Translations under genes and position numbers: made by a program
Part shown: positions 1 through 44,813 of the stretch, piece after piece
Layout: each line of letters starts with the position of its first letter
Numbering within the stretch: the first letter of the stretch is position 1
From: Candidatus Fimenecus sp.
Lineage (GTDB): Bacteria > Bacillota > Clostridia > Oscillospirales > Acutalibacteraceae
DNA: 44,813 bases
Assembly (NCBI GenBank): GCA_045534995.1
Contig: JAZSKT010000133.1
Span: 1-44,813 of the forward strand
Reading direction: 5' to 3'
The notes under the pieces: model-generated
Seen by the model: only the letters and a program-made list of their open reading frames with translations
Databases searched by the model: none
What the model was told of the DNA's origin: nothing

Positions 1-3000
1 GGTAGAGAAGATGGAAAAGTTGTAATTTATGGCGGAGCACAGCTTATGAATTACAACAGCACTGGCGCATTGTTTACTACAACTAACGGTACAGTTTCAA
101 GTCCTGCAAACACAAGTGTTATGACACTTTATAAGAACCCATCTTTAAGCGATATTACAATTCCTGCAGGTAAGATGGTGCTCTATTCTGCTCTTGTAGA
201 TGGTCTTGAATATAAACCAGGCACATATACAAAAACAAGCTATGAAGCATTGTTTAATGCACTTAAGGAAGGTTACGGAATTTATAAAGATGATAGTCAA
301 ACAGACAGCGCAACAATTACAGCGGCTGCTCAAAATATCAGAAATGCTATCGTTAACCTTGAAAAAGAAAGTTTCGATGTTGACTATCGTTCATTCCCAG
401 CAACACTTTATAAATTCGGTTATAACCCAGCTGCAAGTGGTGACACAAGATATTCAGCCGGTGGTGCAGCTTTCAATGCTCAGACATACGCTGAGATGGA
501 AGAAATAATCAGAGCTGATGAAAACCTTATGGAACAGATTAAGACTGTAATCGGCTATACCACAAGAACATGGAATAGTGGTCAGGCTGATGCAGCTCTT
601 GATACAGCAGTTACAGCTTATGCAGAGATTTATTCTCTTGCTTTCACCGGTAATTCATTATCATCAGGCGGTACAGATGTTTCTAACTTGCGAAACACTT
701 CTTGGAACGTATGGACAAAAACTGATACTACGGGTTCAGGCGAATCCAGTGATGGTGGCGCTTCTGTTCAAGGTATTTTCAGTACGATGCTTAACAATGG
801 CAATCCAACAGACCACGCTCCATATAGTGAATTGCCATATGGTAACATTGCAGATTATTTATCAGGTACTTATAATACTGCAAATGGTTTCTCAATTTCA
901 TTTGCCGATAGCAATTCATCAAATAATTCTGTTACACTTCCTGCACTTAAAGGTATAAGTGTTCACGTTAACGATATTTTCACAAGAGAAAATGTTCTTG
1001 TTGACGGTTCAACAACTAACTATTCAAAATACTATTGGGACTTTGACTTCCCATTCCTTACAACAACTAACAATTACGGTATCAATACATATAAATACTC
1101 AAGTAGTGATACAGATTACTTGTTCCAGGCTAAGTTTAATGATGAAAATCATACTGCGGAGGCACAGTTGACTGAAGGGTCCGGAAGCACTGGTTTCTTC
1201 CCATTTAACAATCAGTTGGATTCTAACTCTAACCCAAGTAGTTCTGTTTACCACTTCGGTATGAGCTTCTCAACAGACTTCTATATTCCTGTTTCGGGTA
1301 CATATTCAGATGGTGAGGATGTTGTATTCCGTTTCTCCGGTGACGATGACGTTCTTGTTTATGTTGATGATGTTCTCGTTCTTGATAACGGTGGTCTTCA
1401 CGCTGCACGTGAAGCAACTATCAACTTTACAAAGGCATCTGTAAACTATCAGTATGCAATAGACATAACTGAAGGAACAGTTAAGAATAAAACAGAATAC
1501 GGCACAACTTACACTTATGGTGCAAATGAAGAATACAATGGCGATATTCTTGCAGCACTTGAAAAGCTTAACGAAGTTCGTACAGACGGTGAATATCATA
1601 CTTTCACATTCTACTACCTTGAAAGAGGTTCAAATGAATCTAACTGTGAAATCGAATTCAATATCCAGCAGGCTTCTAACCACGTTCTTCTCTATGACGA
1701 AACATTGGTTGTTGACTATGGTCTTCCTGTTGAATACAACGTTAAAGCAAATGACAAGATGGACGAAATCCCAGGTCTTGGTTATAGTTACGAAGGTATA
1801 GTTAGGGCTAACAATGAGGTTGATTCAGTTGTTCTTTTCGATGAACCTACTGACCTTGTAAGTAGATTTGCTTCTGAAAATACTGTTCTTGATGTTCAAG
1901 GACTCAAGTACGGTACAGCAACAATGAGGGGTGACGGTCTCGTAACATATACTCCTAACACAATGAATATGACAGACAGAGATTATTTCTATACCTGTGC
2001 TGAGATTGAAGGAGACCCTACTTACACAAGAAATTATTATCAGTATGAACGTGCTGTCTTTATCCCTGCAACTACAGTCTACTATGAGGACAATTTTGGT
2101 GCAGATATAACCTTTAAGGATGGTTCTGGTGCGGCTAAGTGGACAACAGTTGGTGATTCAAATGTTTTTGCAGATGCAAAACAGGCTGCTGACCTTGTAG
2201 GCGACGTTATGGCAAATCCATACGGCTATGACCCGATTTATGCAGGTAATAATGCCGGTGATAATAAAGATTATACACAGTACAGCGGTTTCTCAGCACA
2301 GAAGGTAACTGTAAGTGCTGCGAATAATACAAAGAATGGCGGTACAAATCCAACAGTCGAATTCACATTTACAGGTACAGGCTTCGACATTATCAGTATG
2401 ACTGATAGCACAACAGGTACATTCTATGTTGACATCTTCGACGAAAACAACAATCAAGTTGGCAAGAAGATGGTAGTTGATACATACTACGGTTGTTCAT
2501 ACGGTCAGCTTTATGCGGATGCAAATGGTAAAGCAACTCTTGAAAATACGGGCAACCCACTTTACAAGAGTGCGGTAAATGAAGCTGTAACACCAAATCC
2601 TACATACCATTCTGCTGATGGAATAGGATATACAGAAACACCAACATATTACGATGCAAACGGTAATATTACTACAACAGAAACCGAAAATCCTGCATAT
2701 GCTTATGCATATGGTTGGGTAAATGCAGATAATGTTGAAGGTCTCTATCAGATTCCTGTAATCAAGAAGACAGGTCTTGACTATGGTACATATACAGTTG
2801 TAATCACTCCAATGTATTCAAAGTTGTTTGACAATACAGGAAAAGGACAGTTTGATGTTTACATCGATGCTATCCGTATTTATGACCCTGCAGGCAAGGA
2901 TGACAATATTGATTCATCAATCCTTACAGATTATAAGTATGATAACGAGTCCTATCCAAGCTATCTCACAATCAAGGATATGCTCATTGGTGCTGACTCA

Positions 3001-3732
3001 CTTTCAAAAGATTCAGCAACACAGGGTGTTGTATTTATCGACGGTATTGCTAAGCTTGATAACGACCTTGAAAAATACAAGTTGGCAGGTCCAAACAACG
3101 AACTTTACCTCGCAAAAGACTCAACAGCAGAAGGCCAGGCAGTTGCATTCGAGATTTGGGCAACCGCAATTCCTGATGAAGTTCAGCTTGGTGTAAAGAG
3201 TGTTAAGGGCAAGCCTACACTTGGCATCACATATGGTGATAACACAGTGAAGCAGGCAATCAATACTGCAACAGAAATGAATTACATTATTAACAACTTG
3301 CTTCCTGAAGATGGTAAACTTGAATGGTCAGAAGTTGTTGTTGATGGTGTACCATATTACAAAACTGATACTATTGTTATTCAGAACTTGTCTGATGACG
3401 CAAGCATCCTTTCTCTTACAAGCATGAAGTGGACATTTACAGGTGTTGGTCAGTACGGTCACTATGAAACACAAGCAACTGCAACTCCTGCTGTAATGTC
3501 ATTTATGTCAAGCAATGCTACTATAACCGATGCGTACACAATGATGGCATCAAATAATAATGCCGGAACAAATGAGGATATTAATGACGGCGGAGTAGAT
3601 ACTGAAATTATTCCTGGTGATGACGAGAATACAAATGATACTAACGACGAGTATCAGGAAGAGCTCACATTCATTCAGAGAATTATCAAAGCAATCACAA
3701 ACTTCTTCAAGAAGATTTTTGGATTAGCTTAA
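1..3732 (+). CDS. Large secreted/surface protein with a fibro-slime/PA14-like domain (5' end outside window)
   Basis: Frame 1 is open from base 1 (GREDGKVVIYGGAQL precedes the first Met), so the gene is 5'-truncated. The block FFPFN...FRFSGDDDVLVYVDDVLVLDNGGLH...YHTFTFYYLERGSNESN matches the fibro-slime/PA14 beta-sandwich signature. Composition is T/N/S/Y/G-rich. The C-terminus has an acidic stretch followed by an amphipathic tail, LTFIQRIIKAITNFFKKIFGLA. Confidence 0.8.
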   Translation, partial: GREDGKVVIYGGAQLMNYNSTGALFTTTNGTVSSPANTSVMTLYKNPSLSDITIPAGKMVLYSALVDGLEYKPGTYTKTSYEALFNALKEGYGIYKDDSQTDSATITAAAQNIRNAIVNLEKESFDVDYRSFPATLYKFGYNPAASGDTRYSAGGAAFNAQTYAEMEEIIRADENLMEQIKTVIGYTTRTWNSGQADAALDTAVTAYAEIYSLAFTGNSLSSGGTDVSNLRNTSWNVWTKTDTTGSGESSDGGASVQGIFSTMLNNGNPTDHAPYSELPYGNIADYLSGTYNTANGFSISFADSNSSNNSVTLPALKGISVHVNDIFTRENVLVDGSTTNYSKYYWDFDFPFLTTTNNYGINTYKYSSSDTDYLFQAKFNDENHTAEAQLTEGSGSTGFFPFNNQLDSNSNPSSSVYHFGMSFSTDFYIPVSGTYSDGEDVVFRFSGDDDVLVYVDDVLVLDNGGLHAAREATINFTKASVNYQYAIDITEGTVKNKTEYGTTYTYGANEEYNGDILAALEKLNEVRTDGEYHTFTFYYLERGSNESNCEIEFNIQQASNHVLLYDETLVVDYGLPVEYNVKANDKMDEIPGLGYSYEGIVRANNEVDSVVLFDEPTDLVSRFASENTVLDVQGLKYGTATMRGDGLVTYTPNTMNMTDRDYFYTCAEIEGDPTYTRNYYQYERAVFIPATTVYYEDNFGADITFKDGSGAAKWTTVGDSNVFADAKQAADLVGDVMANPYGYDPIYAGNNAGDNKDYTQYSGFSAQKVTVSAANNTKNGGTNPTVEFTFTGTGFDIISMTDSTTGTFYVDIFDENNNQVGKKMVVDTYYGCSYGQLYADANGKATLENTGNPLYKSAVNEAVTPNPTYHSADGIGYTETPTYYDANGNITTTETENPAYAYAYGWVNADNVEGLYQIPVIKKTGLDYGTYTVVITPMYSKLFDNTGKGQFDVYIDAIRIYDPAGKDDNIDSSILTDYKYDNESYPSYLTIKDMLIGADSLSKDSATQGVVFIDGIAKLDNDLEKYKLAGPNNELYLAKDSTAEGQAVAFEIWATAIPDEVQLGVKSVKGKPTLGITYGDNTVKQAINTATEMNYIINNLLPEDGKLEWSEVVVDGVPYYKTDTIVIQNLSDDASILSLTSMKWTFTGVGQYGHYETQATATPAVMSFMSSNATITDAYTMMASNNNAGTNEDINDGGVDTEIIPGDDENTNDTNDEYQEELTFIQRIIKAITNFFKKIFGLA

Positions 3733-3754
3733 AGTTGGAAGGAGGATACGAACA

Positions 3755-3997
3755 ATGAAAAAGACTTATGTTAAACCGCAAATTGCATATGAATCATTCC
3801 AACTTTCAACAAGTATTGCTGCAAACTGTGCACTGTTAGGTTCGGTATCGGCTCAGTATATTTGTCCGGTATATGACGAAGAAGTAGGTTTAAACTATTT
3901 TGCAGACAGTACGGCACTTTGTGATGTCGTTCCAGCAAATGGAATGACCCCTTGCTATGATGTTCCTTCAGAAAACTGGATGGTATTCTCATCATAA
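3755..3997 (+). CDS. 80-aa cysteine-bearing small protein; candidate RiPP precursor peptide
   Basis: Strong RBS GGAAGGAGGA at 3737-3746, 8 nt before the ATG. It has four Cys (C25, C37, C56, C67), no signal peptide and no TM segment. It sits directly upstream of the rSAM/SPASM + PqqD operon and is followed by a stable hairpin. Confidence 0.6.
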   Translation: MKKTYVKPQIAYESFQLSTSIAANCALLGSVSAQYICPVYDEEVGLNYFADSTALCDVVPANGMTPCYDVPSENWMVFSS

Positions 3998-4010
3998 ATA
4001 AAAAAATATA

Positions 4011-4049
4011 ACGGAGTTCGTCATAGCGATGGTGAACTCCGTTGCTTTT
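4011..4049 (+). terminator. Stable hairpin (partial terminator/attenuator) after the small peptide gene
   Basis: ACGGAGTTCGTCAT-AGCG-ATGGTGAACTCCGT forms a 14-bp stem (two G-U pairs) with a tetraloop, followed by TGCTTTTA, a short U-tract. No obvious promoter lies before the next gene at 4061. Confidence 0.55.
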
Positions 4050-4060
4050 AGGATTAGATT

Positions 4061-4837
4061 ATGAAACTTTATAAAAAGATTATTGTGGCTTTTTTGTGCA
4101 TTCTTACTGTTGCGGGACTTTGTGCCTGTAATAAAAATGATACTACAAATAATGATGTTGTTACAAACAATGATATTGTTACAAATAATGATGATGCCAC
4201 AAATAAAGATGTTGCTTCAAAAGAAGAAACAACAAATAAAATTCCTGTTATCACTGAAGAAGTTAAAGTGGAACAGGTTTCTGAATTTGAAGCAAAAGAA
4301 TCAAAAGACTCTCAAATCGGCATTACCGTTGACAGCTGGCTTAAAATCATCAGTATCGGTGAAAAAGATGGTGTTCTCAGTGTTTTTGTAAGAAACAATT
4401 CCAATGAGGACATTCAATATGCTCTTTTAAGTGTTATGACAGGTGATGGCAGGGCGGAATTTCCGATTTCTACACTAACGGCGGGTGCAAGTGCTACTCT
4501 CCGTTGTAATAATGGTTATGTTTTTAACGAGAATGCCGTTTATTATGGCTGGAAAGTTGAAGACAAGGCGATTTTTAAAGAAGAACTTTCTTGCTATCCT
4601 GATATTTTTGAAATTGACGGTGTTGACGGATTTATTTTAATTAAAAATATTTCCAAGAAGGATATTGAAGGAAAAATCTATATTTACTATAAAAATGTTA
4701 CTGACGGAGTTTATGATGATGGTGTAACATACAGAGCGTATGTTGATGGTCTTAAAAAAGGCGAAAGGGCACAGATTAAGACTCAACATTATTTAAAGGA
4801 CTCAAGTCGTATTATGTTCGTGACCTATGCAGAGTAA
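4061..4837 (+). CDS. Lipoprotein of unknown function with a repeat linker
   Basis: The N-terminus MKLYKKIIVAFLCILTVAGLCAC has a signal peptide plus a lipobox-like L-C-A-C. This is followed by four 6-aa repeats (TNNDVV/TNNDIV/TNNDDA/TNKDVA) and then a ~190-aa beta-rich domain. RBS AGGA lies 7 nt upstream. Confidence 0.75.
   Translation: MKLYKKIIVAFLCILTVAGLCACNKNDTTNNDVVTNNDIVTNNDDATNKDVASKEETTNKIPVITEEVKVEQVSEFEAKESKDSQIGITVDSWLKIISIGEKDGVLSVFVRNNSNEDIQYALLSVMTGDGRAEFPISTLTAGASATLRCNNGYVFNENAVYYGWKVEDKAIFKEELSCYPDIFEIDGVDGFILIKNISKKDIEGKIYIYYKNVTDGVYDDGVTYRAYVDGLKKGERAQIKTQHYLKDSSRIMFVTYAE
4145..4216 (+). repeat. 4 x 18-bp in-frame tandem repeat inside the lipoprotein gene
   Basis: ACAAATAATGATGTTGTT / ACAAACAATGATATTGTT / ACAAATAATGATGATGCC / ACAAATAAAGATGTTGCT, read directly from the sequence. 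Confidence 0.8.
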
Positions 4838-5663
4838 AAAATACAAGTTTTTTGATACTGTTATTCAGGTTTTAACTCCTGAAGAAATTGTTGATATAGA
4901 ACCTTATATCAATTTTTTAAGTGAGGAAGAACCTGATTGCACTATTACATTTGAATATGTGACACAACTGCCCGAATTAGCTGAAAATGTTACTACTGAC
5001 AGCGAAATCAGTTTTGCAACTGACGGTGATAGGAGTATGTGCTGGTATAAAAATCACGGTAAAGAAGGTTATTTTGCTTGCCGTATTTTTGATGGCGAAA
5101 ATTATCGTGTTCAGGTACTTGAGGAATATCGTGGTAAACTTTGGAACGGTATTATATTTAACCTTTTAGGCTTTGAGGAGATTATTGCGAAGCATAACGG
5201 TGTTGTTTTACATGCTTCTGCAGTATTGAAAAACGGAAAAATGATTCTTTTTACTGCTCCTTGTGGCACAGGTAAGTCAACTCAGGCTGATTTGTGGGAA
5301 AAATATGCAAATGCTGAAATCGTTAATGGCGACAAGGCTCTTGTAGGTTTAAAGGATGAACTGATTTTTGCAGGTGGACTTCCTTTTTCAGGCTCATCTA
5401 ACATTTGCAAGAATATTTCAGCACCTTTGGTTGCTATTGTGTGTCTTGGTCAGGCAAAAGAAAATTTAATCAGAAAAATAAGTGCAAAGGAAGCTTTTGT
5501 TGCATTGTTACAAGGGAATTATCGTTCAGGGATAACAAAGGCATCCTCGCAGATAACAATAGATGTATTAGAAAAAATCTGCAGTGAAGTTCCTGTGTAC
5601 AGACTTGATTGTCTGCCGGATAAAACAGCAGTTGAATGTCTTGAAAAGGAGTTGGGAATATGA
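4827..5663 (+). CDS. HPr kinase C-terminal-domain-like P-loop protein (HprK-related)
   Basis: HASAVLKNGKMILFTAPCGTGKSTQADLW resembles the HprK/P catalytic-domain pattern H-G-x-x-V...G-x-S-G-x-GKS-x-x-A-x-x-L. The start overlaps the lipoprotein stop by 11 nt, and the stop overlaps the rSAM start (ATGA). Confidence 0.7.
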   Translation: MQSKKYKFFDTVIQVLTPEEIVDIEPYINFLSEEEPDCTITFEYVTQLPELAENVTTDSEISFATDGDRSMCWYKNHGKEGYFACRIFDGENYRVQVLEEYRGKLWNGIIFNLLGFEEIIAKHNGVVLHASAVLKNGKMILFTAPCGTGKSTQADLWEKYANAEIVNGDKALVGLKDELIFAGGLPFSGSSNICKNISAPLVAIVCLGQAKENLIRKISAKEAFVALLQGNYRSGITKASSQITIDVLEKICSEVPVYRLDCLPDKTAVECLEKELGI

Positions 5664-6724
5664 GCTCAGAACCAAAATTATCAGCATATCTCCACTCAAA
5701 GGCGATTAGAATGGAATTGCCTGTTTCAGGCACTTTTGAATTGACTTCCCGATGTAATTTCCGCTGTGAGATGTGTTATGTTCACGACGAATGTCACAGT
5801 AGCGATAAGCTTTCAACAGAACAATGGTTAAGTATTGCGGAAGACGTTAAAAAAGCAGGTACACTTTTCCTGTTGCTTACAGGTGGTGAGCCTCTTCTTC
5901 GCGAGGATTTTCCTTATTTGTACACAGAACTTAAAAAAATGGGCTTTATGGTGTCTATTAACACTAACGGAAGTCTGTTACATAAGTATTTTGATTTGTT
6001 CAAAAAATATCCTCCTTCAAGAGTGAATATTTCTCTTTATGGTGCTGATGATGAAGCTTATGAAAAGCTTTGTAAGACAAAAGCCTTTTCACAGGTGTTG
6101 GACAATGTAAAAAAACTTAAGGAAATGGGAATTTCAGTTAAGTTTAATACTGTTTTCACAAACAGAAACAGCCATCAGTATAAGGAAATAATAGATATTG
6201 CTGAATCACTTGATGTCCCATTAAGCACAACTGCATATGCTTATCCTCAGGTGCGTCTTGATAAGGATTTCGGTGACAATTCAGGCAGAATGTCACCTTT
6301 TGAAGCGGCTCAATGTACGATTAATTGCGAAAAATACCGTTTCCGTAATGGCGATTTTTCAGAAAGAGCAAAAAAAATTCTCGAGGAATCCAATGATGAA
6401 AAATGCGACAGAGTTTCTTGTCGTGCAGGTAGAGCAGCATATTGGATAACAAGTGAAGGCATTATGCAAGCTTGCGGAATGTTACCTAAAATACAGATAA
6501 ATGTCCTTGAAGAGGGCTTTGAAAAAGCTTGGAAACAGTTGGTTGCAGAGGTAAAAGAGATTCGTTTGCCGAAAAAATGTGTGAACTGTAAATATTCAAA
6601 TATATGTCACGCGTGTGCTGCGATGTGCTATACTGAAACAGGATATTTTGATAGTGTACCTGATTATGTTTGTCAAATGAGTAAAAATATTTATGAATTG
6701 ACCGAGAAAGAGCAAGGTGAATAA
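5660..6724 (+). CDS. Radical SAM enzyme with a C-terminal SPASM domain (peptide-modifying type)
   Basis: CNFRCEMC is a CxxxCxxC motif at residues ~32-39, followed by GGEPLL. The C-terminal auxiliary-cluster motifs are CRAGRAAYWITSEGIMQACG and CVNCKYSNICHACAAMC. RBS AAAAGGAG lies 8 nt upstream. There is no N-terminal RRE domain. Confidence 0.9.
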   Translation: MSSEPKLSAYLHSKAIRMELPVSGTFELTSRCNFRCEMCYVHDECHSSDKLSTEQWLSIAEDVKKAGTLFLLLTGGEPLLREDFPYLYTELKKMGFMVSINTNGSLLHKYFDLFKKYPPSRVNISLYGADDEAYEKLCKTKAFSQVLDNVKKLKEMGISVKFNTVFTNRNSHQYKEIIDIAESLDVPLSTTAYAYPQVRLDKDFGDNSGRMSPFEAAQCTINCEKYRFRNGDFSERAKKILEESNDEKCDRVSCRAGRAAYWITSEGIMQACGMLPKIQINVLEEGFEKAWKQLVAEVKEIRLPKKCVNCKYSNICHACAAMCYTETGYFDSVPDYVCQMSKNIYELTEKEQGE

Positions 6725-6725
6725 A

Positions 6726-6989
6726 ATGCAGATAAAAAAAGAAATGATACTTCGTGAAATTGCAGGCGAGAATATTCTCGTTCCCGGCGCTGATGCTGTC
6801 CTTGACCTTAACGGACTTTTCGTTATAACAGAAACAGGCGCATTTATATGGAAACTTCTTCCTGAAGTGGAATCGGAAACAGAAATCCTCGATAAAATGT
6901 TGGAAGAATACGAAATCGACAGGGAAACTGCACAAAAAGATATTGCAGAATTTCTTGAAAGATTAAGAAAATTCGGAATAATCGACTAA
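6726..6989 (+). CDS. PqqD-family peptide chaperone (discrete RRE)
   Basis: The 87-aa protein has EIAGENILVP...LNGLFVITETGAFIWKLL...EILDKMLEEYEID...AQKDIAEFLERLRKFGII, a typical PqqD size and pattern. RBS AAGGTGA lies 5 nt before ATG 6726. An in-frame GTG at 6717 is an alternative start. The gene overlaps the rSAM stop. Confidence 0.8.
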   Translation: MQIKKEMILREIAGENILVPGADAVLDLNGLFVITETGAFIWKLLPEVESETEILDKMLEEYEIDRETAQKDIAEFLERLRKFGIID

Positions 6990-6995
6990 ATGAAA

Positions 6996-7032
6996 AAAGG
7001 ACAAAGTTTCAAAAACCTTGTCCTCCTTTTTT
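6996..7032. terminator. Bidirectional terminator between convergent genes
   Basis: AAAAAAGGACAAAG-loop-CTTGTCCTCCTTTTTT has A/T tracts on both sides. It lies between the PqqD stop (6989) and the oxidoreductase stop (7040). Confidence 0.6.
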
Positions 7033-7039
7033 GCTGATA

Positions 7040-8368
7040 TCAATGTTTAAAGCAGTTGTTATATTCGTTAACCCAGCGCAAAACGGTTTTACGATTATAT
7101 GTATTAGGCATTGCAGCAGTTACGGCAGTTGCTCTTGCTAACTGCAATCCCATTTTAACAACTTTACCGAGAATGACCTTATTATTGATAAGACCGTTAA
7201 GTTTGACTTTAATGTCGTCTATTGACATTCCTCCCAACATTGCACCAAGACTTGTGGAATCAGCATCAATTGTCATATCCTCTGCATTGAGAATTCCCTT
7301 TGCGAAAATGTAATCAAGTTCAGGACCTTCAAGTCGTGTAAGCAACAGCTTGACACAAGCAAGGGGTGCTAAAGCAGCGCCGATTTCTTTGTAGAAATTC
7401 TTTTGATATGTCCAGAGCGTCTCTGCACTAAATGAACTGCTAAAATCACTTGAAACAGCATCTGCGAGGATTTTAGCAGCTTTCAAGGAGTTTGCAATAC
7501 CTGAACCAATAACAGGAACTGTCATAAATGCGCTGTCGCCAATTGCGGCATATCCGTCAGCAACAAGAACACCCAAAGGCTGACGAACAGGAATATTGGC
7601 AAAACTGTCGCCACGGACAATTTCCGTTCCGATACTTGGATTTGATTCTCTCATTTTGTTAATTTGGTCAATTGCATAATCACGGTCAAACTTATGAAAT
7701 CTTCCGATAAGAACATCTGTATGTTCCTCTTCGGTTGCAATCCATGAAATACCCAACTCATTGTTCGGAAGGAGAATCAATTTGAATTTGTCTTTTTCTT
7801 CTACTTCAGCAGCTTTGTTAAAGAAAGCTCTGTAAACATAAAACTGCTCATATTCAATAGGTGAGTTTTGAATTCCCATTGATGATGGCAACGCACGTCT
7901 TACAGGAGAGTTAAGACCACAAGCGTCAATAACAAGGTCGGCAAGATATTCGCCCTTGTCAGTTTTGATACCCACAACTCTGTTGCCAAAGAGAATTGGC
8001 TTTTCAATATTTTCTTCGTATTGGAATTTAACGCCTGCCTTTTCAGCGTGTTCAATCAGGTGAGCGTAAATATCACTACGCTCCATCTGAATTTCCTTTT
8101 TATCTTCTTCAGTATTCTGTGTAAGTGCTGTTTCCATGGCAGGACCATAAAATGTCATATCCTGTTTTAATTTGTATTTGCTTTTATCAGGAATGGGAAT
8201 ACCAACAGCCGTCCAGCCTTTTTTATCAAAAATATCTGTCCAGTCATAGCCCATTTTATCTTTAGCATTTCTTTCGTATACAGTTACATCATAACCTCTT
8301 TTTGTAAGTAACATAGCTGTGGCAATACCGCCATGTCCGCCACCGGCAACAATAATCTTATTTCCCAT
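7040..8368 (-). CDS. FAD-dependent oxidoreductase (geranylgeranyl-reductase/FixC-like family)
   Basis: MGNKIIVAGGGHGGIATAMLLTKRGYDVTVYERN is a GxGxxG dinucleotide-binding fold, and DACG...R and GD..A motifs follow. I chose the second Met because AAGAGGG lies 7 nt upstream of it; the ORF-track start at 8389 has no RBS. Confidence 0.85.
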   Translation of the reverse strand: MGNKIIVAGGGHGGIATAMLLTKRGYDVTVYERNAKDKMGYDWTDIFDKKGWTAVGIPIPDKSKYKLKQDMTFYGPAMETALTQNTEEDKKEIQMERSDIYAHLIEHAEKAGVKFQYEENIEKPILFGNRVVGIKTDKGEYLADLVIDACGLNSPVRRALPSSMGIQNSPIEYEQFYVYRAFFNKAAEVEEKDKFKLILLPNNELGISWIATEEEHTDVLIGRFHKFDRDYAIDQINKMRESNPSIGTEIVRGDSFANIPVRQPLGVLVADGYAAIGDSAFMTVPVIGSGIANSLKAAKILADAVSSDFSSSFSAETLWTYQKNFYKEIGAALAPLACVKLLLTRLEGPELDYIFAKGILNAEDMTIDADSTSLGAMLGGMSIDDIKVKLNGLINNKVILGKVVKMGLQLARATAVTAAMPNTYNRKTVLRWVNEYNNCFKH

Positions 8369-8433
8369 AAAAAACCCTCTTTTCAACATTTTTTTACATT
8401 TCTGTACATTATAAAAATTATACCATAAAACAC

Positions 8434-8463
8434 TTGCATTATCAATAAACTAAATGATATAAT
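8434..8463 (+). promoter_or_regulatory. Putative sigma-A promoter for the acyl-CoA ligase gene
   Basis: TTGCAT, an 18-bp spacer, then TGATATAAT (extended -10), about 75 nt upstream of the ATG at 8540. Confidence 0.4.
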
Positions 8464-8539
8464 CTGTAATATAAAATGGGTAAGTATTGAATTAAATAAA
8501 AAACACCTACAATAGGTGACGAAAAGGAAACAATCAATT

Positions 8540-10183
8540 ATGAAGAAAACACACAAAAACGCAGTTAAGGTTGAAATACCTGAGTACCAGACAATACGTG
8601 AAATTGTTTTTGAAGGAACAGCGCGTGGTGGCGATAAAAAGCAATTTATGTTCCTTGACAGAAACAAGGAGCTTCAGGAACTCAATTATAACCAGACTTT
8701 TTACAGAATCAGAACACTCAGTACATATTTTTACAGCAAAGGGTTAAACGGTGGTAAAAAAATTGCTATCGTTTCTGAGAATCTTATTGATTGGGGTATG
8801 GCATACTATGCTATTATTGTAGGCGGTAATATTTGTGTGCCAATGGATGCAAAACTGCCATATGAAGATATTGAAGACCAGATTATACGTTGCGATTGCG
8901 ATGGTGTAGTTTATTCTAAAAAATTTGCAAAATTTGTTGAACAGATTAAGGCTAATCCCGATGTTCCTGAAATGGAATATTTCTTTATGGATGAGTTCGA
9001 CACCTATTATGCTGAAGGCGAAAAAATGATTGATGACGGTGATGATACATTTGATAAGATTGAGATTAAACCGGATGATTTAGCTGCTATCGTTTTCACA
9101 TCAGGAACAACAGGTAAGAGTAAGGGTGTTATGCTTACTCACAAGAATGTTGCAAGTAACTGTTCTGCATCGTTAAGAGTGTTAACAGGGCGCCATGCGA
9201 TTGCTTTTCTTCCGTTGCACCATACTCTCTCATGGGTTAGTGGCATTTATGCTTCATATATTGTTTCTGAATGGGGTTATCTTTGTGACAGTCTTAAAGA
9301 TATTCAGAGAGACATTAAGAAATTTCAGCCATACAACTTTACAGGTGTTCCACTTGTTGTAGAAACAGTTTATGACAGAATCTGGAAAACAGCACGTAAA
9401 ATGGGCAAGGAAGATTTGCTCAAAAAGGGAATTAAAATCAGTAATGTGCTTATGAAATTCGGTATCGATAAGCGTCGTAAGATTTTTAAAATGGTACATG
9501 ATAATCTTGGTGGAAACTTGGATATGATTATCTGTGGCGGTGCTTATCTTGACCCGAAATACGAAAAAGGACTTTATGATATTGGCATTGACGTTTTCAA
9601 TGGTTATGGACTGACAGAGTGTTCTCCTGTTATTACATGTAATCATCCGGCAAAGTTTAAATTCGGTAGTGTTGGTACTCCGCTTGATTGTAATGAAATT
9701 AAAATTGTTAACCCTGATGAAGATGGCGTTGGCGAAATCTATGTAAGAGGTTCAAACGTTATGGTTGGTTATTATAACGACCCTGAAGCAACTGCGAAAG
9801 CATTTGATGGTGATTGGTTCAAGACAGGCGACTTCGGCAGAATTGATGAAGATGGTTTCCTCTTTATGGTGGGCAGAAAGAAGAATCTTATTATTCTTTC
9901 AAACGGTAAGAATGTATCCCCTGAAGAAATTGAAGAAAAACTTTTGAGTACAATTCCTTACGTTAAGGAAGTTCTTGTTTATCAGGAAGGTGGCAAAATT
10001 CTGGGTGAATTCTTCCTTAATGAAGAAGATTATCCGGGCTGCAGAGATACCCTTGATGCGGATGTTAAGAAAACAAATGCTTTGATGCCTGCTTTTAAAC
10101 GTGTAAGTAAGATTGTTGTGCGTGATGAGGAATTTCCAAAGACAACAACAATGAAAATTGCAAGAAAATATCATACAAACTAA
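8540..10183 (+). CDS. AMP-dependent synthetase / long-chain acyl-CoA ligase
   Basis: Adenylate-forming motifs are present: FTSGTTGKSKGVMLTH, GYGLTEC, WFKTGDFGRIDEDGFLFMVGRKKNLI and SNGKNVSPEEIE. I chose ATG 8540 (RBS AAAAGGAAA) over the upstream GTG at 8516. Confidence 0.9.
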   Translation: MKKTHKNAVKVEIPEYQTIREIVFEGTARGGDKKQFMFLDRNKELQELNYNQTFYRIRTLSTYFYSKGLNGGKKIAIVSENLIDWGMAYYAIIVGGNICVPMDAKLPYEDIEDQIIRCDCDGVVYSKKFAKFVEQIKANPDVPEMEYFFMDEFDTYYAEGEKMIDDGDDTFDKIEIKPDDLAAIVFTSGTTGKSKGVMLTHKNVASNCSASLRVLTGRHAIAFLPLHHTLSWVSGIYASYIVSEWGYLCDSLKDIQRDIKKFQPYNFTGVPLVVETVYDRIWKTARKMGKEDLLKKGIKISNVLMKFGIDKRRKIFKMVHDNLGGNLDMIICGGAYLDPKYEKGLYDIGIDVFNGYGLTECSPVITCNHPAKFKFGSVGTPLDCNEIKIVNPDEDGVGEIYVRGSNVMVGYYNDPEATAKAFDGDWFKTGDFGRIDEDGFLFMVGRKKNLIILSNGKNVSPEEIEEKLLSTIPYVKEVLVYQEGGKILGEFFLNEEDYPGCRDTLDADVKKTNALMPAFKRVSKIVVRDEEFPKTTTMKIARKYHTN

Positions 10184-10191
10184 AAATTTAA

Positions 10192-10218
10192 AGCCCTCCG
10201 AAATCCGGAGGGCTTTTT
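10192..10218 (+). terminator. Rho-independent terminator of the acyl-CoA ligase gene
   Basis: GCCCTCCG-AAATC-CGGAGGGC followed by TTTTT. Confidence 0.7.
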
Positions 10219-10224
10219 ACCGTA

Positions 10225-10252
10225 AAAAACAGCCGTTGCTTTTGCAACGGCT
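10225..10252 (-). terminator. Rho-independent terminator of glnA
   Basis: On the minus strand: AGCCGTTGC-AAAA-GCAACGGCT followed by GTTTTTT, directly after the glnA stop. Confidence 0.7.
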
Positions 10253-10259
10253 TTGTTTA

Positions 10260-11684
10260 TTAAAGATTATAGTATTTATCAAATTCTGCAGGGTGAGGAA
10301 TTGCAGAAAGCTGACGACACTCTTCACGTTTTGCCTTAATAAAGTTGTTGATAAGTTCAACTGGGAATACTCCGCCTTCTGTAAGGAATTCGTAATCAGC
10401 TTCAAGAGCGTCAAGAGCTTCTTCAAGAGATGCAGGAAGATGCTGAAGCTTCGCTTTTTCTTCATCGCTGAGGTGATAAAGGTTTACGTCATATGGACCC
10501 CAACCATTTGCATGTGGGTCAATCTTGTTCTTAACACCGTCAAGACCTGCCATAAGAATTGCAGCATAGCAGAAATATGGGTTACATGTAGCGTCAGGGT
10601 TACGAAGTTCAAATCTGCGCTTGTCAGGGCTCTTTGCATATGCAGGAATACGAATAACAGCGCTTCTGTTTGATGTTGCGTAACCAACTGTTACAGGAGC
10701 TTCAAAGCCTGGGATAAGACGTTTGAATGAGTTTGTGCTTGGGTTTGTAATAGCACAAAGAGCATCAATATGTTTATGGAGCCCACCCATGAAGTAGTGA
10801 GCAGTTTCGCTAAGTCTTGCATAGCCATTATCATCAGAGAAAACAGGCTCCCCATCTTTGAAAAGAAGCATATGTACGTGCATACCACTACCTGCTTCAC
10901 CGTAAATTGGCTTTGGCATAAATGTTGCAGTCTTGCCATATTTAAGAGCAGTGTTGTGAATGATGTATTTAATCCACATTGTAGCGTCAGCCATATGCAC
11001 AACTTCACCAAGTTGTGGTTCAATTTCAAACTGACCTGAAGCCGCAACTTCAGGATGGTGGTAGTTGATTTCAATACCTGCATCCTTCATAAGCATACAC
11101 ATTTCACTACGGCATTCGTAGGAGATGTCGAATGGCTTTGCAATGTGGTAGTTTTTCTGTTTAGGAACAACAACGCCGTGACCTTCAACATCAGAATTCC
11201 AATAGGACTGCTTTGCATCAACGGTAGCGCCTATATATCTGCCTTCAACACTCCATGTAACATCGTCAAAAAGATAAAATTCAAACTCAGGTAAAATTTT
11301 CATTTCATCAGCAACACCGCTGTTTTTCATATACTCAACAGCCGCTTTAATGATGTTGCGAGGATATTGTGCAAGTGGACGATTGTCAGGGGTAGCAATA
11401 ATCATTGCATTACCTGTCATTGATAATGTAGGAATTGAACAGAATGGGTCAATAACTGCTGTGTCAGGGTCCGGAATGAACACCATATCACTTTTTTCAA
11501 CAACAGCATAACCGTAGTTGGAAGCGTCAAAACCAATACCACTCTTCATTGTGTCCTCTGAGAAGTTTTCAGCAGGAATAGTTACGTGACGGTATTGACC
11601 ATTGATGTCAACCATTTTAAAATCGACCATTTTAATGTCGTTTTCTTTAATAAGATTAAGAACGTCGTTTATACTCTTTGACAT
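10260..11684 (-). CDS. glnA: Glutamine synthetase, type I
   Basis: The 474-aa protein has GS-I beta-grasp and catalytic regions (FKMVDINGQYRHVTIP, FEFYLFD, GSGMHVHMLLF, NPSTNSFKRLIPGFEAP, NRSAVIRIP, RFELRNPD). Confidence 0.93.
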   Translation of the reverse strand: MSKSINDVLNLIKENDIKMVDFKMVDINGQYRHVTIPAENFSEDTMKSGIGFDASNYGYAVVEKSDMVFIPDPDTAVIDPFCSIPTLSMTGNAMIIATPDNRPLAQYPRNIIKAAVEYMKNSGVADEMKILPEFEFYLFDDVTWSVEGRYIGATVDAKQSYWNSDVEGHGVVVPKQKNYHIAKPFDISYECRSEMCMLMKDAGIEINYHHPEVAASGQFEIEPQLGEVVHMADATMWIKYIIHNTALKYGKTATFMPKPIYGEAGSGMHVHMLLFKDGEPVFSDDNGYARLSETAHYFMGGLHKHIDALCAITNPSTNSFKRLIPGFEAPVTVGYATSNRSAVIRIPAYAKSPDKRRFELRNPDATCNPYFCYAAILMAGLDGVKNKIDPHANGWGPYDVNLYHLSDEEKAKLQHLPASLEEALDALEADYEFLTEGGVFPVELINNFIKAKREECRQLSAIPHPAEFDKYYNL

Positions 11685-11870
11685 TTTAACATCTCCTTAA
11701 ATAATGTTTAAAATAAATATATCACAATTTTACATTATTCGCAATACTTTAATTTGTATATTTATAGTTTGTATGTTCAAGAATGGAAAAGATGATAATA
11801 TTAGTGTCAAAACACACCGTATTCAGATGTATATAAATAATAATCCTAAACCTTCGCCGATTATCAAGAC

Positions 11871-11908
11871 AAAAACAAAAGTCCCAATAAAATTGAGACT
11901 TTTGTTTT
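11871..11908 (-). terminator. Hairpin terminator downstream of ssrA
   Basis: AAAACAAAAGTC-loop-GACTTTTGTTTT lies immediately 3' of the tmRNA CCA end on the minus strand. Confidence 0.5.
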
Positions 11909-11910
11909 AA

Positions 11911-12264
11911 TGGTGGAGATGGTGGTAATCGAAACCACGTCCGAGAATCTATTCCTGAAACTTTCTACGAGCGTAGTTTATCTATTAGAATTCCCTACGG
12001 GACAGCCGACAAACAGGCATTCCTTTCGGTAGTCTTGTTATGTGTGACGGACTACAAGACGATTATCCGTTCACATTTACTGCTAAATGACACTCCGTAC
12101 CGAGTCGCAGTCCTCTCAGGGGAATGCTCGCTGCTAATTAAGCAGCAAGAAGTACTTTTTCGTTTTTGTCGTTTATTTTTGATAAACCGTCCGTTTTATG
12201 GTGGTCAGACTCCACCGCTCGCTTATCGCAGTTCAAAATCCCCGTCGAAATCCTTTCATCCCCA
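11911..12264 (-). ncRNA. ssrA: tmRNA (transfer-messenger RNA)
   Basis: The minus-strand 5' end is GGGGATGAAAGGATTTCGACGGG. The 3' end is GGACGTGGTTTCGATTACCACCATCTCCACCA (T-arm plus acceptor plus CCA). An internal tag ORF ends ...GAC AAA AAC GAA AAA GTA CTT CTT GCT GCT TAA (..DKNEKVLLAA*). Length is 354 nt, and it is adjacent to smpB. Confidence 0.9.
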
Positions 12265-12292
12265 AATATAATTACGCATTACGAATTGCGAA

Positions 12293-12760
12293 TTATCTTA
12301 ATCGTTCTTTCATTGTGCGTTCGATATTGCGTTGTGCTTCTTTTTTAGCAGCAACATCACGCTTATCGTAAAGTTTTTTACCTTTACAAAGTCCGACCTG
12401 AACCTTTGCTCTGCCCTTTTTAAAGTAAATTGATAAAGGAATTAACGTCAGACCTTCCTGCTTTGTTGTGCCTAAAAGTCGCATGATTTCTTTTTTGTGC
12501 ATTAGGAGTTTGCGAACTCGCAATGGGTCACGGTTGAAAATATTGCCGTGGTCATAAGGGCTTATGTGCATACCTTTGACGAAGATTTCGCCCTCGACGA
12601 TACTGCACCAAGCATCCTTAAGGTTACATTTACCCTGACGAAGTGATTTTACTTCAGTACCAACAAGTTCGATACCTGCTTCAAAACTCTCTATGACGAA
12701 ATAATCATGGAGAGCTTTTTTGTTTTGTGCAATTGTAGTATTTGGATTTTTCTCTGCCAT
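12293..12760 (-). CDS. smpB: SsrA-binding protein
   Basis: The 155-aa protein has [29 protein letters not shown], a typical SmpB N-terminus. It is next to tmRNA. Confidence 0.95.
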
Positions 12761-12779
12761 GGTTATTCCTTCTTATATA

Positions 12780-13373
12780 TTATAGCAAACTTCTGCCTTG
12801 AAGTGCTCTGGAAAGTGTTACCTCATCTGCATATTCAAGGTCGCTACCAACAGGGATACCGTATGCAAGACGGCTGACTTTAATTCCCATTGGTTTTAAA
12901 AGACGAGCAATATACATTGCTGTTGCTTCTCCCTCGGTGGTCGGATTGGTTGCCATAATAACCTCGTTTACAGAATCGTCAGACAAGCGCTGAATTAACT
13001 CTTTAATACGGATGTTATCAGGTCCGATACCATTCATAGGGGAGATTACGCCGTGCAAAACATGGTAAGTGCCCTTATACTCGTGAGTGCGCTCAAAGGC
13101 TGTAACATCTCTTGGGTTTTCAACAACGCAGATTACAGAACTATCACGATTTGCATTATTACAGATGTTGCATTTTTCACCCTCGGTATGATTACAGCAA
13201 ACAGAACAGGTGTGTATATTAGTATGTGCATTATTTATGGCATCAACAAGATTTTTTGTACCCTCGTCATCAAGACCAAGAATATAATATGCCATACGCT
13301 CCGCCGATTTCACACCGACAGAGGGCATTTTGCGAAATTCTTCAATCAATTTTTCCAAAGATACTATTGCCAT
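12780..13373 (-). CDS. recR: Recombination protein RecR
   Basis: The 197-aa protein has an HhH N-terminus, a C4 zinc finger (CSVCCN..CNIC) and a Toprim region (VCVVENPRDV). Synteny is dnaX-ybaB-recR. Confidence 0.95.
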   Translation of the reverse strand: MAIVSLEKLIEEFRKMPSVGVKSAERMAYYILGLDDEGTKNLVDAINNAHTNIHTCSVCCNHTEGEKCNICNNANRDSSVICVVENPRDVTAFERTHEYKGTYHVLHGVISPMNGIGPDNIRIKELIQRLSDDSVNEVIMATNPTTEGEATAMYIARLLKPMGIKVSRLAYGIPVGSDLEYADEVTLSRALQGRSLL

Positions 13374-13405
13374 AACTTAATGCTCCAATGGTTTTGTTGA
13401 TTTAA

Positions 13406-13741
13406 TTAAAATCCAAGTCCTGGAATGTTCATTCCGCCTGTGATTTTGCCCATTTCTCTTTCAGCAGTTTCGTCAGCCTTTCTCATAGCTTCGTTTACTG
13501 CTGCAACGAGTAAATCTTCAAGCATTTCAACATCTTCAGGGTCAACAACATCAGGCTGAATTTTAACTGATACGAGCTGATGCTTGCCGTTTACTGTAAC
13601 ATCAATTGCTCCGCCACCTGCAGACGCATTATATTCTGCTTCTTCACATTCCTGCTGAACACGAGCCATATCCTCCTGCATCTGCTGAATGCGTTTCATC
13701 ATATTTGCCTGACCGCCCTGGTTTGGTATTCTTGCTTTCAT
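13406..13741 (-). CDS. ybaB: Nucleoid-associated protein YbaB/EbfC
   Basis: The 111-aa protein has MMKRIQQMQEDMARVQQE...GGGAIDVTVNGKHQLVSVKI and sits in the conserved position between dnaX and recR. Confidence 0.9.
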   Translation of the reverse strand: MKARIPNQGGQANMMKRIQQMQEDMARVQQECEEAEYNASAGGGAIDVTVNGKHQLVSVKIQPDVVDPEDVEMLEDLLVAAVNEAMRKADETAEREMGKITGGMNIPGLGF

Positions 13742-13743
13742 TT

Positions 13744-15384
13744 TTATTCCTCCTCAATTTTTACACCGAGATTTTTTGCTTTTGACACAAGGTCAGAAAG
13801 TGGATTTTTCGGTGTTTGTTCTTGCTTGTTGTTATAAACAGCAAGTGTATATGTTTTGCCTGTTATTTGTGTAACGGCTTCTTTTATGATTTTTGAATAA
13901 TCACCTGTTTTAAGATAAAGTTCCAATACAGGTGAACCTTTAATGAGTAAATATTTACCCTGATGGATAAATGCTGAAGAACCTGTAAGCATTGCAATAA
14001 GGCTCTTATCTTTTGCAAAAAGTTTTTCGAGAACCTCAGGCCATTTATCAAAAGGATTTGTTCCCATATTCTGTGGTGCAGTTTTTTCTTCCTGCGGTGC
14101 TGGTGATGGCTCCGGAAGAGGTATTTCCTCTTTTTCTGGCTCTTTTGCAGGCTCTGCTGGTGCCGGTTCTGGTTGTTTTTCAACCTTGACATCAGGTTCT
14201 TTAACAGGAGCAGGTGTTTCTGCCTTAACTGCGATTTCACCTGATGAAACTGCACTTTCAAGTTCACTTAATCTGCGGAGAATTGCATTCAAATCTCCGT
14301 CAAGACTTGGTGTGCAAAGTCTGATAATACAAAGTTCTGCACTTGTTCTTCTGTTTGCCCCTTGCTTCATTGTAGATGCAGATGCTGTGAGAATATCAAT
14401 ACAGGACATAATTGTTGCAAGTGTTGTTTTTGTACTCTGCTGACGAATGATTTCTATTTCACCTTGAGAACAGATAATCATATCTTGAAAATTCTTTACA
14501 GCCTTTGAAACCATAAGATTTCTGAAATGACTTGTAAGCTCTGTGATAAGTCTTTCCATATCACAAGAATCGTTATAGAGTTTATTTACAACCTCTAATG
14601 CTTTTGCAGCGTCTTTTTCAAGAATACAGTCACAAAGCTCAAAGATATATTCTCGTCCCGCAAGACCTGCACTGCTTGCAACCGTAGCAGAATCAATAAG
14701 TCCTTCGTGGGAAGAACAGCGGTCAAGAAGTGATAATGCATCACGCATAGCACCATCAGCAATTCGTGCTATAAGCATAGCGCCGTCGTCAGCAAGTTGA
14801 AGATTTTCTTTAACTGCAACTTCCATAAGTCTGCCTGCAATAGCTTCAGGTGGAATTCGCTTGAAATCAAAGCGTTGACAACGAGAAAGAATTGTTGACG
14901 GTAATTTATGAACTTCGGTAGTTGCCAATATGAAAATCACATGTGCAGGGGGCTCTTCGAGAGTTTTTAAAAGTGCATTGAATGCGCCGATTGAGAGCAT
15001 ATGCACCTCGTCAATAATGTAAACTCTGAATTTAGCGTTTGCAGGAGTGAAATTTGCTTCTTCACGCAAATCACGGATGTTGTCGACACCGTTGTTTGAT
15101 GCAGCGTCAATCTCGATTATGTCAAGTATTGCACCGGAATCAATTCCCTTGCAGATTTCACATTCGTTACAAGGATTTCCGTTATGAGAATTGATACAGT
15201 TAACTGCCTTGGCAAGGATTTTTGCACAGGAGGTTTTACCTGTTCCGCGAGAACCCGTAAAAAGATATGCGTGACTTGTTTTACCTGTTTTTACGGCATT
15301 TTCAAGTGTTTTTGTGATATGTTCCTGTCCCACAACATCGGTAAATGTTGATGGTCGGTATTTTCGGTAAAATGCACGGTACAT
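13744..15384 (-). CDS. dnaX: DNA polymerase III subunit gamma/tau
   Basis: The N-terminus is YRKYRPSTFTDVVGQEHI. Also present are the P-loop GSRGTGKTS, a Zn module (CNECEIC) and an SRC motif. A P/E/K-rich linker precedes the C-terminal domain. Confidence 0.95.
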   Translation of the reverse strand: MYRAFYRKYRPSTFTDVVGQEHITKTLENAVKTGKTSHAYLFTGSRGTGKTSCAKILAKAVNCINSHNGNPCNECEICKGIDSGAILDIIEIDAASNNGVDNIRDLREEANFTPANAKFRVYIIDEVHMLSIGAFNALLKTLEEPPAHVIFILATTEVHKLPSTILSRCQRFDFKRIPPEAIAGRLMEVAVKENLQLADDGAMLIARIADGAMRDALSLLDRCSSHEGLIDSATVASSAGLAGREYIFELCDCILEKDAAKALEVVNKLYNDSCDMERLITELTSHFRNLMVSKAVKNFQDMIICSQGEIEIIRQQSTKTTLATIMSCIDILTASASTMKQGANRRTSAELCIIRLCTPSLDGDLNAILRRLSELESAVSSGEIAVKAETPAPVKEPDVKVEKQPEPAPAEPAKEPEKEEIPLPEPSPAPQEEKTAPQNMGTNPFDKWPEVLEKLFAKDKSLIAMLTGSSAFIHQGKYLLIKGSPVLELYLKTGDYSKIIKEAVTQITGKTYTLAVYNNKQEQTPKNPLSDLVSKAKNLGVKIEEE

Positions 15385-15417
15385 ATTTTTTCTCCTCCTG
15401 AATTGATGCTAATAAAA

Positions 15418-15560
15418 ATGCCTTAACTCAGTCATGTGTCGTGCAGGCAGACTGTGGCGCCCGATGCAAACCGTTTAATGCTGCTCGGTTCCCCGCCTGA
15501 CATGGTTCACGGCGCTTCGCCGCACAGGACCCACACGGCACACGACTGAATTAAGGCATC
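15418..15560 (-). ncRNA. ffs: SRP RNA (short, single-hairpin 4.5S-like form)
   Basis: The minus strand contains GTGAACCATGTCAGGCGGGGAACCGAGCAGC, matching the conserved domain IV motif (..CCAxGTCAGGxCxGGAAxxxAGCAGC). The termini pair (GATGCCTTAATTCAGTCGTGTGCC with GGCACGACACATGACTGAGTTAAGGCAT) and are followed by TTTTATT. The position upstream of dnaX is classic. Confidence 0.8.
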
Positions 15561-15576
15561 TCATTCTTTTCAAGTT

Positions 15577-15605
15577 ATTATACTACATATACAACACAAT
15601 TTCAA
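15577..15605 (-). promoter_or_regulatory. Putative sigma-A promoter of the SRP RNA
   Basis: Minus strand: TTGAAA, a 17-bp spacer, then TATAAT, ending ~17 nt before the first paired nucleotide of the RNA. Confidence 0.5.
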
Positions 15606-15700
15606 GAGAAAAATATACACTATTTTTATTGTAGTTAAAAGGATTTTATGTTAGAATTAATTTGTATAAATTTATATTGCACAAATTGGAGGCGTCAGGA

Positions 15701-17290
15701 ATGTTTAATATTGTTCCTCAACCTGTAAGCATATTTATAAATCGGGACAAAAAAGGTTTTACGCTTCATACAGGAACTACAATTTCACCATATCCGTTTG
15801 TAGATGAGTTTATTTCTTTTGCGAGAAAAACTTTGAATAAAAAGGTGTATGTTCACGAGGACACAGGTGAAGAAAGGTCAATTATTCTTGCAATTGACAA
15901 TTCTATTGAGCAAGATGAGGGGTACACCATAAAATGTGAAAACAGACGAGTTTTCATAAATGCAAAAACAGAAACCGGTCTGTTCTATGGATTACAGACA
16001 TTAAAACAGATGTTGTTGCAGACTGAGGGTAAAATCCCATATACTGAAATTACAGATTATCCTCGTTTTTCTTATCGTGGATTTATGCTTGACTGCGGAA
16101 GATATTTCTACACAGTTGATGAGATTAAAAAAATCATTGACTTGATGGCTCTTCATAAATTGAATGTGTTGCATTGGCACTTGACAGAAGACCAGGGATG
16201 GCGAATAGAAATCAAGAAATATCCGCTTCTTATTGAAAAAGGTTCAAAAAGAAGTCATACCAATTTTAATCATAAAGCTCATGGTGGATATTATACACAA
16301 GAACAGGTAAAAGAAATTGTCGCATATTGTCACGAGAGATTTATAAAAGTTATTCCTGAATTCGACATTCCGGGACATAGTGTGGCTGCGATTTCTTGTT
16401 ATCCCGAACTTTCTTGTCTTGACAGAAAACTTGAGGTTGCAACTCATTGGGGAGTTAAACACGATATACTTTGTGCAGGAAAAGAAACCACATATAAATT
16501 TGTTTATGATGTTCTTGATGAATTGATAGAATTATTTCCTGATAAAGTCATTCATATCGGTGGTGATGAGGCAGTTAAGATGCGTTGGGAAAACTGTCCT
16601 CATTGTCAGAAAGTTATCAAGGAAAATTCACTTGCTGACGAAGATGCTTTGCAGATGTTCTTTATGAACAAGGTTGACGAATATCTTAAGTCAAAAGGAT
16701 ATTCATCCATAATGTGGAATTATGACGAAAACAAAAATGCAGATATTTTGAACACGGATATTGCGTGGGATGTCTGCGGAATGGGTGACGATAAGGAAGT
16801 AGTTAAAAACGAACTAAAGCGTGGTCGTAAGATGATTAATACATCCTGTTATCCGTATTATTTTGATTTCCCATATGGTTGGAATACGCTGAAGCAGGTT
16901 TGTGATGATGACGGAGCGTTGACAGAGGATGACAGCGAAACCTTAGGAATTGAAGCTCAGATGTGGACGGAGTATGTTCCTAATATGAAACGCCTTGAAT
17001 TCCTTACTTTCCCGAGATTGGGCGCAATGGCAGAAAATGCGTGGGCAGAAAAGGGGTATCCGTCATTCACTACTTTTGTACACAAAATAGGTGACTATTA
17101 TAAAGTTCTTGATGTTTATAATGTTGGGTATGCTCCACTAAAAAAAGCGTGTCCGTCGTTTATATATAAACACGCTTCTTCACTTTGGTTTAAGCGTAGA
17201 GTTTTCCATTGGCAAGGTTTACACAACCTTATTGATGACGCAAAAGCAAAAAAGGAAGCAGAAAAAATAAAAGAAAAAGTTGAATTTTAA
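15701..17290 (+). CDS. Beta-N-acetylhexosaminidase (GH20)
   Basis: The GH20 catalytic signature is present ([39 protein letters not shown]). I chose ATG 15701 because GGAGG lies 8-10 nt upstream; the ORF-track start at 15662 is a TTG without an RBS. Confidence 0.9.
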
Positions 17291-17346
17291 TTATAATTAG
17301 GGGAATAGTTAAAAACTTTCTATTATATAAATTGAGGTGTTATACA

Positions 17347-18855
17347 ATGAAAAAATACGTATTGGCATTAGACCAGGGAACAACAAGTTCCCGTGCAATT
17401 CTTTTTGATAAAAAAGGTAATATCTGCTTTAAGGCACAGCACGAATTCAGTCAGATTTATCCACATACAGGTTGGGTTGAACATAATCCTATGGAGATTC
17501 TTTTCTCACAGTTGCATTCTGTTATAGAAGTTATGGCTCAAAACAAGGCTACAGCTGAAGATATTGCATCAATAGGTATCACAAAGCAGCGTGAAACAAC
17601 AATTGTTTGGGATAAGTCAACAGGCAAACCTATTTACAATGCGATTGTATGGCAGTGCAGAAGAACTGCTGATATGTGTGAAAAAATTAAGGCGGATGCT
17701 GAATTGTCACAATACATAAAAGATCATACAGGTCTTGTTGTTGATGCATATTTCTCTGCAACAAAAATCAAGTGGATTCTTGACAATGTTGACGGTGCAA
17801 GAGAGTTGGCTGAAAAAGGGCAGCTTCTTTTCGGTACGGTTGAAACATGGCTTATCTGGAATCTTACAGGCGGTGCAGTACATATTACGGACTATTCAAA
17901 TGCATCACGTACAATGCTCTTTGATGTTGATAAGCTTTGTTGGGACGAATATCTTTGCGAAAAACTTGGTGTTCCGATGACAATGCTTCCTAAATGTGAA
18001 CCGTCAAGCAAGGTTTACGGAACTGTTGCAAAGAGTGTTATGGGTATTGAAGAACTTGCAGGTGTGCCTATTTCAGGTGCAATCGGTGACCAGCCTGCGG
18101 CCCTCTTCGGTCAGGGTTGCTTTAAGCAAGGTCAGGCGAAGAATACATACGGAACAGGTTGCTTCTTGCTTATGAATACAGGCGAAAAGCGAGTTGAATC
18201 AAAGAATAATCTTGTTACAGGTGTTGCATGGGGATTAGGTGATAAGGTTACTTATGCTATTGAGGGTTCAGCTTTTAATGCGGGTTCAGTAATCAAGTGG
18301 CTTCGTGATGATTTACAGCTTATTCCGTCTGCTCGTCGTTGTGATGAACTTGCAGAAAGTGTAGAGAATTCAAACGGTGTTTATTTTGTTCCTGCTTTTA
18401 CAGGTCTTGGTGCACCATATTGGGATATGTATGCTCGTGGTACTATTGTAGGACTTACTCGTGGTGCTACTGCTGCGCATATTTGCCGAAGTGTCCTTGA
18501 AGCGATTGCATATCAAATGACAGACTTACTTGAGGCAATGAAACAGGATTCTGACATCAAACTTTCTGAACTTCGTGTTGACGGTGGTGCATCTGTAAGT
18601 GATATTATGATGCAGATTCAGGCTGATATGATAAGAACAAACGTAAACAGACCAAAGATGGTTGAAACAACAGCCATTGGTGCTGCATATCTTTCAGGTC
18701 TTGCAGTAGGTTTTTGGAAAGATATGGATGAAATTGGGAAAATTCGTCAGATTGATAAAGTGTTCGAGCCAAAAATGGATATGGAAAAGCGAGAAAAGAG
18801 ATATCGCGGATGGCTTCGCGCAGTTGAGCGTTCAAGAGATTGGATTGAACACTAA
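17347..18855 (+). CDS. glpK: Glycerol kinase
   Basis: [40 protein letters not shown] and the FGGY C-terminal domain are present. RBS GAGGTG precedes ATG 17347. Confidence 0.95.
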
Positions 18856-19130
18856 TGGTTATTAAACATTATTTTCGTGATGGTGAAAAGATGCGAAAGC
18901 ATTTTTTGGAACACGGTGAAGCAACAAAATGTGATTCACCAGAGGAATATCTCATAAAAGCAAACGAGGTAATAGAAAATCCTAAGGTTAAGAGAAAGTA
19001 TGAAACAGATGACGGCGATAATGATATGGTGTATTATCTGTCAGAAACGGGAGAAATAGTTTTTCTTTCTGCTGACGGATATATCAGAACATATTATATC
19101 GCTGACGACGAATATTTTGAACGACAATAA
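18855..19130 (+). CDS. Small acidic hypothetical protein (91 aa)
   Basis: The ATG overlaps the glpK stop (TAATG). Composition is protein-like. An internal Met13 with GGTGAAAAG upstream is an alternative start. I do not recognise a family. Confidence 0.5.
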   Translation: MVIKHYFRDGEKMRKHFLEHGEATKCDSPEEYLIKANEVIENPKVKRKYETDDGDNDMVYYLSETGEIVFLSADGYIRTYYIADDEYFERQ

Positions 19131-19185
19131 AGAAGGGCGGGGGCTTGCTCCCGCCGTAAATATGTTAAACAAGAGGCGAAAACCA

Positions 19186-20358
19186 ATGGACTATGCAAAA
19201 GAAAGTTTAAAGCTTCATTATGAATGGCAAGGTAAAATTGAAATAAAGACAAGGGTAAAAGCAAATGATAAGGAGTCATTGTCACTTGCATACACTCCCG
19301 GAGTTGCCCAGCCCTGTATTGAAATTCAAAAGGACATAAATAAATCATATGAGTTGACACGCCGTTGGAATACGGTTGCAGTTGTGACTGACGGAACTGC
19401 CGTGTTGGGACTTGGCGATATTGGTCCCGAGGCAGGAATGCCTGTTATGGAGGGCAAATGTGTCCTTTTTAAGGAATTTGGCGGAGTTGACGCAATTCCA
19501 CTTTGCATAAAAAGTAAGGACGTTGATGAAATCGTAAATTGCATTACGCTTTTATCAGGAAGCTTCGGCGGAATAAATCTTGAAGATATTGCTGCTCCAA
19601 GATGCTTTGAGATTGAGAGAAAATTAAAGGAAAAATGCGATATTCCTATTTTTCATGATGACCAGCACGGTACAGCAGTTGTTGTGGGTGCTGCCGTGAC
19701 AAATGCACTTCGTGTTGTAGGTAAAAAAATAGAGGATTGTACCGTTGTATTCAGCGGTGCAGGTGCGGCAGGTATTGCTATTGCAAAGCTTATTTATAAA
19801 ATGGGTGCAGGAAATATCATAATGTGTGATAAGGAAGGTATCCTTACAGTTGGCAGAGAGTGGATGAATCCTGCACAGGAAGAAATGGCTGAAATTACAA
19901 ATAAAAATAATCTTAAAGGCACTCTCAAAGATGCGTTGAAAGGTGCGGACATATTTATCGGTGTTTCAGCACCCAATATTGTCACAGAAGAAATGATTAG
20001 TTCAATGGCTTCTGATGCTATTGTTTTCCCAATGGCAAATCCCGTACCTGAAATTATGCCCGATAAAGCAAAAAATGCCGGCGCGAGAGTTGTCGGCACA
20101 GGCAGAAGTGATTATCCTAATCAAATTAATAATGTACTTGCATTTCCGGGAATTTTCCGTGGTGCTCTTGATTGCAAGGCAAGTGACATTAACGAGGAAA
20201 TGAAAATTGCTGCGGCAAAGGCTATTGCATCTCTTGTGGCAGATGATGAGCTGACAGAGGAATATATATTGCCGAAAGCCTTTGATGAAAGAGTCGGAAA
20301 AACAGTTGCAGAAGCTGTCAGTGAGGCTGCAAGAAAAAGTGGCATTGCAAGAAGTTAA
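19186..20358 (+). CDS. NAD(P)-dependent malic enzyme (short bacterial form)
   Basis: LSLAYTPGVAQPC, VAVVTDGTAVLGLGDIGPEAGMPVMEGKCVLFK, NLEDIAAPRCFEIE, FHDDQHGTA and GAGAAG are present. I chose ATG 19186 (RBS AAGAGG). Confidence 0.9.
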   Translation: MDYAKESLKLHYEWQGKIEIKTRVKANDKESLSLAYTPGVAQPCIEIQKDINKSYELTRRWNTVAVVTDGTAVLGLGDIGPEAGMPVMEGKCVLFKEFGGVDAIPLCIKSKDVDEIVNCITLLSGSFGGINLEDIAAPRCFEIERKLKEKCDIPIFHDDQHGTAVVVGAAVTNALRVVGKKIEDCTVVFSGAGAAGIAIAKLIYKMGAGNIIMCDKEGILTVGREWMNPAQEEMAEITNKNNLKGTLKDALKGADIFIGVSAPNIVTEEMISSMASDAIVFPMANPVPEIMPDKAKNAGARVVGTGRSDYPNQINNVLAFPGIFRGALDCKASDINEEMKIAAAKAIASLVADDELTEEYILPKAFDERVGKTVAEAVSEAARKSGIARS

Positions 20359-20400
20359 AAAACATCTATCGCATAAGAAAAATATTCATATAAAACCCAA

Positions 20401-20434
20401 AACCCCATCGGATAAACCGATGGGGTTCCTTTTT
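20401..20434 (+). terminator. Rho-independent terminator of the malic enzyme gene
   Basis: AACCCCATCGG-ATAAA-CCGATGGGGTT followed by CCTTTTT. Confidence 0.7.
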
Positions 20435-20520
20435 CACTCGTCAAAAGACGAGATATAACCTATATAATGTGAATGTATAATAGCATAAAATGAACACCTT
20501 GTCAAATAAATAGACAAAAT

Positions 20521-21321
20521 TTATCTATCCTGCATTCTTCTCCAATGGAAAAGGTACTGTTGGGCGATTCCTTCTGTGCCTTTTGTACAATCAGGTAAGC
20601 CCTCAGGATACATTTCTGCCATAATGCGTTTTACCCATACATCAACCGGAAATGCCTCAAGTTTGTGAAATCCGTAAAGAAGCGTGCATTCAGCAACTTT
20701 TGCGCCAACACCTTTGATTTTCTGTAATTCTTCTCTGCCGAAATCAATGGAATTTTCCTGTATTTTATTAAAATCGACTTCGCCGTTTGAAACTTTTTGT
20801 GCTGCATCAATAATATATTTTGCCCTGAAACCTGCTCGTAATGGCGATAAATCCTCAACAGTATGTTTTGATAATTTTTCAGCAGACGGAAATGTCTTCT
20901 TACCTGATTCACCATCACCGAATGTATCGCAAAGCCTTTCAATAATTCCTTTAATTCGTGGGATATTGTTGTTTTGCGAAATAATAAATGAGCAAAGTGC
21001 TTCCCAAGGTTCCTGACGAAGAATTCGGATGCCGTTGTATTCCTTAACTGCAGTTATAAGATGCTTATCATCATAAGAAGAAACGATTTTTTCATAGTCA
21101 AGGTCAAAATCAAAGTAACTCTTCCAGATAAGATTGTAATCTTCCTCTGTGCAGTCGTAAAAGATGAGTTCATTGTCAGTTTGTTGAATCTGCAGGAATC
21201 TGCCAAAGGCAACGCCCTGCCACATATTGTCCTTAAATACCCAGCGAAATGCCTGACCACAGTCAAGACACAGACCTAAATCAAAGGTGGGTGGGCAAGG
21301 TATTTTGTAGCAATTCTTCAT
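20521..21321 (-). CDS. ogg: 8-oxoguanine DNA glycosylase/AP lyase (OGG, HhH-GPD)
   Basis: The OGG N-terminal motif CLDCGQAFRW is present, along with the HhH-GPD region LQKIKGVGAKVAECTLLYG...FPVDVW. I chose the start at MKNCYK (AAAGGA 8 nt upstream). Confidence 0.85.
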   Translation of the reverse strand: MKNCYKIPCPPTFDLGLCLDCGQAFRWVFKDNMWQGVAFGRFLQIQQTDNELIFYDCTEEDYNLIWKSYFDFDLDYEKIVSSYDDKHLITAVKEYNGIRILRQEPWEALCSFIISQNNNIPRIKGIIERLCDTFGDGESGKKTFPSAEKLSKHTVEDLSPLRAGFRAKYIIDAAQKVSNGEVDFNKIQENSIDFGREELQKIKGVGAKVAECTLLYGFHKLEAFPVDVWVKRIMAEMYPEGLPDCTKGTEGIAQQYLFHWRRMQDR

Positions 21322-21751
21322 AATAAAAATCCTTTGCAAAATAACTAAAAAAATCAGAAAATTCTATCTAAAAATGACAATGTCAAAATGCACAAAAATT
21401 TTAGACAAAAAATAAGTGAGGCATGTTCCATTATGTATAATTTGTAAAGATGTTATAACAAATCGTATTTGACATTTATTTAACAATCTTTTATCAAATT
21501 TGTCGAAAAGTGGAAAAATCCTTTAATTTTCAATGATTTTGATGGGAGTTATAAACATTTTCAACAGAGTTTTCAACAATTTAGTTGAAAAGTTATTTAT
21601 ACTATTTGTATATTTTTAGGTAAAATAATTTTTGGTAAAAATCCCATATTGACAAAAATTTCTGTAAAATCATTATGTAAAAATAGTATAAAAATACCTA
21701 AAAAAACTAAAGATATTTTCAAAATGATAAAAAATATGTGAGGATAAAAAT

Positions 21752-22015
21752 ATGGTAAAAGGTGTCAATCGTCAAGTTCTCGAAATACACGAAACAGGAT
21801 GCGAGTATTTTGAAAAAGCGTTGTTCTTCGTGCGCCCTGAATTTAGTGCAGAAAACGAGGGAAAATTAAAGTCAAAAGCAATTGCAAGTATAATGAATTC
21901 ACCGGGAACACCAAAAACCAGAAAACAAAAAACAAAAAGCCGAGTATTGCAAATTGCAGAATTAGCAGCCTCGGCAGGCGTTGGTGCAATTATAACTGCA
22001 CTATTTATAAGATAA
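21752..22015 (+). CDS. Small conserved hypothetical protein with a C-terminal TM anchor
   Basis: The 87-aa protein has RBS GAGGA upstream. The N-terminus is MVKGVNRQVLEIHETGCEYFEKALFFVRPE and the C-terminus has a hydrophobic helix, IAELAASAGVGAIITALFI. It resembles small proteins I have seen in Clostridia, but I cannot name the family. Confidence 0.6.
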   Translation: MVKGVNRQVLEIHETGCEYFEKALFFVRPEFSAENEGKLKSKAIASIMNSPGTPKTRKQKTKSRVLQIAELAASAGVGAIITALFIR

Positions 22016-23072
22016 TTAAATTTTTAGGTGAATTGGTAAGGTTTTGACAACCACTTTCGGTGATAAGCGCCATATCTTCAATTCTTACACCAAATTTTTC
22101 AGGGATATATATTCCGGGTTCCACAGTTACAATGTTACCAACTTGAAGAATACTGCCCGAAGCAGGTGACACGTTAGGAAATTCGTGAATCTCTACACCG
22201 ACACCGTGGCCTGTTGAATGGGTAAAATACTGTCCGTAGCCTGAATCGTTGATAACGCTTCTTGCGAACATATCACCGTTTTTACAGGAAACACCTGCTT
22301 TGATGTTATCAAGGCAGTTTTGCTGTGCTTTAAGGACTGTATCATAAACATTTTTCATTTCATCGGTAGCAAAGCCTACTGCAACAGTTCTTGTCATATC
22401 GCTGTGGTATCCGTTTATAATTGTGCCGAAATCCATTGTGATAAAATCGCCGTTTTTAATCTTTTTATCACATGGGACACCGTGAGGCATTGATGAATTT
22501 TTACCGCTTACTGCAATAGTTTCAAAGGATAGTCCTTCGCCACCGTTATGAAGCATAAAAAAGTCAAGCTGAAGTGCAATTTCCTTTTCAGTAACCCCGG
22601 GTTTAATGAACCCAAGAATATGGTCAAAAGCATTTTCGGCAATTCGTTGTGCCTTGATAATGCTTTCAACTTCATTTTCAGCCTTTACTGAACGAAGCAT
22701 ATTTATAAGCGAATCCAAAGTAGAATCTGTTGAGATACTTATATTTTTAAGAACGCCTTTAAGTGAATTGTATGTTGCAACGGTCATTCTTGTGGACTCA
22801 ACAAGAAGATGTTTACATCCCATTTCGCCGAGAATTTCTGCGATTTGCGGATAAGTTTTGCCCAAAAGTCTAACTTCGCAATTTGAAATCTGCTTTTGGG
22901 CAGCTTCGATATATCGTCCGTCAGTAATGAATACTGCACGGTCAGAGGATACAAGTAAAAAACCGTCAGAAGAATCAAAACCTGTAAAATATTTTCTGTT
23001 TTCAGGAGAGATAATCAATGCAGAATATCCGTTTCCTTTATCATTTAATAATTTCTGCAAATTTTTAATCAT
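22005..23072 (-). CDS. pepP: Xaa-Pro aminopeptidase (M24 family)
   Basis: The M24 metal ligands and signature are present (DFGTIINGYHSDMTRT, HSTGHGVGVEIHEFP, EPGIY). The start is set at MIKNLQ (ATG 23072), which overlaps the upstream gene's stop by 8 nt. The longer ORF-track N-terminus lies inside the upstream gene. Confidence 0.9.
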   Translation of the reverse strand: MIKNLQKLLNDKGNGYSALIISPENRKYFTGFDSSDGFLLVSSDRAVFITDGRYIEAAQKQISNCEVRLLGKTYPQIAEILGEMGCKHLLVESTRMTVATYNSLKGVLKNISISTDSTLDSLINMLRSVKAENEVESIIKAQRIAENAFDHILGFIKPGVTEKEIALQLDFFMLHNGGEGLSFETIAVSGKNSSMPHGVPCDKKIKNGDFITMDFGTIINGYHSDMTRTVAVGFATDEMKNVYDTVLKAQQNCLDNIKAGVSCKNGDMFARSVINDSGYGQYFTHSTGHGVGVEIHEFPNVSPASGSILQVGNIVTVEPGIYIPEKFGVRIEDMALITESGCQNLTNSPKNLIIL

Positions 23073-23583
23073 AATAACCATATCCATGTAGTTTTTCAAA
23101 TTCTTTAAGAATTGGTGCAGCCTTGCGACGACGAGTTGCATAGAATATAGGGAAACGAGTTTTGCCCTTGAGTGCATCAACGAGGATTGCAATCGCACCG
23201 CAACTGTTGGCTGCCATAACATCTGCAAAAATCTGGTCACCGACCATAGCTAATTCGTTTATTCTGACACCCATTATTTCTGCGCCTTTAATAAGTGTGT
23301 GTGGTTTTGGCTTTTTTGCGTTGGCGATAAATGACAGACCAAGTTTTTTGGAAACAATTTTCGGACGACGAGGAATAGCATTTGAAATTATCATAACTTT
23401 GATTTCATTATTCTGAATTTCCTTAAGCCATTCTTCAAGACCGTCAATACATTTTGTTGTTCCATCGTTGCAAATAGTGTTGTCGATGTCGAGTGCAACT
23501 GCTTTTGCTCCCATTTTTCGTAAATCGTCAACAGTAATATCTAAAACGCTTTTATAGCGATATTTCGGCATAGGTGAAACCAT
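23065..23583 (-). CDS. YqeG-family HAD-IIIA phosphatase
   Basis: HAD motifs are present: LDIDNTI (motif I), SNA, and MVGDQIFADV (motif IV). Size is 172 aa. Confidence 0.85.
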   Translation of the reverse strand: MVSPMPKYRYKSVLDITVDDLRKMGAKAVALDIDNTICNDGTTKCIDGLEEWLKEIQNNEIKVMIISNAIPRRPKIVSKKLGLSFIANAKKPKPHTLIKGAEIMGVRINELAMVGDQIFADVMAANSCGAIAILVDALKGKTRFPIFYATRRRKAAPILKEFEKLHGYGYYD

Positions 23584-23622
23584 AGTAATTCTCCTTTGGC
23601 TTGACGATTATTATCGTCGGTT

Positions 23623-23658
23623 AAAAAAATAGTGGGCAATCCGTCAATGGATGCCCAC
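23623..23658 (-). terminator. Rho-independent terminator of rpsU
   Basis: Minus strand: GTGGGCA-loop-TGCCCAC followed by TATTTTTTT. Confidence 0.7.
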
Positions 23659-23693
23659 TTGCGTTTTAAAACATAGCTCCGCAAAGCGAAAGA

Positions 23694-23870
23694 TTATTTA
23701 AACTTACGCTTACGTGCAGCCTCAGACTTCTTCTTTCTCTTTACAGAAGGCTTTTCGTAATGCTCTCTTTTGCGAACTTCCTGAATGACACCGTCACGAG
23801 AAGTCTGTCTCTTAAATCTTCTGAGAGCACTTTCCAAGGACTCGTTTTCTTTAACTTTTACCTGACTCAT
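23694..23870 (-). CDS. rpsU: 30S ribosomal protein S21
   Basis: [58 protein letters not shown] (58 aa). RBS AGGGAGGG is upstream. Confidence 0.95.
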
Positions 23871-23907
23871 TAAAATTCCCTCCCTTGTACATTGGGATAC
23901 ATTTTGT

Positions 23908-23936
23908 ATTATACAACACCATCTGTCAACTGTCAA
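23908..23936 (-). promoter_or_regulatory. Consensus sigma-A promoter of rpsU
   Basis: Minus strand: TTGACA, a 17-bp spacer, then TATAAT, ~37 nt upstream of the rpsU ATG. Confidence 0.65.
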
Positions 23937-23957
23937 CAGTTTTATTCATAAATTTTA

Positions 23958-24656
23958 TTATGGTAAGAATAATTTTTCAATTTCATTTACAGACATTTCG
24001 CCATAGTTTGTTTGACAGAAACAAAAGTTTTTGCATTTGTTTACTTTAAATGTAATATGATTCAAATTTGACTTTTCAAGGACAGAAATTAATGCGTTTT
24101 TAGCTTTTTTAAATAAAAGATGTTTGTTTTCAAGGATATCAAGAGAAATCTCTTTTAAATATTTTGATAAGTTTATTTGAGATTTTTTATCTCGAATTAA
24201 AATAATATTTTTATGTATTTTTTTATCATTATAAAGTGAATCAAAAATTTTGGAAAATTCTGCTACTGAAGAATAGCATATATCATTTCTCGTCATATTC
24301 TTTTTTCGATAAAATGGATTTCTTTTTGAAATACAAAGGTCTCTTTCGTCAATTTCCAATAAAAAATCTACAGATATTTTAAAGCATACAGGTCCTAATT
24401 TGTTTTGTCGCAAAAAATATCCGTGTAAATCATACAGATAAAGAGGTATTTTGTTCCACATACAGGCTTGTTTGTACAGAGTGGCATCGTCAACTTGTGT
24501 CATGGGTAACTGCTTATGCGAAAGTTGGAGCAACGACATCAAAGTGTTTGACTGAAGCATTGTACAAGCATTACGCACCGTGCAGGAGAAGAACAAATAT
24601 TCAACCCCTTTGTCTTTTAATAATTGATGAAGTTCTTTAGGTGATATTGAAATCAT
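23958..24656 (-). CDS. Orphan hypothetical protein (232 aa) in an AT-rich islet
   Basis: AGGAGG lies 7 nt upstream of ATG 24656 (MISISPKELHQLL). I recognise no family. One 100-nt hand count gave GC ~24-28%, versus ~41% in the adjacent rpsU. Confidence 0.6.
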   Translation of the reverse strand: MISISPKELHQLLKDKGVEYLFFSCTVRNACTMLQSNTLMSLLQLSHKQLPMTQVDDATLYKQACMWNKIPLYLYDLHGYFLRQNKLGPVCFKISVDFLLEIDERDLCISKRNPFYRKKNMTRNDICYSSVAEFSKIFDSLYNDKKIHKNIILIRDKKSQINLSKYLKEISLDILENKHLLFKKAKNALISVLEKSNLNHITFKVNKCKNFCFCQTNYGEMSVNEIEKLFLP

Positions 24657-24753
24657 AAATTGGCCTCCTGTACACACAATTAATAAAAGAGAAAACGAAT
24701 CTAATATCGTAAAAAAGTATGATTTTGTTACAAAAGCTTATAAAAAAGCAAAA

Positions 24754-24780
24754 TCGCCGAAAACAGGCTGTTTTCGACGA
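24754..24780. promoter_or_regulatory. 13-bp-arm palindrome in the divergent intergenic region (operator or minus-strand terminator)
   Basis: TCGCCGAAAACAG-G-CTGTTTTCGACGA has one mismatch. TATAAT at 24783-24788 follows on the plus strand. On the minus strand the hairpin is followed by ATTTTGCTTTTTT. Confidence 0.45.
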
Positions 24781-24979
24781 AATATAATCCTCCAGAAGCT
24801 CCCTCTTAAAAATACCATTACTTCAATGGAGCATGGAGTATTTTTCGTTACCAATTATAGTAGGTAACAAATTTATTATACACTCAAAAAATGTGGATGT
24901 CAACATTAAAACACTTTTTAATTGTGCAAATTTAAATGTTATGTATAGTACAATTGGGTACAAAGAGGTGATTCTTTTC

Positions 24980-25288
24980 GTGGAACAAAAAGATTTTAGT
25001 TTAAGATTAGCACAATTGAGAGAAAATAAAGGTGTTTCTGCTCGTGATATGAGTTTGTCAATGGGTTTTAGCGAAAATTACATTAATAACATTGAAAATC
25101 AATTATCTTTCCCATCAATGACAGTATTCTTTTATATTTGTGAATATTTAAATATCACACCTAAAGAGTTCTTTGATACTGAATCCAAAAGTCCTACTAA
25201 AGAAAATGAATTGCTTGATGCTGTAAAAGGATTAAGCACGGAACAGCTTGATACATTGATAACTCTTGCAAAAGGGTTGAAGAAATAA
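24980..25288 (+). CDS. XRE-family helix-turn-helix transcriptional regulator
   Basis: FSLRLAQLRENKGVSARDMSLSMGFSENYINNIENQLSFPSMTVFFYICEYLNITPKEFF is a canonical HTH_XRE. I chose GTG 24980 because AGAGGTG lies 9 nt upstream; ATG 24941 or 24833 are alternatives. Confidence 0.8.
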   Translation: MEQKDFSLRLAQLRENKGVSARDMSLSMGFSENYINNIENQLSFPSMTVFFYICEYLNITPKEFFDTESKSPTKENELLDAVKGLSTEQLDTLITLAKGLKK

Positions 25289-25296
25289 AAAATATG

Positions 25297-25320
25297 GCGG
25301 AGTCGTTTTTTGACTCCGCC
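25297..25320. terminator. Bidirectional hairpin terminator
   Basis: GGCGGAGTC-GTTTTTT-GACTCCGCC. The minus-strand reading is followed by ATATTTTTT, so it serves the PHP gene, and it also closes the XRE gene. Confidence 0.6.
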
Positions 25321-25353
25321 ATTATTGTATTCTATATGCAATTTATTTATTTT

Positions 25354-25433
25354 GTAGGGGACGTCGACTCGGCGTCCCGTTTTTAATTTATATTAATCAT
25401 TGGGCTCGGGTTGCCGAGGTCGTTAGCCTCTAC
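25354..25433. repeat. Double-hairpin inverted-repeat element, copy A (REP/MITE-like)
   Basis: GTAGGGGACGTCGACTCGGCGTCCCG - 22-nt AT-rich spacer - GGGCTCGGGTTGCCGAGGTCGTTAGCCTCTAC. The left arm is 25/26 identical to copy B at 41707. The termini are inverted (GTAGGGG / CCxCTAC). Confidence 0.7.
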
Positions 25434-25453
25434 ATTTTCCATATAGGTTGTTT

Positions 25454-26725
25454 TTATATTTTCTTTGTCAGTTTTCCGCAAATAACACCAAATTTATTGC
25501 TGTAGAATTTTCTTTTCTTTTTCTGTTCTTCAGTAAGTTTTTCCTCAATAATCGGTTTTTTAAGGCTTTCCATATTGCCGTCGTCACAGATGAACGCCTG
25601 AGTCAGACAGATACCGCCTGTACCTTTAAGCTGTGCACGGACATAGCAGGAAATCTTATCAGCATGTTCACCGAGAGTGATAGTTGATGTGATTTCGCCG
25701 TCTTTTTCAATGGTAGTTGTTTTGATTGTTTCACCGTCGGCAATCCAATCGATTTCCTTGCAATTAATACCTTTGATTGTAATTGTATTAGCATCGTCAT
25801 CAACGTCAATTCCAACAACACGAGGACAAGGGCCAACGCCCACAAAATCTTCGCCCAACTCGTTTTTAGCATAACGGGCAATTGAGAAAAATGTGCCTGT
25901 TTCCATAGCATTACGGAGAGTCTGGAGTGAATATTCAGGGAGAATAAAGTCCATAAATGCTGTGTCAATCTGGTCAACCTGATGTGCATCGCTGTTTGAA
26001 AAACCGAAAACCTTGCGTCCGTGAGGAGTGAGAAGTTTTAAAAGTTCATCCCAGAGAATTCGGTCACTGCGGTTTGGAATATCGTACATATTAAGAACTT
26101 CAATACCCATACATGAGGGGTATTTTTTAAGAAGATTAGCAAAGAAATGAATGTTCTTTTCTTCCTTTGCACAGTCGGGATTTTTCTTCGCTTGTAACAA
26201 ATCGGTCGGGTGATTGATATGAGAGATGCCGCCGCTTTTTTCAATTAAACCCATTGGAATTTCATAGTCAAATTCAACACCTTGAATACCCTCATAGGCA
26301 TTATCGGTGAAATATCCGTTAACATGGTTTTTCATAATGGTAAACATATTGCATTCAATAGCATCAGGCACATCCTCAAGACCACGCTTTTTAGTTCTTA
26401 AGTTGTTTTCAGTTTTGTATGTACCGTTTTTTATTGCCTTGTACTGTTCTTCTGTAAGATAACTGCGTTTACCGTGCCAGAGATATTGGAAATTGAAAAA
26501 AGGAATGTGTGTAGGCTTTTCATTCCAACGCTTACCTAAAATTCCGTGTTCAGCAAAAGCGACGATGTCAAAATCGTTGTCATAAAAGCCTTTAATCATA
26601 TCTGTCATAGTGTCGTTTGCATCACTATATGTTGAATGAGTGTGCAAATTGGTTTTGTAGTGATTTTCCATATCACCTAAAAGGTTCATGACACCTTCGT
26701 AAGGATTTTTGATTGTATAACTCAT
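25454..26725 (-). CDS. PHP-domain metal-dependent phosphoesterase family protein
   Basis: NLHTHSTYSDA is PHP motif I, followed by AFAEHG, SHINHP and NSDAH histidine/aspartate motifs. A ~110-aa beta-rich C-terminal extension and a basic tail follow. Confidence 0.85.
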   Translation of the reverse strand: MSYTIKNPYEGVMNLLGDMENHYKTNLHTHSTYSDANDTMTDMIKGFYDNDFDIVAFAEHGILGKRWNEKPTHIPFFNFQYLWHGKRSYLTEEQYKAIKNGTYKTENNLRTKKRGLEDVPDAIECNMFTIMKNHVNGYFTDNAYEGIQGVEFDYEIPMGLIEKSGGISHINHPTDLLQAKKNPDCAKEEKNIHFFANLLKKYPSCMGIEVLNMYDIPNRSDRILWDELLKLLTPHGRKVFGFSNSDAHQVDQIDTAFMDFILPEYSLQTLRNAMETGTFFSIARYAKNELGEDFVGVGPCPRVVGIDVDDDANTITIKGINCKEIDWIADGETIKTTTIEKDGEITSTITLGEHADKISCYVRAQLKGTGGICLTQAFICDDGNMESLKKPIIEEKLTEEQKKKRKFYSNKFGVICGKLTKKI

Positions 26726-26916
26726 AAAATCATTCCATTCTATTATAATGTATATATTTTACTATAATAAACATTGTGTTGTCAAATCAAATGATTTATG
26801 ATAATGTTGTAACTTGTAAATTATAATTTGACGGAAGGGGGGCAATCATTTCGACAAACTCCAATTTGTGTATTAAACTAATAACGGTGGGAACTTGACC
26901 CTATTGAAAAGTCACA

Positions 26917-26982
26917 GTCATCCTGAGTGAAACGAAGCGTCTGTTTAAATATGACTGAGATTCTTGCGTTTCTCAGAATGAC
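26917..26982. repeat. Palindromic intergenic element (GTCATCCTGAG..GAAGCG type)
   Basis: The left arm is GTCATCCTGAGTGAAACGAAGCG. The right arm is CTTGCGTTTCTCAGAATGAC, whose reverse complement is GTCATTCTGAGAAACGCAAG. The flanking GGTGGG / CCCAC extends the pairing. Confidence 0.5.
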
Positions 26983-27097
26983 CTACCCACAATTGCATAT
27001 TAAACAGCAACAAATCGCGTACTTGTTAACACTTATCAGTACTATTGACTTTGTCATAATGCTGTGATATATTTTGATGGTACAATAAGTATAAAAA

Positions 27098-27787
27098 ATG
27101 GAAGTGGGTATGAAAATGAATGATATGAACAATAGTTATCAAAATAACCAGCAAAACAATTATGGATATGTGGGGATGGATTATCCTCAACAAAATGTTA
27201 ATCTACAAAGTGATAATCAATATCAAAATTTGTATGGTCAACAACCAGAGAAAAAGAAGAGGTTTAAATTCCCTAAAGTTGACTGGTCAAGATTTATTGG
27301 AGGAGCGATTGCACTAATATTAATAGGTGTGGGTATATCTATATTTGATAGTAACAAAGCTGATAAGCTTATTGGAACATGGGCATATACTTATGAGATA
27401 GAATTTTCGGATGGATATAGATTTGATTTAACTGAAAATCTTGTAATAACAGAGGGTCATTATGCATGGGAAATCGATGAAGAAAAAACTAAAGAAGCGA
27501 TGATGAGTATGTATGATGAAATTATTATTGATAAGGGTTTGACAGTGGATGATATTGTAGCCTCAGGTTACGAATCTGTGCAAGATATGAAAGAGAAAAT
27601 AGTCGATGAAGATTACATAGCAATAGAAGAACATATAGGTGAAGATAGTGGTACCTGGAGAATCGAAAAAGGAAAATTTATATTTATGAGAACTGGAAGT
27701 GCGCAGGAATTCACAACGGACTATGAATTGGACGGAGACACCTTGATGCTGATTCAAGATGATATTACTCTTACCAAGGTAAAATAA
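27098..27787 (+). CDS. Single-pass membrane protein with a Q/N/Y-rich N-terminus
   Basis: NNSYQNNQQNNYGYVGMDYPQQNVNLQSDNQYQNLYGQQPEKKKRF is followed by the TM segment FIGGAIALILIGVGISIF and then a ~140-aa extracytoplasmic domain. The start is ambiguous among ATG 27098, 27110 and 27116. Confidence 0.7.
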   Translation: MEVGMKMNDMNNSYQNNQQNNYGYVGMDYPQQNVNLQSDNQYQNLYGQQPEKKKRFKFPKVDWSRFIGGAIALILIGVGISIFDSNKADKLIGTWAYTYEIEFSDGYRFDLTENLVITEGHYAWEIDEEKTKEAMMSMYDEIIIDKGLTVDDIVASGYESVQDMKEKIVDEDYIAIEEHIGEDSGTWRIEKGKFIFMRTGSAQEFTTDYELDGDTLMLIQDDITLTKVK

Positions 27788-27800
27788 TTTCAAAAAACTG

Positions 27801-27828
27801 TTGACATCACAAAAATTTGTGTTATAAT
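27801..27828 (+). promoter_or_regulatory. Sigma-A promoter of the infC-rpmI-rplT operon
   Basis: TTGACA (27801-27806), a 16-bp spacer, then TGTTATAAT (extended -10; TATAAT at 27823-27828). Confidence 0.7.
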
Positions 27829-27987
27829 AACAGAGCAAAATAAAGCAGAGCAGTAATTTTGTTCTCACCTGACCGACTTTCAGTTGGCTGGTCAATACTT
27901 TTTAAAAAGTTTGATTTGTAATGGTGCGGGCAGAATTTCTGTCCGCATTTTTAATTTCGCCCACAGGGCATGGAGAGGTGTTTATTT
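27829..27987 (+). promoter_or_regulatory. infC leader with an intrinsic attenuator (L20-leader-like)
   Basis: The ~160-nt untranslated leader contains the hairpin CCTGACCGAC..GTTGGCTGGTCAA and a terminator, GCGGGCAG-AATTT-CTGTCCGC + ATTTTTAATTT, at 27926-27957, upstream of the infC RBS. This position and architecture match the Firmicute L20-responsive leader. Confidence 0.6.
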
Positions 27988-28506
27988 ATCAGTACCAAAG
28001 AATTGCAAATCAATGAAGAAATTCGCGACAAGGAAGTCAGAGTTATTACTGACAATGGTGAACAGCTTGGCATTATGTCCAGTAAAGATGCTGTTAAAGA
28101 AGCTGAAAAGCGTAGCCTTGACCTTGTAAAAATTGCCCCTAACGCACAGCCACCGGTTTGTAAGATTATGGACTACGGCAAGTATCGTTTTGATAAGGCA
28201 AAAAAAGAAAAGGAAGCAAAGAAAAACCAGAAAGTTATTGAAACAAAGGAAATCAGACTTTCTGTCAACATTGATACTCATGACTTTGATACAAAGGTAA
28301 ATCACGCCCTTAAGTTCCTGAAATCAGGCAACAAAGTTAAAGTTTCAATCCGTTTCAGAGGTCGTGAAATGGCTCACGCACATTTGGGTAACGGAATTAT
28401 GGAACGTTTCGCAGTTGCTGTTGAGGAATTTGGTACAGTTGACAAACCTGCAAAGCTTGAAGGTCGTCAAATGCTTATGTTCCTCTCACCAAAGGGTTCG
28501 AAATAA
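27988..28506 (+). CDS. infC: Translation initiation factor IF-3
   Basis: ISTKELQINEEIRDKEVRVITDNGEQLGIM...PPVCKIMDYGKYRFD... matches IF-3. I chose the ATC start at 27988 because GGAGAGGTG lies 7 nt upstream, whereas the upstream ATG 27970 overlaps the RBS itself. Confidence 0.9.
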   Translation: MSTKELQINEEIRDKEVRVITDNGEQLGIMSSKDAVKEAEKRSLDLVKIAPNAQPPVCKIMDYGKYRFDKAKKEKEAKKNQKVIETKEIRLSVNIDTHDFDTKVNHALKFLKSGNKVKVSIRFRGREMAHAHLGNGIMERFAVAVEEFGTVDKPAKLEGRQMLMFLSPKGSK

Positions 28507-28536
28507 GGTAGTATATTATATTAGGAGGATATTATT

Positions 28537-28734
28537 ATGCCGAAAATTAAAACACATAGCGGAGCAAAGAAAAGATTTAAGCTTTCAAAGAATGGCAAGC
28601 CAATCAGAGCACACGCTAACAAGTCTCACATCTTAACAAAGAAGAGCACAAAGAGAAAAAGAGGCCTTCGTCAGACAGCTGTTGCTGATAAGACAAATAC
28701 AGCTCAGATTAAGCGTCTTATTCCTTATAAATAA
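28537..28734 (+). CDS. rpmI: 50S ribosomal protein L35
   Basis: [21 protein letters not shown]..., 65 aa. RBS AGGAGG is upstream. Confidence 0.95.
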
Positions 28735-28854
28735 GAACCCGACCCGTCAACGCATTGAGATGCGGACGGGTACCCCGGAACCTTGTTGTTTCACAACAAT
28801 AATCGAAGCGTGAAAAACGCATAAACGTATCTATTCAATCGGAGGTAAAGAGAA

Positions 28855-29211
28855 ATGGCACGTGTTAAAGGTGCGATGATGACTCGCAAAAGAAGAAATA
28901 AAGTATTAAAGCTCGCTAAGGGCTACTATGGTTCAAAGAGCAAACTTTTCAGAACTGCTAAGCAGGCTGTTATGAAGAGTGGTAACTATGCTTATATCGG
29001 CAGAAAGCAGAAGAAACGTGATTTCAGAAAGCTCTGGATTACAAGAATTTCAGCTGCTTGCAAGATGAACGGTATGAATTATTCAACATTCATCAACGGT
29101 CTTAAAAAAGCTGGTATTGACCTTAACAGAAAGATGCTTTCAGAGATTGCAATTGCAGACCCTGCAGCATTTACAGCACTTACAGAAAAAGCAAAAGAAG
29201 CTCTTAAATAA
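28855..29211 (+). CDS. rplT: 50S ribosomal protein L20
   Basis: [39 protein letters not shown]..., 118 aa. Confidence 0.95.
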
Positions 29212-29217
29212 GAAATT

Positions 29218-29254
29218 AACCACGCATGAGGATTTTCCTCGCGCGTGGTTTTTG
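29218..29254 (+). terminator. Rho-independent terminator of the infC operon
   Basis: AACCACGC..GAGG-ATTTT-CCTC..GCGTGGTT followed by TTTT. Confidence 0.7.
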
Positions 29255-29267
29255 CGTTTTATAAATT

Positions 29268-30050
29268 ATGTTTGATATTGTAATAAATGCTAAGAATAAC
29301 CCGAAAATTAAAGAAGTAAAGTCACTTCTGACTTCCTCAAAGAACAGAAAAAACAGCGGACTTTTCGTAGTGGAAGGTGTCCGCCTTTGTTGTGATGCCC
29401 TTTTTAGCGGATGCCAGATTGAAAGTGTTTTTTGTACTGAAAACTGTGCTGAAAAATATGGTGACGAGATAGCATCTCTGCGTAATGGTTGTAGGTCATT
29501 TTATACTGTCAGCAATGATGTTTTGAAATCCATAAGCGATACAGTTACACCACAGGGTGTTGTGTGTACGGTAAAAATGAAACAGAATAGTTTTGAGTAT
29601 GAAAAAGGCAAGAAGTATATTGCTCTTGACACCATTCAGAATCCTGATAATTTAGGTGCAATTTCCCGTACTGCAGAAGCATTGGGTCTTGACGGAATGG
29701 TGATTTACGGCGGTTGCGATATTTATAATCCAAAAGCTTTAAGAGCATCAATGGGCGCTCTTTTCAGACTTCCTGTATGTATTTGTCAGGACTTGGAGAA
29801 TGAAATCGAAAAATGCAAAAATTTAGGGATTGATGTTTTTGCAACTGTCCCTGACAGAGATGCAAAAAATGTGATAACCGTTGATTTTTCAAAAGGTGCT
29901 GTGTGTATAATCGGCAACGAGGGTAACGGCGTTTCAAAGGAAATCATTGAAAAATGCAGCGACAGAATCACGATTAAAATGGATGGCAGAGCAGAGTCTT
30001 TGAATGCTGCTGCGGCTGCGTCTATAATTATGTGGGAAATGACAAGATGA
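29268..30050 (+). CDS. TrmH/SpoU-family RNA 2'-O-methyltransferase
   Basis: SpoU motifs are present: ALDTIQNPDNLGAISRTAEALG, IGNEGNGVS and ESLNAAAAASIIMWE. Confidence 0.85.
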   Translation: MFDIVINAKNNPKIKEVKSLLTSSKNRKNSGLFVVEGVRLCCDALFSGCQIESVFCTENCAEKYGDEIASLRNGCRSFYTVSNDVLKSISDTVTPQGVVCTVKMKQNSFEYEKGKKYIALDTIQNPDNLGAISRTAEALGLDGMVIYGGCDIYNPKALRASMGALFRLPVCICQDLENEIEKCKNLGIDVFATVPDRDAKNVITVDFSKGAVCIIGNEGNGVSKEIIEKCSDRITIKMDGRAESLNAAAAASIIMWEMTR

Positions 30051-31267
30051 ACTATGATGTGTATTGGATATGGATGTCCTGCGGTTTAGGTGCAGGTGCA
30101 TCCTGTCTTGATTTAATTTCATATTATGAGTGGAACCCCTATGAGATATATGCCTCAAGTTTTAATGAGGTTTTCTCTCTTGATGTACTAACAAGGCGTC
30201 AGGTAGAAAAACTCAAGAGTTTTCCTCTTGAGGAGGCACAAAAAATATATGGCACGGTTAAGGAAAATGGTTGGAAAATTATTACACCATCAAGTGAATA
30301 TTATCCGTCACAGTTGTTACACCTTCAAAATCTGCCTTTAGTGTTGTATGTTGAGGGTGATGAAACTGCCCTGACAAATGAGCTGATGATTTCAGTTGTA
30401 GGTGCAAGAAAAGCATCGGATTACGGTAATTCTGTTGCGAGGGCTTTATCTTCGGCTATGGCTCATATTGGTTTTACCATTGTTTCAGGCGGTGCATTGG
30501 GAATTGACAGTTCGGCACATAAAGGCGCTCTTGACGAAAAAGGTAAGACCATTTGTGTATTAGGTTGCGGTTTAGGTGCAAAATACCTTATGGAAAACAA
30601 GCCTTTAAGAGATGAAATCGTGAAAAATGGTGCGTTGATAACGGAATTTCCTCCGTATTATCCTGCAAGTCGTATGACATTCCCACTGCGTAATCGTATT
30701 ATTTCGGGAATTAGTCTTGGAACAGTCGTTGTTGAAGCCGGTGAGAGAAGCGGTTCTCTTATAACCGCAAGACTTGCTCTTGAACAGGGAAAAGATGTTT
30801 TTGCAGTTCCAGGAGATTTGGTGAGTTCCTCATTTCTTGGTACTAATAACCTTATCCGCAACGGTGCAACTCCTGTTTTTTCACCAAATGATATTCTCGA
30901 ATCGTATCACGCAAGATATTTCGATAAACTTGGTAAGAAAGAGCGTTTTCCAGATGATGAGATAATCAGACGCACACAGAAATATCTTATGGAAAAAGAA
31001 AATCAGCCTGTTGCAGTAAAAGAACAGGAAAAGACTGAAATAAAGGCAGAGAAAATTAAAAAAGAGGCTCCGGCCTACTTGACAGAGAATGCTAAAAAGG
31101 TCTATGGTTTTTTAGGCGAAGACCCAAAGCATATTGATGAAATAATCGGTTGTTGCGGATTGACAACTGAAAAAACACTCTCTGCAATAACAGAACTTGA
31201 AATTTATGGTCTTGTCACTCAATTAAGCGGCAGACGATATAGAATAAATACAGAATATACAGATTAA
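30047..31267 (+). CDS. dprA: DNA-processing protein DprA (Smf)
   Basis: ISVVGARKASDYG, SGGALGIDSSAHKGAL, FPLRNRIISGIS and GSLITARLALEQGKDVFAVPG are present. ATG 30047 overlaps the trmH stop (ATGA); ATG 30032 is an alternative. Confidence 0.9.
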   Translation: MNYDVYWIWMSCGLGAGASCLDLISYYEWNPYEIYASSFNEVFSLDVLTRRQVEKLKSFPLEEAQKIYGTVKENGWKIITPSSEYYPSQLLHLQNLPLVLYVEGDETALTNELMISVVGARKASDYGNSVARALSSAMAHIGFTIVSGGALGIDSSAHKGALDEKGKTICVLGCGLGAKYLMENKPLRDEIVKNGALITEFPPYYPASRMTFPLRNRIISGISLGTVVVEAGERSGSLITARLALEQGKDVFAVPGDLVSSSFLGTNNLIRNGATPVFSPNDILESYHARYFDKLGKKERFPDDEIIRRTQKYLMEKENQPVAVKEQEKTEIKAEKIKKEAPAYLTENAKKVYGFLGEDPKHIDEIIGCCGLTTEKTLSAITELEIYGLVTQLSGRRYRINTEYTD

Positions 31268-31284
31268 TTTTAGGATGATGATAT

Positions 31285-33411
31285 ATGTCAAAACTTGTAA
31301 TTGTTGAGTCGCCTTCAAAGGCAAAGAGTATTCAGAAATATTTGGGAAAGGATTACACGGTTGTGTCCTCAAAAGGTCATATCCGTGACTTGCCTGCTGC
31401 GAAATTAAGCGTTGATATTAAGAATGATTTTGCACCTAAATATGCTGTAATCAAAGGAAAAGAAAAACTTGTCAAGGAACTTAAGGAGCTTGCAGAAACT
31501 GCCGAAGCAGTTATTCTCGCAGCCGACCCTGACCGTGAGGGAGAGGCAATTTCTTGGCATCTTGCAACACTTCTTGACCTTGATATGAATGATAATAACC
31601 GTGTTAAATTCAACGAAATCAATAAATCGAGTGTTGTAAAGGGAATTGAACACCCTGAAAAAATCGACTTAGATTTGGTTAATGCACAGCAGGCGCGTCG
31701 AATTCTCGACAGACTTGTGGGTTACACATTAAGTCCGTTTATCTCACAGAAAATTCGTCGCGGTCTTTCTGCAGGTCGTGTTCAGTCTGTTGCGGTAAGA
31801 CTTGTTGTTGACCGTGAAAATGAAATCAGAGCATTTAATCCTGAAGAATATTGGACTCTCGATGCAAAAATGCTTGCTCCTTCATCAAAAAAGGCTTTCA
31901 AAGCACAGTTTACAGGTGATGAAACAGGCAAGGTTAAAATCACAAATAAAGAGCAGAGTGATATGTATTTAGCGCGCCTTGAGGGGGCTGAATATACTGC
32001 AACATCAGTTAAAAAAGGTGTTCGTCGTCGTCAGCCTGCTCCACCATTTACAACATCTACAATGCAACAGGAAGCATCAAGAAAACTTAATTTCCAGGCA
32101 CGAAAGACAATGAAAGTTGCCCAGGAACTTTACGAAGGTGTTGAAGTTAAGGGCTTTGGTTCTGTCGGTCTTATCACATATATGAGAACTGACTCGCTTC
32201 GTATTTCAGAGGAATCAAGAGCTGCTGCAAATGAATATATCAGAAACACTTTCGGTGAAGAATATCTTCCTGAAAAACCAAGATATTTCAAGACAAAGGC
32301 AAATGCTCAGGACGGTCACGAAGCAATTCGTCCTACAATGATGGCAATTACTCCTGAACAAGCAAAGTCAAGTCTTACAACTGACCAATATAAATTATAT
32401 AACCTTATCTGGAAACGTTTTGTGGCATCTCTTATGGCAAACTGTGTTCAGGATACTGTTAAGGCAGAAATTACAGGTGCAAATGAACAGGATAAGGCAA
32501 ACGGTAAGTTCATAACATTTAATGCAAACGGCTATTCAGTACGATTTGATGGGTTTACTTGTCTTTATGAAACAGGCACAGACGAGGATGAGGAAGAAGA
32601 AGGAAAACTTCCGAAAATCAACGAGGGCGATGTTATAAAGATGAAAGAACTTGCAGGAAATCAGCACTTTACACAGCCACCTGCAAGATATACAGAAGCA
32701 TCTCTTATCAAGGCGCTTGAAGAAACAGGTGTTGGTCGTCCGTCAACTTATGCTTCAATTATTTCAACAATTACTCAGCGTGAATATGTAATCCGTGAGC
32801 AGAAACAGTTAAAGCCAACTGAGTTAGGTGAGGCTATTACAACACTTCTTAAGGACAAATTCTCAAAGATTGTAAATGTAAAGTTTACAGCAGGAATGGA
32901 ATCACAGCTTGATATGGTTGAAAGCGGTGAAACTGACTATATTAAAATGCTTCACGAATTCTATGATGAATTCATCGCAACTGTTGATAAGGCAAAGGCA
33001 GAAATGCAGGGACAGAAGATTAAACTCAAGGAAGACGAAACTGATGTGAAATGCGACAAATGTGGCAGAAATATGGTTATCAAGTCAGGTCGTTTCGGTA
33101 AATTCCTTGCTTGTCCCGGATACCCTGAATGTAAAAATACAAAGCCTTTAGTTGTTGAGACAAAAGCAACCTGTCCTGTTTGTGGCGGTAAGGTTATTGA
33201 GAAAAAGTCAAAGAGAGGCTATGCTTTCTTTGGTTGCGGAAACTATCCTGAATGTAACTTTATGACTTGGGATAAGCCAACAGATGACCTTTGTCCTCAG
33301 TGTGGCAAATCACTTTTCAAGAGAAAAGGCGGAATTGTAGCTTGTCTTAACGAGGGTTGCGGTTTTGAGAAAAAAGCAGAGAGAAAAAGAAAGACAAAGG
33401 AAGAAGCATAA
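31285..33411 (+). CDS. topA: DNA topoisomerase I
   Basis: The Toprim N-terminus is KLVIVESPSKAKSIQKYLG. The active-site region is GLITYMRTDS, and C-terminal C4 zinc ribbons are present. Confidence 0.95.
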   Translation: MSKLVIVESPSKAKSIQKYLGKDYTVVSSKGHIRDLPAAKLSVDIKNDFAPKYAVIKGKEKLVKELKELAETAEAVILAADPDREGEAISWHLATLLDLDMNDNNRVKFNEINKSSVVKGIEHPEKIDLDLVNAQQARRILDRLVGYTLSPFISQKIRRGLSAGRVQSVAVRLVVDRENEIRAFNPEEYWTLDAKMLAPSSKKAFKAQFTGDETGKVKITNKEQSDMYLARLEGAEYTATSVKKGVRRRQPAPPFTTSTMQQEASRKLNFQARKTMKVAQELYEGVEVKGFGSVGLITYMRTDSLRISEESRAAANEYIRNTFGEEYLPEKPRYFKTKANAQDGHEAIRPTMMAITPEQAKSSLTTDQYKLYNLIWKRFVASLMANCVQDTVKAEITGANEQDKANGKFITFNANGYSVRFDGFTCLYETGTDEDEEEEGKLPKINEGDVIKMKELAGNQHFTQPPARYTEASLIKALEETGVGRPSTYASIISTITQREYVIREQKQLKPTELGEAITTLLKDKFSKIVNVKFTAGMESQLDMVESGETDYIKMLHEFYDEFIATVDKAKAEMQGQKIKLKEDETDVKCDKCGRNMVIKSGRFGKFLACPGYPECKNTKPLVVETKATCPVCGGKVIEKKSKRGYAFFGCGNYPECNFMTWDKPTDDLCPQCGKSLFKRKGGIVACLNEGCGFEKKAERKRKTKEEA

Positions 33412-34722
33412 ATGAAAGCAGCTGTTATTGGTGGCGGTCTTGCCGGTGTTGAGTGTGCAAAAGCTCTTTCTCGCAACGGAATCAAGGTTGATTTGTATGA
33501 AATGAAACCGTCAAAAAAATCTCCTGCTCATAAGCTTGATACTTTTGCAGAGCTTGTCTGCTCAAATTCTTTAAAAGCAGAAAGGCTTAATTCTGCGGCA
33601 GGACTTTTGAAACACGAAATGGCATATTTAAATTCCATCTGTGTTGAAACTGCTTATGAATGTAAGGTTGAAGCAGGCGGAGCACTTGCAGTTGACCGAC
33701 TCCTGTTTTCAAGAATTATTACTGAAAAAATCAGAAATGATGAAAATATAAATATTATTGAGAAAGAGGTTGTAACACTTCCTGAGGGTTATGACGGTAC
33801 AGTTATCTGTGCAGGACCATTGGCAAGTGAGGGGCTTTCAGAAACTATTCGTCAGATGTGCGGAAACGGACTCTCTTTCTATGATGCGGCAGCACCTATT
33901 GTAAGTGCTGAAAGCATTGATATGGAATGTGCTTTTACTCAATCACGATATGACCGTGGTGGCGAGGCTGACTATATTAACTGTCCTATGAATAAGGCAG
34001 AATACGAGGCGTTTTATGAGGCAATTATAAATGCTGAAAGTGCTGAAGTTCATTCCTTTGATAAACGAAAAGATGTTTATGAGGGCTGTATGCCTATTGA
34101 GGTTCTTGCATCTCGTGGTAAGGATACTATGAGATATGGTCCGTTAAAGCCTGTTGGTCTTACAGACCCGAAAACAGGCCATAGACCTTGGGCAAATCTT
34201 CAACTTCGTAAGGAAAACAAGGACGGTACAATGTACAATCTTGTGGGATTTCAGACTAATCTTAAATTCGGTGAGCAGAAACGAGTGTTTTCAATGTTCC
34301 CTGCACTAAAAAATGCTGAATTTTTAAGATATGGCGTTATGCACAGAAACACATTTATCGATTCGCCAAGACTCTTAAACGGAGATTTTAGTCTGCGAAG
34401 CAATCCGCTGATTTTCTTCGGCGGACAGATTACAGGTGTTGAAGGATATATGGAATCTGCGGCAAGTGGTCTTATGGCAGGAATTAACCTTGCTCGTCGA
34501 CTTCGTGGTGAAGAAACAGTTGTTCTTCCAAATGATACTATGATTGGTGCATTAAGTCGATACATAAGTGATGAAAGCGTTAAGAATTTCCAGCCGATGG
34601 GTGCGAATTTTGGTGTTTTACCACCACTTGAAGAGAAAATTCGCGATAAGCAAGAAAGATATATGCAGTTAGCCCAAAGGGGTATGACTTCTCTCGAAGA
34701 TTTTGCAAAAATAACAATTTAG
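33412..34722 (+). CDS. trmFO: Methylenetetrahydrofolate-tRNA-(uracil-5-)-methyltransferase
   Basis: VIGGGLAGVECA, ELVCSNSLK, FAGQITGVEGYMESAASG-like motifs are present, and the position after topA is conserved. Confidence 0.95.
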   Translation: MKAAVIGGGLAGVECAKALSRNGIKVDLYEMKPSKKSPAHKLDTFAELVCSNSLKAERLNSAAGLLKHEMAYLNSICVETAYECKVEAGGALAVDRLLFSRIITEKIRNDENINIIEKEVVTLPEGYDGTVICAGPLASEGLSETIRQMCGNGLSFYDAAAPIVSAESIDMECAFTQSRYDRGGEADYINCPMNKAEYEAFYEAIINAESAEVHSFDKRKDVYEGCMPIEVLASRGKDTMRYGPLKPVGLTDPKTGHRPWANLQLRKENKDGTMYNLVGFQTNLKFGEQKRVFSMFPALKNAEFLRYGVMHRNTFIDSPRLLNGDFSLRSNPLIFFGGQITGVEGYMESAASGLMAGINLARRLRGEETVVLPNDTMIGALSRYISDESVKNFQPMGANFGVLPPLEEKIRDKQERYMQLAQRGMTSLEDFAKITI

Positions 34723-34732
34723 GTGACTAACA

Positions 34733-35398
34733 ATGACTGATTTTGAAAAGAGAATCGGATATGAATTTAAGGACAAGTCATTGCTTAAAAGAGCATTGAC
34801 TCATTCTTCTTATGCCAATGAAAAAGGTACAGGACTTGATAATGAGCGTCTTGAGTTTTTAGGTGACTCTGTTTTAGGGTTCATTACCGCTGAATACCTT
34901 TTTGAGCATTATAAAAACAAGCAGGAAGGCGAACTTACAAAAAAACGTGCTTACGCCGTTTGTGAAAAGACACTTTTTGAATATGCTGAAAAAATTCAAC
35001 TTGGTGATATGATTTTACTCGGTAAAGGTGAGGAGCATACAGGTGGCAGACATCGTCCGTCGGTTGTGTCAGATGCTTTTGAGGCGGTTATTGCGGCAAT
35101 TTATCTTGATGGTGGCATAGAAGAAGCAAAGAAATTTGTTTTACCCTTTATTGAGATTTCATCAGAAGAAACACCAGTTTTCAAGGATTACAAAAGTACC
35201 TTGCAGGAGGTTTTGCAACAGAACCCTACCGAAAAATTCGAGTATATTGTTGTTGGTGAAAGCGGACCTGACCACGATAAGGAATTTATTGTTGAAATTC
35301 ATATGAACAGTAATGTAATCGGCAGAGGCGTTGGCAGAAGCAAGAAAAAGGCAGAGCAGGAAGCGGCAAAATCTGCCTTGGAGTTAATGGGATTATGA
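34733..35398 (+). CDS. rnc: Ribonuclease III
   Basis: The signature NERLEFLGDSVL is present, with a C-terminal dsRBD (GRGVGRSKKKAEQEAAKSAL). Confidence 0.95.
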   Translation: MTDFEKRIGYEFKDKSLLKRALTHSSYANEKGTGLDNERLEFLGDSVLGFITAEYLFEHYKNKQEGELTKKRAYAVCEKTLFEYAEKIQLGDMILLGKGEEHTGGRHRPSVVSDAFEAVIAAIYLDGGIEEAKKFVLPFIEISSEETPVFKDYKSTLQEVLQQNPTEKFEYIVVGESGPDHDKEFIVEIHMNSNVIGRGVGRSKKKAEQEAAKSALELMGL

Positions 35399-36396
35399 GC
35401 CACTCGAATATAAGCATTTTTGTCCCACATAAGGGCTGCCCTAATGATTGCAGTTTCTGTAATCAGCGGACAATCAGCGGGCAAACAGTTCCTGCTACTC
35501 CTGAAGATGTGGCAAGAGCGGTAAATACTGCAATTGAATATAATGTTGACCCGAAAAATACTGAAATAGCATTTTTTGGTGGTAGTTTTACGGCGATTGA
35601 AAGGGAATATATGTGTTCTCTTTTAACCGCCGCAAAGTGTTTTTTGGATACTCATAAATTTGCAGGAATAAGGGTGTCAACAAGACCTGATTGCATTGAT
35701 GAAGATGTGCTTGAAATCCTGAAAAACTATGGTGTAACTGCCATTGAATTAGGTGCACAGAGTATGGATGATGATGTTCTTTTGTGGAATCGCAGAGGTC
35801 ATACGGCAGAAGATGTGCGAAAAGCATCGAAACTCATTAAAGATTATGGCTTTGAGTTAGGATTACAAATGATGACAGGTCTTTACAAAAGCGATTTTGA
35901 AAAAGACTTATATACAGCAGGAGAAATTATAAAATTAAAACCTGATACGGTGCGAATTTATCCCACAGTTGTTCTAAAAAATACTCATTTAGGTTGTTTA
36001 CAGGAAAAAGGTGAATACAAAGCACCAAATGCAGAGGAGTCAGCACCATTCTGTGCAAAACTTTTGCAGTTGTTTGAAGAGAATAATATAAAAGTTATAA
36101 AATTAGGGCTTCACAGTAGCGAAACAGTCGAGAGTGATATGATAGGTGGTGCTTATCATCCTGCCTTTCGTGAACTTTGTGAGGGACACATTTATCTTGA
36201 AAAAATACTCCGAATTTTGGGCGAAAAAGACAAAAACAGCAAATATGACATTTTTGTCAATGAAAAAGCTTTAAGTAAGGCAAAAGGACAGCAGAAAAGA
36301 AACGAAAAAGCATTGAAAAATCAAGGTTTTTGTTGTACAATAAAGGGTAGTAAAAATTTAGAAGAATTTGAAGTTAAGGTTGTAGAAATTAAATGA
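35395..36396 (+). CDS. Radical SAM protein (ELP3/MiaB-like family, housekeeping type found between rnc and smc)
   Basis: CPNDCSFCNQ is a CxxxCxxC motif near the N-terminus. The start overlaps the rnc stop, and the stop overlaps the smc start. Confidence 0.85.
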   Translation: MSHSNISIFVPHKGCPNDCSFCNQRTISGQTVPATPEDVARAVNTAIEYNVDPKNTEIAFFGGSFTAIEREYMCSLLTAAKCFLDTHKFAGIRVSTRPDCIDEDVLEILKNYGVTAIELGAQSMDDDVLLWNRRGHTAEDVRKASKLIKDYGFELGLQMMTGLYKSDFEKDLYTAGEIIKLKPDTVRIYPTVVLKNTHLGCLQEKGEYKAPNAEESAPFCAKLLQLFEENNIKVIKLGLHSSETVESDMIGGAYHPAFRELCEGHIYLEKILRILGEKDKNSKYDIFVNEKALSKAKGQQKRNEKALKNQGFCCTIKGSKNLEEFEVKVVEIK

Positions 36397-39300
36397 TTTT
36401 AAAATCAATCACAATGCAGGGCTTTAAGTCCTGTCCCGAAAAAACAGTGCTTCAATTTAATAAGGGAATAACAGGTGTTGTTGGTCCTAACGGTAGTGGT
36501 AAGAGTAATATCTCTGACGCTGTTCGTTGGGTTCTTGGTGAACAGTCAACAAAGAGTCTTCGTGGTTCAAAAATGGAAGACGTTATTTTCAGCGGAACAA
36601 AGTTCCGTAAGGCAACAGGCTTTGCGGAAGTTACGCTTTGTCTTGACAATACTGACAGAACACTTGGTAATGACAATGATGAAGTGAGTATTACTCGTCG
36701 TTTTTATCGTAGCGGTGACAGCGAGTATAAAATTAACGGTGAAAATGTAAGACTTCGTGATATTAACGAACTTTTTATGGATACCGGTCTTGGTCGTGAC
36801 GGTTATTCTATGGTCAGCCAGGGCAAAATTGCCGAGCTTATTTCTTCAAAGTCAGGTGAACGTCGTGAAATGTTTGAAGAAGCAGCAGGTATCTCTCATT
36901 TCCGTTATAAAAGACACGATGCGCTCAAAAGACTTTCACAGGCAGAGGAAAATCTTGTTAGATTAAGAGATATTTTAACTGAACTTGAAAGCCGTGTAGG
37001 ACCTTTAAAAACACAGAGTGAAAAAGCACAGAAATTTTTAGTCCTTGCAGAAGAAAGAAAAAATCTCGAAATCGGTATCTGGCTTCATAATATTGAAAAA
37101 ACACAAGAGAAATTAAAAGACCAGGACAGAAAAATCGATATTGCATCTGTGCAGTATAAGGATGCACAGCGCCAGCTTGAAGAAATCGAGCAGAAGATGA
37201 ATGACATAATCGAGAAAACTCGTGAAATCAATGTTAGGATTGAAGAAGTTCGTTCATCAACATCTCATTTTGAAGAACAGGCTGCCGAACTTGAAGCACA
37301 GGCAAAGGTTTACGAAAACTCAATTTTACATAACAAAGAGTCTATCGAAAGACTTGAGAAAGATAAATTAACGGCAAATCAGGATGATGCGGACATTGAT
37401 GCTCAGGTTACGGAAACAGAGGAGCAGAAGAAAAAGTCACAAGCAGGTCTTGATGATGCAAATAAAAAGTTGCAGGAACAGATTGCTGAAATCGAAAAGT
37501 TGCAGAGTGAAAATAATGAATTTGCAACTGTTGCCGCTGACCTTGCAAAAGAAATTTCTTTACTTACAGTAAGTCTTGCTGACAATCGTGTTATCAGCGA
37601 AACTGCAAACTCACAAATTGAAGAAATCAGAACAAGAATTTCTGCCATTGATGACCTTTTGGGTAATCGAAAGGAAACTGTTTTAGCACTTGAAGAACAG
37701 AAAAATAACGCGGAAAAAGTTCTTAATGAGTGTAATGAAAAAATCAATGAATATAAAAATGCAGTTGACGGTTACAGAATAAAGGTACAGACAAGAACTG
37801 AAAAGAGCGAAAAGGTAAAGACTGAAATTAGCACTCTCCAGAGTGAAATTGACCGTAAAAATGAACGAATTAGAATTCTTGATGACCTTGAAAAGAATAT
37901 GGAGGGCTATCAGGGGTCTGTTCGTAGCGTTATGAAAGAAAGTAAGCGTGGAGCATTAAACGGTATTCACGGACCACTTTCACAGCTCATAACTGTTAAG
38001 GATAAATATTCCGTGGCAGTTGAAACTGCTCTCGGTGCATCTATTCAGAATGTCGTTGTTGATAATGAAAATGATGCTAAAAAGGCGATTGCATATCTTA
38101 AAGAAACACGCGGTGGTCGTGCAACATTCTTACCATTGACAGCAATTAAATCAAGAAACCTTGATGAGCGTGACCTTGACGATTGTTTCGGGTTTGTAAA
38201 TATTGCATCCGAACTCGTTGCAACAGATAATAAGTATCGTGACATAATTGAAAATCTTCTTGGCAAAACTGTTGTTTGCGAAGATATGGACAGTGCCATC
38301 CAGATGGCAAAGAAATATAAAAACAGATTTAAAATTGTTACTCTTGACGGACAGGTAATTAATGCCGGCGGTTCAATGACCGGTGGTAGTAAAGCACAGG
38401 GCGTTGGTATGCTTAGTCGTAGTAACGAAATCGATAAACTTCGTGCGAGTGTAAAAGACCTCGAAGAAAAGAAAAACACTCTTGTTATTCAGGAAAAAAT
38501 GCTGTCGGAGGATTTGGCATCTGCAATTGCTGACCTTAATGGTATTGAGGGTGACATTCTCTCTGCTAATGAAGAAAAAATTCGTCTTGAGGGTGAATAT
38601 AACCTTGCAGTTCAGCAGTATGAAAACACATCCGGTGGTGTTAGCGAACTTATCGAAGAAGAAAGAATACTGAACGATAGAATTGAAAAGATAAATACAG
38701 ACAGTATTACTGCAAAAACAAAAGTCCTGGAACTTACAAATGAAATTGCTGAAAAGGAAAAGAGTCTTGAAGCAGTCAGCGGTGACAGAGAAAGTCTTGC
38801 GATAGTTCGTGAAGAACTCTCACAGAAAGCAGAGCAGATAAGACTTGAGATTTTGAGCTTTGAAAAAGACATTGAATCAGCTGACGATAATATTCGCAGA
38901 CTTAATATTCTCAAAGGCTCACATTCTGACCGACTCCTGGAACTTAATAAAGAAATCGAAGCATTTAATAATAAAAACATTTGGCTTACAAAGGATATTG
39001 AAAGTTTAAGAGCATCTGCTGACGAACTTCGCAAACAATGTGGCGATGCAAAGACGGATGTTGACGATTTGCTTGAAGCGAGAGCACAGCTTGAAAAAGA
39101 AAATACTGACCTTCGTAATCTTGAAAAAGAGAAATCTTCCGAAAGAGAAAGAGTCAGCGGTGAACTTGCTCGTCTTGAAGAAAGAAAAGCATCAATGCTT
39201 AATGAGTTTGAAGAATACAACTCAAAACTTTATGATGAATATCAGCTGACAAGGCGCGAGGCAATTGCCCTTGAAATCGTCATTGAAAATATCGGTGACG

Positions 39301-39962
39301 CAAGAACTCGTCTTTCGGCATTGAAGAACGAAATCAGAGGTTTAGGCTCAGTTAATGTTTCCGCTATTGACGAGTACAAGGAAGTTTCCGAAAGATATGA
39401 GTTTATGTCAGAGCAGATTGGCGATGTTGAAAAATCAAAGGCAGAACTTATTCGACTTATTGATGATTTGACAACAAAGATGAGTGTTCAGTTCCGTGAA
39501 CAGTTCCAGAAAATCAATGTGGCTTTCGGTGAAACATTTGCCGAACTCTTTGGTGGCGGTAAGGCAGAACTTGTACTTGAGGATGAAATGAATGTCCTTG
39601 AATGTGACATTGAAATCAAGGTTCAGCCACCGGGCAAAAATGTTCAGAATATCAACCTGCTTTCAGGTGGTGAAAAGGGACTTTCTGCTATTGCACTTCT
39701 CTTTGCTATTCTTAAGGTTACTCCTGCACCATTCGTAATCTTCGACGAGGTTGAGGCAGCTCTTGACGATGTCAACGTTGTCCGTTATGCACAGTATGTA
39801 AGAAGAATGACAAAGAATACACAGTTTATTCTTATTACTCACCGTCGTGGTACAATGGAAGAGGCAGATATGCTTTACGGTGTTACAATGCAAGAAGAAG
39901 GCGTATCAAAGATTTTAGAGTTAAAAACAGCAGAGTTAGCAAGAAAACTTGGTCTTGCATAA
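36393..39962 (+). CDS. smc: Chromosome partition protein Smc
   Basis: Walker A is GPNGSGKSN. Long coiled coils flank a hinge (GPLSQLI...), and the C-terminus has LSGGEKGLSAIALLFA plus the Walker B motif FVIFDEVEAALD. Size is 1189 aa. Confidence 0.95.
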   Translation: MILKSITMQGFKSCPEKTVLQFNKGITGVVGPNGSGKSNISDAVRWVLGEQSTKSLRGSKMEDVIFSGTKFRKATGFAEVTLCLDNTDRTLGNDNDEVSITRRFYRSGDSEYKINGENVRLRDINELFMDTGLGRDGYSMVSQGKIAELISSKSGERREMFEEAAGISHFRYKRHDALKRLSQAEENLVRLRDILTELESRVGPLKTQSEKAQKFLVLAEERKNLEIGIWLHNIEKTQEKLKDQDRKIDIASVQYKDAQRQLEEIEQKMNDIIEKTREINVRIEEVRSSTSHFEEQAAELEAQAKVYENSILHNKESIERLEKDKLTANQDDADIDAQVTETEEQKKKSQAGLDDANKKLQEQIAEIEKLQSENNEFATVAADLAKEISLLTVSLADNRVISETANSQIEEIRTRISAIDDLLGNRKETVLALEEQKNNAEKVLNECNEKINEYKNAVDGYRIKVQTRTEKSEKVKTEISTLQSEIDRKNERIRILDDLEKNMEGYQGSVRSVMKESKRGALNGIHGPLSQLITVKDKYSVAVETALGASIQNVVVDNENDAKKAIAYLKETRGGRATFLPLTAIKSRNLDERDLDDCFGFVNIASELVATDNKYRDIIENLLGKTVVCEDMDSAIQMAKKYKNRFKIVTLDGQVINAGGSMTGGSKAQGVGMLSRSNEIDKLRASVKDLEEKKNTLVIQEKMLSEDLASAIADLNGIEGDILSANEEKIRLEGEYNLAVQQYENTSGGVSELIEEERILNDRIEKINTDSITAKTKVLELTNEIAEKEKSLEAVSGDRESLAIVREELSQKAEQIRLEILSFEKDIESADDNIRRLNILKGSHSDRLLELNKEIEAFNNKNIWLTKDIESLRASADELRKQCGDAKTDVDDLLEARAQLEKENTDLRNLEKEKSSERERVSGELARLEERKASMLNEFEEYNSKLYDEYQLTRREAIALEIVIENIGDARTRLSALKNEIRGLGSVNVSAIDEYKEVSERYEFMSEQIGDVEKSKAELIRLIDDLTTKMSVQFREQFQKINVAFGETFAELFGGGKAELVLEDEMNVLECDIEIKVQPPGKNVQNINLLSGGEKGLSAIALLFAILKVTPAPFVIFDEVEAALDDVNVVRYAQYVRRMTKNTQFILITHRRGTMEEADMLYGVTMQEEGVSKILELKTAELARKLGLA

Positions 39963-39989
39963 AATTAAATTCTCGAAAGGATTGTCATC

Positions 39990-41141
39990 ATGGGAATTTT
40001 TAAGAAAATTAACTTTGGTCTTACAAAGACAAGAAATAAAATGGCAGGGGCTATTGACGATATGCTCGATAGCTTTGACGAGATTACAGATGACCTTTAT
40101 ACTGAACTTGAAGAAATTCTTGTAATGGGTGACGTTGGTGTCACAACTGCCGTTGAAATTACAGAAAGACTTCGTGAAGAAGCAGAAAAAGGTAAAATTA
40201 AAGATGCAAATGAAGTTCGTCAGAAGATTAAGGACATTATTTCTGAAATGCTTTATGGCGGTGAGGATATGGGACTTATCACAGTTCCGTCAATCATCCT
40301 GGTTATCGGTGTAAATGGTGTTGGTAAAACAACAACAATCGGTAAAATGGCTGCTATGTATAAGGCAGAGGGCAAGAGCGTTATTCTTGGTGCTGCCGAT
40401 ACATTCCGTGCCGCTGCTATTGACCAGTTACAAATCTGGGCTGACCGTGCAGGTGTTGATATTATCAAGCATAAAGAAGGTGCTGACCCTGCGGCAGTTG
40501 TTTTTGACACAATCGGTGCAGCAAAGGCAAGAGATAGCGAAATTATCATTATTGATACTGCAGGACGACTTCATAACAAGAAAAATCTTATGGACGAACT
40601 TAATAAGATTTACAGAGTTATCGACCGTGAGTTGCCATACTCTGACCGTGAGGTTTTATTGGTGCTTGATTCAACAACAGGACAGAATGCAGTTAATCAG
40701 GCTCGCGAATTCCAGTCAGTTGCTGAAATCACAGGTATCGTTCTTACAAAACTTGACGGTACTGCTCGTGGCGGTGTTGTTTTGGCTATCAAAAACGAAC
40801 TTGGTATTCCTGTTAAGTTCATCGGTGTCGGTGAACAGATTGATGACTTACAGCCATTTAAACCTGCTGCTTTTGCAGACGGTTTGTTTGATAAAATAGA
40901 TTACAAGGAAGAGGAGGACATTCAAATTGAAATTGTTGAAGAGAGCACAGAAGAACTCGAAGAAATTAATGAAGATATTTTACAAGAAGAACTCTCCCTT
41001 GAAGACGTTGGAAGCACTCCAGAAACTTCCGAAACAGATGATACAGGATATGAACAGGAAGAAGAGGTAACAGAGCCTGAACCTGAACAAAAAGAAAAGA
41101 AGAGAAGGGGATTCTTTGGACTTTTTAATCGCAACTCATAA
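39990..41141 (+). CDS. ftsY: Signal recognition particle receptor FtsY (with an atypical acidic C-terminal extension)
   Basis: The NG domain has [19 protein letters not shown] and [10 protein letters not shown]. About 80 extra residues follow the usual C-terminus. Confidence 0.95.
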
Positions 41142-41703
41142 TATGAAAAAACAAGCAGAGTTACAGAGAATACTCTCTCCGCTTGGTATAAATGTTTTAA
41201 CTGCTGAAATGGCAGGAATTGAACTTTCCGAAGTTGATGAAACGGGAGAAACATTTGAAGAAAATGCATTTTTGAAGGCTGATAGCGGTTGTAAGGAAAG
41301 CGGAATGGTCTGTGTGGCAGACGATTCAGGACTTATGGTTGATTTTCTTGATGGTGCTCCCGGTGTTTATTCAGCTCGTTTCGGTGGTGAACACGGAAAT
41401 GATGCAAAGAACAACGAAAAACTTTTGGGACTTATGAAAGATGTTCCAGATGAAGATAGAACAGCACGATTTGTAAGCTGTGTATGTTGTTGTTTCCCTG
41501 ACGGAAGAAGTTTCACGGTTCGTGGCACTTGCGAAGGTGTAATTGCCCATGAAGTACACGGAAATGGCGGTTTTGGTTATGACCCTGTATTCCTTGTGGG
41601 GGACAAAACTTTCGGTGAACTTTCTGCAGAAGAAAAAGACAAAGTAAGTCATCGAGGGAATGCGTTAAGAAATTTTGTTTCAGAGCTTCCAAAATATTTG
41701 TAA
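41116..41703 (+). CDS. rdgB: Non-canonical purine NTP pyrophosphatase (RdgB/HAM1 family)
   Basis: [50 protein letters not shown] and SHRGNAL are present. The first conserved strand requires the TTG start at 41116, which lies 26 nt inside ftsY. Confidence 0.85.
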   Translation: MDFLIATHNMKKQAELQRILSPLGINVLTAEMAGIELSEVDETGETFEENAFLKADSGCKESGMVCVADDSGLMVDFLDGAPGVYSARFGGEHGNDAKNNEKLLGLMKDVPDEDRTARFVSCVCCCFPDGRSFTVRGTCEGVIAHEVHGNGGFGYDPVFLVGDKTFGELSAEEKDKVSHRGNALRNFVSELPKYL

Positions 41704-41706
41704 AAC

Positions 41707-41778
41707 GTAGGGGACGACGACTCGGCGTCCCGCAATAAGAATAAACAATAACGGGCTGCCGTGGTCGTCAGCCCCTAC
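41707..41778. repeat. Double-hairpin inverted-repeat element, copy B (REP/MITE-like)
   Basis: GTAGGGGACGACGACTCGGCGTCCCG - 20-nt AT-rich spacer - GGGCTGCCGTGGTCGTCAGCCCCTAC. The reverse complement of the right arm (GTAGGGGCTGACGACCACGGCAGCCC) resembles the left arm. The element starts 4 nt after the rdgB stop. Confidence 0.7.
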
Positions 41779-41814
41779 AATAAGGATTAACATAATAGTT
41801 TTAGGAGAAAACAA

Positions 41815-42117
41815 ATGACAAGTAAAGAAAGAGCATATTGGAGAGGTCAGGCGAACTCATTGCCTGCATTGTTTCAGGTTGGCAAGGGTGGAATTTCAGA
41901 TGCACTTATCAAGCAGACTGATGATGCACTCAAGGCTCGTGAACTTATCAAAATTAAGGTGCTTTTAGAAACAAGCCCTGAAAAGCCAAAGGTTATTGCA
42001 CAGCAGTTAGCAGAAGCAACAAACAGCGATTGTGTTGGTGTAGTCGGTGGCAGTATGATATTCTATCGTTATAATCCTGAGTTACACAAAGACGAAAAGA
42101 AGGCGAAGAAAAGATGA
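41815..42117 (+). CDS. yhbY: Ribosome assembly RNA-binding protein YhbY (CRM domain)
   Basis: LTSKERAYWRGQANSLPALFQVGKGGISDALIKQTDDALKARELIKIKV matches the CRS1/YhbY pattern. Confidence 0.9.
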   Translation: MTSKERAYWRGQANSLPALFQVGKGGISDALIKQTDDALKARELIKIKVLLETSPEKPKVIAQQLAEATNSDCVGVVGGSMIFYRYNPELHKDEKKAKKR

Positions 42118-42743
42118 AAATAGGCATTTTTGGCGGAACATTTAACCCACCTCATAAAGGTCATACAAGAATGATTGAAAAAATGGCAGAGGAATTGGAA
42201 CTTGATAAAGTTATTATCATTCCTAATAAAATTCCTACACATAAGCGTTGCGATGATTTGGCAGATAATCACCACAGAGTTGCTATGTGTAAAATTGCTT
42301 TCAAAAATCCTAAATTTGAAATCAGCACAATGGAAATGGACAGAGATACTGACAGCTACACAATTTTTACAGTTAATGAATTGATGAAAAAGTATCCTAA
42401 TGACCAGCTTCATTTGATTATTGGCTCTGATATGTTCCTTATTTTCCATAAGTGGTACAAGCACAAGGAGTTGCTTGAAAAATGCAAAATTTGTGTTGCA
42501 TCCCGTGATAATGACGAGAATATTCAGAAACTTCGTGCGTATGCTTTTGAACAGTTGGGTATTTATATGCCTGAACTGGATGCAAAGAGTATACATATTT
42601 CACTTCTCGATGCTTATGAGGTAAGTTCAAGTGAAATCAGGGAAAGAATAAATATGGAAAAGAGTCTTTATGGACTTGTTGACCCTGAAATTATTGAATA
42701 TATGGAGAACAACAAGTTGTATGGATATGGGAAGAAACGCTGA
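42114..42743 (+). CDS. nadD: Nicotinate-nucleotide adenylyltransferase
   Basis: GIFGGTFNPPHKGH and SSSEIR motifs are present. The start overlaps the yhbY stop (ATGA). Confidence 0.95.
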   Translation: MKIGIFGGTFNPPHKGHTRMIEKMAEELELDKVIIIPNKIPTHKRCDDLADNHHRVAMCKIAFKNPKFEISTMEMDRDTDSYTIFTVNELMKKYPNDQLHLIIGSDMFLIFHKWYKHKELLEKCKICVASRDNDENIQKLRAYAFEQLGIYMPELDAKSIHISLLDAYEVSSSEIRERINMEKSLYGLVDPEIIEYMENNKLYGYGKKR

Positions 42744-43296
42744 ATTTTTTGAAATAATTAAAACACGACTTACTCCCCAAAGGCTTTATCATTCAATCTG
42801 TGTAGCTGAAAAAGCAAAATGTTTAGCCGAAAAATATGGTGCAGACACTGAAAAAGCATATACGGCAGGACTTATCCACGATATAATGAGATATGAACCT
42901 GTGGAAAAAATGATTGAACTCATTGAAAGTGACGGACAAACACTTACAGAGAGTGAAAAAGCAATAACAGTTACTTTACATGCCATAGCTGGTGAGGTTT
43001 ATTTACGAAAAAACCTTAATGTAACTGATGAAGAAATACTTTCAGCAGTCCGTTGGCACACAACAGGCAAAGAAGATATGTCGTTGTTTGAAAAAATAAT
43101 TTATGTTGCCGATTTAGTATCAGATGACAGAGAATATCCTGATGTTAAAGAGGTCCGTGAATTGGCAGAAGAAGATTTAGATAAAACCTGCCTTAGAGGG
43201 TTATCCTTTACAATAGAGGATAATGCAAGAAAACATAAACTCATTCATATTGATACAGTTAAGGCTTACAATTACCTTGCAGAAAGGATAAAATAA
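42721..43296 (+). CDS. yqeK: HD-domain bis(5'-nucleosyl)-tetraphosphatase YqeK
   Basis: RLYHSICVAEKA and GLIHDI (HD motif) are present, and the position after nadD is conserved. The start is placed at the ATG overlapping the nadD 3' end; 42727 is also possible. Confidence 0.85.
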   Translation: MDMGRNAEFFEIIKTRLTPQRLYHSICVAEKAKCLAEKYGADTEKAYTAGLIHDIMRYEPVEKMIELIESDGQTLTESEKAITVTLHAIAGEVYLRKNLNVTDEEILSAVRWHTTGKEDMSLFEKIIYVADLVSDDREYPDVKEVRELAEEDLDKTCLRGLSFTIEDNARKHKLIHIDTVKAYNYLAERIK

Positions 43297-43653
43297 ATGG
43301 AAAGAACAGAACTTATGAAAAATATTGTTGCTACACTTGATAGCAAGAAGGCAACAAATATAAAATCACTCGAAATTACAGAACTTACTTCAGTTGCAGA
43401 CTTTTTTGTGATTGCAACAGGTACATCAGGCACTCATATCCGTGCTCTTTCTGACGAAGTTCAGGATGCTCTCACAAAGCAGGGCGTTGAACCAAGAAAT
43501 GTTGAGGGTAAATCAACAGGCTGGATTTTGCTTGACTACGGTACAGTTGTTGTTCACCTTTTCACACCAGACCAACGAGAGTTATACAGTTTGGAACATC
43601 TCTGGGGCGATGCTAAAGAGTATGACATCAGCACAATAGTTACAGAAGAATAA
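43297..43653 (+). CDS. rsfS: Ribosome silencing factor RsfS
   Basis: The 118-aa protein has DFFVIATGTSGTHIRALSDEV...GWILLDYGTVVVHLF...RELYSLEHLW. Confidence 0.9.
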   Translation: MERTELMKNIVATLDSKKATNIKSLEITELTSVADFFVIATGTSGTHIRALSDEVQDALTKQGVEPRNVEGKSTGWILLDYGTVVVHLFTPDQRELYSLEHLWGDAKEYDISTIVTEE

Positions 43654-43688
43654 ATCAGTAAAAAATATCTTTAAAGAAGGTTATATAT

Positions 43689-44813
43689 ATGAATTACGAT
43701 TTTAAAGCTGCCGAACAAAAATGGCAGGTAAAATGGGAAGAGGCAAAAGTTTTTGAGGCTCAGGATAATTCCGATAAGCCTAAATTCTATGGACTTGTTG
43801 AATTCCCATATCCATCAGGTGCAGGTATGCACGTTGGTCACATCAAGGCATACAGCGGTCTTGAGGTAGTGTCAAGAAAAAGAAGACTTAAGGGTTACAA
43901 TGTATTGTGCCCAATTGGTTTCGACGCTTATGGTCTTCCAACAGAAAACTATGCTATCAAGACAGGTATCCACCCAAGAAAAGTAACTGATATGAACATT
44001 GAAAAGTTCACAAGTCAGTTAAAGAGAGTTGGTTTTTCATTCGACTATTCAAGAGTAGTTGACACAACTGACGATAAGTACTATAAGTGGACACAGTGGA
44101 TTTTCCTTAAGATGTTTGAAAACGGTCTTGCTTTCCGTGACAAGACACTTGTAAACTATTGCCCATCTTGTAAGGTTGTTCTTTCAAATGAGGACTCACA
44201 GGGTGGTAAGTGCGATATTTGTCACAGCGATGTTGTTCAGAAGTCAAAGGATGTTTGGTATTTAAGAATTACAGAGTATGCTGACAAGCTTCTTGAAGGC
44301 TTAAATGATGTTGATTATCTTCCTAACATCAAACTTCAGCAGGTAAATTGGATTGGTAAATCACGCGGTGCATTCGTTAACTTCAACCTTAACGAAATTC
44401 CTGAGGAATTGAAGATTTACACAACTCGTCCTGACACTCTTTTTGGCGTAACATTTATGGTTATGGCGCCTGAACATCCAATTATTGACAAGTATGCGGA
44501 TAAGATTTCAAATATGGACGATATTCTTGCATATCGCACAGAGTGTGCAAAGAAAACAGAGTTTGAGCGTACACAGCTTGTAAAAGACAAGACAGGCGTT
44601 AAGATTGCAGGTATTACAGCGAAGAATCCTGTTAACGGTAAAGATATTCCTATTTACATATCTGACTATGTTATGATGGGTTACGGTACAGGTGCTATTA
44701 TGGCTGTGCCTGCACACGATGACCGTGACTATGATTTCGCAAAGAAATTTGGTATTGATATTATTGAGGTTATCAAGGGTGGTAACATCCAAGAAGCTGC
44801 ATATGCAGGTGAC
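43689..44813 (+). CDS. leuS: Leucine-tRNA ligase (3' end outside window)
   Basis: MNYDFKAAEQKWQVKWEEAKVF... is followed by the HIGH motif (GMHVGH) and the CP1/Zn region (CPSCKVV..CDICHS). RBS AAAGAAGG is upstream. The frame is open to the window end and is absent from the ORF track because it has no stop. Confidence 0.95.
   Translation, partial: MNYDFKAAEQKWQVKWEEAKVFEAQDNSDKPKFYGLVEFPYPSGAGMHVGHIKAYSGLEVVSRKRRLKGYNVLCPIGFDAYGLPTENYAIKTGIHPRKVTDMNIEKFTSQLKRVGFSFDYSRVVDTTDDKYYKWTQWIFLKMFENGLAFRDKTLVNYCPSCKVVLSNEDSQGGKCDICHSDVVQKSKDVWYLRITEYADKLLEGLNDVDYLPNIKLQQVNWIGKSRGAFVNFNLNEIPEELKIYTTRPDTLFGVTFMVMAPEHPIIDKYADKISNMDDILAYRTECAKKTEFERTQLVKDKTGVKIAGITAKNPVNGKDIPIYISDYVMMGYGTGAIMAVPAHDDRDYDFAKKFGIDIIEVIKGGNIQEAAYAGD

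Follow-up and report, generated by a model that had tools for sequence, protein, structure and literature searches.

Gene content of the cassette

We analyzed a 44,813-nt stretch of DNA from Candidatus Fimenecus sp. (assembly GCA_045534995.1, contig JAZSKT010000133.1, positions 1 to 44,813; hereafter the window). Near its start lies a run of co-directional genes for a giant secreted surface protein, a four-Cys peptide, a lipoprotein, a P-loop protein, a radical SAM (rSAM)/SPASM enzyme and a discrete PqqD-type RiPP recognition element (RRE), as shown in Table 1.

Table 1. Features of the cassette, in window coordinates.
Position	Strand	Feature	Description
1..3732	+	Giant secreted surface protein gene, 3′ part	1228+ codons, cut by the window start; PA14/fibro-slime domain
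1678..3450	+	C-terminal module of the giant protein	~590 aa; shared by all giant proteins linked to these cassettes, whatever their N-terminal adhesin-type domains
about 3664..3729	+	C-terminal basic amphipathic helix of the giant protein	LTFIQRIIKAITNFFKKIFGLA
3740..3745	+	Ribosome-binding site	AGGAGG; 7 nt after the giant gene stop codon, 9 nt before the peptide ATG
3755..3997	+	Precursor-like peptide	80 aa; N-terminal MKKxYxKPxIxFESFxLSxSIAxGC; Cys 25, 37, 56 and 67; C-terminal C-Y-[HD]-V-P-x5-[VL]-F-x-S ending in Ser80
4009..4050	+	Terminator-like hairpin, putative attenuator	16-bp hairpin (4009-4044) followed by CUUUUA
4061..4837	+	Lipoprotein	258 aa; lipobox LCAC, N/T/D-rich linker, beta-rich domain of two similar repeats
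4827..5663	+	ScmC-family P-loop protein, predicted HPr-kinase/PEP-carboxykinase fold	278 aa; invariant H129, P145-x-G-x-G-K150-S-T and N167-G168-D169
5660..6724	+	rSAM enzyme	354 aa; full SPASM C-terminal domain, no N-terminal RRE
6717..6989	+	Discrete PqqD-family RRE	87–90 aa; likely start ATG at 6726, by comparison with homologues

The preliminary description had reported the last five genes as a tightly linked operon, and this observation is confirmed: all five ORFs lie at the positions it gave and their domains check out. Their reading frames overlap as described, with 4827 against 4837, ATGA at 5660-5663, and GTG 6717 or ATG 6726 against the stop at 6724. Two corrections apply. Position 3733, where the cassette had been taken to begin, is simply the base after the stop codon of an upstream gene that belongs to the unit, and the first gene of the operon is that giant gene rather than the peptide gene.

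We first examined the predicted enzymes. The rSAM protein matched PF04055 at 7.8e-30 and carries C32xxxC36xxC39 and eight further Cys (C254, C272, C307, C310, C316, C319, C323, C338), with G267 four residues before C272. All are invariant in 14 homologues, and this is a full SPASM pattern. The first cluster starts at residue 32, so there is no room for a fused RRE. The last gene product matched PF05402 at 3.2e-17, with lasso_PqqD_Bac as its best NCBIfam model, and all four of its RRE hits among solved structures are lasso or LPP-type B1 RREs (TbiB1 at 1.4e-6, then 9x8z, TfuB1 and 9x90). For the P-loop protein, the HprK-like label in the preliminary description is weak by sequence. TIGR04352 scored 21 bits against a cut-off of 200, over 32 residues, there was no PF07475 hit at E<=0.1, and a profile aligned the His/P-loop/Asp core with L. 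casei HPrK/P but only at E 0.28. In contrast, the fold supports the label: in an AF2 model with pLDDT 92, all 50 best Foldseek matches in the PDB (49 at E<=0.001; E 3e-7 to 1e-3) are PEP carboxykinase and HPr kinase/phosphorylase. The precomputed Pfam family is PF27840 ScmC.

We next examined the remaining products. The peptide had no Pfam or NCBIfam hit, and its AF2 model (pLDDT 46) gave no confident fold. Its family holds 31 close homologues and 930 representative clusters. Of 149 representatives, 146 have YxxP, 119 have exactly 4 Cys, 139 end in Ser and the other 10 end in Ser plus one residue; the spacing from the last Cys to that Ser is fixed at 13 residues in 138 of 146. The lipoprotein had no Pfam or PDB match, and its homologues carry either a lipobox or an uncleaved N-terminal membrane anchor. 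The giant gene is open from base 1 of the window and its product matched PA14 at 1.2e-7 and Fibro_Slime at 3.9e-12. The full-length homologue at locus L081, a close relative, is 1703 aa with a signal peptide, and homologues keep a C-terminal amphipathic, aromatic-rich tail. An alignment of 23 sequences of the C-terminal module has 33 invariant columns, many of them polar residues but none of them Cys, and searches of Pfam, NCBIfam and the PDB returned no match, nor any recognizable fold or catalytic family.

Conservation and synteny of the six-gene unit

We then asked whether these genes recur together, and found homologous cassettes in about 80 species of gut and rumen Clostridia. Among loci with enough flank, the neighbors of the rSAM gene recur far more often than chance: the kinase-like gene in 72/77, the lipoprotein in 64/69, the peptide in 55/68 and PqqD in 69/75. 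The giant gene lies in synteny upstream of the peptide in 48/55 loci, and in most of the 40 loci scored its stop lies 13–27 nt before the peptide start, or the two genes overlap. All six genes are present in 39/52 loci with enough flank, across Acutalibacteraceae, Oscillospiraceae and other Clostridia, down to 43% rSAM identity, and ORF clustering of 80 loci found only these six families conserved; no exporter, protease or regulator recurs. Three distant cassettes (L084–L086) repeat the order giant, peptide, beta-rich protein, ScmC, rSAM, with different N-terminal domains on the giant (VWA, BNR/Big_2) but the same C-terminal module. PqqD is absent from these and from L081, so the RRE is not universal in the wider family.

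The hairpin behind the peptide gene has an MFE of −19.8 kcal/mol with z = −4.3. A simple terminator scan did not call it because the U-run is short. Nonetheless, an equivalent hairpin follows the peptide stop codon in 50/52 loci, with median z −4.8 and different sequences. The peptide-to-lipoprotein spacer is mostly 5–80 nt and is largely filled by the hairpin, which leaves little room for a separate promoter.

Two findings that would have counted against the preliminary reading were looked for and were not obtained. Homologous rSAM/PqqD pairs do carry a homologous small ORF, and the rSAM does not group with sulfatase maturases: its nearest solved relatives are SkfB (6e-24), MoaA, SuiB and PqqE, of which SkfB, SuiB and PqqE are peptide-modifying enzymes, with anSME far behind (2e-8). 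The interpretation in the preliminary description is partly supported. Its core holds, namely an uncharacterized RiPP-type cassette that fits no characterized class, with a discrete RRE and an HprK-like protein, but four points need amending. The unit is not a self-contained five-gene operon, since the giant gene is the tightest and most conserved neighbor of the peptide gene, and this argues against a stand-alone antibiotic. The statement that HprK-like proteins in RiPP clusters have no assigned chemistry is out of date, and the near-invariant C-terminal Ser had not been noticed. The PqqD protein is of the lasso-B1 type and is not universal. Finally, the absence of an immunity gene is not established, as the lipoprotein could itself be an immunity or receptor protein.

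Relation to known systems

In paeninodin-type phosphorylated lasso peptides (PadeA/B1/B2/C/K), PadeK/ThcoK phosphorylate the C-terminal Ser of the precursor (PMC9266682), and in linear polyphosphorylated peptides (LPP: LppA/K/B/S/D/N), LppK polyphosphorylates Ser3 of the core (PMC13381572). Both share with the present cassette a discrete B1-type RRE, a leader with a [Y/W]xxP motif close to an MKK… start, an HPr-kinase-like P-loop enzyme and a conserved precursor Ser, which is strictly conserved in both; YxxP is the lasso-type recognition motif (PMC12710340, PMC13381572). They differ in that no lasso cyclase, B2 protease, SpI-like peptidase, MsbA-type exporter or NTP transferase was found conserved within 6 kb here, the class-defining enzyme is an rSAM/SPASM protein, the peptide has four conserved Cys, and the P-loop protein belongs to ScmC rather than Hpr_kinase_C, with NGD where HPr kinases and lasso kinases have DD.

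The SynChlorMet cassette (ScmC, ScmD, ScmE, ScmF) and the HPr-rel-A system (TIGR04352/TIGR04353), both computationally defined and uncharacterized, have the same component types: a ScmC/HprK-related P-loop protein, a PqqD-like protein and rSAM/SPASM protein(s). The window proteins gave weak hits to these very models, all far below the equivalog cut-offs (ScmC 20 against 125, ScmD 19 against 100, ScmE 75 against 400, HprK_rel_A 21 against 200, PqqD_rel_X 23 against 35). Here there is one rSAM, not two, and a precursor family, a membrane-anchored protein and a giant secreted protein are identified that are not known to be part of those definitions.

In sactipeptides and ranthipeptides (for example SkfA/SkfB, subtilosin AlbA, SCIFF/CteB), an rSAM enzyme with auxiliary clusters likewise acts on a Cys-containing ribosomal peptide, a hairpin follows the precursor gene, and the sactisynthase SkfB is the nearest solved relative of our enzyme. 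In contrast, the RRE here is discrete and lasso-type rather than fused, the leader motif is YxxP rather than HIxxI, the putative core is long (~55 aa), the cassette has an extra kinase-like protein and is linked to a giant protein, and the AlbA, SkfB and StsB models, like all NCBIfam models that hit the rSAM, scored far below their cut-offs. Quinohemoprotein amine dehydrogenase maturation offers a resemblance of logic only. There, the rSAM/SPASM enzyme QhpD cross-links QhpC, an ~80–110-aa, four-Cys peptide with a leader, in the cytoplasm, and QhpC then becomes a subunit of a larger extracytoplasmic protein encoded in the same operon. We found no QhpD, QhpE or QhpF equivalent and no heme or quinone signature; the only QhpG-like hit was the FAD motif of an unrelated, non-conserved neighbor.

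Possible roles of the cassette

We considered several readings of these data. A stand-alone antimicrobial RiPP (a sactipeptide- or ranthipeptide-like bacteriocin), with the lipoprotein as immunity protein, export and leader cleavage by genes elsewhere, and the giant protein as a vertically inherited neighbor, is possible but unlikely. A Cys-rich precursor with an rSAM/SPASM enzyme, an RRE and a following hairpin is classic bacteriocin operon anatomy, SkfB is the nearest solved rSAM, the lantibiotic immunity proteins NisI and SpaI are lipoproteins, and an ABC exporter pair lies next to the cassette in L081. However, that pair is not conserved, and no exporter, protease or regulator recurs in the 80 loci. 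The close giant-to-peptide junction persists down to 43% rSAM identity and in distant cassettes whose giants have different N-terminal domains, which is hard to explain by inheritance alone, and both ends of the peptide are strongly conserved, unlike the fast-changing cores typical of bacteriocins.

Still less likely is a cofactor-like or small-molecule pathway in the manner of PQQ or mycofactocin, in which the rSAM would act on the invariant C-terminal residues (…[VL]-F-x-S-COOH) and the rest of the peptide would be a discarded scaffold. A small peptide, a PqqD-type chaperone and an rSAM/SPASM enzyme form the PQQ and mycofactocin core, MftC and PqqE are among the NCBIfam hits (82 and 78 bits), and the near-invariant C-terminus with its fixed spacing to the last Cys resembles the conserved C-terminal GVY of MftA. 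All hits, however, are far below the family cut-offs, no peptidase, oxidoreductase or glycosyltransferase is conserved nearby, four conserved Cys and an 80-aa length are unnecessary for such a scaffold, and the three conserved partners with export or membrane-anchor signals (giant protein, lipoprotein) point outside the cell. That the rSAM matures the giant protein before export, as anaerobic sulfatase-maturing enzymes do, with the small ORF as chaperone or regulator, is very doubtful, since although the giant gene is the most constant neighbor, its module has many invariant polar residues and an anSME-like rSAM lies upstream in two variant loci (L069 and L079), anSME is only a distant relative of this rSAM, the giant module has no invariant Cys, and the peptide has a leader-type recognition motif, conserved Cys and, in most loci, a dedicated RRE.

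Based on these comparisons, the reading we prefer, with moderate confidence, is a six-gene unit for RiPP-like maturation of a peptide that works together with the giant surface protein. The gene content and domains are confirmed and the synteny, predicted hairpin and sequence conservation were observed, whereas transcription, recognition, cross-linking, phosphorylation, export and the partnership of peptide and giant protein are inferred, from sequence, predicted structure and analogy alone. In this view, the giant and peptide genes would be transcribed together and at the highest level, with the hairpin letting only part of the transcription run on into the four maturation and accessory genes, as inferred from the anatomy. 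In the cytoplasm, by analogy, the lasso-B1-type RRE would bind the YxxP-containing N-terminal ~24 residues of the peptide and present it to the rSAM/SPASM enzyme; L081 and L084–L086 lack PqqD although the latter keep the YxxP motif, so RRE-dependent recognition is not universal. The rSAM would then cross-link the peptide at its four Cys, with thioethers of the sactipeptide, ranthipeptide or QhpC kind as the most likely product.

The HprK-fold protein would use ATP to phosphorylate a Ser, for which the C-terminal Ser is the best candidate by analogy with PadeK/ThcoK, and the conserved Ser18/Ser20 near the leader-core junction the alternative by analogy with LppK. The one kinase-less variant (L049) still has a peptide ending in Ser, so that the kinase alone does not explain that residue, and the ScmC family, with NGD in place of DD and scores below the curated cut-offs of every HprK-related model, may not be a protein kinase. 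No leader peptidase or exporter is conserved within 6 kb, which leaves release and export of the peptide unexplained. The final step is the weakest, as it rests on conserved gene linkage only and nothing shows a physical link between the peptide and the giant protein: the modified peptide would end up outside the cell, where it would act with the conserved C-terminal module of the giant protein and the membrane-anchored beta-rich protein as a subunit, anchor or assembly factor.

Gene content, conservation and variants of the cassette

We first examined gene content and found that the preliminary description, which had placed five tightly linked ORFs in this region, was correct in its observation: all five are exactly where it put them, the start/stop overlaps are real, and AGGAGG lies 9 nt before the peptide ATG. 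The features are collected in the table below. The window is an ordinary chromosomal contig, the rest of which holds dnaX, topA, smc, ftsY, dprA and sugar-metabolism genes, and its closest relatives are Candidatus Fimenecus and other Acutalibacteraceae MAGs from ruminant and human guts. A 423-aa ORF elsewhere in the window had no Pfam match at E<=1e-5.

Coordinates of the cassette features, of neighbouring ORFs and of variant loci (L numbers denote loci that carry homologous cassettes)
Feature	Sequence	Position	Strand	Description
Gene for the large upstream protein	window	base 1 to 3732		1228-codon ORF, cut by the window start
C-terminal module	window	1678-3450		~590 aa, shared with distant giant proteins
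C-terminal tail of the giant protein	window	3664-3729		amphipathic
Peptide gene	window	3755-3997		80 aa; Cys at 25, 37, 56 and 67
Hairpin	window	4009-4044		16 bp, followed by CUUUUA
Lipoprotein gene	window	4061-4837		lipobox LCAC
P-loop (kinase-like, ScmC) protein gene	window	4827-5663
rSAM enzyme gene	window	5660-6724
PqqD-like protein gene	window	6717 or 6726 to 6989
FAD protein gene	window	7040-8389	-	geranylgeranyl-reductase-like
ORF	window	25454-26725	-	423 aa
Kinase-less variant	L049	4980-11597		altered gene order
Divergent-peptide variant	L063	3920-8255		two tandem rSAM paralogues
Divergent-peptide variant	L074	3893-7421
Variant with anSME-like rSAM upstream	L069	1738-7110
Variant with anSME-like rSAM upstream	L079	1080-7366
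Close relative without PqqD	L081	11878-14857		85% rSAM identity
Distant double cassette	L084	whole locus
Distant double cassette	L086	whole locus

To ask whether the neighbours of the rSAM gene recur, we scanned one genome per species, which returned 80 loci encoding rSAM homologues of 43–87% identity. Counting only loci with enough flank, tblastn with the window proteins detected the kinase-like gene in 72/77, the lipoprotein in 64/69, the peptide in 55/68 (and in more by motif search), PqqD in 69/75, the large upstream protein in 48/55, and all six together in 39/52. All-against-all clustering of the ORFs in the 80 loci showed that only these six families recur within 6 kb; there is no seventh conserved family, and no exporter, protease, lasso cyclase, regulator or sulfatase among them. 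The divergent FAD gene, whose product matches a DGGGPL reductase model at 4e-44 (below its cut-off) and occurs here in a Clostridia genome, neighbours the cassette in just three close loci, and its weak QhpG-like hit covers the FAD-binding motif only; we therefore rejected it as a component.

The upstream gene belongs to the unit. Its frame is open to base 1, and in the close relative L081 it encodes 1703 aa with a signal peptide. It has a PA14/fibro-slime domain, and in most of the 40 loci scored its stop lies 13–27 nt before the peptide start, or the two genes overlap. A Pfam search of the giant protein found only PA14 and scattered surface repeats, and neither the full-length protein nor its C-terminal module matched PDB sequences or NCBIfam. 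Homologues end in a short amphipathic tail rich in aromatic and basic residues, for example …RIIKAITNFFKKIFGLA, …GWLNKLFSRWF and …IEDIFGWLFR. In loci L001–L078 the giant proteins end, after an acidic or PT-rich linker, in a ~15–25-residue amphipathic tail rich in Phe/Trp and Lys/Arg, which looks like an unrecognised surface- or membrane-anchoring motif.

More distant ScmC/rSAM pairs, found through ScmC homologues of 37–38% identity, repeat the order giant secreted protein, 84–95-aa peptide of the same family, membrane-anchored beta-rich protein, ScmC, rSAM. Their giant proteins carry VWA, BNR/Big_2 or no known domains, but all of them share the ~590-aa C-terminal module with the window protein. 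This module has 33 invariant positions and no match in Pfam; it was also searched for an invariant Cys that could pair with the peptide in a disulfide link, and there is none. Two of these distant contigs, L084 and L086, carry two cassettes each beside giant secreted proteins with different N-terminal domains (VWA, BNR/Big_2); every cassette has its own peptide of the same family, and all but one (the second cassette of L084) has its own beta-rich membrane protein, but no PqqD gene is detectable by tblastn at E<=10.

Other loci depart from this arrangement. L049 has the order peptide, lipoprotein, rSAM, PqqD, then giant protein, without a kinase-like gene; its peptide still ends in Ser but has Ala in place of Ser18. 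L063 and L074 have a divergent peptide (MKKTYQKPELFYEDF…AAGSGTQAS), and the ~1230-aa upstream protein of this variant did not cluster with the other giants. In L069 and L079, a ~670-aa membrane protein and an anSME-like rSAM (…CNLSCEYCFY…) replace the giant protein and peptide upstream of the cassette genes (lipoprotein-ScmC-rSAM-PqqD in L079; ScmC-rSAM in L069, with PqqD by tblastn only), and no family peptide was found. L081 has no PqqD gene, and only 116 nt separate its rSAM gene from a convergent pair of ABC exporter genes.

We next considered the region directly after the peptide stop codon. The hairpin found here has an MFE of -19.8 kcal/mol with z = -4.3 in folding with shuffles, although a simple terminator scan did not call it because its U-run is short. 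A hairpin of different sequence sits at the same place in 50/52 loci (median z -4.8), often with a longer U-run, and largely takes up the peptide-to-lipoprotein spacer, which is mostly 5–80 nt. From this anatomy we infer one operon with an internal attenuator, in which the giant protein and the peptide would be made in excess over the four downstream proteins.

Sequence and structural affinities of the cassette proteins

The peptide is a member of a real and large family. It has 31 close homologues, all 77–82 aa apart from two shorter sequences of 55 and 57 aa, and a profile search found 930 representative clusters at E<=1e-3, almost all of the 150 listed being 70–90 aa. Among 149 representatives, 146 have [YFW]xxP near the N-terminus, 119 have exactly four Cys, 139 end in Ser and the other ten end in Ser plus one residue. 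The N-terminal 25 residues are strongly conserved, with the consensus M-K-K-x-Y-x-K-P-x-I-x-F-E-S-F-x-L-S-x-S-I-A-x-G-C; the C-terminal consensus is C-Y-[HD]-V-P-x5-[VL]-F-x-S, and the last Cys lies 13 residues from the terminal Ser in 138/146. In contrast, the middle of the peptide varies. An AF2 model gave no confident fold (pLDDT 46), which fits a flexible precursor but is weak evidence because the alignment is shallow, and no Pfam or NCBIfam model matched. Although IAxGC resembles a lipobox, the N-terminus appears too polar to be a Sec or lipoprotein signal, and a secretion signal in the peptide was rejected on sequence inspection alone. Profile searches with the lipoprotein against PDB sequences and Pfam found nothing beyond its signal peptide.

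The preliminary description had called the P-loop protein HprK-like, and by sequence this label is thin. TIGR04352 scores 21 bits against a cut-off of 200, ScmC (TIGR04249) scores 20 against 125, and there is no PF07475 hit at E<=0.1. An alignment of 26 homologues shows an invariant H129, an invariant P-loop (P145-x-G-x-G-K150-S-T-Q-A) and an invariant N167-G168-D169; a profile of this alignment aligns these residues with the His, GxSGxGKS and DD of Lactobacillus casei HPrK/P, but only at E 0.28. Nonetheless, the predicted fold settles the superfamily: an AF2 model with mean pLDDT 92 has ATP-dependent PEP carboxykinases and HPr kinase/phosphorylases as all 50 best PDB matches, 49 at E<=0.001 (E 3e-7 to 1e-3). 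The Pfam family is PF27840, ScmC, a membership that comes only from precomputed hits. The protein is thus a P-loop protein of the ScmC family with a predicted HprK/PEPCK fold. Of the four His-Lys-Asp-Asp residues that lasso-tailoring kinases need (PMC9266682), H129, K150 and D169 are invariant, while the first Asp is replaced by G168. The family also has two invariant Cys (C194, C262) and an invariant G-x-S (G189, S191) within a conserved G-L-P-F-S-G-S-S stretch.

The rSAM enzyme matches PF04055 at 7.8e-30 and carries C32xxxC36xxC39 and eight more Cys in the SPASM arrangement, all invariant in 14 homologues; its first cluster begins at residue 32, so there is no fused RRE. All NCBIfam hits (AhbD, MoaA, NirJ2, MftC, PqqE, ScmE, AlbA, SkfB) are far below their cut-offs, and no known family can be assigned. 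Among the sactipeptide and ranthipeptide maturase models, AlbA scores 67 against 850, SkfB 65 against 300 and StsB 68 against 625 bits. Of the PQQ and mycofactocin models run against the window proteins, PqqE scores 78 against 381, PqqD 15.5 against 46 and MftC 82 against 265 bits, and the precursor is unrelated. All four SynChlorMet models (ScmC, ScmD, ScmE and ScmF) are hit by window proteins, but at 19–75 bits against cut-offs of 100–400, and there is one rSAM per cassette where SynChlorMet has two. Against solved structures the best match is the sactisynthase SkfB (6e-24), followed by MoaA, SuiB and PqqE, with anSME far behind at 1.8e-8; no sulfatase is present in the cassette.

The PqqD-like protein matches PF05402 at 3.2e-17, and its best NCBIfam model is the Bacillota lasso PqqD chaperone. 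All four of its RRE hits among solved structures are lasso or LPP-type B1 RREs: TbiB1 at 1.4e-6, then 9x8z, TfuB1 and 9x90. YxxP is the established lasso recognition motif, whereas sactipeptide RREs use HIxxI (PMC12710340). A 2026 study shows that LPPs (linear polyphosphorylated peptides) share [Y/W]xxP leaders, discrete RREs and HprK-like kinases with paeninodin-type lasso peptides (PMC13381572). The present cassette has this same recognition-plus-kinase set attached to an rSAM/SPASM enzyme, but within 6 kb it lacks the Asn-synthase-like cyclase and B2 cysteine protease that define the lasso class, and the SipW-like SpI leader peptidase, MsbA-like exporter and NTP transferase that define LPPs (PMC13381572).

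Inferred maturation pathway and alternative readings

The interpretation offered in the preliminary description, an uncharacterised RiPP-type system, was supported in part. Two findings that would have counted against it, namely that homologous rSAM/PqqD pairs never have an adjacent homologous small ORF and that the rSAM groups with sulfatase maturases or cofactor pathways, had been set out in advance, and neither was observed. Our analysis establishes the gene set with its conservation and order, the predicted fold of the P-loop protein, the SPASM Cys pattern, the lasso-type affinity of the RRE and the conserved features of the peptide. The chemistry is inferred, including that the peptide is modified at all and that a leader is removed. 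In this view the RRE binds the YxxP leader and presents the peptide to the rSAM enzyme, which cross-links it at the four Cys, most likely as thioethers; the four invariant Cys fit Cys-to-carbon thioether cross-links but do not show them. The ScmC protein would then phosphorylate a Ser. The near-invariant C-terminal Ser matches the PadeK/ThcoK precedent, in which the C-terminal Ser is 'extremely conserved' in kinase-containing clusters (PMC9266682), while Ser18/Ser20 after an F-E-S motif loosely recall the F-E-T|x-x-S site of LPPs (PMC13381572). That the modified peptide acts outside the cell with the giant protein and the membrane-anchored beta-rich protein is only suggested by gene linkage.

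Several findings count against this pathway. No peptidase or exporter is conserved within 6 kb in the 80 loci; PqqD is missing from L081 and from the distant cassettes L084–L086, which keep YxxP; and the ScmC family has NGD rather than DD. We also asked whether kinase-less cassettes lose the C-terminal Ser, but L049 is the only informative locus and it keeps the Ser, which counts slightly against the proposed phosphorylation.

Of the alternatives, a stand-alone bacteriocin with a lipoprotein immunity protein remains possible, although it does not explain the deep conservation of the giant-gene-to-peptide junction or the strongly conserved peptide termini. A PQQ- or mycofactocin-like pathway acting on the conserved C-terminus is also possible, but it lacks any accessory enzymes and leaves the four Cys unexplained. 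Maturation of the giant protein by the rSAM enzyme is unlikely, given the leader, the RRE and the distance from anSME. A defence role was rejected, since PADLOC gave only the generic rSAM-core similarity to viperins over residues 26–173.

Significance of the cassette

The component types were foreseen in the computational SynChlorMet and HPr-rel-A definitions, and we regard the cassette as an RiPP-type rSAM system that differs from these in that a precursor family, a membrane-anchored partner and a giant secreted partner are identified here, so that a concrete, testable chemistry can be proposed. Full-text searches, in a collection that is incomplete and hence no proof of absence, found no paper that combines HPr kinase with SPASM and none that describes this cassette. 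There is a fair chance that the biology, a modified peptide serving a giant surface protein, is new. The furthest-reaching version of this view, which we consider possible but less likely than not, is that these are an undescribed class of ribosomal peptides, cross-linked by an rSAM/SPASM enzyme and phosphorylated on a C-terminal Ser by a ScmC/HprK-fold enzyme, that are not antibiotics but obligate partners (subunit, anchor or assembly factor) of giant adhesin-like surface proteins in gut and rumen Oscillospirales. The orphan ~590-aa C-terminal module of the giant proteins and the membrane-anchored beta-rich protein would then form the extracellular receiving end.

If the reading is right, it would assign a first substrate and a testable activity to the ScmC protein family, which has been a computational orphan since the SynChlorMet and HPr-rel-A cassettes were defined, and the short peptide and small number of enzymes make the chemistry directly testable. 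It would define three new families: the peptide (about 930 clusters at 50% identity), the membrane-anchored beta-rich protein and the C-terminal module of the giant proteins. It would also show a lasso-type leader/RRE pair recruited to an rSAM enzyme. In the abundant, mostly uncultured gut and rumen Clostridia that carry the cassette, RiPP-type chemistry (radical cross-linking plus Ser phosphorylation) would then be used to build or serve a cell-surface structure, not to make a diffusible antibiotic.

Follow-up and report, generated by a model that had tools for sequence, protein, structure and literature searches.

Organization of the locus

The window (the whole 44,813-nucleotide stretch of DNA analyzed) opens with the 3' part of a gene for a giant secreted protein, which is followed on the same strand by a short open reading frame, a predicted RNA hairpin, and genes for a lipoprotein, an HprK-like P-loop protein, a radical SAM (rSAM) enzyme, and a small protein of the PqqD family:

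1..3732, + strand: giant secreted protein, 3' part of 1243 codons, truncated by the window at its 5' end (Pfam PA14, E=1.2e-7)
3740..3745, + strand: Shine-Dalgarno sequence AGGAGG, 9 nt 5' of the ATG, read from the sequence
3755..3997, + strand: putative precursor-peptide gene, 80 codons plus stop
4010..4050, + strand: stem-loop of about 16 bp with a dG of about -20 kcal/mol, then a short U run (RNAfold)
4061..4837, + strand: lipoprotein with signal peptide and lipobox Cys (tblastn synteny, alignment)
4827..5663, + strand: HprK-like P-loop protein, predicted peptide Ser kinase (fold search, invariant motifs)
5660..6724, + strand: radical SAM/SPASM enzyme with no recognition domain fused to it (PF04055, E=7.8e-30)
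6717..6989, + strand: discrete PqqD-family RiPP recognition element (RRE; PF05402, E=3.2e-17)

The giant gene ends 22 nt upstream of the start codon of the peptide gene, and GGAGG-type sites occupy the equivalent position upstream of the peptide gene in other loci. Translation of positions 3755-3997 (+) reproduces exactly the 80-residue sequence quoted in the first-pass annotation, including the spacing that it gave for the four cysteines (Cys25, Cys37, Cys56, and Cys67, with 11, 18, and 10 residues between them). The open reading frame is real and not a chance occurrence, since it has 31 close homologs of 77-82 aa, its relatives form 241 representative clusters (50% identity, E<=1e-3; 74-90 aa) with nearly all alignments running end to end, and substitutions are concentrated at the third codon position (87/84/243 at positions 1/2/3 over the first 25 codons, compared with 23 loci). 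Because these substitutions follow the plus frame, an antisense open reading frame at 3771-3995 (-) was rejected as the true gene. The peptide has no match in Pfam or NCBIfam at E<=0.1, a protein Atlas search found neither it nor a homolog, and longer proteins (196-2000 aa) yielded no fused form, although this last result carries little weight. Judged by sequence similarity, the 80-aa peptide defines a large family, as yet unnamed, whose members occur in Clostridia of the gut and rumen.

Conservation within the peptide family

Conservation across 150 family representatives divides the peptide into a leader-like region, a variable core, and a C-terminal module:

3755..3826, + strand: leader-like region, residues 1-24, basic and highly conserved (150 representatives)
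3767..3784, + strand: Y5-V-K-P8-Q-I10 (YxxPx[L/V/I]), predicted contact with the PqqD recognition protein
3827..3955, + strand: acidic variable core with four conserved Cys codons (conservation in 150 representatives)
3827-3829, 3863-3865, 3920-3922, and 3953-3955, + strand: codons of Cys25, Cys37, Cys56, and Cys67
3953..3994, + strand: C-terminal module C-Y-[HD]-[VI]-P-x5-[VLI]-F-x-S, conserved and of fixed length (14 residues)
3992-3994, + strand: codon of the near-invariant C-terminal Ser80, which ends the module

Column counts give the leader consensus M-K-K-x-Y-x-K-P-x-[IVL]-x-F-E-[SDN]-F-x-L-S-x-[SN]-I-A-x-x, in which Y5 (150/150), P8 (149/150), and F15 (139/150) stand out and position 10 is I, V, L, or M in 144/150. 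The K-K-x-Y-x-K-P-x-I-x-x-E-x-F segment that had been read as a leader in the first-pass annotation is therefore real and strongly conserved. The distance from Met1 to the first cysteine is 24 residues in 118/143 sequences, and residues 1-24 are the segment with the highest pLDDT in the AF2 model of the peptide. The YxxPx[IVL] recognition motif within this segment had been overlooked. Crystal structures and mutagenesis have established YxxPx[L/V/I] as the determinant read by the discrete RREs of lasso and LPP systems, where leaders are defined by [Y/W]xxPx[L/V/I/F/A] (PMC13381572), and the leader of the peptide conforms to this definition.

Other readings of the N-terminus were considered and set aside. 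A Sec or lipoprotein signal with I-A-A-x-C as the lipobox is disfavored by residues 9-20, which contain E13 and polar residues and no hydrophobic h-region, as well as by the -1 position, which is often N or D. F-E-S (residues 12-14) is a poor counterpart of the LPP 'FET' cleavage site, since it is offset from the LPP consensus by six residues and position 14 is D or N in 43/150 representatives. As had already been reported for the single sequence, the peptide contains no double-glycine site, and no other conserved cleavage motif is present.

The pattern of a conserved leader and a variable core with invariant-type cysteines, suggested earlier as a test of the peptide, was found: the mean frequency of the top residue is 0.67 in the leader, 0.30 in the middle, and 0.57 in the C-terminal module, while the four cysteines are conserved in 150, 144, 149, and 149 of the 150 representatives (96-100%). 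The loops between them vary widely in length across the family (9-18, 9-49, and 5-19 residues), and the core, taken from the first cysteine to the C-terminus, is acidic (D+E 13.4% versus K+R 3.3%). The earlier description of cysteines followed by acidic or small residues is only loosely correct: a fixed context (C-Y-[HD]-[VI]-P) exists at Cys4 alone, and the family does not preserve the proposed acceptor contexts (C-P-V-Y-D-E-E and the like). Apart from the vicinity of Cys4, no thioether acceptor residue is positionally conserved among the family members. Elsewhere in the core, F49 is present in 132/150 representatives.

The C-terminal module and its serine, both overlooked in the initial reading, are highly conserved (Y68 in 145, P71 in 137, F78 in 138, and S80 in 148 of 150). 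Serine is the last residue in 138/150 representatives, the chain ends 13 residues after Cys4 in 125/143, and the terminal serine is the only one in the peptide conserved in more than 95% of the representatives. Position 75 is variable, and no tryptophan is conserved. AF2, given the 150-sequence alignment, yields no stable fold (pLDDT 60, pTM 0.29), so that autonomous folding of the peptide is not predicted.

The cassette and its genomic context

Synteny, assessed by tblastn over 29 genome loci, shows that the gene order giant protein, peptide, lipoprotein, HprK-like protein, rSAM/SPASM enzyme, and PqqD protein recurs down to 33% peptide identity. An ortholog of the giant protein is encoded directly upstream of the peptide gene in 28/29 loci; in locus L021 the giant-protein gene lies about 3 kb downstream of the cassette. 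The rSAM gene is located beside the peptide gene in 25/29 loci, and of the remaining four, two (L014 and L016) run off the contig and one (L017) is a true exception, in whose genome an rSAM+PqqD pair with a second peptide, as well as the HprK-like gene, are found on other contigs. In genome G001, where the cassette genes are dispersed, all parts are still present, and in genome G109 the terminal serine of the peptide is kept although the HprK-like gene is on a different contig. Pairs of HprK-like and rSAM genes with no detectable family peptide and no PqqD nearby occur in two genomes (G075 and G087). The first-pass annotation had proposed that homologs without conserved cysteines, or without rSAM/PqqD neighbors, would indicate an unrelated small protein; neither pattern was found in the family alignment or the genome loci, and its proposal that the peptide is a substrate for the rSAM/PqqD genes is supported by the conserved cysteines, the leader/core pattern, and the adjacency of the rSAM gene. 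No leader peptidase or exporter is conserved in the cassette across loci. A downstream FAD reductase and acyl-CoA ligase were excluded as members of the system because they are syntenic only in close relatives.

Besides its PA14 domain, the giant protein has a C-terminal region conserved in the family (~600 aa), a linker of acidic character, and a short tail that is aromatic and amphipathic. Its full-length relatives carry Sec signal peptides and varied N-terminal catalytic domains (e.g., GH2 in L011 and L013, GH20 in L019). The obligatory link between the peptide and this upstream protein is a further feature that had escaped notice.

A terminator-like hairpin (dG -16 to -29 by RNAfold) follows the peptide stop codon in 22/23 cases (the window and 22 loci). 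Because the stem sequences of distant loci are unrelated, conservation here concerns structure and not sequence. Sactipeptide and ranthipeptide operons often carry a partial terminator behind the precursor gene.

The lipoprotein has a C-terminal domain of ~150 aa that is conserved in the cassette; neither Pfam nor the PDB yielded a match to the protein. The HprK-like protein has an HprK/PEPCK-type fold (AF2 pLDDT 91.6), with ATP-PEPCK and HprK/P (1kkl, 1jb1, and 2qmh) as its top Foldseek matches (prob 1.0), and its invariant residues include the putative catalytic His, Walker A, and Asp (H129, G147-x-G-K-S-T152, N167-G-D169, G189, and S191). The likeness to HprK/P is at the level of fold and P-loop; sequence searches of the PDB with the single sequence, a profile, or a sub-region returned P-loop-level matches only (E 0.37), and it was the fold search that identified the protein. 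Weak matches to HprK_rel_A and ScmC were obtained, and scores for curated HprK-related families fall below cut-off (TIGR04352, 21 vs 200 bits; ScmC TIGR04249, 20 vs 125).

The rSAM enzyme carries C32-x3-C36-x2-C39 and seven C-terminal cysteines (254, 272, 307, 310, 316, 319, and 338), all invariant in 27 orthologs, and so possesses the CX3CX2C motif and auxiliary-cluster cysteines of sactipeptide and ranthipeptide enzymes. It does not match the Pfam SPASM model at E<=0.1 and scores below the cut-off of every NCBIfam model, the closest by score being SPASM enzymes of the heme pathway (AhbD, NirJ); it likewise falls outside the curated thioether-synthase families (AlbA, 67 vs 850; SkfB, 65 vs 300; StsB, 68 vs 625). 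Its best sequence match in the PDB is SkfB (E 9e-15), and PADLOC returned generic rSAM (viperin) matches only.

The PqqD protein is a stand-alone RRE of the PqqD/B1 type, with lasso_PqqD_Bac as its best NCBIfam match and TbiB1 (5v1u), LppB (9x8z), TfuB1 (6jx3), and PbaB1 (9x90) as its best relatives in the PDB. D75 (conserved in 21/21) and F79 (19/21) align with D70 and F74 of LppB, of which the former hydrogen-bonds the leader tyrosine and the latter divides the binding pocket (PMC13381572).

Comparison with known systems

LPP clusters of Bacillota encode LppA, LppB, LppK, and LppS, with LppK phosphorylating a core serine (Ser3) of precursors 35-200 aa in length (Popov et al., Nat Commun 2026, PMC13381572). 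The cassette shares with these clusters a discrete PqqD-type RRE (matching the LppB structure 9x8z), YxxPx[V/L/I] near the N-terminus of the leader, an HprK-like protein, long precursors, and Bacillota hosts. However, the SipW-like SpI peptidase, NTP-transferase, and MsbA-like exporter of LPP clusters are not conserved among the loci, the peptide does not follow the remaining LPP leader consensus (..VLxHQxIxFETxxS) in register, and the cassette adds the rSAM/SPASM enzyme, four invariant cysteines, the C-terminal serine module, the lipoprotein, and the giant secreted protein. Phosphorylated lasso clusters of the paeninodin/pseudomycoidin type also combine a stand-alone B1-type RRE reading [Y/W]xxPxL with an HPr-kinase homolog, and such homologs phosphorylate the C-terminal serine of the lasso precursor (PMC8498205). 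The B2 cysteine protease and Asn-synthetase-like cyclase of lasso clusters, in contrast, are absent from the cassette and its conserved families; a radical SAM enzyme stands in place of the cyclase, and the core is about 56 aa long with four cysteines.

Sactipeptide and ranthipeptide systems (AlbA, SkfB, StsB) share with the cassette an rSAM/SPASM enzyme, a ribosomal precursor that bears cysteines, and a recognition step guided by an RRE (predicted in the case of the cassette), but differ in that the cassette RRE is a separate protein and not an N-terminal rSAM domain. The peptide is also longer, with its cysteines distributed over 43 residues, and the cassette contains an HprK-like protein while lacking the protease and ABC exporter. 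In the QhpC/QhpD system, an rSAM/SPASM enzyme (QhpD) introduces cross-links into a small multi-Cys polypeptide (QhpC), which subsequently serves in a larger extracytoplasmic enzyme, quinohemoprotein amine dehydrogenase, as its gamma subunit. The coupling of the peptide gene to a giant secreted enzyme-type protein follows a similar logic, whereas a QhpE-like protease, a QhpF-like exporter, and a conserved tryptophan in the peptide are all absent. No QhpC-type similarity was detected at E<=0.1 in Pfam/NCBIfam, libraries that may hold no QhpC model, and QhpD is absent from the 25 best families for the rSAM enzyme. The SynChlorMet (ScmC/D/E/F) and GeoRSP cassettes, defined in NCBIfam from comparative genomics only, contain the same types of genes (HprK-like, PqqD-like, and rSAM/SPASM), but the cassette proteins score far from these families (ScmC, 20 vs 125; ScmD, 19 vs 100; ScmE, 75 vs 400; GeoRSP rSAM, 80 vs 400) and the cassette has one rSAM enzyme instead of two. 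A literature search found no relevant paper on SynChlorMet or GeoRSP cassettes.

Proposed function and alternative explanations

The general features of a RiPP precursor are present, namely a small gene beside enzyme genes with conserved synteny and a product with a conserved leader and variable core. On these sequence grounds, the 80-aa product is very probably the substrate of the neighboring PqqD, rSAM, and HprK-like proteins, and the likely account of the locus is that it encodes a RiPP-type precursor that is Cys-cross-linked and probably phosphorylated by the cassette that follows it. The N-terminal 24 residues would serve as the leader, with Y5-x-x-P8-x-I10 bound by the separate PqqD protein in the manner of lasso and LPP systems. 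The PqqD protein would present the acidic core to the radical SAM/SPASM enzyme, which most likely converts the four invariant cysteines into intramolecular thioether cross-links, and the HprK-like protein may phosphorylate a serine, most likely the near-invariant Ser80. The hairpin would keep the peptide transcript, made together with that of the giant gene, in excess over the transcripts of the enzymes. The resulting peptide, about 56-80 residues long, would be cross-linked and probably phosphorylated, and its role is presumably tied to the giant secreted glycosidase-type protein and the cassette lipoprotein.

Several observations count against this account. The cassette has no conserved leader peptidase or exporter that would account for leader removal or exit of the product. 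A candidate thioether acceptor is positionally conserved only near Cys4, and the rSAM enzyme is nearest to AhbD/NirJ and not to a known thioether synthase. The serine retained in G109 and the HprK-like+rSAM pairs without a peptide in two genomes likewise weigh against it, as does the restriction of the HprK likeness to fold and P-loop.

The part of the account that concerns cross-linking chemistry could be wrong even if the peptide is an rSAM substrate. SPASM enzymes also form three-residue cyclophanes on aromatic-x-x motifs, and C-C cyclophane or ether cross-links could be placed at F49-x-[DES], Y68-[HD]-[VI], and F78-x-S80, leaving the cysteines for disulfides, metal binding, or another conversion. 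The aromatic residues at these sites are about as conserved as the cysteines, which, together with the lack of a conserved acceptor and the position of the enzyme outside the thioether-synthase families, lends this chemistry some weight. It is nonetheless considered quite unlikely: four near-invariant cysteines in a variable core are the classic signature of Cys cross-linking, disulfides are improbable because a peptide without a signal sequence stays in the reducing cytoplasm, and nothing in the analysis points specifically to cyclophane enzymes. Less probable still is that the peptide escapes modification by the rSAM/PqqD genes and is a Cys-rich small protein with a structural or metal-binding task, serving the giant protein as an accessory subunit, in which case the neighborhood would reflect nothing but co-regulation. 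Full-length conservation including the fixed C-terminal module, a peptide gene lying 20-30 nt behind the giant gene and probably co-transcribed with it, and the absence of a protease and exporter beside the peptide gene all speak for such a protein; yet AF2 predicts no fold despite 150 diverse sequences, the invariant YxxPx[IVL] fits the ligand motif of the type of RRE encoded in the same cassette, the peptide lacks a signal peptide while the giant protein is secreted, and the peptide remains accompanied by the rSAM, PqqD, and HprK-like genes even where these are scattered.

Doubt may also be directed at the kinase. The peptide could be modified by the rSAM enzyme while the HprK-like protein acts as an ATP-dependent scaffold or chaperone of that enzyme, or phosphorylates another residue or substrate, with the terminal serine kept for other reasons (e.g., because it belongs to an F-x-S motif for recognition or cross-linking). 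The HprK-like+rSAM pairs that lack both peptide and PqqD are consistent with such a role, as are the targeting by LppK of Ser3 and not a terminal serine, and the derivation of the kinase identity from fold and motifs. This alternative is regarded as unlikely, given that the His, Walker A, and NGD residues are invariant, that the one serine conserved above 95% is the terminal one, and that the characterized lasso-cluster homologs recognize the C-terminal serine with little regard for the remaining peptide.

Significance

The individual parts of the system are known, namely a discrete YxxP-reading RRE, an HprK-like peptide kinase, and an rSAM/SPASM cross-linker. The combination of genes and the precursor family have no Pfam/NCBIfam match, and the literature search found no paper describing them, nor any on HprK, radical SAM, and RiPPs together. 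With 241 clusters from Clostridia of the gut and rumen, the family is large and thus amounts to a class of modified microbiome peptides that is still unexplored. Its four invariant cysteines, its C-terminal serine, and a defined leader motif matched by a small cognate binding protein make it directly testable. That the peptide is strictly paired with giant secreted glycosidase-type proteins and lacks an accompanying protease or exporter hints at a role outside the usual bacteriocin scheme, which, if true, would widen the known uses of RiPP-type machinery. Tentatively, and with more doubt than confidence, the product may be no free antibiotic or signal at all, but a phosphorylated mini-protein with cross-links that serves the giant secreted glycoside-hydrolase-type protein; conceivable roles include those of an accessory subunit, of a plug, or, together with the lipoprotein, of a tether at the cell surface. 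If this is true, a lasso/LPP-style RRE and kinase would have been grafted onto an rSAM enzyme, following a QhpC-like logic with unrelated sequence, and a RiPP-type pathway would be building a surface enzyme complex in gut Clostridia.

The putative precursor gene and its family

The 80-residue sequence quoted in the first-pass annotation is the exact translation of positions 3755-3997 (+), and its cysteine spacing of 11/18/10 is borne out (Cys at 25, 37, 56 and 67). This ORF is a real gene: AGGAGG lies at 3740-3745 with the ATG 9 nt further on, and the 1243-codon ORF upstream has its stop at 3732. A word-indexed search returned 31 relatives (77-82 aa, 49-86% identity), and an exhaustive phmmer search of 1.84 billion cluster representatives found 241 related clusters at E<=1e-3, nearly all of them 74-90 aa long and aligned from first residue to last, while no Pfam or NCBIfam model matched the peptide at E<=0.1. 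Across the first 25 codons of 23 genomic loci, substitutions at codon positions 1, 2 and 3 number 87, 84 and 243, a bias that indicates purifying selection acting in the plus frame and excludes the antisense ORF as a real gene. The window's own genome holds one copy of the peptide.

Columns were counted in an alignment of the window peptide with 149 representatives whose mutual identities are about 50% or less, and the following zones were distinguished:

Residues 1-24 (zone 1): basic and conserved, M-K-K-x-Y-x-K-P-x-[IVL]-x-F-E-[SDN]-F-x-L-S-x-[SN]-I-A-x-x
Residues 25-66 (zone 2): acidic and variable, top-residue frequency 0.30 with Cys excluded
Residues 67-80 (zone 3): fixed-length module, C-Y-[HD]-[VI]-P-x5-[VLI]-F-x-S

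The mean top-residue frequency of zone 1 is 0.67, with Y5 present in 150/150 sequences, P8 in 149 and I, V, L or M at position 10 in 144, and exactly 24 residues precede the first Cys in 118/143 peptides. From that Cys to the C-terminus, D+E make up 13.4% of residues versus 3.3% for K+R; the first three cysteines are kept in 150, 144 and 149 of the 150 sequences, and the loops between cysteines differ in length (9-18, 9-49 and 5-19 residues). The pattern of conserved leader, variable core and invariant cysteines, set beforehand as a test, is thus present in the alignment. Features beyond that annotation are the conserved tail module (67-80; Cys67 in 149, Y68 in 145, P71 in 137, F78 in 138 and S80 in 148 of 150) and the C-terminal Ser, with which 138/150 peptides end; the distance from the fourth Cys to the end is 13 residues in 125/143. 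AlphaFold2, run with the same alignment, gave a mean pLDDT of 60 and a pTM of 0.29 (residues 1-10 most confident), and so predicts no independent fold for the peptide; this fits a substrate peptide and argues against a stable mini-protein.

Predicted leader recognition

The 90-aa PqqD protein matches PF05402 (E 3e-17), and its top NCBIfam score is to the model built for PqqD chaperones of lasso peptides in Bacillota. Its closest solved relatives, TbiB1 (5v1u, E 1e-6), LppB (9x8z chain B), TfuB1 (6jx3) and PbaB1 (9x90 chain B), are all stand-alone RiPP recognition elements (RREs) crystallised with leader peptides. Structures and mutagenesis have established that stand-alone RREs of lasso and linear polyphosphorylated peptide (LPP) systems read [Y/W]xxPx[L/V/I/F/A] (Popov et al., PMC13381572), and that the leader Tyr is hydrogen-bonded by D70 in LppB, where F74 divides two hydrophobic pockets (PMC13381572, from whose numbering that of the 9x8z chain is offset by 18). 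D75 and F79 of the window PqqD align to this D-x-x-x-F pair (HMMER alignment) and are conserved in 21/21 and 19/21 cassette PqqDs, respectively. Given the RRE type and these residues, Y5-x-x-P8-x-[IVL]10 of the peptide is the expected PqqD ligand, and binding of the leader to PqqD is predicted. Residues 1-24 would then be a leader in the mechanistic sense, for which the match between YxxPx[IVL] and PqqD is the strongest single argument. The proposal that the peptide is a substrate of the radical SAM (rSAM) and PqqD genes is supported by the leader/core pattern, this match and synteny.

Predicted modifications

The HprK-like protein (278 aa) yields a confident model (pLDDT 91.6), for which Foldseek retrieves ATP-dependent PEP carboxykinases together with HPr kinase/phosphorylases (prob 1.0, E 1e-5 to 1e-7). 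Across 23 orthologues, H129, Walker A G147-x-G-K-S-T152, N167-G-D169, G189 and S191 never vary. In lasso clusters, HPr-kinase homologues add phosphate to the Ser side chain at the precursor's C-terminus, in some cases more than once, with little dependence on the remaining peptide sequence (PMC8498205), and the target of LppK is Ser3 of its core (Popov et al., PMC13381572). Because the terminal Ser is the only Ser conserved above 95% in the peptide family, Ser80 is, by analogy, the likely phosphorylation target.

The rSAM enzyme (354 aa), which lacks an N-terminal RRE domain, carries C32-x3-C36-x2-C39 and seven more cysteines (254, 272, 307, 310, 316, 319, 338) in keeping with a SPASM pattern; all are unchanged across 27 orthologues. 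It scores under the cut-off of every NCBIfam model, the best scores being to heme-pathway SPASM enzymes (AhbD, 113 bits), with the peptide maturase models MftC, GeoRSP, PqqE, ScmE, StsB, AlbA, SkfB and WgkB at 61-83 bits, and its top PDB match is SkfB. With such scores and mixed relatives, the bond type is not readable from sequence. Thioether cross-linking of Cys would be the most economical guess, since four near-invariant cysteines stand in a variable acidic core. The alignment contains no conserved thioether acceptor column, a point in favor of a cyclophane-type reaction, as are the conserved aromatic-x-x triplets at F49, Y68 and F78; this alternative is less likely, the four cysteines favoring the thioether.

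Adjoining HprK-like and rSAM genes also occur at L039 (G075:C11, 7996-9938) and L040 (G087:C3, 7927-9857), where the aligned parts share 37-42% identity with those of the window and, for the HprK-like protein, cover only the C-terminal ~150-170 residues. No family peptide, PqqD or lipoprotein was detectable at these loci, and the L040 pair is embedded among genes of pyrimidine biosynthesis. The HprK-like protein and the rSAM may constitute a unit able to act on other substrates.

Genomic context and distribution

A back-translated motif search located 29 peptide loci in GTDB species genomes, hosted by uncultured gut and rumen Clostridia (e.g., Candidatus Fimenecus, Oscillospiraceae, Lachnospiraceae bins). 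By tblastn with the window neighbours, essentially all share the order giant protein, peptide, lipoprotein, HprK-like, rSAM, PqqD, even where peptide identity drops to 33-40%. The exceptions are:

L014 and L016: locus runs off the contig
L021: PqqD upstream, no lipoprotein, giant gene ~3 kb downstream of the cassette
L023 and L024: no lipoprotein
L017: giant gene and peptide only

On one other contig the L017 genome encodes a second peptide accompanied by lipoprotein, rSAM and PqqD, and on a further contig an HprK-like gene alone, so the parts, though dispersed, are kept together at the genome level. The peptide is present in 6 of 150 sampled genera of the same family, and a search of a congeneric species with a 99% complete genome did not find it, which indicates a patchy accessory trait; 5/6 of the peptide-bearing genomes in this sample also encode an HprK-like protein at full length and with a high score. 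Across the loci, no family of proteases or transporters is conserved. A geranylgeranyl-reductase-like flavoprotein (7040-8389, -) and an acyl-CoA ligase (8516-10183, +) are syntenic only in the close relatives L008, L009, L011, L012 and L026 and missing in distant loci, and are therefore probably neighbours unrelated to the cassette.

Between the peptide and lipoprotein genes, at 4010-4050, there is a stem-loop (about -20 kcal/mol) with a short U run behind it, and an equivalent hairpin follows the peptide stop in 22/23 loci examined (dG -16 to -29). The stems of distant loci are unrelated, so structure is conserved rather than sequence. No such hairpin separates the giant and peptide genes, which lie 20-30 nt apart. 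The giant gene and the peptide would likely be expressed together in excess, and the maturation genes by read-through.

Divergent peptides with a Y-x-x-P-x-I leader start, a C-terminal Ser and differing cores with 4-5 Cys were seen at L036 (G150:C7, about 6300-6530) and L037 (G055:C4, about 6370-6590, -). The DNA examined around them lacks the cassette genes; a giant-protein relative is retained upstream of the L037 peptide, and both genomes have HprK-like genes on other contigs.

The giant secreted partner

The giant proteins compared are:

Window: 1-3732, 5'-truncated, only PA14 recognised
L001: 2862-7973, closest relative of the window protein, no catalytic domain recognised
L011: 55-7977, GH2
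L013: 187-7980, GH2
L019: 2646-7982, GH20

Full-length relatives have 1700 to >2640 residues, Sec signal peptides and varying N-terminal catalytic domains. Common to them are the C-terminal ~600 residues, an acidic linker and, at the extreme end, a short tail that is amphipathic and rich in aromatics; the cassette thus travels with a C-terminal module carried by varied glycosidases. Tail endings are of the type ..FFKKIFGLA or ..GGWL..RWF; the giant proteins contain no LPXTG or S-layer anchor, and the tail may act as a signal for docking or sorting in connection with the cassette. Because the giant protein and lipoprotein are extracytoplasmic, and the peptide has no signal sequence and the cassette no exporter, we retain, as a less likely possibility, that the giant protein uses the modified peptide as an accessory subunit or tether, in place of its being a free secreted compound.

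Three additional genes, encoding an Ig-like surface protein and a pair of Wzz plus P-loop (BY-kinase-like) proteins belonging to capsule-type polysaccharide machinery, lie inside or beside the cassette at L009 (11073-15013, between rSAM and PqqD) and L021 (2703-6442). They may hint at a surface-polysaccharide link, as reported for LPP clusters.

Relation to known systems

By analogy, the system would work like a hybrid, with leader recognition and probable Ser phosphorylation as in paeninodin-type lasso and LPP pathways and cross-linking as in sacti/ranthipeptides. It belongs to none of these classes: the SipW-like peptidase, exporter and NTP-transferase that define LPP clusters are absent from the cassette, as are the B2 protease and cyclase of lasso clusters, and the rSAM is not a member of any curated family of thioether synthases. 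Scores of the HprK-like and PqqD proteins against the SCM and GeoRSP models also lie far below the cut-offs. Our literature search found no paper in which an HprK-like protein and a radical SAM enzyme occur together in a RiPP setting.

A second, separate locus in the window's own genome (L041, contig C216) encodes a shorter HprK-like paralogue (239 aa, ScmC E 1.6e-12), of a type found in roughly a third of sampled family genomes:

8058-8777 (-): shorter HprK-like protein
7802-8068 (-): lasso-type PqqD
6146-7786 (-): MsbA-like ABC exporter
4620-6092 (-): Wzz/BY-kinase-type protein

This gene set resembles the LPP-type toolkit described by Popov et al. (PMC13381572); no precursor was identified at the locus.

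Taken together, the sequence comparisons support an uncharacterised, sizeable family of putative precursors for a RiPP-type pathway of gut Clostridia that pairs a predicted kinase with a radical SAM enzyme, unusual in its obligatory link to giant secreted glycosidase-type proteins.
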